Assembly (NCBI GenBank): GCA_964106645.2
Contig: OZ067038.1
DNA from: Podarcis pityusensis
Lineage: Eukaryota
Reading direction: 5' to 3' (one strand)
DNA length: 64,000 bases
Part shown: positions 1 to 64,000 of the stretch, one piece after another
How the letters are laid out: the number at the start of each line of letters is the position of its first letter
How positions within the stretch are numbered: position 1 is the first letter of the stretch
Notes under the pieces: generated by a model
What the model saw: the letters and a program-made list of their open reading frames with translations, nothing else
The model's database searches: none
What the model was told of the DNA's origin: nothing
Translations under genes and position numbers: made by a program

Positions 1-264
1 CCCATAACCTAGGTTTAAGGTACCATTTAGCTCCTAGCTTTCATATCTCAGTTTCTCCCACTTCCAATTCAATGCCCATATGAAAAGCCATATTTACATG
101 CAGGGAGGAACCTAGGACAATCCTTGGGTAGCAGCCTAACCTTTCTTGTGTGTGCTCATCATGTATAAGACTGTATGTTGTGGAATACATTATATACACA
201 TCTTAAACATAGAATCTATGGGACTCAAGGGTCATCTAGCAACCCCCCCCCCCCCCCCCGCATG

Positions 265-411
265 TCAACTTGGATAGCTCAGTTGGTTAGAGTGTGGTGC
301 TGATAATCCCAAGGTTGCAAGATTGATCCCTGTGTGGGACAGCTGCATATTCCTGCATTGCAAGGATAGATAGATAGACCTCAGGATGGCTTTTAGCTCT
401 ACAGTTCTATG
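265..411 (+). mobile_element. tRNA-Ile-derived SINE with CR1-like 3' tail (Squam3-like), decayed
   Basis: Head tagctcagttggttagagtgtggtgctgataatcccaaggttgcaagattgatccc resembles CpG-decayed tRNA-Ile; ends in a CR1-type tail ctctacagttctatg. Confidence 0.65.
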
Positions 412-1374
412 TAAAGCTGCCCTACGTTTGGACCTTGCTTTGTGTTTCCTTTCCATGTAGAAATCCCTTTCCACATGGATCCCATCCAGTATTTTCTAAA
501 TATCACCTGGCAATTGGAGGAAGCAACCTAGTGTTAACAAAAACTCTGGATGACTTCTTAAAGTAATCAGCAACCCTCCTGTTGCAACATTGCCCCTGCC
601 TCCAAATCCATGCAGATTAGTAGTGAAAACTGTACCCAGACCACCAATCAGCAATCTCTGAATCATATACCTATGAACCAATCACTGAATTGCCTCTGTT
701 GATCTCATGGAGGCTGTTACAGTAAAGTCTGCCAATCCTGAAGGTATTAAACAAAAGCATGCAATGTCCAATTGAGCGCAAATGGACAGGGGGCCACATT
801 CACTCAGCATGTGGGTAAAACAACAACTGACCTATGCACAAACATTTTAAGAACCATAAATCCACAAGATTGGCAATCATCAATCAATCAATCAATCAAT
901 CAATGGAACTACTGGTTGCAAAACACTTCAATTTAGATCATAACAGTCCATCTGATTGAACAATTATTGCAATAAATATGCAATCTGATCCAAGAACATT
1001 GGTAACAAGAAAAACCATCTATTTTATTGATTTATCTGGTTATAAAAGTATTAGATACTGCTAATTTGTACAATACAACATGACAGTGTACGACAATATA
1101 TACAATAAAACATCATTAAAACAGTACAAAACAGTCTGCATATATACTACAGCAAATACAACACATCTAAATATTCCCTCCTCACTGCACCATTTGATTC
1201 ACATCAGAGCAGCTAAAGAAGGTGGAAGCCTTAAGAATATATATGTTTTCCTTTTCAAATATATCTCTGTTTTATTAGTCAATGCAATAAATGTTTAGTT
1301 TTAGTGGTTAACAGCATCCTTCCAAGATCAAGAGCAAACATGCCTGAAGTGCTGTTTGATGCTTTAAAAATACT

Positions 1375-1377
<3 letters not shown>

Positions 1378-1452
<75 letters not shown>
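1378..1452. repeat. Compound microsatellite (TG)n-(AG)n
   Basis: Directly visible; source of the spurious CV/RE-repeat ORFs. Confidence 0.95.
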
Positions 1453-1457
<5 letters not shown>

Positions 1458-3039
1458 TTCTTGTAATGCCCTGGAAGATATCTGTCATAAAGACATTGCA
1501 GATGTTCCTAGTATGCTTGACACCACAAAAAATGCATCTGTTAACACACAGCTTCTTTTATGTCCCATAAAGATACATTTTGCAGTCCTCTTTTCTGTCC
1601 TATGTCCTTGCACCCCCAAAGCATGAATATGGGGAAGCAATAACCAAAGCTGCCTTCAGACCCTGTTTGAACTTCATTCATTTAAAGCAGGGATGGGGAA
1701 CTTCCAGCTCATGAGCCAAACTAGCCTCACCAAGTTTTCTAATTAGACCTGTGAGGCAATATTTCCCTGACAGGCCTATAAGAACTGCTGCAGCTGCTAC
1801 CACCCAGGAGGACTCCCCTGCTCAGTGCCTGAGGGCCCCAGTCCTGCCACTCACAACCTGGCCCAGGGCGGGGCTTGATGGGCTCTATAAAGGACTGCTG
1901 CCACTGCTGCTGCTGGGCAGAGAGGGCTCCATTTTGTTTTGTTTTTGTTTTTTGTTTAAATTGCTGTTATTTTTTACCTATGTCATTTTAAACCGATATT
2001 AATGCTGTATTCTTAGTTTTAGATTTTGATTTATGTGGATATTGTTTCCCATTTGGTTGCGTATTTTTTTAATGTGGTTTATTTATTGTTTATGACTTTT
2101 GTAATTATGTAACTCTTTTTATGCTGTAAGCTGCCTTGAGCATTGTTTTTTAACTGTGGAAAGGCGGCATACAAATAAAAAATGATGATGATGATGCCAC
2201 AGTCACCTGCCCCACACCTGTTGACATAAGCTGACCAGTGTGAGGCAGCCGAGGATGCCACAAAATTCTAATTCAGAGGGCCAGGCCCCCCAACTTCTAT
2301 GGCAGCCACGCACACATGCCACACTGACATCATGTGCACATGCTGTGGGGCATGCACGCAGGGCACACTGACAACACACAGCCCCAAACTCCCTAAATCA
2401 CGGAGGCAGGTAAAATCACAGCTGTAGGGGAACACCTCTAAAGCTTAGAATGTATTCCTCTGCAAACAGGGCTTGCATTCAGCGCCTTTTAAATTTGCAA
2501 GTGCAAATCCTGCTGGAATAAGTTCCACACAGGAGCTCCTGATCAGAGTGTGGCCAAATCCCTGTCAAATGCCAAGCCAAGGTGGTTTTAAATTGAGTGC
2601 CAAATACACAGCTCACTAGGATCTGAGCTTCTGCACAAAGCAAATCCCTGATTAGAGTAGGGGTTTCATTTAACAATGAATTTTAGTGCTGCTTTCTGCT
2701 GGAATTTTTGCAGCTGTAGCTTGAATTCAACATTTGGTTGAAAAGGAAGAATTAGGGATGCACTTTGAATGTGTGACTGATTCTTTCTTTGATTTTTGAA
2801 TCAATTGCAGCCATACAATGTCAGGTGACTGAGAGGCTGATGGCCCCATACACCTGTCAGAAGCGTCCCATGTCTGCTTTAAAGGCATGTCTAAACTTAA
2901 AATGTTAACCACAGTTTTCATTGCTTCCTGCTAAAATATCCCGAGAATTGTAACTCTTGTAAGGAGATTTCTACCAAATAAGTTTTAGCACCTACAGAAA
3001 ACTATAATTCTTTGGTAGAAGATACACTATCTCCTCCCA

Positions 3040-3210
3040 AACCAAATAGTCTGAATGTCTTCGACTTTTCTTTGTATGACTTACTGCCTAGTTCCGCATA
3101 ACTGCCACCGCCATTCCATTCTTAGGTATCCCTGTACTTCTTGAACCCGAAAATGAAGCACCCTAGGCTCGATTCCGTACTTGCCAGGCCTCATCTCAGA
3201 TTTGGAACAG
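3040..3210 (-). mobile_element. Old CR1 LINE ORF2 fragment
   Basis: Antisense similarity to the CR1 ORF2 C-terminal region; highly decayed. Confidence 0.4.
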
Positions 3211-4445
3211 GATTGCACTGTTGTTTCCTATGCCTTAAATATTAACTTCCTCCCAGGAATACAAGTCTATGAAATGGTATATTGAGCAGAAACCAAATCA
3301 AGGCAAATAGTATCTTCTCAAACAAAACAAAGGTGACTCAAACGAGCACAGAGATAAATATATCACAAATGAAAGGAGAGAAAGTTCTCGAAGGAGATGA
3401 ATCCAATTCTAAATGTAACATAAAAGAAATAAATAGTCGCTTTTTAATTTGCAAATTGGAAACAACCCCCCATTCAAGTTGTGCCTTATAGAAGAAACAT
3501 TTGAAGAACTCTTGGTGCTCTGGTTATTTTACATAGATGATTAATCTGGTTGAAAATTCTTAAGGCTGTATTCTCAGCCCAAGGGATATTCAGCCATCCC
3601 CTTTATTAATCTATTCTAGAAGGCTTCATCCTCTTATCACTTTGCTGATTTGCTTTCTGTCTCCAGAGGTCTGTAATATATACAAGTATTACCTAAATCC
3701 AAAAGCTAAAACTGATTGAATTTTATAGCACTGTGTTATACACTGACGTAAACAGAACAGCGCATGAAAACTGTACTGGGACTTGGGATGAAATTTTCAT
3801 TTCTATTTTTGTTCAAGCATATCCCCCCGCTTTCTTAATATACAGGTAAATTTGTAAAGAAATGCTTCAAACAATAGCAGCCGAATGGATATGCAAGCTT
3901 AATATGTCATTATTTTTAAATACTTTAAGAACCTAACTGTAGTGGAATGAAAGCTGAGAAATAAAGCTGCTACCTTCAGGAAGATGAAGCTACATGGAAT
4001 ACTGGTACTGGCTATTGATGGTCACCCCTCAGTTTCCCATCTGATGGTAGGACCCCACATCCCTCAGCATGGGTGTAAGGTCAGTTCCCACTGGACCTCT
4101 GCAACATTGAGTTGGGTGAATGAAGACAAGTGCCTACAATTACAAATGCATAGATGCTCCACACAGTTAAGAGCTCTGCATGATCAAGGGGCACAACAGC
4201 AACTGCATTCGTGCCTGTGCTCTTTTTGATACATTCTGCTCAATGTGCAGACATTGATTGATGCACCAATGTCAGGCACAAAGGCAGCAGGCTGAGGTCT
4301 GCTCGATTCACACAGTTAATATATATTGGATGAAAACATGGAAAGGCATTCAGAGTGCATCAAAGAGGATGGGTGCTCTAGTATACAAACAACCGGAAGC
4401 TGACTTGAAAAAGGCTTCCAATAACTTTGGAAAACCCATGCAGAT

Positions 4446-4510
4446 GGGAAGGGAAGGGAAGGGAAGGGAAGGGAAGGGAAGAGAAGAGATGGGAAGGGAG
4501 GGAAGGAGGA
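4446..4510. repeat. (GGAAG)n pentanucleotide purine-rich repeat
   Basis: Directly visible. Confidence 0.9.
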
Positions 4511-5058
4511 GGAATGTCTGGGGTTCAGGCAATCAGCCGCTGCTCTGAATACCTAAGCATACTGATGATTACCTAGAGTACAGAGACTGCTCCTGGACAA
4601 AAAGACAATTCATTGGAGCCTACTAATTCCTGTCATTCTCTACAAGTAGAAACGGATGTGGATAGCATCACTGTCTTGCCAGTAGATGGCGGGAAGTGTG
4701 TCCTCACTTTCCTGCTTAGTAGGAAGGGACACTCCATCAAAATATTGAAATACCTGTCTCCGCCTTTTGCTTTGCCCAACAGAATTTTGGTGGGTCTTGG
4801 AGCAGTTGGAAAAGCAGAAGGCAGGCAGAGGGAGTGTTCTCATGTGTTTTGCATGCACCAACTCCAAACATATCAAAAACATAAAGCTCCAACACAGGGA
4901 TGCTTGTATATTTATACACACTCACCTGATATTCTTTTCTCATATTAAAATATGTTATCACTGATATTTTGTTTTTGCATCTGCTTTATATTGTTGGTTT
5001 TAAAGTTTTCGCACTGATTTAGGTGTTTTAATATATTTTTAAGTACTGCCCTTAGTTG

Positions 5059-5084
5059 AGGAGGAGGAGGAGGAGGAGGAGGAC

Positions 5085-5130
<46 letters not shown>
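5059..5130. repeat. Compound trinucleotide microsatellite (GAG)n-(CAG)n
   Basis: Directly visible; explains the poly-A/P/C/S/R ORFs at 4945-5280. Confidence 0.95.
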
Positions 5131-5712
5131 TGTATAAGGCTGTACAGCTCTCAGTACTGGAAGTTTGATATACATAACAGGGAGTGGACATTACATTCTC
5201 CTTTGTCAGCTTCCAAGAGCATTCAAAGGAAGACTTGCTTCCACCACGGACTTCCATCAAAAGCCCTCAGTGGGAACTAGTTTCTGGGATCTTCTGACTA
5301 ACAATAAAGGAAGATGTGGATTCATCCTGGGCTGAGTGAAGTCCACCCCACCCCCACCCGACTTGCCTCCCAGGTCCTTATTGGGTCTCTCACCTTACAA
5401 CCCAAGGAAGACCAAGAATGTGGGGAAAATGCTGCCCAAATACATCTTTCACATGTTATTTCTGATTATATGTGAATATATATTTTTAAACTTGATTGTT
5501 TTAGGCATACAACAGCTTTTATAAGCTGTTCTGAAAGCATATTGGGGATATAGAGTGGGTTAAAATATTCTAAATAGACAAATCTGGCTGCATTGTTGAA
5601 GGAAGAATGTCATTATCCTCCGGAGTTTGATCAGCTAAAGCAAACTTATTCTTTTATTCTTAAGCCAAATATGACCTTGCCAGTTCTCCATCTCCCACAG
5701 CACTTTCTCACT

Positions 5713-6284
5713 CGGAAGAAGTTCGGAAAAGGGCAACCAAAATGATCAAGGGAATGGAACAACTCCCATGTGAGTGAAAGCTTTGGGGCATTTTAGTTGA
5801 GAGAAACGACAAGTAAGAGGTGACTTGATGGAGGTGTGTGAAATTATGCATGGCATGAAGAAAGTTGACAGAGAAAAGTTTCTCTTCCTTTTTCATAATA
5901 CTAGAACTTGGAGATATCCAATTAAGTTGAACACTGAAAGATACAAGCCAGGCAAACTAAAGTATTTCTTCACTCAGCACATAGTTAAACTATCGTATTC
6001 ACTCCCACAAGAAGTAATGATGGCCACCAACTTGGATGGCCTTAAAAGAGGATTGGACAAATTCATGAATGATGAAGTTATCAGTGGGTACTAACTCTGA
6101 TGGAGATGTTCTGCCTCCACGGCTGGAATCAGTTGGCTTCTGCATACCACTTGCTGGGAATCACAAGTGGGAAAGTGCTGGCCCGGTTTTTAGTTTTTCC
6201 ATAGGCATTTGGGTGGCCACTGTGAGAGCAGAATGCTGAACTAGATGGGCCATTGACCTGATCCAGTAGGCTTTCCTTACATTC
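5713..6284 (+). mobile_element. CR1 LINE, 5'-truncated 3' end (ORF2 C-terminus plus 3'UTR)
   Basis: ORF 5825-6094 (KVDREKFLFLFHNTRT...YFFTQHIVKL...LDGLKRGLDKFM...GY*) is the typical CR1 ORF2 terminus, followed by the 3'UTR gctgaactagatgggccattgacctgatccagtagg. Confidence 0.9.
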
Positions 6285-6351
6285 AGACAATCAGCCCACC
6301 TTCTGCCCTGAATAACTGCCTCTAGTCAGTCACTGAGTAGCTGATCTAGTA

Positions 6352-6593
6352 CAGTGGTACCTCAGGTTACAAACACCTCGGGTTACAAACACTTGGGGTT
6401 ACAGACTCTGCTAACCCAGAAATAGTACCTCAGGTTAAGAACTTTGCTTCAGGATGAGAACAGAAATCGTGTTCCGGTGGCACAGCAGCAGCAGGAGGCC
6501 CCATTAGCTAAAGTGGTGCTTCAGGTTAAGAACAGTTTCAGGTTAAGAACGGACCCCTGGAACGAATTAAGTACTTAACCCAAGGTACCACTG
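6352..6593 (+). mobile_element. Tc1/mariner-type MITE, copy 1
   Basis: TA|CAGTGGTACCT...AGGTACCACTG|TA terminal inverted repeats with TA duplication; no coding capacity. Confidence 0.9.
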
Positions 6594-6595
6594 TA

Positions 6596-6791
6596 CAGTG
6601 GTACCTCGGGTTACAAATACTTCAGGTTATAGACTTCCGCTAACCCGGAAGTAGTACCTCGGGTTAAGAACTTTGCCCCAGGATGAGAACGGAAATCGCA
6701 TGGCAGCGGGAGGCCCCATCAGCTAAAGTGGTACCTCAGGTTAACAATGGACCTCTGGAATGAATTAAGTTCATAACCAGAGGTACCACTG
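6596..6791 (+). mobile_element. Tc1/mariner-type MITE, copy 2, abutting copy 1
   Basis: Same TIRs; shares the TA at 6594-6595 with copy 1; right TA at 6792-6793. Confidence 0.9.
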
Positions 6792-8160
6792 TAGAAACAG
6801 CAGAGTCTTCACTTTATGAGTCAACAAGTGACCTGTTGACTTATATTTCACTTCAGTTGTAAAAGGGTACCTTTGAACAGGACAAAAAAATGCATTGACT
6901 AAAAAAAAATGAGATACTTTGTGAAGCAAAATTGCTTGGGTGCATTTTCCTATTCTGCAGTCAACTAGCCAAAATAAAAGATCTGGACTAAGTCCAAGGG
7001 ATGAAACCAATTATGATAAATAGCTAAATCTGTGAATACCTATGAATCACCTGACTGTAGCATAATCACTTAGAAGTGATACCCCTGAGGCTACTGTTAA
7101 AACATGGCAGTGAAATCATCACTACTTTCATCAGGGTAATTATAAATCATCATTGTCATTCTCTTTCTAGCCTTGTCGGAACAAAGCCTCAGGATTTTTT
7201 TTTTCATTTTGCTATGCCTAGCTTTAGTCTGATCCAAAATTTATTACTAAAGAGCTCTAGGTTTCATAGTAAACTTTCTAACACATCATTTCTACACATT
7301 TACAACCCAGTCCACAGTTTCAGGAAGAAACATTTAAGTTGATATATATATTTATTTGAATGGGACTAATTTGGTATAGATTATTGGTGTTCGTATGTCT
7401 GAAATCCACAGGTGCCAATATCCTTTGAAATAACATTTTCCTCTTCTGAAATAGCAATGGGTCATTTAGCTGCCACTCCACTACTTATTCCCTGGGAAAT
7501 AATATACCCTAGATATTATTTCAAATCTGATGTCCTTTCATGATTGTCATAGTTCCTCCTAGCTTCATGACTCACAATCAAAATCATGTGATAAACACTG
7601 CTTAACAATTCCATGTGGGGATTTAGCAGATAAGTGAAAATGGGTAAAACCAAGCATACCAAAATAATAGATGTCTTTCCACCACAATAATCAATCTTAT
7701 CCCATGTGTACATAAACTGAGAACCATACAAAATGCAGTCTCCCAAAATGTATGGAGACAGCCTATTCACATACAATTTGTACATGCACAGACATCATTT
7801 TGACTCTAGAATTGAAAAGATGGAGTGAAGGATAGGGCCAGTAGACACAACTCCAATTCTTCTCCCATGTGTAGAGAGGAACACACATGTAGGTCCTATC
7901 TAGATTCACTGTACTTCATACTTGAAAACTTTGCCAGTCACAGCAAGTGTTAATTGTAGTAGCTTGCATATGAATGAGCAACTTTGAAGAAGAAGAAAAA
8001 TCACTTTCATTTTACATTGACCAGGCTAAATACACTTCAATTAAACAAGAGCATTTCCACATTTATTTCAACAAAACCTACCAACACAGAGTTTCCATTG
8101 TTCTCAAAACCTTCACACATTGCAGCATTCTACAATCTGATTGCTGTGAAGCCTGACAAA

Positions 8161-8194
<34 letters not shown>

Positions 8195-8744
8195 GTTTCA
8201 TCTCCTCATTTTCTTATCTCTTTTAAAGGTCGCTTGCTTTCAGTCCTTCTTTATAGTTTTCATGCTTAATCTCCTTTATTGACACAAGGTCATGAAATAC
8301 TCTTGTTGTATTGAGGATATACAGACACACTCCATTAATACCCAGTCAATGCATTATTTTCAAGGATAATGCAAATGATGGCATTGAAAATCAGCCTTAT
8401 ATTTAATTTTATTATCTCCATCAGCACAACGGGTCAGATTCAGCAATCTGTATACATAAAAAGGTCTATTTATCCAGGTGCATAAAGTCTACATTCTTGC
8501 ATGTATCTGTATAATGTCTATGCCCCTTACTTGTAATAACCTTTCTAATATAAGCAGGTTTCAGTGGCTGGCTTTTAGATTTTAAATGTAAAAAAAAAAT
8601 CCAATGAACTTCTTAGTGTTCTGTGTGTATATATACATATCCCCTGTTATTAAAAACATCTATTTCTATAAGAAATCACAGTATCTATGTCCTCTGGCAA
8701 AAGGTCTCTTTTTTGTTGTGGTGAACATTTCAGAACAGAGAAAT

Positions 8745-9016
8745 GCACTCCCGTTGCTCGGTCCCAGCGCCTGCCAACCTAGCAGTTCGAAAGCACCGCC
8801 GGGTGCAAGTAGATAAATAGGGACCGCTTACTAGCGGGAAGGTAAATGGCATTTCCGTGTGCGGCTCTGGCTCGCCAGAGTAGCTTCGTCACACTGGCCA
8901 CTTGACCCGGAAGTGTCTGCGGACAGCGCTGGCTCCCGGCCTATAGAGTGAGATGAGCACACAACCCTAGAGTCTGTCAAGACTGGCCCGTACGGGCAGG
9001 GGTACCTTTACCTTTA
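8745..9016 (+). mobile_element. Sauria SINE (Squam1-type), 5'-truncated
   Basis: Core cctgccaacctagcagttcgaaagcac...gtgcaagtagataaatagg and (ACCTTT)n tail; lacks the tRNA head seen in the 44938-45291 copy. Confidence 0.9.
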
Positions 9017-9310
9017 GGTGATGGCCACAGCCACCCACCCACCAACCTATGACACATGTCCCAATGCCTAACCACCAATACCATAAAAGTTGTGACGATT
9101 TGCTACAAGGTAGGCAAAAAACCCAGAGGCTGGGGCCAATCTGCCAAATGGATAAAAACTCCTACCAGGCCCCCTGATCAACCAGGGCAACCAACCAAAG
9201 TCCATAGCAAGGTCAAAGCATAAATATGACCTAAAGGGAGGGTGGGCAGGTGATCCGACGACTCCAGGGAAGCAGAATGAGGCACGGGGCTGCCGCAGCT
9301 GCTTGAATGC
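9017..9310 (-). mobile_element. Internal fragment of the DIRS/Ngaro-like non-coding family
   Basis: Collinear with about 24407-24700 (ggtgatggccac, ccaatgcctaacc, aaagttgtgacga, ggtaggc, cctaccaggccccctg, tccatagcaaggtcaa, ctaagggag). The homology is seen directly; the class is inferred. Confidence 0.6.
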
Positions 9311-10429
9311 GGCACAGAGCTACCAACTTGGTTACCTAATTGTATAAATCCTGTTGCAAGCTGAACAGTCTGGCATTTTTCTCTGCAACTTCAATAGATT
9401 AATGAGTTCTGATATAGATGATGTGTTAGGATGACAACTCATGCTCGTAAACTCATTTCAGTCCTGGTTTGATATTAAAATAGGTCTTAACAGTCTTACC
9501 TACATTTGATGAACTTTGATAAAAATGCATAACTTTTATTTGGACCAAGTAAAATTTATGAGAAGAAACCCCAGGAGGAGTTGAAGCTCCTTTCTCACAG
9601 GAGGAGAAAGGACATTAACTCATTAGTCCAAGGTATGTCATGCAAACCTAGTAGCCTGTAGATGTTATTGAACTACAACTCACATCAGCCCTAGCCAACA
9701 AGGTTATGGGTGCTGTATTTGAGGAAGGATTATCTAGTATTACATGCAGTTACAGTGGCTCTTTCATTACCATCTTGGCTGTGAGTCCTGGAAGACTCAC
9801 TACCTGGCTTGGGAGGGTAGGTCCCCAACTAATTCCAGCTACAAAAGCTGAAGTTGCTGAAGTGGCCAGAGATCATACTCACTGTCTCTTACTGCAGACC
9901 CAGGTCAGCGAACCTGTGCTTCCACAGCTGCTGCCAGCCATAAACCACCACTAGTAGGATTGGCAGCAGCAGCAATGTTCTGTGCTTATGATAATATTTT
10001 ATTCTCTTGCTAATTATCCTGTTTTAAATGTGCATTTTATATTTGACTTCCTTTAGTGTTTTCTTTTGGGGGGAAAAATTAACTTCTCTGCGTTAGATGT
10101 GCATTCTGTAGTTGACCTCCTTTATAATGTTTCATTTTGAAATCTTTAAGATAATATTTTGGTTTCCTGTTAATTATGTTGCTTTGAATGTATACTTTAT
10201 ATTTGACTTTTTTCAGTAACGTTTTATTCTGGAATGTTTTCTTTGATATTTTAATGCAGGCTATAAACTGCATGCATTCCCCCCCCCCCCCAAAAAATAT
10301 ATATAAGGTAGCATAGAAATTAAATGAATAATAATAGCCAACACTGTAAATGGAATCCCTGATCCAGACCATGTGCAGAGGAGAAATGAAAGTGCTCTCC
10401 ACCACAATAAAGAGTTTCAAAGCTTTGGT

Positions 10430-10651
10430 GTCTAGACCCTGAGGCCTCCCCCAAACCAGAAAGGGTCCCCTGGCTGCACGGCTGCTTAAAAGGGGTAAGC
10501 CACACCCCCCAGACAACCGGATTGGGTGGCCGGGGACCGTGACGCAGCCAGGATCTCTCCAATGACGCAGGGCTTAGCCCCACCCCCAGCTGAGTGCAGA
10601 GGGCACGCGGCCTGACCGCAATACCGCCCCACCTGGAAGTGGAGCAGCCTT
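10430..10651 (-). mobile_element. Terminal fragment of the DIRS/Ngaro-like family
   Basis: Minus strand begins aaggctgctccacttccaggtggggc-ggtattgcggtcagg, the same terminal hairpin plus GGT(G/A)TTG(C/T)GGNCAGG motif as the 24 kb and 39 kb copies; CpG-rich relative to flanks; left edge uncertain. Confidence 0.5.
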
Positions 10652-11149
10652 ACTGGAAACAGTCTTAAACTGGTTACAAATAACTGCTACAAAATACAAA
10701 ATAACGCATTGCTCATAAACAAGCAATCAATGCAGTCCAATCTTTTTAGTTCTTAATACAGTTCAATAACTTTCATCTCACTGATCTCAAAGAGAGATCC
10801 TGTCCAGGCAACTTGCTTGTACCACCATTGCAGAGCTTCAATGACCAACTAAGAAACTGAGTTCTCAGGTTTCAGCTCACGTGAGATCGATCTCTGCTTG
10901 GGTTTCCAGGATGAATCATGAATTAACCTGAATGGAAACCTCCACCCTTTTCTTTGTCGCATTTAGCTAGAGATAAACTTCTCTTCCCTAATGCAAACCT
11001 CTCTGCTTGGCATTTTAGATACAATGAATTCAAGCACTGTGTTTTATGCATATTAAATTTATATCTTTAACACTCTTTAGTTAAATTTAGCACAAAAAAA
11101 GGTCTGATATAGCTTACATTATTTATACCCTGTTAGTTAGTTAGCAAAC

Positions 11150-11330
11150 AAAAACCACGTTGAAAGTGAACTCCATACATTTATGTACTGGCAATGCTTT
11201 TGCCATAATATCTGCAAGCATTTCTTTGGTTGGACAATACTGAATTTTTATCACTCCTTGAACAAGCGGAGCCTTTACGATAGCTGCTTTATATCTTGTA
11301 TTGTTTATTTGTAACACATTGCTCTTAAAC
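11150..11330 (-). mobile_element. Decayed Ty1/Copia LTR-retrotransposon pol C-terminal (RNase H) remnant
   Basis: ORF 11141-11443 contains VQGVIKIQYCPTKEMLADIMAKALP, matching the Copia motif GxIxLxYxPTxxMxADxLTKxL. Confidence 0.65.
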
Positions 11331-12570
11331 AGCAAAAAATGTGTTACATATAAAATACTAAGTGACACATTATAACTGTTTCCAGTATAGGTTTGAAACC
11401 CATTCTTGAGTCTGGAGAGCAAATTCATTTCTGCTTTGCACATGGTACAGATCAGGGATTCTGCTTGCAGTACCTCTTAACAACTGGTTGGTCAAAATTA
11501 GCATTACATCACAAAATCTAATTGGCTAATTAGTTGGGGGTGGGGATAGGTTAAATTTGCTTAGCTAACTTTTGCCCAGAGCTCCAGTGGCTGAGGGAGC
11601 AATTTGGGTGCAATCTATCCCCATTTCTAAAACCCTGTAGTTAATCCATGTATTGCCATTTCAAACTGACTGCTTGTGGTGCATGTAGCAAGTTTATCCA
11701 TTTAAGGAATGTGTATCTCATAGATGCATTTATTTGTCTAATCATTGTAAATTGTTTGCTAAGAACAAATTAATGATGCATTCCTTTCCCCCACCATCTC
11801 TCCCTGGAAAAATTGCTTTACAGTCTGTGCTCTGTAACATTTCCTCAATTTAATTCATTTGTAAATGGTCATTTGCTCAACAGAGCTCAAAATAATATGC
11901 AACTGGAGAGAAATATTCCCCACTGTATATATATTTAAAATTTATCAAGTATAAACTCCTGCCATATAATCCAATCTTAAATAAAGTAACTCATGATTAT
12001 ATTTGAAATATAGTCATACAGCAAGTGTTATACTGAGCTTTTCCAAGATCCATGCTCAGTTATGAAGCTCACTGGTGGCCTTCAACCTTCACTGTCTTCC
12101 ATATAGTGAAGACTTGTGAGTATAAAATAGGATTTCCATGTGTTCCACTCAAGTCTCACTGGTTAATGGTTAGACTATGTTTGAACATACATACTTACAT
12201 ACACATTTCTCCTGTGGCATGACTGCAATGGCAGCTCATGCTTTCATTCTTGATAAAATGAATCTTATTCTGTTCTCTGAACCTGACAAACTGTGGTTCA
12301 ACATGACTGTGGTTTGTTTGAAATAAGCCATATTCAAGCCATGGTATACGGAGCTGGCTTGTTTCAACAAACCAGAGTGAGTTTGGGATTCAAGTGTATC
12401 AATAAACTCACTATGGTTAATAAAAACTGGAAAGGGGGGCTTCCAAACACCTTCTCATAACAAGCCCAGGGCATGAGAGAGGGGGAGAGTTTGGAATAGG
12501 CTAGACTGAATCTCATTGCGATAAACCATTGCTTATTGTGGTATCTGAATATAGCCATAAGATACATGTA

Positions 12571-12796
12571 CAGTGGTACCTCGGGTTACATACGCTTCAG
12601 GTTACAGACTCTGCTAACCAAGAAATAGTACCTCAGGTTAAGAACTTTGCTTCAGGATGAGAAAAGAAATCGTGCTCTGGCGGTGCAGCAGCAGCAGGAG
12701 GCCACATTAGCTAAAGTGGTGCTTCAGTTTAAGAACAGTTTCAGGTTAAGAACAGACCTCCGGAACGAATTAAGTACTTAACCCGAGGTACCACTG
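12571..12796 (+). mobile_element. Tc1/mariner-type MITE, copy 3
   Basis: TA|CAGTGGTACCTCGGGTTA...TAACCCGAGGTACCACTG|TA. Confidence 0.92.
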
Positions 12797-15700
12797 TATG
12801 TGATATACCAATGACACAATATTTGCTGGATCTGTGACCACTGGTTATCAAAATATGGTTAAAATAACTTAGCTATTGGCTGGACGTGGCACTTTTCACG
12901 CCGTACTTAAAGATTAAGCTCTTGTCTTGAAAGCTGAAACATTAGCACTTTAAATCACTTGCACCATCACCTCCTCATATGTAGGTCCTAATGAGAATAT
13001 GAAGCTACAATACTTAAAGAAACAACTAGGTTCCTAAAACATGTCAATGGTCTAGGAATGAGCAATCCAGCTGCCATTAGACATATGATGCATGAGGCAG
13101 TGATGACAGGTAGGGAGCAGTTCTGCAGTTTCAAGGCTACTACACACAGACAAATGTCCTCTTTATAATGAGGCAATCTGCATTAGCAACTGATCCACAG
13201 ATACATTTCTGGTATGAGGGAATGCAAAAATGCTGCCTGACACAAGCACCAAAAATCTACAGCTGGAAACATGTGAATGATTCATCCAGTACATTCGTCT
13301 GCGCAATCTGTATCTCTCGGAACAACTGGTAAGGTTATGTTTAGGACTGAATGTGGTCTCTGCCTGTATGAACAAACCTCATTCATGATGGGGTAACTGC
13401 TACAGAGATAGCTCTGTGTGTGAGTGAGCGATTCTATAGGAAAAGAGTTGCAATCCTACATGGTTTCCTCTATGTAACGTAACATTCTAAATACTGGAAA
13501 ACACTCTTAAAAGCCAAAGTCTGACGTGTGACACAAGGACATTAGAAGTTTTGAAAAAAAGGTGGCAACCAATCTTTTACACAAGTGTCTCAGTAATGTG
13601 CACATCAAAGAGGAATTCCTGCATAGCATATGCAGGTAAAATAACATGTTGAATAATTCAGTACTTAAAACACTGAATAAGATCATTTACTGATTCAAGT
13701 ACTAAATCCAAAGCTTTCTGTCTCCCAATCAATTGTCAGCAAGTCCATGCACAGCCAACATCCATATTGAAAATATAATTATAAGCCTGGCGTACTGTAT
13801 ACAACAACATCCTTTTGTAACGGATTACTTAAATACAAATAGGTTTGGAAAATTGGTTTTAAATGTCTAATCTGTTTTATCTTACACCCCAGCTGCAGAA
13901 TTTACTAACATTACAAATGCAAGCTGAATGAATACATATAAAAGCTTATTTGAATGCAACTTGCATATGACCAGCATGGTTTTCTCACTACTACTAAGTG
14001 GGGTGAAAGTTTGGCGCATACATTACAATATGGCTCATCACTGATATACACAAAAGCCAGCTCCCATGGTTCTGTCACATTGTCTGTCTATGTGTGCCTG
14101 CATGTGTTTCTGATATTCAATGGGACCACAGCACATGGGAAATGGGAGTTTAATCCTTCTCTTTCAAGCTGCAATCTCCACAAAGATCTCACCACAGCAC
14201 AGTAATTACCTTAGGGGAAAAGTTCTTATTGGCAGCAATAGGATGTTTTTGACTCTAAGAGTAATTTCTATGGTAGGGAGTGATCATATTGGGTCATGGC
14301 CACAGAGAGGAATGACAAAACTACCCCTCCTCATGTGTTATGAACCCAATAAAAAAATAGACTGCTCACACTCCGAATTATTTTAAAGAGTCTTCTAATG
14401 ATGTTGATGCATGCTACTGTACATATTTAACATATCATGTAGATAGGCCCTAGGCTGTATCTAAGCTGCAGTGCTATCCTTCCTGAGCATGTCAGCTGAC
14501 TTCTAGTTAATCCCTATCCATCAGATCTTATAAAGCCTGGCCACAGAGTTTGCTCCACAGCCTGAGAGACTTGTCTTAGGGTCAACCTAAGTATCTCTTC
14601 CCAAACTTTGATTGTTGCTCTGGAACTTGACCTCATCTTGATTTAGATCACATTCCTGCTTCTGACATATGCAAACTATCAACCAGCTTCTCCCATTGTC
14701 CCTGGATTCCTCCTGCAATATGCCTCAACAACGTTGTGGGAATGCACTTCCATTCATGCAATTATTATTTTTAATTTCCTTTAGTAAACATTATTTAATT
14801 AAATTATTCTACCCTCAGTAAATTTATAGGAATCATTACACTCAAGTGTGTAAGGGCCATGAGACAAATTCTTAATTTTGTTTGCAGTTGAGCTAAGGTC
14901 ACACTTAAACACACTGTCTCAAACTTTTGACTCTCCTGTGCCCAATACCTGCTTCTTCAAAATTCCCTTGTACTTTTAACCTTCCTGTGAACTTTTGATC
15001 CCCTCTAAAGGAAAATCAGTCATTATACTTATTGCATCACACCCTCTAACATCAGGGAAAGAATTCTAGAAGAATCATGAATGACAAAACTTTGTTTCCC
15101 ATCTCCTTCTTCTCCTGTGATATCGTGTGGAATATATTACTTTCTGGAATGACCTGAGTAAACTTGTAATAACTATATTTGTTAAGCAATTCCAGCATGA
15201 CCGGGTTTTTAAAAACAAACAAACTCTTGCTCTTATCTTCTGCATTGTGTGTTCTGCATTCTATAATATGGGTGACCACAAGTTGTATTCTACTTTTTTA
15301 TTGGTTTAATCTGTTCCAACTAGAAGAATATGGAATACATGAAGTCAATGTGTGGGATAGGGGTGCTAGGCTTGATGACCTTGAGCATGGCTTTGAAGGC
15401 CTTACTATTCTATAATTGTGTTGCCCACAAGAAACTTATTTTTCCATTGTCAGCATTAGCAGAAACTGCCGTTATCTGCAGGCCATCTATTCCCACGGTG
15501 AACAGTAATAGAAATAAGGAATCACACAGTGTTACAGAATTACTTGAAAGTGTAACTTTGCCTGACCTCCTTCCAGCTTTTTTAAAAACAAAAAACAAAG
15601 CCATGTATAGTATTTTATGACCCTTTTTGTGATAAGATTTCATTATTCACCTGATAGCATCTAAACTGCTCAGATTACAGCATCTCCCAGCAATTGCAAT

Positions 15701-17296
15701 TGTAACTAGATACTTTCAGGAATGTTGATCAGGGAAAGAAATGCTTAAGGGCTATGCAATAGTACTGGGAACAGTGTTGAAGACATTGCCTGAGAAGAGC
15801 CAGGGTGGTGTAGAATAGAAGACATGCCAGTCACTCACCCTCTCGTCTTATTTTTTCTCAGTCTAATGTACCGCATATGTTTGTTGTGAGCAAACCTAAA
15901 ACCTAAACCTTAAAAAAGGGAAGAATTCAACATAGCACTGAACAGATTGTGCCTTCAAGGCAAACATTTCTACTTGCCTGATGAAATGATCTCTCCCTTT
16001 CCCCTCCTGTGCACTGTTCTGGGGGTTATCCCAACCCCTGAACAAATTTGGGGGCTGTGCAGGATGTATGGGGAGAAGAAAGTGGGGGATACCCTCAAGA
16101 TAATAGAGGTCAGTGTACAGGCTTCCAGTAGCAAGACTGGTTAGCTGAATCTGCCTAATAAGGTGGAAATATACATATTCTACCTACCAGGGAATTGCAT
16201 AAATCAAGCACAGATTTCTCCTTGGACCTTATTAGGATCAACCAGCTGACCTGTTTGACTATAGGGCCACTGGAATAGACACCTGGAATATTTTCAAAGG
16301 ATTCTATTGTGCAACTGAAGCTACCATACCACATGATCCAGTGTCAGTGGATTGGATTCAAAGTGGCATTAGCAGAATTGTGAGACTGCAGCAGTTCCAA
16401 AAAATGTTCATGCAGGTACCTCTCTCCAATTTTGACCAATTTTCCTTTCCACTATAGCTCCACACTAATTCTTAAGCATTTTGTGAGGTTTCCTCAATCC
16501 TCAGGAAAGGCTTTCTCTCATCCCATCTTGATGCAAGGACATCCAGTGTCATAACCTTCTCATTTTCAAAAAAATACATTTAGAACCCCTTCTCTTGTGT
16601 TCATCTTGCTACATTAAAGCAGCAGTACAGGAAGATGAAGATTCAAATGCAGAAAGGTAGAGTTCATGTGCAACTTCTACTTTGTCCATGGAAGAGGAAT
16701 ATAATATGAAATTACATCTCCATTTTGAAACTCCAGAGTCTCAAACTATCCTGAGGGGTCACAATGATTTATTTGGCATGTTTTATTCACTGCACTGACT
16801 GACAAGCCTTCTTGATTGTGGGAGGGTACCAGTCCATTGTTTATAACTGCTGCTTTGCTTGCTAAGCATACTAAGAAATGATGTTCAGATATGTCATCAA
16901 TCAAATATATATCATTGGGTAGGTCAGACGTGGGGATGATTGTGATTGTAATAATTTTCCTGATTAGTAAGTACTTCTGTTCCAATTTTGAATGTCCCAC
17001 TTACATTGCTTTACCTGTTGTTATATGGAACTGTGGCTTTTTAGCTGATATACTGCCATTTCATGCTGAATTTTATATGGTGGGAAAGAAAAGTATGCTG
17101 GGCATGAAAACTATGGGAAAATCACAATTGCCCACGTTCTTTTGCTAGCCTTAGAGGAAAGTCCCACTCCAAATACTGTGGGATTTTCAGGAAAACTAGT
17201 CACCCAGGAAGGTTGCAAAGTACAGAAACATTATTATTATTTTATTGAAATAAAGGACACTCACAACCAGCCCTTGGCTACCTTGAAAGTAAGATA

Positions 17297-17334
<38 letters not shown>

Positions 17335-17798
17335 GAAATCTTTGCACCCACCAATGAGAATTTCATTGAAATTTCCTCTCCCTTTTGATAATCCTCATAT
17401 GCAATTTATTTTCTCATCAACTGATAGGAAATGGAAAGAAAAAAAATACAGGGTACTGTATTGGCATACCTAATAATGATAAAACATGTTGAATGGAAAC
17501 TTGCTGTCCACTTATCTGATCATCCTTAATTTTCATTTGAAATTAGTTTGCCCTCAAGATATACTTTGTGGGTATCTGAATAAATAACAACCCAATATAA
17601 TTTGCATCATGCACAGATGATAACTAGGGAGAGGACTTCGTTGGTTGTGATGGCCTACATTTGAACCACCTTCCCAGGTGCCTCCTCATAATGTATTTTT
17701 TGTACCAGATTAAAACCATTTTACTTCCCATGGCCTTTTAATTTTATCTGAGTTTTGTGGGGTTTTTAGGTTAACAACCACACTGTTGCTTTTTTTTT

Positions 17799-18497
17799 TA
17801 GTCGGCCAATCGGTGTTAAAAAAGGATAGAACTTTCTTTATGTACGCAACAACAGCAGCAAGAATACTCATCGCAAAGTACTGGAAGACACAAGAGCTAC
17901 CCACACTGGAGGAATGGCAGATGAAACTGATGGACTATATGGAACTGGCGGAAATGACTGGTAGAATCCGGGACCAGGGAGAAGAGTCGGTGGAAGAAGA
18001 TTGGAAGAAATTTAAAGATTATCTACAGAAACATTGCAAAATCAAAGAATGTTAGAGTGATGATGGATTGAAATTAAGTGGTTTCTAGCTGCACAGGCGT
18101 TAAAGTTATATATAGACTAAGATTAAGGATTAGGCATAAAAAGGTTAAAAGAACGGAAAATTGGCTATTAATAGATAATAATTTAATGTTATACCATATT
18201 AAGATTAAGGATTGGGATTAAAAAAGAGGGAAAGAAATTGCTGGACAAACAAATTGAACTGGAATACAAAAGAGGGAGGTACGAGGAGGTCCAGAAAATA
18301 AGTAAATTCAAAAGTGGTGATGAAAAGGTGATATTGTTTTTAACTGTATTTTCTTTTGTTTTTGTTTTTTTGTATTTTGTATTGTGAATTTTTGTATTGT
18401 GTATTTTTCTTTTTACTTTTAATTCTATTTTACTGATGTGTTCTGTTTTTATTGGAAACTTTAATAAATATCATTTTTAAAAAAAGAAAAAAAGAAA
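17799..18497 (+). mobile_element. L1-clade LINE 3' end (about 84 codons of ORF2, 3'UTR, A-rich tail)
   Basis: Nearly identical protein to the ORF2 end of the 52390-53488 copy; AATAAA followed by an A-rich tail; no clear TSD. Confidence 0.88.
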
Positions 18498-18964
18498 ACA
18501 TCCTAAAAGGCCACAGATAAAGGCCAAAGGCCTGGTTAAAGAGGAAAGTTTTTGACTGGCACCTAAATATATACAAGGATGGTGAACATATCAACTCTGG
18601 AATAAATGAATAAAATAGGGTGAGCGCCAATGGCCCTGCATCCCCTCTGCATACAGATTTTGGAGGACAGGGCAGAGGAAAACCAAACATCCCATTGCAC
18701 AAGCAGATTTACATCTCTGTATGTAACCCATAATACAGAAAGAGTTGACTTAGCCCACAGTCATCAGTTAACATTAATTAATCCCAATGGAACTCATGCT
18801 GATTCATCTTTCATGTTATTATGAGTTAAATTAAAAGATGAACTCATTCTTGGGAGAGAGATAGCTTGACAAACTACATTTCAATTGTCAGCCCTATGAG
18901 GATAGTGTTGGGTGAAACTATAGCAATACTTAGCATCAATTTCTTGAGTGTTTCATATACCTCC

Positions 18965-19140
18965 AGGAATCCTTACAACAGCACTGTAATGTATGCTTGC
19001 ATTATTATGTCCACATTAAAGGTTGACACCTTAGAATACTGGTGGCTTGCATAAAGCCATTGAGGAAATTTATGCAAGATTTGTGATTTGAATGAGATGC
19101 ATTCCTGTCTACTACTCATATGCTGAACCACAATACCACA
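18965..19140 (-). mobile_element. MIR-like CORE SINE, decayed
   Basis: aatccttacaacagcactgtaatgtatg...attattatgtccacatt is the antisense CORE motif. Confidence 0.45.
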
Positions 19141-19750
19141 CAATCTCTTACCCTTATCTCACTAGAAATGGTAGGCTATATATATAATGAATGAATCAAA
19201 CTAAATAAGAACTTAGCATGGCTGGTCTACATATAGCAATAATTCACAAAATAATCCACATATTATTATTGCATACAATTACAAGAGCTGAAGGTGGTTC
19301 TTTTTTTCATGTGAACAAAGAATGGCCTGTGGAAATCACTAATACCCAACATCAAAAAATATGGATGAGGAACAGGAGTGTGAAGTGGAATGATGAAGGA
19401 TGCCACAACTGCTATTTCACCAAAAAACAATCCATGAGATTTACCAAACAATAAGTTACACATTGAGGCACGCTCTTTATTTACCATCTTGGTTTTTTGG
19501 AGATTTTGGGTCTATAATACCACATGAATTCTTTGATCCTTTCTTCATAGCCATAAAACTAGCAACAGCCTTTTTAAAGATTTCAGCAATTCCACACAAA
19601 CTCCCAACTGTATCCCTACTGAAGCTTGAAAAGATGCAATTGTTTCCAAACAACAGTACATCCTCAACAACTTTGGAGATGGAAAACATGCATTTGGGTT
19701 TAGAATGCTACATCTGTTTTCTGCAGGTTGTTGATTATACCATAGCATTA

Positions 19751-20047
<297 letters not shown>

Positions 20048-21042
20048 TTATACCCGAATGAGGGTCTGACATCTCACTGGAACTGGAAGAAAATATTCAG
20101 GATGTGTTATGAAAAACATATTAGCCCATGAGTCTTTAGGATGCCATATTTTGCCTGTCATGTTGACTTTGGATTCCCCAAAGGCCCAGCTCCGTGTAAG
20201 TGGCTGAGACTACCAACAATCACACAGCTTTAACTGGTGGGAAGAGATAATAATGCTAGGGCATAGGTAACTCGGATAATAAGAGCATGGTTCTTAAAGA
20301 GAGCAGCAATATTCACTGAGGCAAAACATTGTATTGAATCCACAGTAACAGAATGCTGTTATAAATAAAGTCACACAAGGCAATGCTTAATTGTAATCAA
20401 GACACATCAAGTTCTAGAACTAATCTTAAAGGGCAGGTTTCAGCTTTAGAGCAAGTGAACTGCTCATACCAATAAAAGCTTCTCTAAGCATCTGCAGAAT
20501 GTCTTGTGGTTCCATGCTCTCTGAGGACCACATCTATATACATGTTTCAAATCTGCTTCAGTGTTCAAGGAACAGCCCTTCAGAAACAATGGGTGGTTGA
20601 GGGAATTTTATTTTGGTTCTAGGTATTACTTTCCTTTGCTTCCCATGGCTCAGTTTCTGCTGGGGAGGAAGGCAGGAGCTGGCCTAGAAATTTGCTAGTT
20701 TCAAGTGAGGGCTGCCCCCGATAAGAGAAGGGTGGAGGAGAGAGCAAGAGAGCCATAGTGTCATAGTGAGCCAAGGCATTCTGTCAGACAGAGAGAGTGT
20801 GAGTATGTGTGGGGAGAGAGAGAAAGGATGAAAAGAATGGGGAAGGGCGAGGAGGCAGAGGAGGGATGCTCTGATGTTCCCAAACCACAGCAGGGGCTAG
20901 TAGACAAAATGGGGGCAAAGAAATGAAACCAAGCATATAGCAAGGAAGCTAGAGAGAAACAGGAGTAGTACAAATATGATGTCCATGGGATAAGTTCCAA
21001 AAAAAGAAAAGAAAATTTGAAGTCAGGTACTCATGAAATATA

Positions 21043-21408
21043 CCGTATTTTTCGCTCTTTAACACGCACCAGACCATAACACGCACATAGTTTTTAGAGG
21101 AGGAAAACAAGAAAAAAAAATATTCTAAACCAAATAGTGGATATATGATTTTTGTGGTTCATGCTGTGGCCACAGACATGTGATCTGACAGTGAGTTTGG
21201 AGTAGCCCAATGCAAAAATCCTGAAGATCCATGCGGATCCATGCTTTGTAACCACGGAGGACGGAAGGAAGGGGAACCATGGATCCTCTGCTCATGATTG
21301 CAGCAGATCCCCCCTGCCACCCGCGGGCATTCGCTCCATAACACGCACAGACATTTCCCCTTACTTTCTAGGAGGAAAAAAGTGAGTGTTATGGTGCAAA
21401 AAATACGG
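21043..21408. mobile_element. pogo/Tigger-like (Tc1/mariner superfamily) MITE
   Basis: TA|CCGTATTTTT...AAAAATACGG|TA TIRs with TA duplication; subterminal repeats of (cca)taacacgcac. Confidence 0.85.
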
Positions 21409-21412
21409 TAAG

Positions 21413-21531
21413 TATCTGATAGCTCAGCAGGTACAGCAAGAGACTTTTAATCTCAGGGTCATGAGCTTCAGCTGCATGTCAGACAAAAGATTCCTGAATG
21501 GTCCCTTCCAATGCTACAATTCTATGATTCT
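21413..21531 (+). mobile_element. tRNA-Lys-derived SINE with CR1-like tail, decayed
   Basis: Head gatagctcagcaggtacagcaagagacttttaatctcagggtc resembles tRNA-Lys; tail ggtcccttccaatgctacaattctatgattcta is CR1-type. Confidence 0.65.
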
Positions 21532-22096
21532 AAGTATTCATAGAAAATGAATATGCTGGGCAAAAATGATTTGCTAAGGAAATAAAAGGACAGAGGTACT
21601 AAAATTTCTCTCTGAAAAGGTAGGTGCTTCATGTTTGGTGGATGGAAGGGTACATGAGAATGCTAGGCTCTTGACATTGTGAATTAATGGGTGATGGATT
21701 GTTGCCCTGATTAAATTAGGATGCAGGAGATGTGCAGGGATAGGACACAAAAGGATTAATCCTGATTATCCCACATCTTTCTCCAGACAAGATGAAGACT
21801 GTGAGACCAGATCAAAGCTCTTTGGCAACAATAGACCTCAGCACTAGCTATAACTTTTCCATCCCTGCCCCCCACCCCCCACCCCAGAAAAACACCTGGC
21901 AGCAGGGTTTACAGAGCAGATGGCATTATTTACAGGTAAGATCGAGTCCCAGAACTGCTCTATCACTGCACACAGAATCCTACAAAGAAATGCATTCTCC
22001 AGACACAGAGGGGGATGGACTGTAAAGACACACAAGGCCTTTGACGGAAGATCCAGGAAGAGAGTTCTGCTACTCATCTGCACTCCCTCTACCACC

Positions 22097-22140
22097 TTCT
22101 TCTTCTTCTTCTTCTTCTTCTTCTTCTTCCTCCTCCTCCT
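22097..22140. repeat. (TTC)n-(CTC)n microsatellite
   Basis: Directly visible; source of the poly-K/R/F/S ORFs. Confidence 0.95.
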
Positions 22141-22729
22141 TTTTCTTCTCACATTTTAGCCCTCCTCCCTCTCATCTCTTCCCATCCATCTTACTTCTGT
22201 CTATGCAATCATTTACCAATCTGATATGTATGCACTCTATGTGTTACAGAGTTAAAGGACCTGTTGGAATAGCTCTAATTAATAATGCTATTTTAACATG
22301 TTGAATTTGCATATTAATAATGTGTAACCTTTTGCCCAGCATTCATTCCCAGACTTGCTGCATTGCAGTTGTCCTCTATTTTGAAATATCACTCATTGTT
22401 CACTCTAGCCTGGGATGAGGTTTACTGCTAGTACTCTCCCAGGGGAATACACTGATTGTGCACAGAGATGCTTATGGAGCTGGCACCTCTCAGAGGAGAG
22501 GCAGGCAATACAAGGATCCTGGAATCTTCTCCAGCTCAGATTAAAATTCAAGGCAAAGAGTATCACTCAATTTCCCAGCCTTTTCAGCTCTCCCCAAAGC
22601 CACTTCTTTCTTCCTTTTGAGCGAGGCTTACTAGGCTGATATAGAGCCAGAGTTGGCTATAGAAAAGAAGGAAGAAAAGAAATCTCATCTGTCCCTCCTT
22701 ACCTAGCATGGTAAAGAAAAAGTGATTTA

Positions 22730-22986
22730 CAGTGGTACCTCGGGTTAAGTACTTAATTCGTTCCGGAGGTCCGTTCTTGACCTGAAACTGTTCTTAACCT
22801 GGAGACCACTTTAGCTAATGGGGCCTCCTGCTGCTGCTGCGCTGCCAGAGCACGATTTCTGTTCTCATCCTCAAGCAAAGTTCTTAACCCGAGGTACTAT
22901 TTCTGGGTTAGCGGAGTCTGTAACCGGAAGCGTCTGTAACCTGAAGCGTCTGTAACCTGAAGTGTTTGTAACCCGAGGTACCACTG
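22730..22986 (-). mobile_element. Tc1/mariner-type MITE, copy 4
   Basis: Same TIRs and TA flanks, in the opposite orientation to copies 1-3; four 16-bp subterminal units. Confidence 0.92.
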
Positions 22987-23287
22987 TATATGTGTTGAAT
23001 GTACGATATAACATTGTGCCACCTGATGGCAATGTAGAGTCCTGTTTTTCTCTACCTGTTTTCCCTGTTTAAATTTGCAATGCTTTAAACTGAAATGCTT
23101 CTTTACGTGTCTAGATCCAGCCATGGTCACAGGCCAGAAAATGAGGCTCCTGTAATTCAAGGGCTATTGCTAATCTGAGCAAATCTAATGTAAGTGCACA
23201 GGATGAAGGAAGAGAGGGAGATGGTGGTTGGCCAGTGAGTATATGATTGGAGCTGCTTCTCTGCTAAAACACAGCAACATTCTAAGC

Positions 23288-23608
23288 CAGGGATCAGCAA
23301 CCTTTTTCAGCAGGGGGCCGGTCCACCATCCCTCAGACCTTGTGGGGGCCAGACTATATTTTGAAAAAAGAAAATGAACGAATTCCTATGCCCCACAAAT
23401 AACCCAGAGATGCATTTTAAATAAAAGCACACATTCTCCTCATGTAAAAACACCAGTCAGGCCCCACAAATAACCCAGAGATGCACTTTAAATAAATGGA
23501 CACATTCTATTCATGTAAAAACACGCTGATTCCCAGACCATCCACGGGCCAGATTGAGAAGGCGATTGGGCCGAATCCGGCCCATGAGCCTTAGTTTGCC
23601 TACCCATG
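23288..23608. mobile_element. hAT (Charlie-like) non-autonomous element with an internal ~70-bp tandem duplication
   Basis: Ends CAGGGATCAGCAA...TTGCCTACCCATG; degenerate 8-bp TSD TTCTAAGC/CTCTAAAC; the block gccccacaaataacccagagatgca...catgtaaaaacac occurs twice. Confidence 0.75.
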
Positions 23609-24063
23609 CTCTAAACTCGCCATTCTTCTGCTCCCAGCTAGCCACACACAGCACAAGGCCTCATCTTTAAAGCAAATATTACAGGTCTGGCAGAACGACA
23701 TCAATTTCACCTGACCAAATACCAAGCAAAGACTATGAGCTTGTTTCAGCCATGGCAAGTGAGGATGCAACTTTAGCTACTGGCACCTCAGTGCAGACAT
23801 TTTTGTCAGTGTGTCCTTGACACTCCCACTTGGCCCTGACAGATGTCAGTCACATGGTGATTTCCTTACTCTCTTTTGAAATCAGACTACTTTCTGTCAT
23901 CTACATTCTAAGGGGGAGGGGGAATATGACCACACATTCAGAACATAATATTCTAAAATTTCATCATATACTATCCATATGTAATGGAAGACTACTGAAG
24001 CAGTATTGTTTGCTATTTTTGAGCAGTACTGTTTCATTGTCTCAGGCTGCAATCCCAAATACA

Positions 24064-24861
24064 CTTTGTGGTTTGAGGACCCGATCCCCGCTTTGTGGAA
24101 TGAAGACACACAGACACAGAGTATAAGGTTAATGGGCAAGAAAAGACCACAACTTTATTGATTACAGCAAGTGAGAAGGTATTGGCTTAGGCATTGGACC
24201 ACAACAGATTGACTCCACCTACTCGGAGAGGGGTGAGCCCAAAGGGGGTTTATTCACCAGAAGGTGGAGCCTGTTGATGCTAATACAACTATAAGCTCTC
24301 CCCTGATGTCACCGAGGGTCGTGCCATGGGCCCCCGCCACACAGGCATCGGACAGGATCCACGACCGCCGTATTCCTTTAACGGAATACCCAAATTTGAA
24401 GGGGTAGGTGATGGCCACACCTAGCCCTTCCACACACCATCGACACATTCCAATGCCTAACCTAACCGCCAATACCAATAAAGTTGTGACGATTGCTACG
24501 AGGTAGGCGAAAAAACCAAAAGGCCTAATGCCAATTGGAAAAATTCCTACCAGGCCCCCTGGGCAACCTGGGCGACCAACCTAAGGTCCATAGCAAGGTC
24601 AAGAGAAAAACTAAGCCCTAAGCTCTAAGGGAGTGGAGGATGGGTGACTCGCGACGAGAAGGTGGAAAATGAGGCGGAATGGCTGGCACAGCAGTAAGTT
24701 AAACTGCAAACCACGCCCCCTCCAAGCCGCCTGGTTGGGCGCTTACCTGTGGGCGTGGTGCGCCAGCCAGGTGAGTGGGGCAGGGGGCGTAACGCCCCCT
24801 GTGTGATGCAGAAATCGCGTCCTGCCCACAACACCTCCCCTCTTGGATGAGGAGAGGCTTT
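24064..24861 (-). mobile_element. About 800-bp non-coding element, probably a non-autonomous DIRS/Ngaro-type retroelement
   Basis: GC/CpG-rich block interrupting an older short repeat (gctgcaatcccaaatacactt|...|ctagtaagcc...ttacttct). Only CTTT is shared at both junctions; no TG..CA LTR ends, no TIR, no poly(A) tail; homologs at 9.0, 10.5 and 39 kb. Confidence 0.65.
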
Positions 24862-27517
24862 CTAGTAAGCCATATTGCACTTAGTGGGTTTTACTTCTAA
24901 GCAAGCATGTTTATGAGTGCATTGTCAATTATTTCAAAGCTTTTACTTGTTCTAAGCTACCTTGGGCAGGTGCTGACAATAAGCTGGCACAAACACAAAT
25001 TCACAAAGCTTTTGTTTGACAGAATTAATTGGGTATGGAGGCGGGAGTGCAGGTTTGTCATAAGATGCATTTTTGATCCATCCAGATCTCCTACAAGAAA
25101 TTCTCAGCTCTGCAGAAGCAGCATGGATGTGAGGTGTTGTATAAGGTGCCAAAGTAGATATTTCTCATTTTGCTGAACACAATACATGTATTTTACACAA
25201 TTAATGCAAAGAAAGCTGAAGACAGGTTTGTATCTGTAATAAAGCCTCCTCTTCACCTCTCCTCACTATTTCATTCTCATGTTTTCTTTCTTCTTCGTCA
25301 TTTGAAATAATAATAATGTATGTCCATATTTTGGCATGTTTAGAATGTGGTGATTTCTTTCCTGCCATCTGTTCTACTATCCTCTTGTGACATCTATACT
25401 CCAGGGAGCATATGCTAGTCGTTGAGGGCCAGGAAAATGAAAGTTTATTCCTACAGCATCTGCAGAAGCACAGAGATGAAATAGGAACAGGTTAAAAACC
25501 CAGGCATAGGATTAAAGTGCACTGCAGATATATTTCAATGATATTACTCTGTTATTAATAGCAGCTCAGCCGAATATGTGGTTTTATTGCATCTGTTTAG
25601 ATTTCCCACCACTGCTGTCATAAATATCCACACTGTCCCAGCAATCATGATACAATTGAAAGAATAGGGTAGTGAATGGTATTTCTTTCTAATTCAACAG
25701 TTTACAAAATAAAGCCATTGGAGTCTTGTCCTTCCACCCTTCCATTTGCCTATAACCCACTGACATTCCTGGGAAAGATGTATATTGTCACAAAGAAGAA
25801 TTAAATTCCACTCAACAAGTGTGCTTCTTTTTCACTACAGGCTGGGATAGGTGATGGAAAGGAAAAGGTCTTTTATTTGAGCTGTGAGCCAAATATGCGA
25901 TATTATGTGTGACCTTATATTCTCCAAGTACATGCAGTACAAGATAGGCCAAGAGAAAGAGATGTTTTTCAACTTTTTTCAGCTTAAACAAGAACAAACT
26001 ATGTAAGACACAGGTACAGATCACACAAAAAAATGAATAAAATTTGTTGTATGACAATTTAAGAAGAACTCAGTGTGACTGAACTAGCTGGGGCATGTGG
26101 GAATGCATATGTCACAGTTGCATTTGAGAAATGGGAACTAGAACAATGTTTGCTTTAATTCACGAATATGCATGAATGAATTCCCCTTTATTTAAAGGTT
26201 CTGTTGAATTAGCACCCACTCTTCCTCTATAGACATAACAAACTTCTAATGCAATGTTCTCACCTCTGACAAATGCAGCAGCGATAATTCTGGAAACCAT
26301 TGTGCTGACTGCAGTGTAACACATCTCTTTTCACTCAAGTACAAATTCTGCCAAATTCTACCCAAAGCAAAATTCAAGGTGAACATGAGGATTTCTGCTT
26401 GGCACCCAAAGAAATGCCTCCCATTTTCATATCAGCAGTCTGGGGGAGGCTATTGGAGAAAGGCTATCTTCAGGCCAGAGGATTTGCCTTTTAAGGCTCC
26501 AAAGTCCTCTCAACTGGCTGAAGCCTAGAGAAGGTATGCATAAAAGAGGCAGAAAAGGCTTCAGTCTGCTCCCAGCCTTTGTTGGAGTCAATTTCTCACC
26601 CAGCAACCTTGCCACTTTCCCTATGGTATCTGGCATAGGACCACAACACAGGACGCCGTTTCTAACATGGATCACTGAGCACACATTGCTCCAAATGTAA
26701 CCCCATCATAGATCTTTTTATAAAAGCATTATGATATTGGCAGTCTTACTTCCATTTCCTTCCCTAATCCAAACGCCAAATAATAACAGAGCAGATTGAA
26801 ATCAACTTTGAAATTAATATGTACACTTCTCCCCACCACAATAAATAAATAATCAAGTAAGAATTAGATTAGACTATAGCAGAGATGGATACAAGGTTGA
26901 CTCAATCCTTTTTGCCAACTACGACAGGGGCCACCTTGCTGGCAGCCCTCTACTTAACAGCAGCTGCCACCGCTAAATTGCTTCAAGTCTCATGAAGCTT
27001 CACCAAGCTTGGGTTGAAATATAATAAACCTTCACTAAGTCTCATGTCATGAGTCTTGGCTTGGCAAGACTTGCTGAAGGCTTACACTAGGGCTCACTCC
27101 TTCAGTCTGTGGGTGGCTGCTACCTCGTCTAGTGTTCCAGCTGCCACCGGGCCAAATGCCAGCATCCATGGAATGTCTGGCCAGGCAGCAGCCACATCTC
27201 TTTTGTTGAAGCTACCATACTTGAACCAGAAGAGAAAGTGATCCACCAGCAGCTCTACATAGCCTTGAACCATGACTGGCAGATGGCATGGAAATAGGAG
27301 CTCAGCCAAGGTTGCAGTCATTCTGCCAGAGATTATCTTATCCCATTCCTTGGATGGAAACAGAGACATTTCTCACTTCTTCCCTTCAAGTGACCATCCT
27401 CAACCCCCCACTTTTGTACATCCCCTCCCAAGTATTTCCTGTCAGAAGAAGAGCAGTTGCTGCCACCACTATACCAACAGCACACATGCCTTCCACTGTC
27501 CTGAGAAAACCCATTAA

Positions 27518-27570
27518 TCTTCTATTCTATTCTATTCTATTCTATTCTATTCTATTCTATTCTATTCTAT
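27518..27570. repeat. (TTCTA)n pentanucleotide microsatellite
   Basis: Directly visible. Confidence 0.95.
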
Positions 27571-29291
27571 GGTAGATTTACAAAAAAGTAAAGCACACAC
27601 CAATAAACCAGTTTCATTAAGCGGCAAGATTAGACACAGATGCACAAAGCATTTAAAAAATAATCAAGACTCCTTGCACTCCCCCTTTCTTCCCACCCAG
27701 GACGACTGGCCCTGCCCTCTGCCTTCCGTCTCAGAGTCGGCAAGTCACACAGGCTTGGGCCTTGACAGCCACAGCCTCTCCTCCTCCTGTCTCACTCTCC
27801 AGCAGTTGATATCAGCTGCCCAAGGGAGGAGGCTGACAGACGCAGCCATGGAGAGACAACAGGATGCTGCCTTGCAGCCACAGTTGTCATTGTTGGGGAG
27901 AAGCAGCGGCTCATCTTCCTCCCAAGCTCAGCAGTGGTGGCACCGACAGGGGAAATAGGGACATTCCAAGATCAAATCAGCAGCCAGGATGTCTTTCATA
28001 ATTCTAGGATGGTCCCTGGAAAATCAAGACACTTGACAGCTACACTAAGGCAGGAGAAACCTCAAGATCACCATGCACTGTCCCTAATGCTCCCATCCCA
28101 TGTCTCCTAGGCTCTGCTCTCAGCCATCTATTTGGGCTCAAGGATCTCCCTGGTCTTCACAGGGGTTACAGTGAATTCCTTTCTGCATCCCAGGCTTCTT
28201 CCCTTGCTCCATGGAGTTCCACGGTCCATTGAGTGATTCCCTTATTCCTCCACAACCATCTTCCTGAGATATATGCCATCTCTCTCCCAGCTGTCACACC
28301 AGGCTGTTTAAATGGTCCAGCCTTCCTCTGCCCAAACTTCCTTCAGGCTCCACTGAAGTGTAGTGTGGTGGCTAATATTCACCCACCAAAAGGGATGAGG
28401 CTTGACAGGAAGAGTCAGATTGAAGGGACAGAAACGCCAGAGAAAATTTGGTTGAAGCAAATTAGGCCTTGGGCCACATATGCCAAGGGTAACCTGCCTC
28501 CGGATTACAACATCTATTTAGGGTGCTAGGAGAAGGTAGGGGTCTTCTGAAGAGTGAAGATGAAAATATTGCATGTGAGGAGAAAATCATGATTAAATTT
28601 GGAAAATTAATGGTGTTAACTTGCCTAATTTTCTGATTATTCACATTTGAATCTATTATATTTAGTAAATCTGAGCCAAACATTTCCTTTTTCATTCAGT
28701 GTTTGCATCTTACATATAATTTTTAATTTTAAAGTCGCAGCAACAATTCCCCATTCTGAATAACAGCTATGAATACTTTTTAATTTTTTTTTTTTTTAAA
28801 ATGATGAGACTTTTAAAAATGCCAATCTTCAAAAGTCAAATAAAACACCGTAGCACTGAGCCAAATTTGACACCTGCAAATTAAGACGACGATTCAAAGG
28901 TATTTACTGAGAAACTGCAGATAGAGCTGGGCTTCTAAGTTGTTCTCTTACTTTGTTATTTCTTTTTGTTTTCTTGCACAGAAGCTCCCCTGTTGCACCT
29001 CATAAGCATGGAAGGATGCCATTTTAAAAAGAAAAATTAAAGGCCCACCTGCACAAGAAAACCCCTTGCAGAAGCATAATGAGGCTTGTTTAGGCAGACT
29101 CCCCTGAGTATTAATTATTCTTTCCTTGAACAACCCAGGTCTGTAAACTTCTTAAAATGCAACCATTCATTATTTATTCAAAAGCTGATATTGTATTGTG
29201 TGGGGCAGTGCAAATTTGGCTAATAAACTTTCTGCTAATCCAGAAGTAGGTCAGACTTGATTTATCTTTATGAATATCCACCCCCCCCCAT

Positions 29292-29334
<43 letters not shown>

Positions 29335-30644
29335 AGTCTACTTAAATCTTTTCCTGTTTTTCTCTGGGCTGCTGCTAAATGGCTACAAGTATCCAGAAAT
29401 TTTACATTATAATTCATGTTTGTAGTGCTGAGCAGGACATGTCTCTAGAAAGTTGACCAACTCAGAATCTGCTGCTTGGAACTTGGCCATTTTTGCTCCA
29501 AATCATTGCACTATGTTGTGCAACTTTGCCTACAACCACGGAGGTGAGTCAGTGATAGAACTGGTTTGTTCCAACAGTTACAGACAAGGGTGAAAGGAGG
29601 GCAGTGTGAGTCTTCTGCCCTCCAAGATTTCAACTGCTGGCATAGGAATACACCGCTGGCTGACTTTAGCAAGGCAACCTTATTCCCATGATGCGAGCGC
29701 AGTCATGAATCCATTGGTTTAACATCTGACAGATGGTGTGAGAACTGAGGTGGCACCAGAGGTCTCAGAGCCCTTCACCCTCCTTAACATCCACAATCTT
29801 CATTAGATTGTCTTCCAGTGATCACCCAGCTGTTCAACAACACTATTATGAATTACTAGAGACACTGTTGTGGAATGCCCTTCCAGAGATGGTCAAGTGG
29901 TATGTTTTCTTTCTTGCATTTTTAAAATAAAATATTTGCGACTTCCCACCAGCCTTCCCCCCCCACCCCCCAGATGATTGTTTGCATCCTCTGATAAACC
30001 TATCAGAGACCTGTAAAGGCTTACCAATGTGATGCTGTCTTGAATGCTGCCTGTGATGTTCTGAAGAGCTCCATGTTTTGTTTAGTTAAAGTGGAGGAAC
30101 ATAGGTGGGTATTTTTATAGTACAGTACCTTAAATGAGGCTTTTAACACTTTTTAAAAAAATCCTCCACTGCTGTACATTAACAAAAAACAAAAAACAAA
30201 AAAACACACAATCCAGAGTTCCACAAGTAATATTTTCAACAGCCTTGCTTCTTGCAAAGCCTATGGATCCAAAGAACCATAGAGATATTATATAAGAAAC
30301 ATAGATCTGTATTGGCACAGAAAGAGCGTGGGACCTAATCAGACTGGGGACCGCACACAGAGGCGATGCCCACTCCTAGTACTTGGTGGCATGCTGCCTC
30401 TGAATACGGAAGACACCCAAAAGAACTGATGATGAGGCATGCAAATGAATGCAGGTCATTGTGTTTCATACCCAACACTATAAAATAGCATAGAAACATA
30501 CAATACAACCAAGAGCAATTTGCCTTCCCGGCCACTTTGATCTGAGCTAAGCAGGAACAGAGTGAGAACCTTGATCATGTGACCATTGCAGATCAAAGCT
30601 ACATGGCAAATGCCAGTCATGGGAAACTTTATCTGTTAGTACTA

Positions 30645-30846
30645 CAGTGGTACCTCGGGTTAAGTACTTAATTCGTTCCGGAGGTCCATTCTTAACCTGA
30701 AACTGTTCTTAATCTGAAGCACCACTTTAGCTAATGGGGCCTCCTGCTGCCGCCGGAGCACAATTTCTGTTCTCATCCTGAAGCAAAGTACTTAACCCGA
30801 GGTACTATTTCTGGGTTAGCGGAGTCTGTAACCCGAGGCACCACTG
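30645..30846 (-). mobile_element. Tc1/mariner-type MITE, copy 5
   Basis: TA|CAGTGGTACCTCGGG...CCCGAGGCACCACTG|TA (one TIR mismatch). Confidence 0.9.
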
Positions 30847-31004
30847 TACTAGACTTGACTTCTTTGTAGTTATTGTTATCAACAAGTTTAAAAATCACAG
30901 CCTGAAGCCATCTATATATCAAGATAAGCATTAAAGAATATACATTAAGTACAAGTTATTTTTTTAAAAAAAAAACCCACACAAAAAAAACATATTCAGA
31001 TGTA

Positions 31005-31262
31005 TTGTTAATGATTGGGTCACATCTCAGGCAAAAGATTGTTAAGCAAAACATATCTTCAGTGGGCACCTAAATGCAATTATGCCGTGTGTGTTTAATT
31101 TGGGTTAGTAATTGATTCCAGAGGCCTGGAGCTGCAAAACTGAAAACCCGGTTTCTAGTACAAACTAAGCATGCCTCTGGGGCATGTGGTACCTTCAGCA
31201 GTGTTCCATCTGAGAAGTGCAGTTGCCTAGGAGGTATACATGGGTGAGGCAGTCCTATAGAT
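31005..31262 (-). mobile_element. L2 LINE 3' fragment, decayed
   Basis: Antisense L2-type motifs (tcttcagtgggcacctaaa, ttccagaggcctggagctgcaaaactgaaaa) shared with other L2 remnants in the window. Confidence 0.5.
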
Positions 31263-32537
31263 AGCAGTGTTGCCTCAGTTTGTTACAGCACCTTTCAATT
31301 TGCTGATTGCAGCTACAGTTCAGAATCAACTCAGACTCTTTCCAGTACAAGAAAAAGCCTGCTGTCTCCAGCTAAATATGCAACAGCTTTGGAACAATTT
31401 TGTGATGTCTGGAAATTGAGCGCCTCTTACTGGGAACATCTACTTAATGGACCCAGTGAAGTCAAATAACAAATATTTTAGGGCATCAATAAAAACAACT
31501 TAAGGTTCCAGAAAATTAGCTGTAGTTTGTCACAACATGGGGTTTGCAAACTCACTAAGCACAGAGAAAACATGGATGGCAACTGCGCGAGCAGGTGTGG
31601 GTGGCCACTCCATACTCTGGATCACTATTTTGACATGTTTGCCAGCTGGTAAGTGAATGCAGAGCATGAAATCAGACTTGGAGCAATCCAATGTTGGATT
31701 ACTCTCAGCTGATACTGGCTGAGAGAAGATGGCCCTTTTCCCATCAAATAAGCACAGAACCACAACTCAATTCATTTCCCTAGAGCTTAGGTTGTCACTC
31801 CAATATCCAGGCTCCATCAAATAGTTCCTCTGTGTCCATCCAGGCATAATGCCTCTAGATAGTCTGCAGCCAACCTGCAGCAATCTTTGGCTGTATGTTG
31901 AAGCCCTGAAAATCGGCTCTTTTTTTTTTAATATTTAGCATGCATTTAATGGCATTGTTATATAGAAGCCAAAGGTGCTTAGGTCCACCATGCAAAGGGC
32001 CAATAAAGGAATGACTTTGGAGGAGTTCAAAATAAAAATGAACAGGAATACCCCTATGGCTTTGAGGATGTTCTTTTACACAGCCACCTAGAAATGCGGA
32101 CTGAATCCTTAAGGTTGCTTCGGTCGCATCAGAGCTGATGCAATACATCTCTTTTTCATATTACTCTGTCTCTAGCACTCCTTCACCAATGTCAGGTCTT
32201 AAATCATGTGGGACAAATTTGAGACCTGGCTCTTCCTTGCTAGCATTAGCTAAGCTCCCAGGAGGGAAGTGCCTGTGTTGCTGACCTGGGGCAGTGTGGG
32301 AAGGAAACCCACAGAGGGAATGTTAGGCCAGGCTCTAGGAATCCCAGATTATCCTTTTCTCCCACTTGTACGCAACTGAATGCTAAAAGGGAGCAGACTT
32401 CTCCTATAATTGCTAAATGCTATGGTTTCCTCCAAAGAAGTGCAAAGGAGTTCAGATCACTTCCATGCATGAGCGTCTGCCACTTCCCACTATAATTTCC
32501 TAAGTTGCCTTGAAGTCGTGCTACCTGTGGAATATTA

Positions 32538-32795
<258 letters not shown>

Positions 32796-35146
32796 TTAGC
32801 CTATCAGGGTTTCCCATCCCACTTTCAGTCTCTTTCTTTCTTTCCCTTGCAAAGCTGTCTGGCCACCATTAATGAGCTGCCCCTAGAAGAGATGATGCTG
32901 TTGATGACACATTTGTGAATAAGAGCATAAAGAGGCTGCATTTATATTTTATGCTGTTCACATGAGCTTTCAACAGTTCTTGTGGTAGCTTATGAAAGCC
33001 AGTGATGGGCTGTATCTACACTTCCCACACCCTTGGTACAAACCTGGATGCTTGCAATTATTTCAGAAGGTTGTATCATGGGTAAGGCATTGGATCTAGC
33101 CAGTGGGCTAGATCCCTCCCTCTCCCACCCTCCACAGGTTAACTTCGACAGGTTAACTTTGGCAGTCATTGACATTGATTGACATCTGCCGAAGTTCAGC
33201 TGAAGAGAACCTACAGCAGCATTCTTTGAAGGTGCAGTCTCAGTGCCAATCAGCAAATTGGAGATAGGAGTGTGCCTTCAAAGAGGCTTACTCCATCAGC
33301 ACAGAGCAGTTTTTTGTTGGAGTGGCTTGTTAGAATGGAGGGAAAAGGCTCCATTTTAGCAAGTGGTTTCAATTCAAAACACTGTATCCACAATGCTATG
33401 TCTGGAAGGCTGGACACCACTTTGTGCAACCAGGATGAGTATACTATGCCAAATAGCGTGGCATGCCTTTCCAAGTGGATGGAGCTTTCTGCAAGCCCTG
33501 TTCCAGCACTCACAACCTCTTCAGAAGCACATCTGCTGAAGCGTCTACAGACAGCTGCCTCACTGCATAAGTAAGGACGGGTAAAGAAGAGGACAGAATT
33601 CACAGTAAAATAATGTTTATATTAGGCCTCCAACCAGTCTTCATAGTTCATATGCAAGATTCTGAGTTGGGCAAAATTCTTTCTCAGGACGAGCCCAGTG
33701 CTAAGCCCTTGTTTTAAGATGGCAAAGAGAGAAACTCTTTCAGACTTAATTAGTGTATGCCACAAGTTGTACAGGTCTTCTCCACAGTATATGAGGCCCA
33801 AATATGCATCAAGAACCAAATAATTCAATTTTATTTTGTAGAGAGTGTGCATTTTAGAATGTTAGTCATGTTGTGTGGGGTTTTTTTCTTAATGATTGAC
33901 TTAAACCATGAAATTTCTATTGCTCCTATAAGATAATAAATGAGAATATTGGATAATTTGGTCTAAAAACATCACTGAGCCACAGATTTCCATATACTTT
34001 TGAACCCAAAATGCAAATGAAGCTAGTGACAAAAAAATAAAAATGCTTTGCTCATTTCCTATTCTACTGCATGACTACTGTCCTAGTTAGTATATACAGC
34101 CGTGAATTTCACTCAAGCATAAACCCACAGATATTCACTGAATCTCCCTTGGAGGGAAACTTGAGTATATAATTAGTGGGGAAATCCTGCAGGTTAGCAA
34201 AATCTCAGACTTCACAAGCATCTTCCAGCTCTTATAAATATGGCTAAATACATTTTAAAATGTGTTAATGCTACATTAAGGTTAGGAGAGTCAAGGAATG
34301 GAAAGCTTCAGGCTCTCACAATAACATTAATTCACTGCATATTTTAAATTAAAATGTAAAACAGAGTAACTGGGGTGTTTTTTTCCGGGGATAGATCTCC
34401 TGAGTTGTGCAGCAATCTTCCAAAAGGTAATCCTTCTCTCTGAAGACCACTAATCCATAAATAGATTATAAATGCTGGACCTTTGCACACACATCTATGA
34501 GTAACTTGGCAAAACCAGGACACTTCAAGCAGGAGAAATGGGGTTGGTTCAAGGCAGTGAATCAACAGTAGCTTTCCCTTACTGTGATTCTTACAAAATG
34601 AGCCCTTTGCATGGGCTTTCACAACAATTATGCCAGAAGCTAGTTCCAGAATTTACAAAGATGTCAGATGCTCAAAAGTGGCATGCTTTATCTTACTTGT
34701 AGAATTTGAATTCACTTGCAGTTCTAACATTTATAACCACAGCATACGTTTCAAGGAATACAGCAGCTTTTACTATTACAACTTATTCAGCATTGTCCTC
34801 ACCCCCTCCAAGATGGTGCTCTGCCCACTGACAAGCCTGTAAAACTGGTGCTCAGCATAAATAGAGTCTTCCCTGCCTAGTAAGTCTTCTCCTTTGAACA
34901 TTTTGGAAATGTCTCCTTCTGCTGGTGCTGGTCTCTTGCTAACAAAATATGAGCCCACCTCTTTTGGGGGTTTTGTGTGTGTGTTTTTAAATAAATACTT
35001 TCAACTTCATTTGCTAAACTGGTACCCTCCCAGCATCTAATAAATACTTGTTTTGATTTTATTTATTTAAATATTTATAAATCACATTTTCATAGAAAAT
35101 TTAACAAAGTGCTGTACAACATGAAAGCATAATACATCCCTCTATA

Positions 35147-35537
35147 TCTATAATAAAAATGTAACTATGTCATCACACTGCAGTTCTCTTAGCCACAGAC
35201 AAGTGGTGCTGTGAACAACAGTGTGTTAAGGGGCAGTGGATAGGCAGCCCAGACAAACCATGGGATAACCAAAATAGGCTGCACCAAACCCCAAGCTCTA
35301 CTGGCTCCTCTGCCGGCCCTCAGGATCCAGAACCTCAGACCGGTTAGAACAACTAGTGGTCAAATTCCGCCTCCCTGGCCAGCTTAGGGATTTGCTGCTT
35401 CTGCTGCCTCCCACTCCTGTTCTAAGGGGTTAGTATGAGGGGAGTGGGAGTTGAAAAGGGGTGGGGGTGGGGAGAATTTGATGGGGGAGGGAGGGAAGGT
35501 TAGCAAGCGGTGTGAGATGATGTGCAGCCCCTAATAG
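35147..35537 (+). mobile_element. Candidate non-autonomous Helitron
   Basis: A|TCTATAATAAAAATG start, GC-rich body, decayed subterminal hairpin, (C>A)TAG|T end, no TSD; interrupts an antisense L2 tail. Confidence 0.4.
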
Positions 35538-35559
35538 TACAACAAGAACATCAATACCT

Positions 35560-35930
35560 TCTCAATAAAACTGGATAGCAAAAAGAAAAAGTTCCAAAGG
35601 ACTGTTTCAAAAGTACAGTTCTGCAAAGAAAGCAGGGGTGACTGCTAGCTGACTTCTATTGGCAAGGAGTTCCACAGCGCATGGCCTGCCACACTCAAGG
35701 TTCAGTTCCTGGTGAAAGGTGACTGAACTTGAGGGAAATGAGGGGACCAGAAGTGCCCCATCTCAGTGGGTGAGGTGAAACATAAGAAATCAAAAAGTCA
35801 TTGAAATACTTTGGGCCCAAGTTGCTTTGGGCTTTGTGGATTAACACAAGAATCTGAAAAATGGTCTACCTCAAATCAGCAAGGAGTGCAGTTCTCTCAA
35901 CAAAGAAGTAACATGTTGCCACTACCCTGC
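35560..35930 (-). mobile_element. L2 LINE fragment, decayed
   Basis: ggcaaggagttccacagcgcatggcctgccacactcaagg...gggcccaagttgctttgggctttgt, antisense L2 ORF2/3' motifs. Confidence 0.55.
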
Positions 35931-36624
35931 ATCCCCACATAAAGTGTTTTTTTGACCCATGTTCATGCATTTGTCTTACATGACTTTACATACGTATGTT
36001 GCACAAATAGCATACTCAAGCATAAGAAGAAAGGACTTAAAATAATACCAGTGAATAGTCAAAATGGTTTCACTTAAAGGTTTATTCTAGGGAAAAGAAA
36101 CATGCTGGGATTGTTAAAATTTATGATTACCTAAGCACCAGCACAAGGAAGTAAGTGCTGCACATCCTTAATCTCAAAGAAAGTGGCATATTCCTGAGGG
36201 GAATGAGTTATGAAATATTCAGCTTAGAATGCAAATATTCAGCTTAGAATGGACCTCACAACAAAACGTTAGAGCGGATATCTGGTGTATGTGCCTTTAC
36301 AGAGCATCAGTCTGTGGGGACTGGGGGGGGGGGGAAATCACAAGCATCAAAGCTACGACTCTTTCTTCCAAACACATACGTTACAAAGACATAGCACAGC
36401 TGTAATGCTCACCACCTGGATGCTGAAAAAGCTACCCTCCATACTCCATTGTTTGGGCAATAGAAGAAAATCCCAGGTTCTTGTAAATTCATAAAATACA
36501 ATCATTATCTCAGTAATCTTTACAAAAATGCTAGAAAGTGGGCCACATTATATTTCAAGGAGGGGTTCAGTCAGAGACAGAGACACCTGCTTCAGTACTC
36601 CTCAGGAATTCATAGCAAAGCAGA

Positions 36625-36842
36625 GAGCTGGGTAGCAGTTAGAATGTTGGGCTAAGACTTGAAAGACCCAGCTTCAAATCCTAACATTGCCATGAAATTC
36701 ACTAGACTATCTTTGACCAGTCATTTTCTTTTAGCCCACCCTACCTCACATGGTTGTTATGAGGCTAAAATGAGGAGGGGGTGAACCATGTGTGCTGCCT
36801 TTATCTTATTGGAGGAAAGGTGGGAAATTAAATATAATAAAT
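36625..36842 (+). mobile_element. MIR-like CORE SINE
   Basis: tRNA-like head (gacccagcttcaaatcc), CORE ccctacctcacatggttgttatgagg, L2-like tail ggaggaaaggtggga...aataaat. Confidence 0.7.
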
Positions 36843-38097
36843 CAATAATTGAAAAATCAAACCAAGGTGGTCACAGTGCAGCCTGTCATCTAGTACACTT
36901 TGCTGGCTCTCAGAATATACATATTTTGGTGAGTTGCCACCACAGCTTCTCAGTTGTCACAATTGGTTTCTCCACGATGAAGTAGTCAGAACTAGGAAAT
37001 CAATTATTTTTCACTGTCAAGGACCCAGAAACTCAGCAGTGGAATGTATGTGAATTTCCCACCAGCATGAATCAAGAGCTTACATCCTATGATTCTTCTG
37101 AAGGGATCGGGTAATATTCTGGAGTCATGATTTTTGCAACTTATACATGACTTTGAAGCCTATCCTTTGTCATTTATTAAGACTCATCTCCTTAATACTG
37201 TGTAGGCTAGTCTTCAAATTCCTTAAGTAAATATGGAACACGGGTCAAATAATAAATTGATTCATTTCTAATGAGAGAATCTTAAAAATCCTAGATAGAA
37301 AGTGTTTTCCTTTTAAGTCAGATGAATATTGACAACTAACTAATGAAAAAGGGGTGCTGAACCAATCACAACCAAGAGAAGCAAAAGCAAACACCATATA
37401 ATCTGCAAAAATAAAGGAAATTGATGCCACTATGGATGAAGAAACAGACAGTGCAGCTAGCTGGCTTTCATTATTGACTCTTCTGGATTCTGGCTTCCAA
37501 CGTATCATTTTATTCATTGTTAAAATCCCAGTAAATTTTGCACATAATGTTGTGATCATGCGGCATGCATAGCTTTGATTGAAACTGTAAATTGTTTCCA
37601 TATAGTAGGCAAGATTCATATTTTTATTTTATTTTAGGTGAGATAAAATCCCTCTTAGCATTGCATGCTTAATGCCCCACTTTGTTTTAAAGACATAAAT
37701 GTTGCATTTTTCTACAATGCTTTCAACATTACTTAGGAGTGTGATAACTCCCACTTTTAGCATCAATGGTTTCCTACCTTCGCTACCAGCAATTTGAATT
37801 TACTAGCAAGAGAAATAATACATTGCAGCTGGAAACTGACCTAGTACTCTTTGTAGAGCAATCAAACAGGAGGCACTTACTGATAAACAGCATTCTGTTC
37901 CTCCTGCTGCAATGCAATAAACCTTCAGTTATTAACTAGTTAACTTTCTTTGCAATGGCTTCTACTGATGGGAATGGCCATGGCTTAGTGGCAAGGCACA
38001 GGCTTTACATGCAAAGGGTCCAAAATTCAATCCCTGGCATTCCCAGATAGGGCTGGGAAATACTCCTGTTTGCAACCCTAGATATCTCTGCAAGTCA

Positions 38098-38884
38098 GGG
38101 CTCATTCACACTGAACTTTTGTCCTGTGCTGTCTAGGCACAGGTCCAGATTTTAAAGCTCCATGTTTGAGTGGTTTTGGGGTCCCCCACACTGCTTTCTC
38201 CAGGAAAAGCCAGTCTTTACAGCAAACAGCAATTCAGGATTTCTGAAGATTGCATTTGCTCCTATTCAGTGGTAGAGAGTGGGTTTTTTGCAGGGAAAGT
38301 GGGGTGTGTTTGTGTTGGGAAAAGGAGATTTGCCTAGAAATGCAGAGCAAAGGTGTGGTGATCACACAGGGCCCCCGGACGTTTCACGGTCTATTGACCC
38401 TGTGCCACCACTGCGGTTGCTTTCTTCGCTGCCACCACCCCGCTTCTCACTGGGACACACGGAGTCCAGACAGTTGTTAACATAAACAAATAATCAAGTT
38501 TATTTTTAAGTGCAAGAATAAGCGTATGGTTTCGGTTTATTTTTCTCTTGTCAGTTTCTTCAAACTTAGTTCCTACAACTTCAAACTGAATTAATCCCAA
38601 CTATCTATCTAACTCCCTAACAATTCCTCTCACTCTCTCACAATACAGCTCAACCAACCCACTGCGTATTCCACCCTCTTTCTTCTTAAGCACCCAAGCT
38701 TCAACTCCCCACTGACAAACCTCAACTCCCAACTCCCAAACCTCAACTGTCTTTTCAAAACCTCCCACTCTATCTTTTACTCCCCCCTTGCATTCTCACT
38801 GACCAATCACATCACACCCATTTTAACCCTTTCCTTGACACATCCTAGGGGCAAACGCCACAAAAGGTAAGTGTGGATGAGACC
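38098..38884. mobile_element. PIF/Harbinger-like TIR element interrupted by a solo LTR
   Basis: TIRs GGGCTCATTCACACT / AGTGTGGATGAGACC; 3-bp flanks TCA/TCT. Confidence 0.6.
38354..38862. mobile_element. Solo LTR (509 bp) with a perfect 5-bp TSD
   Basis: AAAGG|TGTGGTG...CGCCACA|AAAGG; AATAAA on the minus strand near 38500. Confidence 0.85.
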
Positions 38885-39274
38885 TCTGTGTATGCAAGAA
38901 CATAGGAAGAGTTTGCTGGATCAGGCCAATAGCCCATCTAGTTCAGCATCCTGTGGCCTACCAGATGTTTGTGGGAAACCATCAAGCAGCACTTGAGCAC
39001 AAGAGCACTATTCCCTCCTGTGGTTTCCTGTTAAGTCCGCTCACCTTCAATGGTAGATGGTGTTGCGGCCAGGCCACAGCTGTGCCCGTGATCCAGCAAA
39101 TGGCTGGGTCGGATGGCCTGCCTGCTGGTGATTGGCCAATACTGGAAAGTTTAGGGTGAGGGTTCCCTTGGGAGTGGGGCAGGCCCAACTGGCCAATGGG
39201 CACCTCTTGGGCTTGCTCCCAGGGGGACTAAATTGTGGCCTGTCTGGTCTCTCCTCCCCAGCCTTTTTCATCAA

Positions 39275-39888
39275 CAGTGGTACCTCTGGTTATGAACTTA
39301 ATTCATTCCAGAGGTTTGTTCTTAACCTGAAACCGTTCTTAACCTGAGGTACTGTTGAGACATTGAGTTTGTGCAGTTTTTGGAGTAGACAATTAGTGGG
39401 TTGACAAGAAGCCAAGTTAAACAGAATACGTGAGAAAGTCTGCTTGGAGACAGGGAAGCCTAGCAACAGGTGGTGATTGGCTAAGTTCTTCCTTATAAGC
39501 AGTATGACACAGCAGTTTTGTTGTTGGAGTGTTGAGTTTGGAGTAAGAGTGTGAATCTCGTCTGTGTATATAGTAACTTGTACAAAGCTGTACTCTGCCG
39601 TATATAATAAAGCTAACTAAAATCAAGTTACTCATCAGCAAGTTTTGTTCCTGTTCATCATCCTGGAATTCGCTGATTTGGCAGCTGGTAGCAGGAGTTA
39701 TGGTTGAGATCCATCAGCAAGTACCACTTTAGCTAATGGGGTCTTCTGCTGCTGCCACGCTGCCGGTGTGTGATTTCTGTTCTCATCCTGAGGCAAAGTT
39801 CTTAACCCGAGGTACTACTTCCGGGTTAGCGGAGTCTGTAACCCAAAGTGTTTGTAACCCGAGGAGTTTGTAACTCGAGGTACCACTG
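39275..39888 (-). mobile_element. Tc1/mariner-type MITE, copy 6, interrupted by a solo LTR
   Basis: CAGTGGTACCTC...GAGGTACCACTG|TA; the halves rejoin to the family sequence aacctgaggtac/cactttagctaatgggg. Confidence 0.9.
39353..39719 (+). mobile_element. Solo LTR (367 bp), Copia-like ends
   Basis: GGTAC|TGTTGA...TCAGCA|AGTAC (5-bp TSD, one mismatch); internal TATA-like and AATAAA motifs. Confidence 0.8.
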
Positions 39889-41147
39889 TATAACCAATAA
39901 AGTTGTGGCTTATTTGAACCCATAAATCTATATGCTGTTGTCTTGTCTGGTTATTTCACTCCCTAGGGAATTGTGTGGTTATGGGGTCTTGGTGCGCAAC
40001 TGGTATTCAGACACATTTGTGCCACCAGCTGCGGAGGCAGAGCATAGGATCATGGCCAGTAGCCATCGATAGCCCTCTCTTCCACGAACTTATCTAATGC
40101 TCTTTTAAAGCCATCTAAGTTGGTGACCATTGCTGCCTCCTGTGGGAGCAAGTTCCACAGTTATCTATGCACTACATTAAAAAGTACTTATGTATCCTGA
40201 ACAACATTGAGACAACATTGAGCTAGATGGACCAACAATGTGACTTGGTATGAATTAGCTTCATATCTTTTAGACTTTGACGTATGAATGTAACTCGGCT
40301 GACCCACTTATTTCTACAGCATCTCATGTACTCTTCTTTTGTCTGTGCTTTCTTATTATGCACAAATAGTGCAATCCATATGTATGAGCAAGCCTGGCAG
40401 AGCTAAAAAATAAAATAAAAAGTCTAATTAAAAAGCTTGCCTTATTTTTATCGATGAAGTGTTCTTCGCATCAGGCATAATAGTCAGATAATGGATCATC
40501 ACTCAGGATGAGGGATTGATAAATCAGGAGATGGATATATTCACTTGCAGACTAGAGATGACGGTTTGAAACTTATGAAAGAAAAAAGGGGGAAGCATGT
40601 AGGAACTACAGATTATAAATGGGAGTTGGAATAAATATTCCAAGTAAGGCTTCATTTTTATACAAACTAGGATGATTGCATGAAGTAATTCTCATGCACT
40701 GAAGAGCATTTAAGTCCTCATTTATTGTGAGTGATATTTAAATAACAGCTAGAGATGTATGACTCCACACATCTTTGAGACATTTTACTAATCTTATTGC
40801 AACCACTTTAACTTCCCTCCAAAGTCTTACACATTTTATTTTGTCTAAACAGGATTTTTAAACATGCCTCAGATTTCACTTTAGACAAAAATCAATAGTA
40901 TATTTGATTAGCACAAACATGAATTTCATGACTGTTACAACTGCCTGGAATCTTTTATATATACTATTAGTGCACTCATCTTCTTAGTGTGGATCCTTGT
41001 GGAATCCAAGGTGCCATCCATGCACAAGAGGGAGGCATGAGCAGGCACCCCAAGCTTTGTAGAAGCACAAAAATAGTAAAAACAACCTAGTAACCCTAAA
41101 GTGGACACACACACACACACCTCACAAAAACCAAACTCAATGAAGAC

Positions 41148-41578
41148 TGAGCTTTAAGATTCCTGCTCCATGATTGCAGTCATGAGATTGTTGTCTATCA
41201 CATGACGGTGTATGTTTTCATTCCAGTGGGAAGTGACGGAGACAGGATGTTTGTGTTACTGTGTTCTGTGAAGAGGGACTGTTGTTCTTTCTCTTTGCTG
41301 CCTGATGAGAAAGAGGAAGGAGCTAAGTAAGAGTGCTCCGAGTGTTTTATATGTAAATAAAAGTAGATTAGCCAAATACTGAGCTACTGAGTTCTGTTAC
41401 GCGGACTGCGAAAACTCTGCAGATCCCTAAGTGTGCTGACGTCTCCAAGTCATCAGTCGCTGTGATGTTCAGGCAGAAGAAAGCTTTTGAAGCTCCTGAA
41501 TGATCGACCAGGAGGTAGAGAACATGCCAGTCGGGCATGTGTCTCTACTAGGGTCCTACTCAAGAGTAGGATGGCTCA
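41148..41578 (+). mobile_element. LTR-like element
   Basis: TGAGC...GCTCA inverted ends, internal AATAAA (~41356), CpG-richer than flanks; no matching TSD found. Confidence 0.4.
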
Positions 41579-42469
41579 TTGGGCAAGGGTATGCTGGATG
41601 TCTGTTGGAGGAGGAGAACAGAAAACTAGGTAGGAGGTTGATTGAAATGGGAGGACCTGACAATTGCAGTTCTCACAGTTTCTCACTTTCCCAATCTGTG
41701 GAAGGAATTAAACATAGTGCTGTGATGTTTGCTCCATTAGTGCAAGATTGTCAGCTTGTGAGATGGAAAGACCTCCCCTCCCTTCCACCGTTTGCTTTAA
41801 TGAGCATTCTCACAACTTCCTCCCCCCACTAGAGCTAATTACAAGGAGCACAGTGCAGGGAGGAGAGGGGGAAGTCCCATTACACTTGTGGGAAGTCTTT
41901 GCACAGGCTTTCACTAGCAACACAAGTTAGCTGCACTCTCAAATTCAGCTTTCCACATTTCTGCAGCCATTTGTGATTTTTTTTAAAAAAGCTCCTTGTG
42001 AAAATTCTTAAGAATTTTAGTGCAAATTTCCCTCAATAAGCACATTTTTACTTGCACTTTTGATTATTTTTTGCAACATTGTATGTTATTCTCTGTAATT
42101 TGTTAATTTTTATGCACACTTTGCCCTAATATATGCATTTCTGTAAACATGCATTACTTACAAAACTAATTTAAGTGCTGAAGGATAGCTGTGATTTGGT
42201 TCACATACTGTTTTGGGAAAATGCCAATATGATAGCTTTGGCTTTACATGTGTATTGAATCAAATTTCTACCCCATCCCTAATCCTGGAAGAGGATACAG
42301 CTGGCTGGAACTCTGAAGAGGAGCATTCCACACAGCAACATTTTGTTGTCAGTCCCACTACGTACAATTCTAATTCTCAGACTAGTGCATGATCTTACTT
42401 TGAAGTGATTCCATATATAGTTTACACAGCGTATTTGCATAGTTCAACCAAATGGGAACTCTAGAGCTA

Positions 42470-42690
42470 CAAATATTATTTATTTATCTGTCACAATTAT
42501 ACCCCACTTTCCTTCCCAAGGAGCTCAAGTTTCCACATATGGTTCTCCCCCTACTCAATCCACACAACAGCCCTGTGGGGCAGGTTAAGCTGAGAGGCAA
42601 CATCAAGCAGTGAGCTTCATGGCTGAGTAGGGACTTAAACCCTGGTTCCCCACATCCGAGTCTGACACTGTAACCACTAAACCACCAGAC
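42470..42690 (-). mobile_element. MIR-like CORE SINE
   Basis: Antisense relative of 36625-36842 (atccacacaacagccctgtggggcaggttaagctgagag...cttcatggctgagtagggacttaaaccctgg). Confidence 0.7.
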
Positions 42691-44214
42691 TTCCTCGAAA
42701 GGGTGCTAAAAATTGTAGTTCTGTGAGAGGTAAGCTACAGTTCGTTGGCTTGTTGGGGGGAAGTCATGAGCTTTCAATGTGTGGTGTGTATGCAATCTAG
42801 GAATCTGCATTGGTGTGAAGAAGAAAACTAGGTAGACTTTGCAAACAAAATTGAAATGGTAAAAGTTGAAGGTTGCTTCCCCCCTCCCGACAAAGGTACA
42901 TAAATGGAGAAATACACACAATTTTCATGACCTCAAAGCAGAGGGGGCTTTGGAAGAACTTTTGGTAGTTGCAGATAGGACAATCTTTACCAAGTGTAAT
43001 TTTCAATGCCGCCTTTATCCCATATTTTGTGTATTTAGTTCTCCTATTTCCCACCAATGTTTTATGTCTTTCTCCTTCCTCCTTAATTCTAATTTCAGTT
43101 ACAAACAATGGAAAGGGGAGAAATCAAGAACTCATACTAAGTAACCAGAATATGAAGAAGTTGCAATGAAATCCTATTATTTTTTACTTAGGAGTAAACC
43201 CAGTAGAGTTCACTTGCCTTCAAGTGCCCTCACAGCATTGCAGTTTTAGTCTATGTATACTTACTAAATCCTTGCCAATTCTCCTGATTTTTATAGCTTG
43301 TTAGAACTGCAAGATTTGAGTGGGTTTCTGGTTTCAGGATTGCACACTTTTACTGCAGAATTTATGTCTCCACCTATATAAAATACTTCTCTTTTTATCT
43401 CCTGGAAACTAGTTTCCATTTCTTCCCATGCCCCACAGTTCATCCATACTGACAGAAAGTAACAACATTCTGTTCAGTCGGAATATATATCAAAATGAGT
43501 GAAGTGGAGAACATATTCAAATAATTGAAGAGAGGTATTTAGAAGTGACCCAGAATGTGCACACCTCACTGCCAATTGTGCAGCACCCCTCTTGAATGAG
43601 ACTGTGATCTAGGAGCTCATTTGCCAGCCATCATCTCTGCAGAGAACACAGGCCATCTTTGCATAAGAAAGAGACTTCATTACAGCCTGGCAGCATTTAG
43701 TTCTCATGGAACAGCAATGGCAGCAGACTGCAACTGGCAAGGGACCTAAGTGACTCAGTCTTAGAAACACATGACAGCCCTTGTCACAGAGAGGAAGGAA
43801 ACGTCCCTGGTTTTTCAAGACAGAAAAGGAAACTTGGATTTAGCTTCTGTCTGTAACAGGATCTTTTTTGCTGCCGTCAATGATCTTTGCATTATGAAAG
43901 ATTCTGACATTCTCCAAATACTGAAATTACACACTGAGCAGTGCCTTCGGGCAGCATGAATCCAAACTCCTCAGCCTCCTCTCAGCCTCTCCTAAAACAT
44001 CCAGTCAAAGGAAACACACACACACACACACAATACTTGTCTTCCATTATGGAGTTTTACTGTTATAAGGAGTTTCCCATTCTGACCCTGGACAGATCCA
44101 GATCTAGTTAGATTCAGCAAAGTTCTTGCATCACGTATTTTTGGATGGGCCCTGGTAAAATCAAGTCAGCAGTTGTCATCAGTCAAACTGGCACATGTTG
44201 TCCCATAATTCTCC

Positions 44215-44600
44215 TACTGGCTGTCATGCTACCAGGCCAAGTTTAAGGTCATTGACATATAATGCTCTGAACTCCTTGGAACCAGGTTACCTCCAGGAAC
44301 ACCATGGGAGAGCCATTCGTACTACTGCTGTATGCTTGTCATATGTCTACTGAGATGAGGGCCCACTAAGCGTGGCACTGCCTGTTCTTTGGAAGGCACT
44401 CCTAATGAACATCAGGCAAACACATTCAATATTGGCATTGAGGCACCATCTTCCTCTGTCCTCTGTTCACCCAAGCTTTCACTGATTAGTGATCCAGCTA
44501 AGTTGATATATTAAGCTCATTTAATGATTTGTGATGCATTTTGCTCTTCTTTTATGAATGCAGTTTTATCTTTGATTTTATGCTGTTGATCACTACGACT
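44215..44600 (+). mobile_element. L2 LINE 3' fragment, decayed
   Basis: ctactggctgtc...ttaaggtc...acatataatgctctgaactccttggaaccaggttacct, a decayed version of the L2 LHWLP..FK...GPxYL region. Confidence 0.5.
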
Positions 44601-44937
44601 TTTTCTTAATGTTAGTGGTATAGGGTTTTTTTGTTTTGTTTTTTAAAAATATAAAGTTTGGGCCTCTCAATCCTATGATTCTGCTAAAGTTGCAACTGCA
44701 TCAGTGTTTGGTGAATTAAAACTCTGTGCCTGTAACCTTGGGCAGAACTAGATAGCATTCCTTCTGACTTCAGCAATTCTTTGAATTATGACCAGCAGTG
44801 CTGTGTGGCAGCTTCTGTGGGTCTGGACAGGAAGCACCATAGGCAGAATACCAGGAAGGCAGATTGGTGCCATCATCAGGACAAGATCACATGTTCTCCC
44901 TTTGCACAGTGCTGAAGCAGTGGTTGGCACCCTATAG

Positions 44938-45291
44938 GTAAAGGGTAAAGGGACCCCTGACCATTAGGTCCAGTCGTGACCGACTCTGGGGTTGCAGCGC
45001 TCATCTCGCTTTATTGGCCGAGGGAGCCGGTGTACAGCTTCTGGGTCATGTGGCCAGCATGACTAAGCCGCTTCTGGCGAACCAGAGCAGCGCACAGAAA
45101 CGCCATTTACCTTCCCGCCGCAGTGGTACCTATTTATCTACTTGCACTTTGTCGTGCTTTCGAACTGCTAGGTTGGCAGGAGCAGGGACCGAGCAATGGG
45201 AGCTCACTCCGTCGCAGGGATTCGAACCGCCGACCTTCTGATTGTCAAGTCCTAGGCTCTGTGGTTTAACCCACAGCGCCACCCGCGTCCC
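44938..45291 (-). mobile_element. Full-length Sauria SINE (Squam1-type)
   Basis: Minus strand GGGACGCGGGTGGCGCTGTGGGTTAAACC head, B-box GGTTCGAATCC, ACCCTTT tail; 13-bp TSD TGGCACCCTATAG/TGGCAGCCTATAG. Confidence 0.95.
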
Positions 45292-46556
45292 TGGCAGCCT
45301 ATAGCTTCAGACTATTAGCTCTAACTCACACCACTTCTGCACAACCTGTACAACTTGATGCATATCTGTTACCTTGGAAAACAGCAGAATCAGAGAAGTA
45401 ATGTTTGCATATACGAGTAGGGGAAAGAGAGAGAAGCCCCGCTTGGTTTTAGGAAAAAATTGGTATGCCCAAGGATCAAATATTGTCCAGATTAAGCCAT
45501 TTTTTGAGACTGGAATGCTTACGACAGATGCCATTAGCAAGCTGTCAGTGCTACATTAGTCCCTTTATTTAATTGTTCAGTGCCAGCTCTGATACTAGGG
45601 GAGCTAGGGAAGAATCCAGCCAACAAAGTGAAGAAAACAAAAACAAGCCAATGGATGAATTCTCTCTGCTTAGCATGTCATTTGAGGTGTCAAGCTGGAA
45701 GTCACATCTAAACATGGTTAGATGTGAAAAAAGTTGGGATAAATAGGATGTGTGAGTGCCAAGTGCACCCTGTTTAAGGCAAGAGCCATAGCCTAGCAGG
45801 ACAACACACATTCTGCAAGCAAAAGAATTGACCAAGCCTTGATCTGTGGCATCTCTAGGGTGAGAGGGGAAAAACTTAGGTATGAAAGCCTCATGGTTTG
45901 AACTGGTATGAGGCAACTTCCAATGTTTATGTTCTTATGGCAATGTCTAAATGAAACCTTACACATACCTTCCACCAGAAAAAGGACCATCTGTCCTCAG
46001 GTTGGGATTAAAATAGCAAATGGTCAGTGCTTGTGTACTCAGACACCGCAGCTAGGTTTCATATAAGGACTATAAGTATAACCTTCTCACCCAAAACATG
46101 TCTTGCTTCCATGATCACTCTATCAGTCCTGACCACTCTATTATTCCTGCGTTTCCCCACAGACCATGCTGTAATGACATTTTCTTCCATTCATATATCT
46201 AATCATTAGACGGACTGAAATCCAAGGAGGCAACTGTCTGGCTGGGTATCAATCTTTCATCCTTTCCTTGCTAAATCTATTTTTTGCACACTGTAAATCT
46301 GCAACCCTCAACTCTAAAGCAAGCATTGGAAATCGTGATAAAGACATAAAATGGCATAAGTATTCCATAGACATGTCCATGCGTTATGAGGAGTAATTTT
46401 AAAACATCAATAAAGTTTGAACCGCATGCTGAATTTTCAAATTCATCATGGTCAGATGAGCTCCGCTTTCATCTTTCTCTGCTTCTTCACTCAATCCTTC
46501 AAATTATGACTGCAGACGATTAAAAATAGAAGAGGCACACACTGAGTGGTGCTTCC

Positions 46557-46561
<5 letters not shown>

Positions 46562-46598
<37 letters not shown>
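46562..46598. repeat. (AT)n microsatellite
   Basis: Directly visible. Confidence 0.95.
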
Positions 46599-46600
<2 letters not shown>

Positions 46601-46988
46601 AAAGGAATCTTTTCAAACCAAGTAACATGCAGAAAAGGCACACTAAAAAGCAATTATAATTCGGATGGAGCTTGACTGCTTTCCATAGGGCTGAGAGAGG
46701 CTGTTGAATTTGCAGACTGAGTGCGGATTAGCAGAGATGAAGGCAGTAGTAAGTGCCCATGTACCATTGCATTTAAAATGTAATGTCATTTCATGGGATG
46801 ATAAGTAATCATTTCATGTCTCAGTAACCTCAAACAAAAAATTGCACTTCTTAAGGGAAAAATCCATTTTCCCCTCTGAAAAAAAGGAGGCTGTAGTATG
46901 CAAGTGAATACTTTAGATAAGGAGACAGGCTGGAAGTTAAGGTTTCCATTGTTAAGCAAGGGTAACATTGCTTTGATGTTGGATGGAT

Positions 46989-47025
<37 letters not shown>

Positions 47026-47031
<6 letters not shown>

Positions 47032-47193
47032 TTTTTTCTGGGGGGACGCAGGGGTACGCATACCCTTAAACATTTTGTGAATCTTTGTACTTTTGCCCAT
47101 TTACTATATTTATTTTTCCCAATTTGAACTATAAAATGGTGATTTTCTTGAGTCAAAATGAGAGTACCCCTTAACATTTTTAAAGAAAAAAGC

Positions 47194-47197
<4 letters not shown>
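47026..47197. mobile_element. Short TIR MITE (hAT-like CAGTG ends)
   Basis: CACTGCTTTTTTCT...AGAAAAAAGCACTG 14-bp TIR with one mismatch; flanked by (CA)n on the left and (TG)n on the right. Confidence 0.75.
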
Positions 47198-47230
<33 letters not shown>

Positions 47231-47849
47231 ATTGCCTGGAGGTTGCTTCCCCGGGGCAGTGCTCCTTTTAATCTGTCATGGTGTCACTTTTTAGAAGCTG
47301 CTGTGGAAGTCTGTTATTATAGCAGACTAATTTGTGTTGGCTTGGTGTGATCTTGCCTATTGACACATCTCCCTTTAGATTACATTTTAAACACTTGCAA
47401 ATATATTCCTTTAGGATTGCCAGTGCTTGTCAACAATGTAATGGCAGCAAGCTCCTAACAGTATTGATTACTTTAACACAGAATCCAATGACCTGTAACA
47501 GCACCCAATAGGGCTTTGGATCTTGTCACCGAAGCACAAGATTTCAATTGCAGTGGAGCTCTTGTTCTCCTCTGTAGGTGATAAGGAGAAAGACATGTGG
47601 TATTATTCTTAGCTTCTAGGCTTTGCAGCTAGGGCATGTAACTGACACAACCTGGAGGGTTGTGAGGCTGTGGGATGTGAACACTTCCTACAAGAGCTGT
47701 ACTGAAATCTGCCTTTCAATTTCCCATTTGTGAAAGACCCTTTTCTTTTTCCTTCTAGTTTGAGGGTTACCTAGTCATTGTGAGGTGGTTGAAGATGGTG
47801 TGCTTGCCTTTTCTTTCTATTTAACATTCATATCCCCCACTGTACAGCC

Positions 47850-48560
47850 TCTCTGCTGCTTCTCTGGGGAGAGCATTCCACAAGAGGGGAGCCATAGCAA
47901 AGTTGCCACTCTCTGGATATCTCATGGAGGAGGAACACACAGGAGGGCCTTAGATGACTAATGCAAGGTCTGGATTGGTTCATATGGATAGAGGAGGTCT
48001 CTAAGACCTGAGCCATTTAAGGCTTTATAGGTCAAAACCAGCACTTTGACTTTGGCATGGAAGCTAATTGGCAGCCAGTGTAGTCAGGCCAGGTTTGGTA
48101 TAACATGCTCAAACCATCTTGCTCTTGTGAGCAACATGGCTGCTGAATTCTGATCAGCTGAAGTTTCCAAACCATCTTCCAAGGCAACATAGGCTATCCC
48201 TGTCTAGAAAGGAGCACAGCTGGGCCACCAGCCAAAGCTGATGGAAAGCACTCTGGGCCACTGAGGCCACCTGAGGCTCAAACCACACCAAAGAACCCAG
48301 AGGGACCCCCAAGCCTGCTCCTTCAGAGGGTGTGTAATGTAACCCCATCAAGAGCAGGCCGTCTCACATCCATCCAGTCTAGAGAACCACCCACTAACAG
48401 TGCCTCAGCCTTATCTGGATTAAGCTTCAGTTTGTTGGCTCTTGTTCAGCCCATCACTGAGGCAAGACAACAGTCTGCCACACCTGCAGATATAAAGAAA
48501 TAAAGCTGTGTGTCATCAGCATTATTGCTGACAACATACTCAAAAACTCCTGATGACTTA
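47850..48560 (-). mobile_element. L2 LINE ORF2 fragment
   Basis: ORF 48154-48351 (LGVPLGS...QVASVAQSAFHQLWLVAQLCSFLDRDSL) matches the L2 post-RT region; YADD-like remnant near 48510. Confidence 0.75.
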
Positions 48561-50949
48561 GCTGTAGTATCTTTTTCAGAAGATACACACTTTATGCATG
48601 TTATTTGATTGGCTAGAGAACTGTACCATACATGTCATAGGAGAGATTATGTACTTATTCTTAACTTGCTGATCACAGCCTGATCAACCTTATGACAAAA
48701 TACCCCCCCCCACACACACAATGTTAGGTTGTTCAACAGCAAGTGCTAAGCAAATACTGTGAAGAACATGTGCAAACAATTGTTCACAGCAATCTCTGGG
48801 CTTTCCTCATCCATATTCATACTGTTCATACTACAGGAAGCAGGAAAATTGACCCCAAAGCAGGCAATAAGTAAAAAAGTGATCGGCAGTAAGTACAATC
48901 TCTTTATGCTAGGGCAAAGTAAATTGAGATAACACATTAGACAGTCTGCAAACCACAAACCACTTACTTTATTCTGGGTTCAATTTCACTGAAATGCCAT
49001 TTGCAATTTCATAGCCGTGTTCTAGAGAAACCCTGAAGCAAGGGAATTCTCACTAATCTATAATTATTGGAAATATATTGGTCATCTGAATGTCTGGCAT
49101 GTCTGTAGACAGGCACACGATGAATCATCACAGTTCATTGACTTTTATTATCTCTTACATTTCCTCCAAATTGAACAAGAACCTGGGATATGTTAGTGGC
49201 CTTTTATGTGGAGACTATCACTAAAGCTATGTTTTCAGGACATATTCTTAGAATGGTTTTTTCCTGTCACAAGGTAGTACACTCACTGCAGGTTCATATA
49301 ACTGAATAAAACACCTGAGGTGCTAAGCTTGACATCAAATTCCACCTAAAATTTGGATTTGGGGCAAGATAGGCACCCTGTTCCTAATTGGGAAATTCCA
49401 TACGTAAGGCAGGCACTTGGGGACACTATTCCATCCATCATACTTTGTCATCCTCTATGAGTTGAATGGCAATTGTCTGAAGCAGGAAGCATCCTATACG
49501 CTTGCAGGTTCCTTGCATGATATATGGTATATCAGTGTACATAAGATGATGCAGGCTCCTTGCTTCAGATAGGACCTATCTGCACTATACATTTAAAACT
49601 GCATCATACCACATCATACAACTGTCATGGCCTCCCCCAAAGGATCCTGGGAGCTGTAGTTTGCAAAGGGCACGGAGAGTTATTAGGGCACCCCAATTCC
49701 CCTCACAAAGCTACATTTCCCAGAAATCCCAGGGAAGAGGGATTGACTTTTGAACCACTTTGGGAACTTTGGAGTGTTTGCGTGCGCGCGCACACACACA
49801 AACATGCAAGAAAATCATAATCGCCATCTTTCAGTGTTATAGAAAATGGTATTTGTTCAGTATAATGTGGGAGCTGATGTCATTTCCAACCACAGGAGCT
49901 AAATTTAGAATAACTTGGGGACTAATTTGATTAATTTATTTTGAGAGATGACAAACCGACAGCTTAGCCTTCCTTCCTAATTGCTTGTCAACATATTGTA
50001 TAGACAGATTTCTCCCCCTCCCTCCACAGTGAGTTACTAAATCAAATGTCACATACATAATTATAATGCTATATATTTATCAGTGCATATTAAGTTAAAA
50101 TAACAAAGAACAGAATTCAATGTTAGCATCTACTCAACATGGGAGGCATATAATTTTGTTTAATCTCAAACCCCTTTGAACTTGTTTTCTCGTGTTCCCC
50201 AAGGTTTATCCATTAGCCCGTGTCCCATTTTAAAACATGACCCCATACAGGACTCCTTTCCTCAGTTAAACAATTAACAAAGCCTGGTGTGAGTCATTAA
50301 TCTTTTGGTTCATGCACTCCCAAATCTCTGGAGATGCACCTAGAGCTGGTATTTATTTTGAGCTCTTTGAAATGTGAATCATTCCTGCAAACTCCTGAAG
50401 CCTTGAGACTCAAAATCTAATTACCTGCAAATGTTTGCACGAATAAGTATACTATTCAAACATATTCCCTGGCTTGGCAAAGCCTTTTAAAGATCAAAGA
50501 GCCCACACTTGCCTTGAGGCTTGTCACAGAAAATGCATATTAACTTTTAATAGAGTCACATGGTTGAAAGCCATGCACAAGATTCTGAAGGATAAAGTGA
50601 CACCCCTTTATGGTGAAGAGAGTCGCTATCTGCGATGGCCCTGTTGATCAAAGGAACCTAGAAAAGGTTCTAATGGGATCCATTGCCAGAACTCTGTGGT
50701 GTTTGGCAAACAGGAAAAAGAAAACTAACATCTGCCTGGGGTAGCATGCTACAGATCTCCCAGCCTCCTGTCCTGCCAAGGAGAACAGTCCCTCATGTAA
50801 GCTAAAAGTAACTTTCTTCTTCTTCTTCTGTGCAATGTACATTGCATATGGAGAGATTGATGAATATCTGTTGGTTGGGACATATGGGTCAGCCACTGGT
50901 GTGCCTAGACAGATCACTCCACAATGGAACAACTAAAAAGGAAACCATG

Positions 50950-51895
50950 TGCGCTTGGAGAAAACTGACCACCTGAACCCATTCCATTCTGGGTTCAGAG
51001 GAGGTTTGGGCAGCGAATTGCTCTTGGCTGCTGTGATGGATGGCCTTCATCAAGAGAAGGCCATAGGAGTATGCCCTATTAATACTCCATACTTCCCATG
51101 CCTTCAACCATGATATCTGGCTATAGGTTGAGAGTGGAAGGCACTGTGTTATGCTGGGTTCACTCTTACCTCGTGAACTGTTTTCAGAAATTAACACTGG
51201 GGGTCTACACCTCAGCCCCAGAGTATTTATGTTGTAAGGTGATTCAAAGGTACCTCTTGTCCTGATGCTATTGAACATCTATATGAAGCCACTGGAAGTA
51301 GTCATTAAGCAATTTAAAGTGAGGTGTGCCAATGACACCCAACTCTATATTCTCTGTGGAGAACATGGACTAGTGCTTGGACATGGTGGTGGACTGGACA
51401 AGGGCCAATAAGCTGAGACTTAATCCTAACAAGTTGGGGACCCTGTGAGCAGGAGGTTAGCTATTCCAAAAAAGACACAATCCTTCTGAAAGACCAGGTG
51501 CATAATCTAGGAGTGCTCCGGGATCCATTATTGTCACTGAGGGCACAGGTGGCCCCCATGTTTAGGAGTGTGTTGATTAGCTTTGGCCGGTTCACCAGCT
51601 GTGACTGTTCTTGTGCAGTGATAGCTTGGCTACAGTAACCCATGCACTGGTAATCTCAAAATTGGATCACAAGTAATATAATCTATGTGAGGCTGCCCTT
51701 GAACATTGTCCCAAAGCTGCAGCTGGTGCAAGATATGATGGGAAGCTCCCTGCATGGCACAGTCTACTGGAAACATGGCATTTATGCTGAAAGCCTTGCA
51801 CTGTTGCCAATTTGCTTTTGAGGAAATTCAAGGTGTTTATGTACTATAGGAGCCAGATACTTGAAGGTGCATTTCTCTCATATAGGACCTTCTGG
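50950..51895 (+). mobile_element. L2 LINE reverse-transcriptase fragment, frameshifted
   Basis: Remnants of LDPFQSGFR (ctgaacccattccattctgggttcaga), MLxNIYMKPL (atgctattgaacatctatatgaagccactg), ADDTQLY (gccaatgacacccaactctat) and KLRLNPxK. Confidence 0.8.
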
Positions 51896-52149
51896 TCCTA
51901 TGATTCTGTGAGCTTCCTCTGGAATGTCAAATGGGGGCTGAAATGACAATGTAGAGCTGTTTTCCCCAAGCTTGAGCCCATAGGTGCTTTTGGATAAAAT
52001 CCCTCATCTTGCCCAGGCAGCATGTTCAATGGGAATGGGAATTGTGGTCCAGCCACATCTAGGGACACAAGGCTGAGAATCACTTCAAAAACAGAAATCA
52101 AAACAAAAACCCAATAACCCACCCACTCCCGCAATGTTTAAAATGGCTG

Positions 52150-53540
52150 ATTGACATCCAATGCCCTAAGGCCTGCTTAAAGAGGCCTGCTTAAAGAGGA
52201 ACATTTTTGCCTGGCACCTCACGGTGTATAATGAATGCACCAGGAGAGCGTTCCACAAAGGGGGGGGGGCAATAGTAGAAAAGGCCTGTTCTTGTGTTGC
52301 CACCCTCCAGACCTCTAGTGGAAGAGGCATATGAAGAAGGGCCTCAGAAGATGATCTCAGGGTCCAGGTAGGTCAATATGGAAAGAAGCTTGGAGGCATA
52401 CAATTTGGACAAGAAAATCGGCTTCCAGGTGGAAAAATCAAAATTAGAAACAGAATTGTTAGAACCCAAAACTAAAATTTTGTCAAAGATGTATAACTTG
52501 CTGTTGAAATGGAATACTCAGGATGAAACGGTGAAATCTGCTATGATTAAATGGGCACAAGATGTTGGACATAACATTATGTTTGCTGACTGGGAACAGT
52601 TGTGGACCACAGGTATGAAATTTACGGCATGTAATGCCTTAAGAGAAAATATTATGAAAATGATATACAGGTGGTACATGACCCCAGTCAAGCTTGCTAA
52701 AATCTATCATGTGCCTGATAATAAATGTTGGAAATGTAAAGAAACTGAAGGTACATTTTTTCACCTTTGGTGGACGTGCCCAAAGATTAAGGCTTTCTGG
52801 GAGATGATTTATAATGAACTAAAAAAGGTATTTAAATATACCTTCTCGAAGAAACTAGAGGCCTTTCTCCTGGGCATAGTCGGCCAATCAGTGTTAAAAA
52901 AGGACAGAACTTTCTTTATGTATGCTACAACAGCAGCAAGAATACTCATTGCAAAGCATTGGAAGACCCAAGACTTACCCACACTGGAGGAATGGCAGAT
53001 GAAATTAATAGACTATATGGAATTGGCAGAAATGACTGGCAGAATCCGTGACCAGGGAGAAGAGTCGGTGGAAGAAGATTGGAAGAAATTTAAAGACTAT
53101 TTACAGAAATATTGCAAAATTAATGAATGTTAGAATGATGTTGGATTGAAGTTAAGTGGTTTCTAGCTGTATAGGTACAAAAGAATATGGAAAAATTGGT
53201 TTTTAATATGTAAAAATCTAATGTTACAATATATCAAGATTAAGGATTAGGATTAAAAAGGAGGGAAAGGAATTGTTGGATTAACAAATTGAACTGGAAT
53301 ACAAAAGAGGGAGGTATGAGGAGGTCCGGGAAACAAGTAAACGTAAAAGAAGTGAGGAAAAGATGGAATTGTTTTTAACTGTTTTTTCTTTTTTTCTACT
53401 TTGTATTTTTCCTTTTTATTGTTAATTTTTTTTATTAATGTGATTTTTTTTCCTTTGAAATTTTAATAAATATTATTTTAAAAAAAAACAATATGGAAAG
53501 AAGCCGTCCTTGAGGTATTGCAGTCCTGAGCCGTTTAAGG
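52150..53540 (-). mobile_element. L2 LINE 3' fragment, host of the L1 insertion
   Basis: ggcctgcttaaagaggaacatttttgcctggcacc...gatctcagggtccaggtaggtcaatatggaaagaagc|cgtccttgaggtattgcagtcctgagccgtttaagg is continuous once the L1 and one TSD are removed. Confidence 0.75.
52390..53488 (+). mobile_element. Young 5'-truncated L1-clade LINE with an uninterrupted ORF2 C-terminus
   Basis: ORF 52378-53133 carries the CCHC zinc knuckle CWKCKETEGTFFHLWWTC; 3'UTR, AATAAA, short poly(A); perfect 16-bp TSD CAATATGGAAAGAAGC (52374-52389 and 53489-53504). Confidence 0.93.
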
Positions 53541-53799
53541 TTGGATCAATATAAGTTCTTGCTTGGAGCTATTAGAATTCATTCCTTTTTTAAAAAGTAT
53601 GCATTTTTCAAGGAAAAAGCTTCAAAATCTTAAATCTGGGGGAATCTTGCTGATTCAGAAGTTAGATTGCATGACCCATGAGTTCCCTGCCAACTCCATC
53701 ATTCAAAGTGTTTGCCAGCAGTGCTACTTGACTTGTTCTTGCTATTTATACCACAAAGCCCCGCCTCCAATCACATAGTGGTGCTGGTGGGTAAGTCTT

Positions 53800-54187
53800 T
53801 TGGGAACGTTCGAAGCTACTTTATGCCTGATCAGATGATTGCCCCATCTACCCTGACTGGCTGTCACTGGTGGAGGAACAGGAGGGTGGAGGGAGCGGAC
53901 TGCCCCTGGCACCACTATTCCAGTAGGGTGCCATCGTGCCCCATCCCCGGACACAGACCATGCACCTCCCTGTGCCCCAGGTGCCAGGACCCCTAGGGGG
54001 TGTCAGCCACACCCCCGCCTGCTTTCTACCCCCAATAGTGGAGAATGCAGCTTCGCCACTGCTGGCTGTGGACCTCCAGGATTTCAGACAAGCATTTCTC
54101 CCAGCACCGCCACGATGCCATGGATTGAAACAGAGACCTTCTGCATGCAATGCAGATGCTTCACCACAGACCTAGGGCCATTTCCCC
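53800..54187 (-). mobile_element. tRNA-derived SINE interrupted by a hAT MITE
   Basis: Antisense head ggattgaaacagagaccttctgcatgcaatgcagatgcttcaccacagacctagggccatttcccc; same family as the copy at 37970. Confidence 0.65.
53865..54061. mobile_element. hAT MITE with a perfect 8-bp TSD
   Basis: CTGGCTGT|CACTGGTGGAG...CTTCGCCACTG|CTGGCTGT. Confidence 0.85.
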
Positions 54188-56012
54188 TTTTGCGATACAA
54201 GCCACCGAAAAGGCATCAGCAGTGGAAAGGATTTAAAGGCTAGAAGGAGCAAACAAGGTGTTAAACCTGGAAAAAACTGGAACAGCTGCCTCCTGCAACC
54301 TGTAAAGGGACTTGGGGTTCATCAGTTCTGCATTTGAATGAGGCAGTATCCACTACTTCCAGACTCCGGCTTAGGTATATTAGCATGAGGCTCAGGTTGA
54401 TGAGGTCATTTACTGCCTAAGGCTCTCAACAATAATAAAGCCAGTTCCCAACTGTTCCCGCTGTTTGTCTTGCTTTCAGTGACTTGATTAAGTGTGTTCA
54501 GGGTCCAAACTCAGCAAGCCTCCTCCCTCTGCTGAGGGAGAAAGCATTTCATTTTTCAACCATCTGCTAAAGACTCCGCAACTCTGAAAATCTGGAAGGC
54601 CTGGCGGAGATTAAATATTGAAAGTGTACTTTAAAAAAACCCTGCATCAACAGATTGGAGAAGGGATAAATAAATGGTTAGAACTGCATGGGCAAAATGG
54701 TGTTTTACTGCAAGTGCCCATCCAGCCCAGTCTTGTCTTCTTTGACTGACAGTAACCCTCCAGGGTCTGAGTCTCTCCCCAGATTTTTTTAACCAGAGAT
54801 GTCAGGGATTGAAAATGGGGGGGGGGGGTGCAAATTATTTTCTCTGCCACTCAACTTTGCTCCCTTCCAGATCAGATGCAGCAGAGTCATGCCGCAAGAT
54901 CCTGAGACGAAGCAAGTGTAAAATTGGTGTGTGCGCACAGGGGGAGGTTGTCAGTCCTCTACTATAAACCTCAGAAAAAGTAATGTTTTGTAAAATCTTG
55001 GTTCATTTGTTCCATTGGTATTGTCTCTCCCATTGCCAATGACCCTACCTTGCCATCATTACTAGTACCAATAGTATTAATAGTTAAGGATGAAGGATTA
55101 ATTCAATTTAACTTTGCATTTAATGGGAAAACTACCTAATTAAAACTTTCCAAAATAATATGTGAGCTGAAATGGACCCTTCATTTGAAATGTGCATTTC
55201 TATGAATTGTGCAAAGTAGCTCTCCAGCCCATCGTCTCCCAAGCCACCCTTGCTCCCCCATGCGATGGCATCAAGTCTATTTCAGTCCCAATCCAGTTCT
55301 AGGCTGGCTCAGCTATATATCTGCCTCTCCACCCTTATGCCACGGCTACCAGGTGCCACAATTCTGAGAAATGTGATAGTTTTCCTGCTCCTCCTCTTGA
55401 TAGTTAGGGGAACAGGGAGTTAGAGTTATTTTCTATGGCTACTAGCCTATGGGACATGTTACTGCAGCAAAATAAATGAGCATGAATGGATTTTCTTGAG
55501 GATTTGGGTGCAATGAATCTTCCAGCATCAATGTAGCTACAAATAGCAGATGAGGTGGCAGCCTAGTCACACTCTCAGCTGCACCCCTTCAGACTGCATA
55601 GGACAGAGGTGCCGCAAAATTGAGTGCTACTCCACAAATAGCAAAAAAATAAATGCCTTGCCTTGGCCTCCATGCTCTGGCTGCTGCTAGGTTAAGTTAT
55701 TAATCTCAAATAAATGTTGCTTCTTTGTTGCATAGGCCAAAGGGTTACAGTTTCAGGAGTTGCAGCAAGATTCTGGGGAAGGAAACACTGTGAACAATGA
55801 ACTTTTTAGCTACAACTGATGTGTTGAACTTTCCAGGAGGCCATATAGGACAGAACAGTGAAGATGGAAAAAGAACTAGTGTTATGGTACTAGTTCCACG
55901 TGCACGTTCTATCAACTGACAGATGCTTTGGCATATTTCCTTGCCCCTAAAAGTTCACTTCTTCAACAAACAAACAAACAAATCCAGGGTTTAGAAGACG
56001 TTCCCTATCCCA

Positions 56013-56421
56013 TTGCTGTTGTTGTTTAGTCATTTAGTCATGTCCGACTCTTCGTGACCCCATGGACCAGAGCACGCCAGGCACTCCTGTCTTCCACTGC
56101 CTCCCGCAGTTTGGTCAAACTCATGCTGGTAGCTTTGAAAACACTGTCCAACCATCTTGTCCTCTGTCGTCCCCTTCTCCTTGTGCCCCCCATCTTTCCC
56201 AACATCAGGGTCTTTTCCAGGGAGTCTTCTCTTCTCATGAGGTGGCCAAAGTATTGGAATCTCAGCTTCAGGATCTGTCCTTCCAGTGAGCACTCAGGTC
56301 TGATTTCCTTAAGAATGGATAGGTTTGATCTTCTTGCAGTCCATGGGACTCTCAAGAGTCTCCTCCAGCACCAGAATTCAAAAGCATCAATTCTTCGGCG
56401 ATCAGCCTTCTTTATGGTCCA
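56013..56421 (-). mobile_element. RTE-BovB LINE 3' end
   Basis: Open frame WTIKKADRRRIDAFEFWCWRRLLRVPWTARRSNLSILKEI...SLEKTLMLGK...WRALVHGVTKSRT and (CAA)n tail, diagnostic of BovB. Confidence 0.95.
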
Positions 56422-59400
56422 GGCAGCGCAATGCCATACCTTTGTATTCAGGAGGTGTTCATCCAGTTTCTGCAGTCTAACTCATCAGAGATCTTTGAGG
56501 AATAATTCCTCCTAAGCACAGAAAGAGTCTACAACCCACCCTTACTTGGAAATAAGTGCCACTGAATTCATTTTAGCCTGCTTCCAAGTTAGTGAACACA
56601 GGCTGAAAATGACCTTCAGGTGCCTCCCCACTGTATGGTCCTGTAACATTGAAAAAGAGAATGTTAACAGAGGCACAAAAGACGTTCAGTACTTTCATCC
56701 ACAAGAGCTTTGCTATGCATATGCTATTGTCCCTCTTTTCTGTATTGCTGTAATCCAAGTATTATTGTAGTTTCTGCACATTTGCAGGATCAGCACTGAC
56801 AATATCCATCTCCCCAAGGGCTATTATGGGGAGAGGGGCGGGAATGGTCCTTGGTGAGCCATCTTTGCATGGGAAGCTGAACAAAGGTGTTATTAAAAGA
56901 TATTACCCAGCTCCGGGAGAGCTTAGCTATGCAAATGAAGCGCTGTCCTAAAAAAGACAATGACAAGAAGAGGCGCCTTTCCTGAGGGATCCAGCATTTA
57001 GATCTTTTGCAGAAAAAGGAAGCACTAATGGGTATGAATAAATTTTATTTCTCAGATGTAATCTGCATTCTCACAACCTTAACCCAGATCCTGGCTTTTA
57101 AAGGAGATGTGTCTATTTCTTTGAAACATTTTTGCTTCCCCCAACAAAAAGGGCTCCCAGAGTGCCTTACATAAGATCAGAAGCAAACAGGACAGTGCCT
57201 GCCCACAGATTTACAATCTAAGGCTGTGTGCACCTGTGTATACCTTTAAAATACATTCACACTTTCTATAAAGCAAGCGTAAGATTCTTTTTTAAAAAAA
57301 AAATGGTGAAAGATGCATTGATTCAGGAGCAATCAGGAGGAGGTTCCATACGAATCACTGCAGGGGCAGAGTTGTAATAGGTGGGCTCAGAACCCTTGAA
57401 AGGCAATATCCCCCTCCCACTCTTCCTCCTCTTATGTCTCTCAGTGTCTCTCCCACCTTTGGGTAGTCATACCTGCATTAAAATCTCAAGTGTGAAAAGC
57501 ACTGAGCATCCTTCCTTATCCTGTGTACGCTCTGTGTATATTTTGTCAACCACATAAGCTGAGCCTCTTTCCATAGTCAAAAGTTCCTCAGAGAATTGAA
57601 CAACAAAAACCAACAGGGCTTCCATGCTGAGACACAACACTGCAAGGGGCTCCTCAGGGAAGGAAGGGAGTGGTCCGCTCCTCTTGCAGGAGCTTGCTCA
57701 CCTTCTGTGCTGGGAAGGAAGAGGCTTCTATTCTTCCCCCATTCTGCACAGAACTGCAGTGGGTTGGAGATTTGCAGCTCATGAGGTGGGCTGTTGAGGA
57801 GCTGGGGGGAAAGCTAAGCAGGAGACACCATGGGCTGGATGGGAATTATTATGGTCCAGACCTGGTCCAGTGGTTGGTGGTTCACCACCCCTGCTATAAA
57901 AAGGAACAATATTTTTCTAAAGTCCTGATATTTTCAGCATTTTCCCTGACAGGAAGAGAAAGATCTATGCAAAATCGTTCTAAATATTATGAAGCATCTC
58001 TGACTTGTATATGAAATTGCTAACACAAATCACTTGCTTATATGAAAAGCATAGTGTGAGAGAAGAGTGCTCGTGGATGAGTAGGAAGGTTGGAAAGAAG
58101 GAATTTCCACATCCACAGAGTATCCCACATATGGTAGCTTCTGTGTACTATCCTCATAAGAACAGTTTGGGCTCAAGGAACCCAAATAGGCACCTCCTAC
58201 CATACGTCCTTCCATTTGCCTTAACATCATGTACTTTTACTCTATGCCCCCACTATTAAAATCTTAGTGACCGAGCAGTAAATTATATAGGCTTTACTGG
58301 TGGTTACTGAGCTTTCTTCCAAGCCCCCTCCTCATCTTTCTTCACAAAAGCATGTGTTGGATGTGAGGAAGATTATGAATGATCAACCGGTGGCCAAGAT
58401 TTTAGTGTTTGCATTTTGGCTATTTAAATGTTTGCCTTATTGTCCTTTTGTTTTGGGGAGTCCTTGATGTAGTCTATGTGTGCTTTTGATGTTGCAATGC
58501 AGTAAAAGTATGTTCAGTATATGAATGACTGCATTTGACATTTTATCTAGGCTTATCTGGGGATTTAAAACTGAGATGCTTTGAAGGTCTAGCAGCGCAT
58601 GCACTTTAAAATAAATAAGGAAACAGACAATGCGCACGAGGTATCGTTCACACAAACCAGAGTTCATGTATAACATATAGATCAGCTCCACTTCACTTCT
58701 CTCATGCAGTTGTGTCAGGAAAGAAGTTGACAACCCTAACAGAAATGAATCAACTGGCCTTCACCCTGTCAACAAACAAAAAGCAAGCTTTCTGCAGAAA
58801 GCCATCATCTGGGCATACACAGTGACAAGCAACAAATAAGCTTTATTTTATTTACCAGCTGTGTGCAGATCATACTAGTTCCACCAGTCCCCCCAACTGA
58901 AATTCACCTTGATTATTTACAAAGCAATGAAGGAAATGCGTAATAGAAGTTATGTTCTACTTCTCTAAAGAAAAGGACCGCCTTGTGGGCAAGATGTAAA
59001 AAAAGGAACAATTGCATTCCGACGCTTCAAGCACTATCGGCACTTGAGGAAACTGGAGATTGGAAAAATGATAATAATAATACTTAATGGTGAAAAGACA
59101 CCTGAAAAGTCAAACTGGGATAACAAAAGCAGAACTAAACACAAGCAGCTTCACTCTTGCCTAATAAGGGGTTTGCACAGAGGAGGAACTAAAGGATTGT
59201 AAACAATAGATGTGCTTCCTTCCAAACAGTTCTATGTAGGCATTGTAAAGGAGGATAAAAGATACACCACAGAGAAAGTTACAGCCTGAATGAAGGTAGA
59301 TTCTGTTGCCACTGTTGTCCAACATTTGTGTTTTTCTTTCCAATTTTATTTAGCCAGTCAATAGTCTGATTATAAGCAACAGGATGAAATATTTCCTTAG

Positions 59401-59739
59401 TAGCTGGTTTTCACACTGTTATTTGGGGATAAGGAGAGCTGCTGAAGGGAAGAGAAATTAAATTTCATTAAAGTACATTTACTTACCTGATACAGAAGAA
59501 TTGCCTCCACATGGAAGCTTTCTGCTGATTTATTTTTCTCTCTCATTCTACTTTTAATAGAATACAGGACAAGGCAGCAGTGTCCATGCCAGTGTGGTAT
59601 CTCACCCACACCAGTGAAGACTGAATTGAACCCACCTATTTAGTTCATACCCTTCCCTTTCTCCATGCTTTCCATGCTCTGCCTGTTACACTCAGCATAC
59701 ACACAGGGTGTGACATTTGTCATTTTCCAGCTCCAGGAA

Positions 59740-60005
59740 GTGTTTGAGGTACACTTGCTCATGAACTTGTTGCACAACATTCTTGTGCACCTCAAGGATT
59801 GCCTCTCCCCATATGAACTGACCTGGGCCCTGCAATCATCACCTGAGGCCCTCCTTCACGTGCCTCCTCCATAAGAGGTCCAGAGGGTGGGTGGCAACAC
59901 AAAAACAAGCCTTTTCTGCAGTGGTTCCCTACTTCTGGAATGCTCTTCCCAGGGAGGCTCACATATAAGCTAAGCGAAAACATTCATCTTCTCCCAGGCC
60001 TTTGT
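59740..60005 (+). mobile_element. L2 LINE 3' fragment
   Basis: cctcaaggattgcctctccccatatgaactgacctgggccctgcaatcatcacctgaggccc...ttctggaatgctcttcccagggagg is the sense counterpart of the 52150 L2. Confidence 0.7.
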
Positions 60006-61668
60006 TGAATTAACCAATCTTTGGCCTTCTAAACTCCAGATGCTCCAGAAGAAGGTGGCTCTTGAAAATGTAGCATGCAAGGGAGAAGTTGCCACCTACC
60101 AGATGAACCATAAACCCCAGATTCCCAGCTTTCTTTTTTCTTTTTAAGTAAGTTTCCAGCATTTATAGAGCCTGCAATATGAGACAAAATATATAAGCAC
60201 CATTCTTCTCGTCTTGTATGTTAAACTAGCCTGCTTCCCACTTGCTTCCCGGTGTTTTACGTTGCCCCTTCGCATGGAATATCCCTGCAGAAATCCATGG
60301 GGTGTGTGGCTTCCCTGAGAAAATGGAATCCCAATGGGCAGAGCAAAACAAGTATTTGTATTGAAATATGCACTATGTACTTGCAGAAAGGTGTTTAGTG
60401 ATGGTAACTGAAAGTGTGCTGAATATATGCTGAATATATACATACTTATTTTTTCCTGAAGACAAATGACTGCTTGGACTCAGCTTGACCTGTATTTGTC
60501 TTTCACTATTCATCTCTGTGTGATACAGTCATGGTTCTGTATCCCATTTGTCAAACAATGGATGCTATTTTAGGTCTACACGACGCAAACTGCTGTTTGA
60601 ACCGCAATAGGTAAAGCCATTCCAAAGGAATTTTCACTACTTTGCAGGGTATCTTATACCCACAACATTTGTTTTTTGTTGTTGGACAATCTGTCCATAC
60701 AGAATGAGAACTGAAATCCATTTAGCTACCAGCTGTTTCCCCTTCCCTCAACAGACCACCCAGTGCTTTAAACTGGCAATGCTTGGAAATTAAATATGAC
60801 AAATAAATCTTCACCATCACCTGCCAACACCATCGCCAACATCCAACATCATAGAAAATTAGCATCCTTATTACATCCTTATTCTTATTCTATTAGTTAA
60901 AACTATTTCAATCCTGCCTTTCATGTAAACATCACAAGGCAGTTTACAATAAGCAAAAAAAAGAAAAAAGAAAAAAGAAAATGAAAACCCACCCATGGAA
61001 TTTACTTTAACCCACAGAATAAATAACTCTGAGCCAACTCTGAGCCAAACCCAACATAGTAAGTCATTATGGTCGACTGGTATAAATGTCCAGTTAAGAT
61101 CTGCAAGAATAAAACAAGTTTTAGCAAATGATTAAATGCCACCAGTGTTGCCACCTGTCTTAATTCAGAGGGGATCTTTTTATGCAACATTTTGAACACA
61201 AGACACACAGCAAAACTTTGTTCCTGAAGTGCAGTCAGTCACAGAGTTGGTGAAAGAATGCTACAGAGAGGTAGTCCTATGTACTCTGCTTCAGAGAATA
61301 CATGGCCAAGATGGGAAAGCACATCTCAAAGGATATTTTTTTAATCACAGTGCAATCCTATGCAAATCTTGTCAGAAATAAGTAGCACTTACTTCCATGT
61401 TACTGTGCATAGGCTACAGCTTTAGACTTTTTCATGAGACAGATGCAATGGAATTCAATAGCTACAACTACAAGAGCATCCAGCAGTCTTGTATTTGCCC
61501 TCCCAACCGTCCTAACTTACCCAATCCATAAAATGTGCGGAAAATGTATTGTGATAAGGCATCATAAGAGAAAATGTGGTGTGTTCCTCAGTCTTAGAGC
61601 TAGAGTAGGTTCCAGAATAAAAACAAAGAACTGAAAGTAGTGAAGGCACAGCATTCTAAAACCGGTGT

Positions 61669-61706
<38 letters not shown>

Positions 61707-64000
61707 CTAATGAATCTTTTGACAGAATTAATGACTGTAATGCTCAGAGTTTTTTCCTGCCTGTTCTTCTGTCTCTAGAGACTTGCATAGTTCCGATATA
61801 AATTTACATACTAGGATCTCATCCAAATCAAACCAGATGCTCTTGGATCTAACTCAGCAGGGTCTTAAAAATTGTCTGGATCTCTACGTTCCTTGTGTGG
61901 AGATGAAAGTTTAATTTAGCTATGATTGCATAGTAGTTTCCACGTGACTTTGGTGCAAGATGTTTTATGGGAAGAATCGCAGTCCAGTGGGGAAGCTGAT
62001 ATATTTGTCCAAGGAAGTCATGCCACCTGCTTCATGAAATGCATACTTCACTCATCAACACTATTTTGTTGATCAACTCTTACAGGCATACTTGTGAACA
62101 TCAGCCACTATTTGATGTATCCGGGGGCTCCCACCATTATTTATATATAACATAGGAACAGGCTGCTCTTTGGGCTGATGTTTGCAGCATATGCAATACA
62201 TTTCAGACAACTTCAAAAGACACCATCACTTTCACACATGACTTAAATCAGGCCCTGTGCAAGACATGTGTTCTGCATTTAGGTAAGGATCTCATAAGAG
62301 CCCTGTGAGAGTTGGGTTTTGCTCATTGTTCAGAGGAAGACTATAGAACTCAATGAAACCAAGTCTCAGTGAAATGAAGTATGTTTTTAACATCATCCCC
62401 AAGTATATCAATTTCCTTCCAAACATATTGAAGAAAAACTCTTAAAATCTGAATGGTGTCCCTGGAGGAAATAGTGGATTTTTTTAAAAAAAACAACAAC
62501 AACAAAATGTGAAAATCTATTTTCTGATAGGGAAGAAATTTAATAAGAAATGTCAACCAAGCCAACAGATAATTAATATTGCACCAACTATTCATATGCA
62601 TGAATTGAATTAGGGTAATGTCTTCACTAATCTTTTACTAATTCAAATTGTGAGCTGAGTAATGTAGTAATTATTTGTGATGTAGTATTACATTGAGGTT
62701 ACTGGGGCATCATTTTTTGACTCTTACACAGAGGTTCTTACAGTGGTTTATACTGGGTGACTCTTAGATCAAGAGGCATTAAAGAGAAACATCCAGATAT
62801 AAAGAGAACTTCAATATATATCCGTAAAACAGACAGTAATTGCTCCCAAAACACGCAAGAATGTAGTATCAGGTAAAGATGTATTATTTACTCACTAGCT
62901 GTGTTTCTTTTCCTTTTCATGTTATTTTTTCATTGTCTGCACTGAAATGAAATGGATTCTATTTATATTTCTGAAATCACTTTCCCAGTAAACAGGACAC
63001 TGTTAATAGTAACTGAACACCTTTTCTGACACATTTACACTTACAATTTCTTTGGTAGAGTATAGTAGGTAATAAGTAAACAAAAGTGATTGGGGTGGGG
63101 GAAAATCAAGGTGCCATTTAGGAATGAAAGACCTGATTTGGGGGAGGGATAGTTCCAAACATCCATTATACTTTTCAAGCCACATGTGAGTATTCTTTGA
63201 AAGCAGAAGCAGTACACCAAGGGAAAGGTATCATACCTTTCAATTGCCCTGTTTTAAGTGGAGGTGGACCTGCTTCCCTTGAAGGCACCTCATGCTCTAC
63301 CCAGGATGCCCTGATTTCATGTGACCTGTGGATGGGGGCTGCGGAAGCAGCTCCTGCAGCAACAGTGGCATTGGGAAGGGGAAATGAGAGCTGAAGTCCT
63401 CCTGCCTCCTTCCCAACGTGATTAACTGGGAGCTTATGCTACTAGGTTTTTATATGCCTATGGGAGCAGGAGGAGAGACAGGCTGAAGCTGCCAGGCAGG
63501 TGAATTCAGCTGGCTGCTCCCCTGCTCTTGAGGAGGCCACTGTAAAATAGTGAGAATCTTGCACCCATTGCCTGAGGTGGGTAGCGGCAGCAGCAGAAAG
63601 GAGTAGGAATAGTTACCCTAGGCTGCTAAGCTACAATACAGGGTTGGCACTTGGGCAGCAGACCACCCTATCATTACAATAACTGTTATGACTCAGCCCT
63701 GTGATTTCATTGGCATATAAAATACTCTCCAGCAGAAGTAAACCGGTAACTTGTGTCTGTCTAGAATGTGTGGGGTGGGGTGGGGGGGGGTGAATAGGAT
63801 TGTAAAGAGATGCTCAACATGTAGCTGTTCCTCTTCATTAAATGGATTGAAATGTTTGATAATTGTATCTGCTAATATGTCTGTTAATTACAGGTAATGT
63901 GAAGCTTTGGAAACTCATTAGGGGGGAATTATGGTACACTTATGGGTGAGCAATTGGGTTGTGCAAGAGCCTCCCAATAAGCTCAAGTCAAACACTTGAA

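Follow-up and report, generated by a model that had tools for sequence, protein, structure and literature searches.

A very abundant non-coding lizard element as a possible terminal-repeat unit of a DIRS-order tyrosine-recombinase retrotransposon

Among the DIRS1-like retrotransposons, 23 of 28 elements begin and end with an NTT trinucleotide (PMC3266345), and their integration is described as the recombination of a 3-bp junction with an identical genomic trinucleotide, without duplication of the target (PMC3266345; model in PMC7192593). The Xenopus families carry TTT at both ends (PMC9210276), and 775 DIRS1-like sequences from 42 families were detected in Anolis carolinensis (PMC3266345, PMC7192593). 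Solo AB repeats of Ngaro elements, whose organization is A1-[ORFs]-B1A2B2, have been described in Cafeteria burkhardae (PMC8547959), and SIRE is the high-copy A2-B2 unit of VIPER, a tyrosine-recombinase retroelement of Trypanosoma cruzi (PMC6681497). HINEs, of the rolling-circle type, are non-coding, occur in high copy number with at least two T at each side and no modification of the target, and carry subterminal inverted repeats and a palindrome near their 3' end (PMC4067079).

The window analysed here is a stretch of 64,000 nucleotides of the lizard Podarcis pityusensis (contig OZ067038.1 of assembly GCA_964106645.2), and it contains one copy, hereafter copy A, of a very abundant, non-coding, interspersed lizard element. 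We propose, giving it about an even chance, that copy A would be a terminal-repeat ('A-B') unit of a DIRS-order tyrosine-recombinase retrotransposon of the Ngaro-like split-direct-repeat type, either solo or SIRE-like. As with the described solo AB repeats (PMC8547959, PMC9210276), copy A is a single scattered non-coding unit lacking internal direct repeats, TG..CA ends and any clear target duplication; it differs from them in its length of 796 bp, compared with 236 + 152 bp in Xenopus DIRS-53_XT (PMC9210276), and in a copy number far above that reported, the likeness being one of layout. With SIRE it would share being a short non-coding interspersed unit made of the terminal repeats of a tyrosine-recombinase retroelement, mobile or remnant (PMC6681497), although the lizard unit resides in a vertebrate host and its sequence is unrelated. 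The NTT at both ends and the duplication-free insertion at a matching trinucleotide recall the DIRS1-like elements (PMC3266345, PMC7192593), from which copy A is distinguished by an inverted repeat that is internal, lying 82 and 373 nt from the ends, and by the lack of an internal complementary region and of ORFs.

The limits of copy A were set at 24066–24861 (minus strand) by depth, by the contigs of other copies, whose alignments start and end there, by a right end common to the two relatives in the window (copies B and C), and by the CpG observed/expected ratio. The first-pass annotation, made from the sequence only, had placed the element at 24064–24861; its right end agreed with ours, and the left one was moved, since the shared sequence starts at 24066. 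Its description as a non-coding mobile element was in accordance with the depth, the contig ends and the lack of any Pfam match. When contigs from two low-coverage lizard DNA runs were aligned to 23700–25300, the summed depth was 10.6 and 71 at the left flank versus 900–78,000 and 8,000–886,000 inside 24078–24887 (overall about 500–886,000), the element being about 100 to 10,000 times deeper than its flanks; these summed depths are not copy numbers and point to hundreds to thousands of related sequences. In the two runs, 278 and 324 contigs were at least 99% alike. Furthermore, 56% of the sampled 31-mers of copy A recurred in runs under several species labels, which places copy A at a distance of approximately 2% from other copies. 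The CpG observed/expected ratio was 0.48–0.59 in the element compared with 0.12–0.22 in the flanks and, on account of this ratio of about 0.5 and the 31-mer recurrence, the insertion of copy A is young. One contig, of a first organism, crosses from the flank and covers 23 nt of the element. Another, of a second organism with 14 differences over 364 flank sites (3.8%), stops aligning at 24063 with 72 of its letters left over, and its end is compatible with a possible empty site. Other copies of the repeat flanking copy A, sought in the window as a check for an empty site, were not found.

The 10 ORFs of the element gave no match to Pfam, and no genes for reverse transcriptase (RT), RNase H, tyrosine recombinase (YR) or SGNH were present among the 10 longest of the 172 ORFs of the window by the same analysis. 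No further copies were recovered by a protein word search baited with an ORF of the element, and conserved words of the element, matched exactly against metagenome and viral contigs, gave zero or chance matches only, as checked by BLAST. The ends carry neither an A-tail nor a tandem repeat in a tandem-repeat scan, nor terminal inverted repeats, and a tRNA scan of the element gave no tRNA-like part; the earlier reading had likewise reported no credible ORF, terminal inverted repeat or poly(A). Two further classes were discarded, the element being without a pol III head and a tail (SINE) and without a hammerhead (Penelope-like element). None of these searches showed a copy of the element linked to RT, RNase H, YR or SGNH genes, which counts against a DIRS-order origin.

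Two relatives of copy A lie in the same window. Copy B is on the plus strand in two pieces, the first at 9015–9299 (matching 24405–24692 of copy A), with its left side cut at a SINE, and the second at 10483–10652 (matching 24693–24861), in an alignment that spans 10471–10659 and corresponds to 24680–24868. The two pieces are separated by a later insertion of 1.17 kb with a duplication of about 12 bp. Copy C (39031–39993, minus strand) belongs to a diverged, shorter subfamily and contains nested SINEs, and both of its ends are present.

At the right end, copy A reads GAGG-CTTT (the terminal CTTT at 24858–24861), copy B GCAGC-CTTA and copy C GCGGA-CTTA, and the contig of a further copy also aligns up to 24861 with CTT(T/A). 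Since copies B and C retain CTT(T/A), the right CTTT belongs to the element and does not derive from a duplicated target. The left junction of copy A, CTTT at 24064–24067, contains an NTT-type trinucleotide that is GTT in other copies: the junctions read ACAC-TTT-GTGG (copy A), CCAG-TTG-CGC (copy C) and ACACAG-TT-GTGG (further copy), the left trinucleotides being CTT or TTT in the first and GTT in the two others. Copy C, the one old copy with a reconstructable target, breaks a host repeat whose intact copy at 5990–6330 reads ...CCACTTGC|TGGGAA..., and no target duplication was visible when both were compared. The presence of CTTT at both junctions of copy A, already noted at first pass, was confirmed, and with only three to five junctions seen it could still represent a 4-bp duplication. 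TG..CA ends are absent in either orientation, as the plus strand begins with T/TGTGG and ends with GAGGCTTT and the minus strand begins with AAAGCCTC and ends with CCACAAA. The three left and three right flanks are alike over about 10 nt (ATAC.CAGTT | CTRGRAA; n = 3, shifts allowed), which is only a hint of a possible target preference.

The constant CTT at the right, the NTT at the left and the lack of duplication constitute a DIRS-order signature, and this combination of NTT ends without duplication was found at the three to five junctions available from copies A, B and C and the further copy. The features of complete DIRS-order elements gave another picture. Inverted terminal repeats of DIRS1-like type were found neither at the ends nor within about 30 nt of them, the sole long inverted repeat being internal. 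The best match of the element to its reverse-complemented junction, as would be expected from an internal complementary region, was 13 versus a shuffle mean of 10.5, a value reached by 11% of the shuffles. There was no internal direct match to the circle junction in the element and no right-end-to-left-end joint among the joints listed. Split direct repeats A1...B1A2B2, of Ngaro-like or PAT-like type, were also missing, with no direct repeat longer than 21 nt inside the element. Hence neither the DIRS1-type complementary region nor the split repeats evoked by the first-pass annotation were detected in copy A. The absence of split repeats excludes a complete Ngaro and, given that a solo AB unit would lack them too, it excludes the complete element only. 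The lack of A1...B1A2B2 repeats in copy A and the placement of the NTT ends on the plus strand, opposite to the minus strand favoured by the RNA evidence, were both counted against the DIRS-order assignment.

The minus strand is probably the sense strand of the RNA. It contains a canonical poly(A) site at 24104–24159, with AAUAAA at 24159–24154, CA near 24135 and a GU-rich tract at 24118–24104, situated about 70 nt before the left end of the element. Copy C keeps the hexamer, the CCCA and the GU-rich tract, and no hexamer variant with a share of at least 10% was among the variants listed for the family reads. The z values for the folding of the A/B consensus were −5.0 and −5.0 on the minus strand versus −3.2 and −3.6 on the plus strand, and the listed family-majority variants, judged pair by pair only, kept the predicted pair in 8 of 13 cases on the minus strand versus 2 of 11 on the plus strand; at 24409 and 24220, T>C gives G.U on the minus strand. 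Relatives of the element are transcribed at a low level, and the RNA reads showed a 10:1 excess of first mates on the plus strand. In usual stranded libraries a first mate on the plus strand corresponds to minus-sense RNA, and this chemistry was assumed here. On the other side were counted the z value of the 340-nt domain described below, which favours the plus strand when this domain is folded alone (−7.1 vs −3.3), the NTT ends, which are written on the plus strand, and the behaviour of copy B. This old copy breaks 43 of the 106 pairs of the plus-strand fold, with paired sites changing as fast as unpaired ones, as expected for a decayed copy.

The part of the element that adjoins the right boundary is formed by a hairpin of 10 bp at 24833–24858, which on the minus strand reads GCCUCUCCUC-AUCCAA-GAGGGGAGGU. 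When copies A, B and C were compared, 90% of the cells paired and three pairs changed on both sides (UA/GC/GU, CG/CG/AU and UA/AU/CG in the three copies). Slid controls were 40–63% paired, and the observed values were reached by 14 of 500 shuffles. One G.U pair is invariant in the three copies and other G.U pairs occur, from which it follows that the hairpin belongs to the minus strand, as they would be A.C on the plus strand. The first-pass annotation had not singled out the minus strand, on which this best-supported structure forms. The fold of the element is conserved in part: the terminal hairpin covaries among the three copies, and the right arm of the long-range helix is missing from copy C.

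Next to the hairpin, the GC- and CpG-rich part at 24690–24832 carries on the minus strand the GC/GT boxes GGGGGCGTGG and CCACGCCC, as well as a perfect palindrome (24781–24801) and a hairpin (24710–24718/24751–24759); a GGGC/GCCC hairpin is kept in copy B at the position of the palindrome. This part may be promoter-like on the minus strand. Further to the left, a second domain (24485–24594) consists of TGAC.TTGCTA/TAGCAA.GTCA around GGTAGG/CCTACC and of a hairpin CCCYGG-loop-CCRGGG. Its outer stems are invariant between copies A and B. The hairpin had been described with a GCAA (GNRA-type) tetraloop, and in copy A its pair 24560/24569 is a U.U mismatch; this pair is U-A in copy B and C-G in a major family variant, with T>C and T>G in similar shares, and it was counted in favour of the minus strand.

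The long-range inverted repeat that had drawn attention to this locus was verified by reading the sequence and with a repeat finder, and all the pairings described at first pass are present at the positions given there. Three colinear blocks are complementary at 13 of 13 (24148–24160/24476–24488), 9 of 9 (24178–24186/24468–24476) and 12 of 12 positions (24187–24198/24449–24460), interrupted by a bulge of 17 nt at the left and another of 7 nt at the right. The repeat exceeds chance: out of 1000 dinucleotide shuffles of the element, 6 contained an exact inverted repeat of 13 nt and 2 reached 34 nt of exact inverted repeat in colinear order; these exact-word statistics were used instead of the gapped alignment score, a poor statistic here, reached by 5 of 300 shuffles. 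The fold of the whole element gave z values of −5.2 on the plus strand and −5.4 on the minus strand, and that of the 340-nt domain alone −7.1 and −3.3, respectively. The interior of this domain (24199–24448) contains hairpins at 24213–24223/24259–24269, 24317–24323/24360–24366 (GGTCGTG/CACGACC), 24370–24389 (GTATTCC-tttaac-GGAATAC) and 24399–24432, and many related contigs have 7–15 other letters in place of 24199–24241.

The left arm (24148–24198), which on the minus strand comprises two CCAAT boxes and AAUAAA, is the most abundant module of the family, with the peak depth of the element (78,000 and 886,000 in the two runs), several-fold more than the right arm. It is kept in copy C and is also present in another family, where 283 RNA reads were found, apparently from one locus. 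The right arm (24449–24488), with two CCAAT boxes and a plus-strand AATAAA, is mostly kept in copy B and absent from copy C, which has a palindromic ATTGGCCAAT elsewhere and a single arm only. Two positions of the right arm vary in the family reads, 24478 with A>C at 50% and 24479 with T>A at about 35%, and no compensation for these variants was visible in those reads. AATAAA does occur on both strands, as had been stated, with a plus-strand hexamer at 24477 and minus-strand ones at 24159 and 24254; copy B and about 85% of the family depth show an altered form of the hexamer at 24477, which was also counted in favour of the minus strand. As an RNA element, the long-range helix, which is subfamily-specific, is the weakest part of the locus. 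A MITE, foldback element or nested MITE was rejected as the source of the arms, since they are internal, no duplication flanks them and their depths differ several-fold.

Other explanations were considered for the whole element. It is unlikely to be a solo LTR, whether from an endogenous retrovirus or from an ordinary LTR retrotransposon of the integrase type, even if this reading accounts for several traits. On the minus strand, the GC boxes would belong to U3, followed by R and, after the poly(A) site, by U5, and the CTTT would be a 4-bp target duplication. The promoter-like 5' part, the AAUAAA with about 70 nt to the end, a minus strand finishing in ...CCACA, the CCAAT boxes, the exact 4-bp repeat flanking copy A and the very high copy number in a solo state, typical of LTRs, all suit this explanation. 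However, the TG...CA ends of LTRs are missing, with no TG at the 5' end of either strand, short terminal inverted repeats are lacking too, and the repetition of CTTT in copy A is accompanied by a right CTT(T/A) that recurs in copies B and C and the further copy, as a random duplication would not, and by the lack of duplication at copy C. The junctions, as had been suggested at first pass, are more in keeping with integration by a tyrosine recombinase than with an LTR that duplicates 4 bp of its target, and the ordinary LTR considered there as the outcome contrary to its reading disagrees with the absence of TG..CA ends and the constancy of CTT(T/A) at the right ends. We also find improbable a non-autonomous rolling-circle element of the Helentron type (HINE/DINE-1-like), the hairpins of which would act in single-stranded DNA. 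Copy A is like these elements (PMC4067079) in being non-coding, very abundant, flanked by T and inserted without target modification, with a hairpin near one end that adjoins the plus-strand 3' end, and TTGTGG (24066–24071) is matched by CCACAA (24827–24832), as is TTGCG by CGCAA in copy C. Nevertheless, this subterminal repeat is of 6 nt instead of 12–15, full pairing of the terminal hairpin is restricted to the minus strand, its invariant G.U becoming A.C on the strand with the 3' end, and no Rep/helicase remnant was seen; the conserved poly(A) site and the strand-biased RNA fit a retroelement, and the HINE description (PMC4067079) agrees with the locus in the T flanks and departs from it in the repeat length and in the strand of the palindrome.

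Two other explanations concern the inverted repeat and the domain that it closes. It is very improbable that the 340-nt domain is in itself a functional structured RNA, either a self-cleaving ribozyme, as the first-pass annotation had considered, or another catalytic or regulatory RNA. Its z value (−7.1 on the plus strand, −3.3 on the minus strand), its multi-branched fold closed by 34 paired bases and the low-level transcription of relatives would agree with such a function. Nonetheless, searches of Rfam at E up to 10 on both strands produced 19 bits as the best match, compared with a gathering score of 34, the hammerhead core CUGANGA is absent from both strands, and no read-end pile-ups were found. 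Moreover, the closing arms, with their CCAAT and AATAAA modules, are Watson-Crick on both strands, the right arm is missing in subfamily C, the segment 24199–24241 is replaced by 7–15 nt in many contigs and two of the closing pairs vary. It is considerably less improbable, and we regard it as a tentative option below even chances, that the inverted repeat acts as DNA, having arisen when a promoter/terminator module (two CCAAT and AATAAA) was duplicated in inverted orientation, with the helix as a by-product. The three arms are perfectly Watson-Crick with zero G.U pairs, which points to a DNA-level inverted duplication as much as to an RNA helix, and since each arm contains two CCAAT boxes and AATAAA, a role of the arms in DNA is as likely as one in RNA. 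The single arm and the palindromic ATTGGCCAAT of copy C, as well as the far higher abundance of the left-arm module and its presence in another family, also favour it, while the arms of copy A, which stands at about 2% from its relatives, have kept full complementarity, and most of the right arm is kept in copy B. A DNA-level origin of the arms is compatible with the DIRS-order explanation of the whole element.

Under that DIRS-order explanation, copy A would be a solo unit left by recombination or a SIRE-like non-autonomous derivative. The 3-bp junction (CTT/TTT) of a circular DNA form would recombine with the same NTT in the target, leaving the trinucleotide on both sides of the element. The functional RNA would probably be that of the minus strand, with its start within the GC-box-rich right third, or upstream of it, and its end at the AAUAAA/CA/GU-rich site. 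The covarying 10-bp hairpin may be a cis signal for the edge of the repeat, acting for instance in template switching, in the definition of the end or as a protein-binding site. In the least secure step, the long-range helix would bury the minus-strand AAUAAA and might tune the use of the poly(A) site, which suggests a control of this site such as elements with repeated terminal units need. In retroviral R-region poly(A) hairpins of the HIV-1 type, AAUAAA lies in a helix and is used at one copy and ignored at the other. By analogy, the lizard AAUAAA may be masked by helical pairing within a terminal unit that is repeated, with the difference that the predicted helix is long-range, with about 300 nt between its arms, and subfamily-specific. 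A further step, which we consider doubtful, would be that the 0.8-kb unit is itself mobile, as a vertebrate SIRE-like, helper-dependent YR retroelement present in thousands of copies and active after the split of close lizard species, in which the RT and recombinase of a helper would recognise, as cis signals, the minus-strand boundary hairpin and the helix that buries the poly(A) signal.

If copy A were an ordinary solo LTR or a Helentron derivative, these results would amount to routine repeat annotation. To our knowledge, the definition of the ends, the bypass of the first poly(A) site and the circularisation of YR retrotransposons are poorly understood, with experiments essentially only on DIRS-1 of Dictyostelium. 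The lizard unit, with its covarying boundary hairpin, conserved poly(A) site and clean NTT junctions, would be a compact object in which to test these processes, and its insertions may serve as presence/absence markers between closely related lizards.

The two diverged relatives of the element (copy A, 24066-24861) have been interrupted by other DNA. In copy B, which lies on the plus strand in two pieces (9015-9299 and 10483-10652), a tRNA-derived SINE of squamate type (8745-9017) adjoins the left truncation point. The DNA upstream of this SINE has no relation to the element and, therefore, the left 340 nt of copy B were lost at or near the SINE insertion. The two pieces are divided by an insertion of 1.17 kb (9300-10482), on both sides of which a duplication of about 12 bp was found (GGCTGCCGCAGC and TGGCTGCACGGC), as expected for a LINE-mediated insertion. 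Copy C, a member of the shorter subfamily (39031-39993, minus strand), is nested in an older interspersed repeat that surrounds it at 39994-40200 and 38916-39030 and of which an intact copy is present at 5990-6330. Copy C itself contains two oppositely oriented SINE copies and other DNA.

The flanks of the independent insertions were also compared (24056-24067, 24862-24868, 10653-10659, 39994-40005 and 39024-39030). They are alike over about 10 nt, with ATAC.CAGTT at the left and CTRGRAA at the right, a likeness that is not significant with three insertions and that may reflect a target preference. Beside copy A, the right flank (24942-25300) had zero depth in all four sequencing runs aligned to the region, from which a filter removes some records, while the left flank was covered.

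Within copy A, the left terminus has a near-duplicate 27 nt inward (CTTTGTGGTTTGAGGAC and CTTTGTGGAATGAAGAC, at 24064-24107), and the motif TTGTGG/CCACAA occurs five times in the element. The GC-rich part holds a perfect 5' splice-site consensus, CAG|GTAAGC (24739-24747, minus strand), which is followed by TTAG repeats at a distance of about 115 nt; the reads listed included none that were spliced.

A module of 50 nt at the left arm of the long inverted repeat (24147-24197), carrying CCAAT, CCAAT and AATAAA on the minus strand, is common to the element and another family. That family was represented by 283 RNA reads with uniform flanks and the opposite read direction, which probably come from a single highly expressed locus containing a copy.
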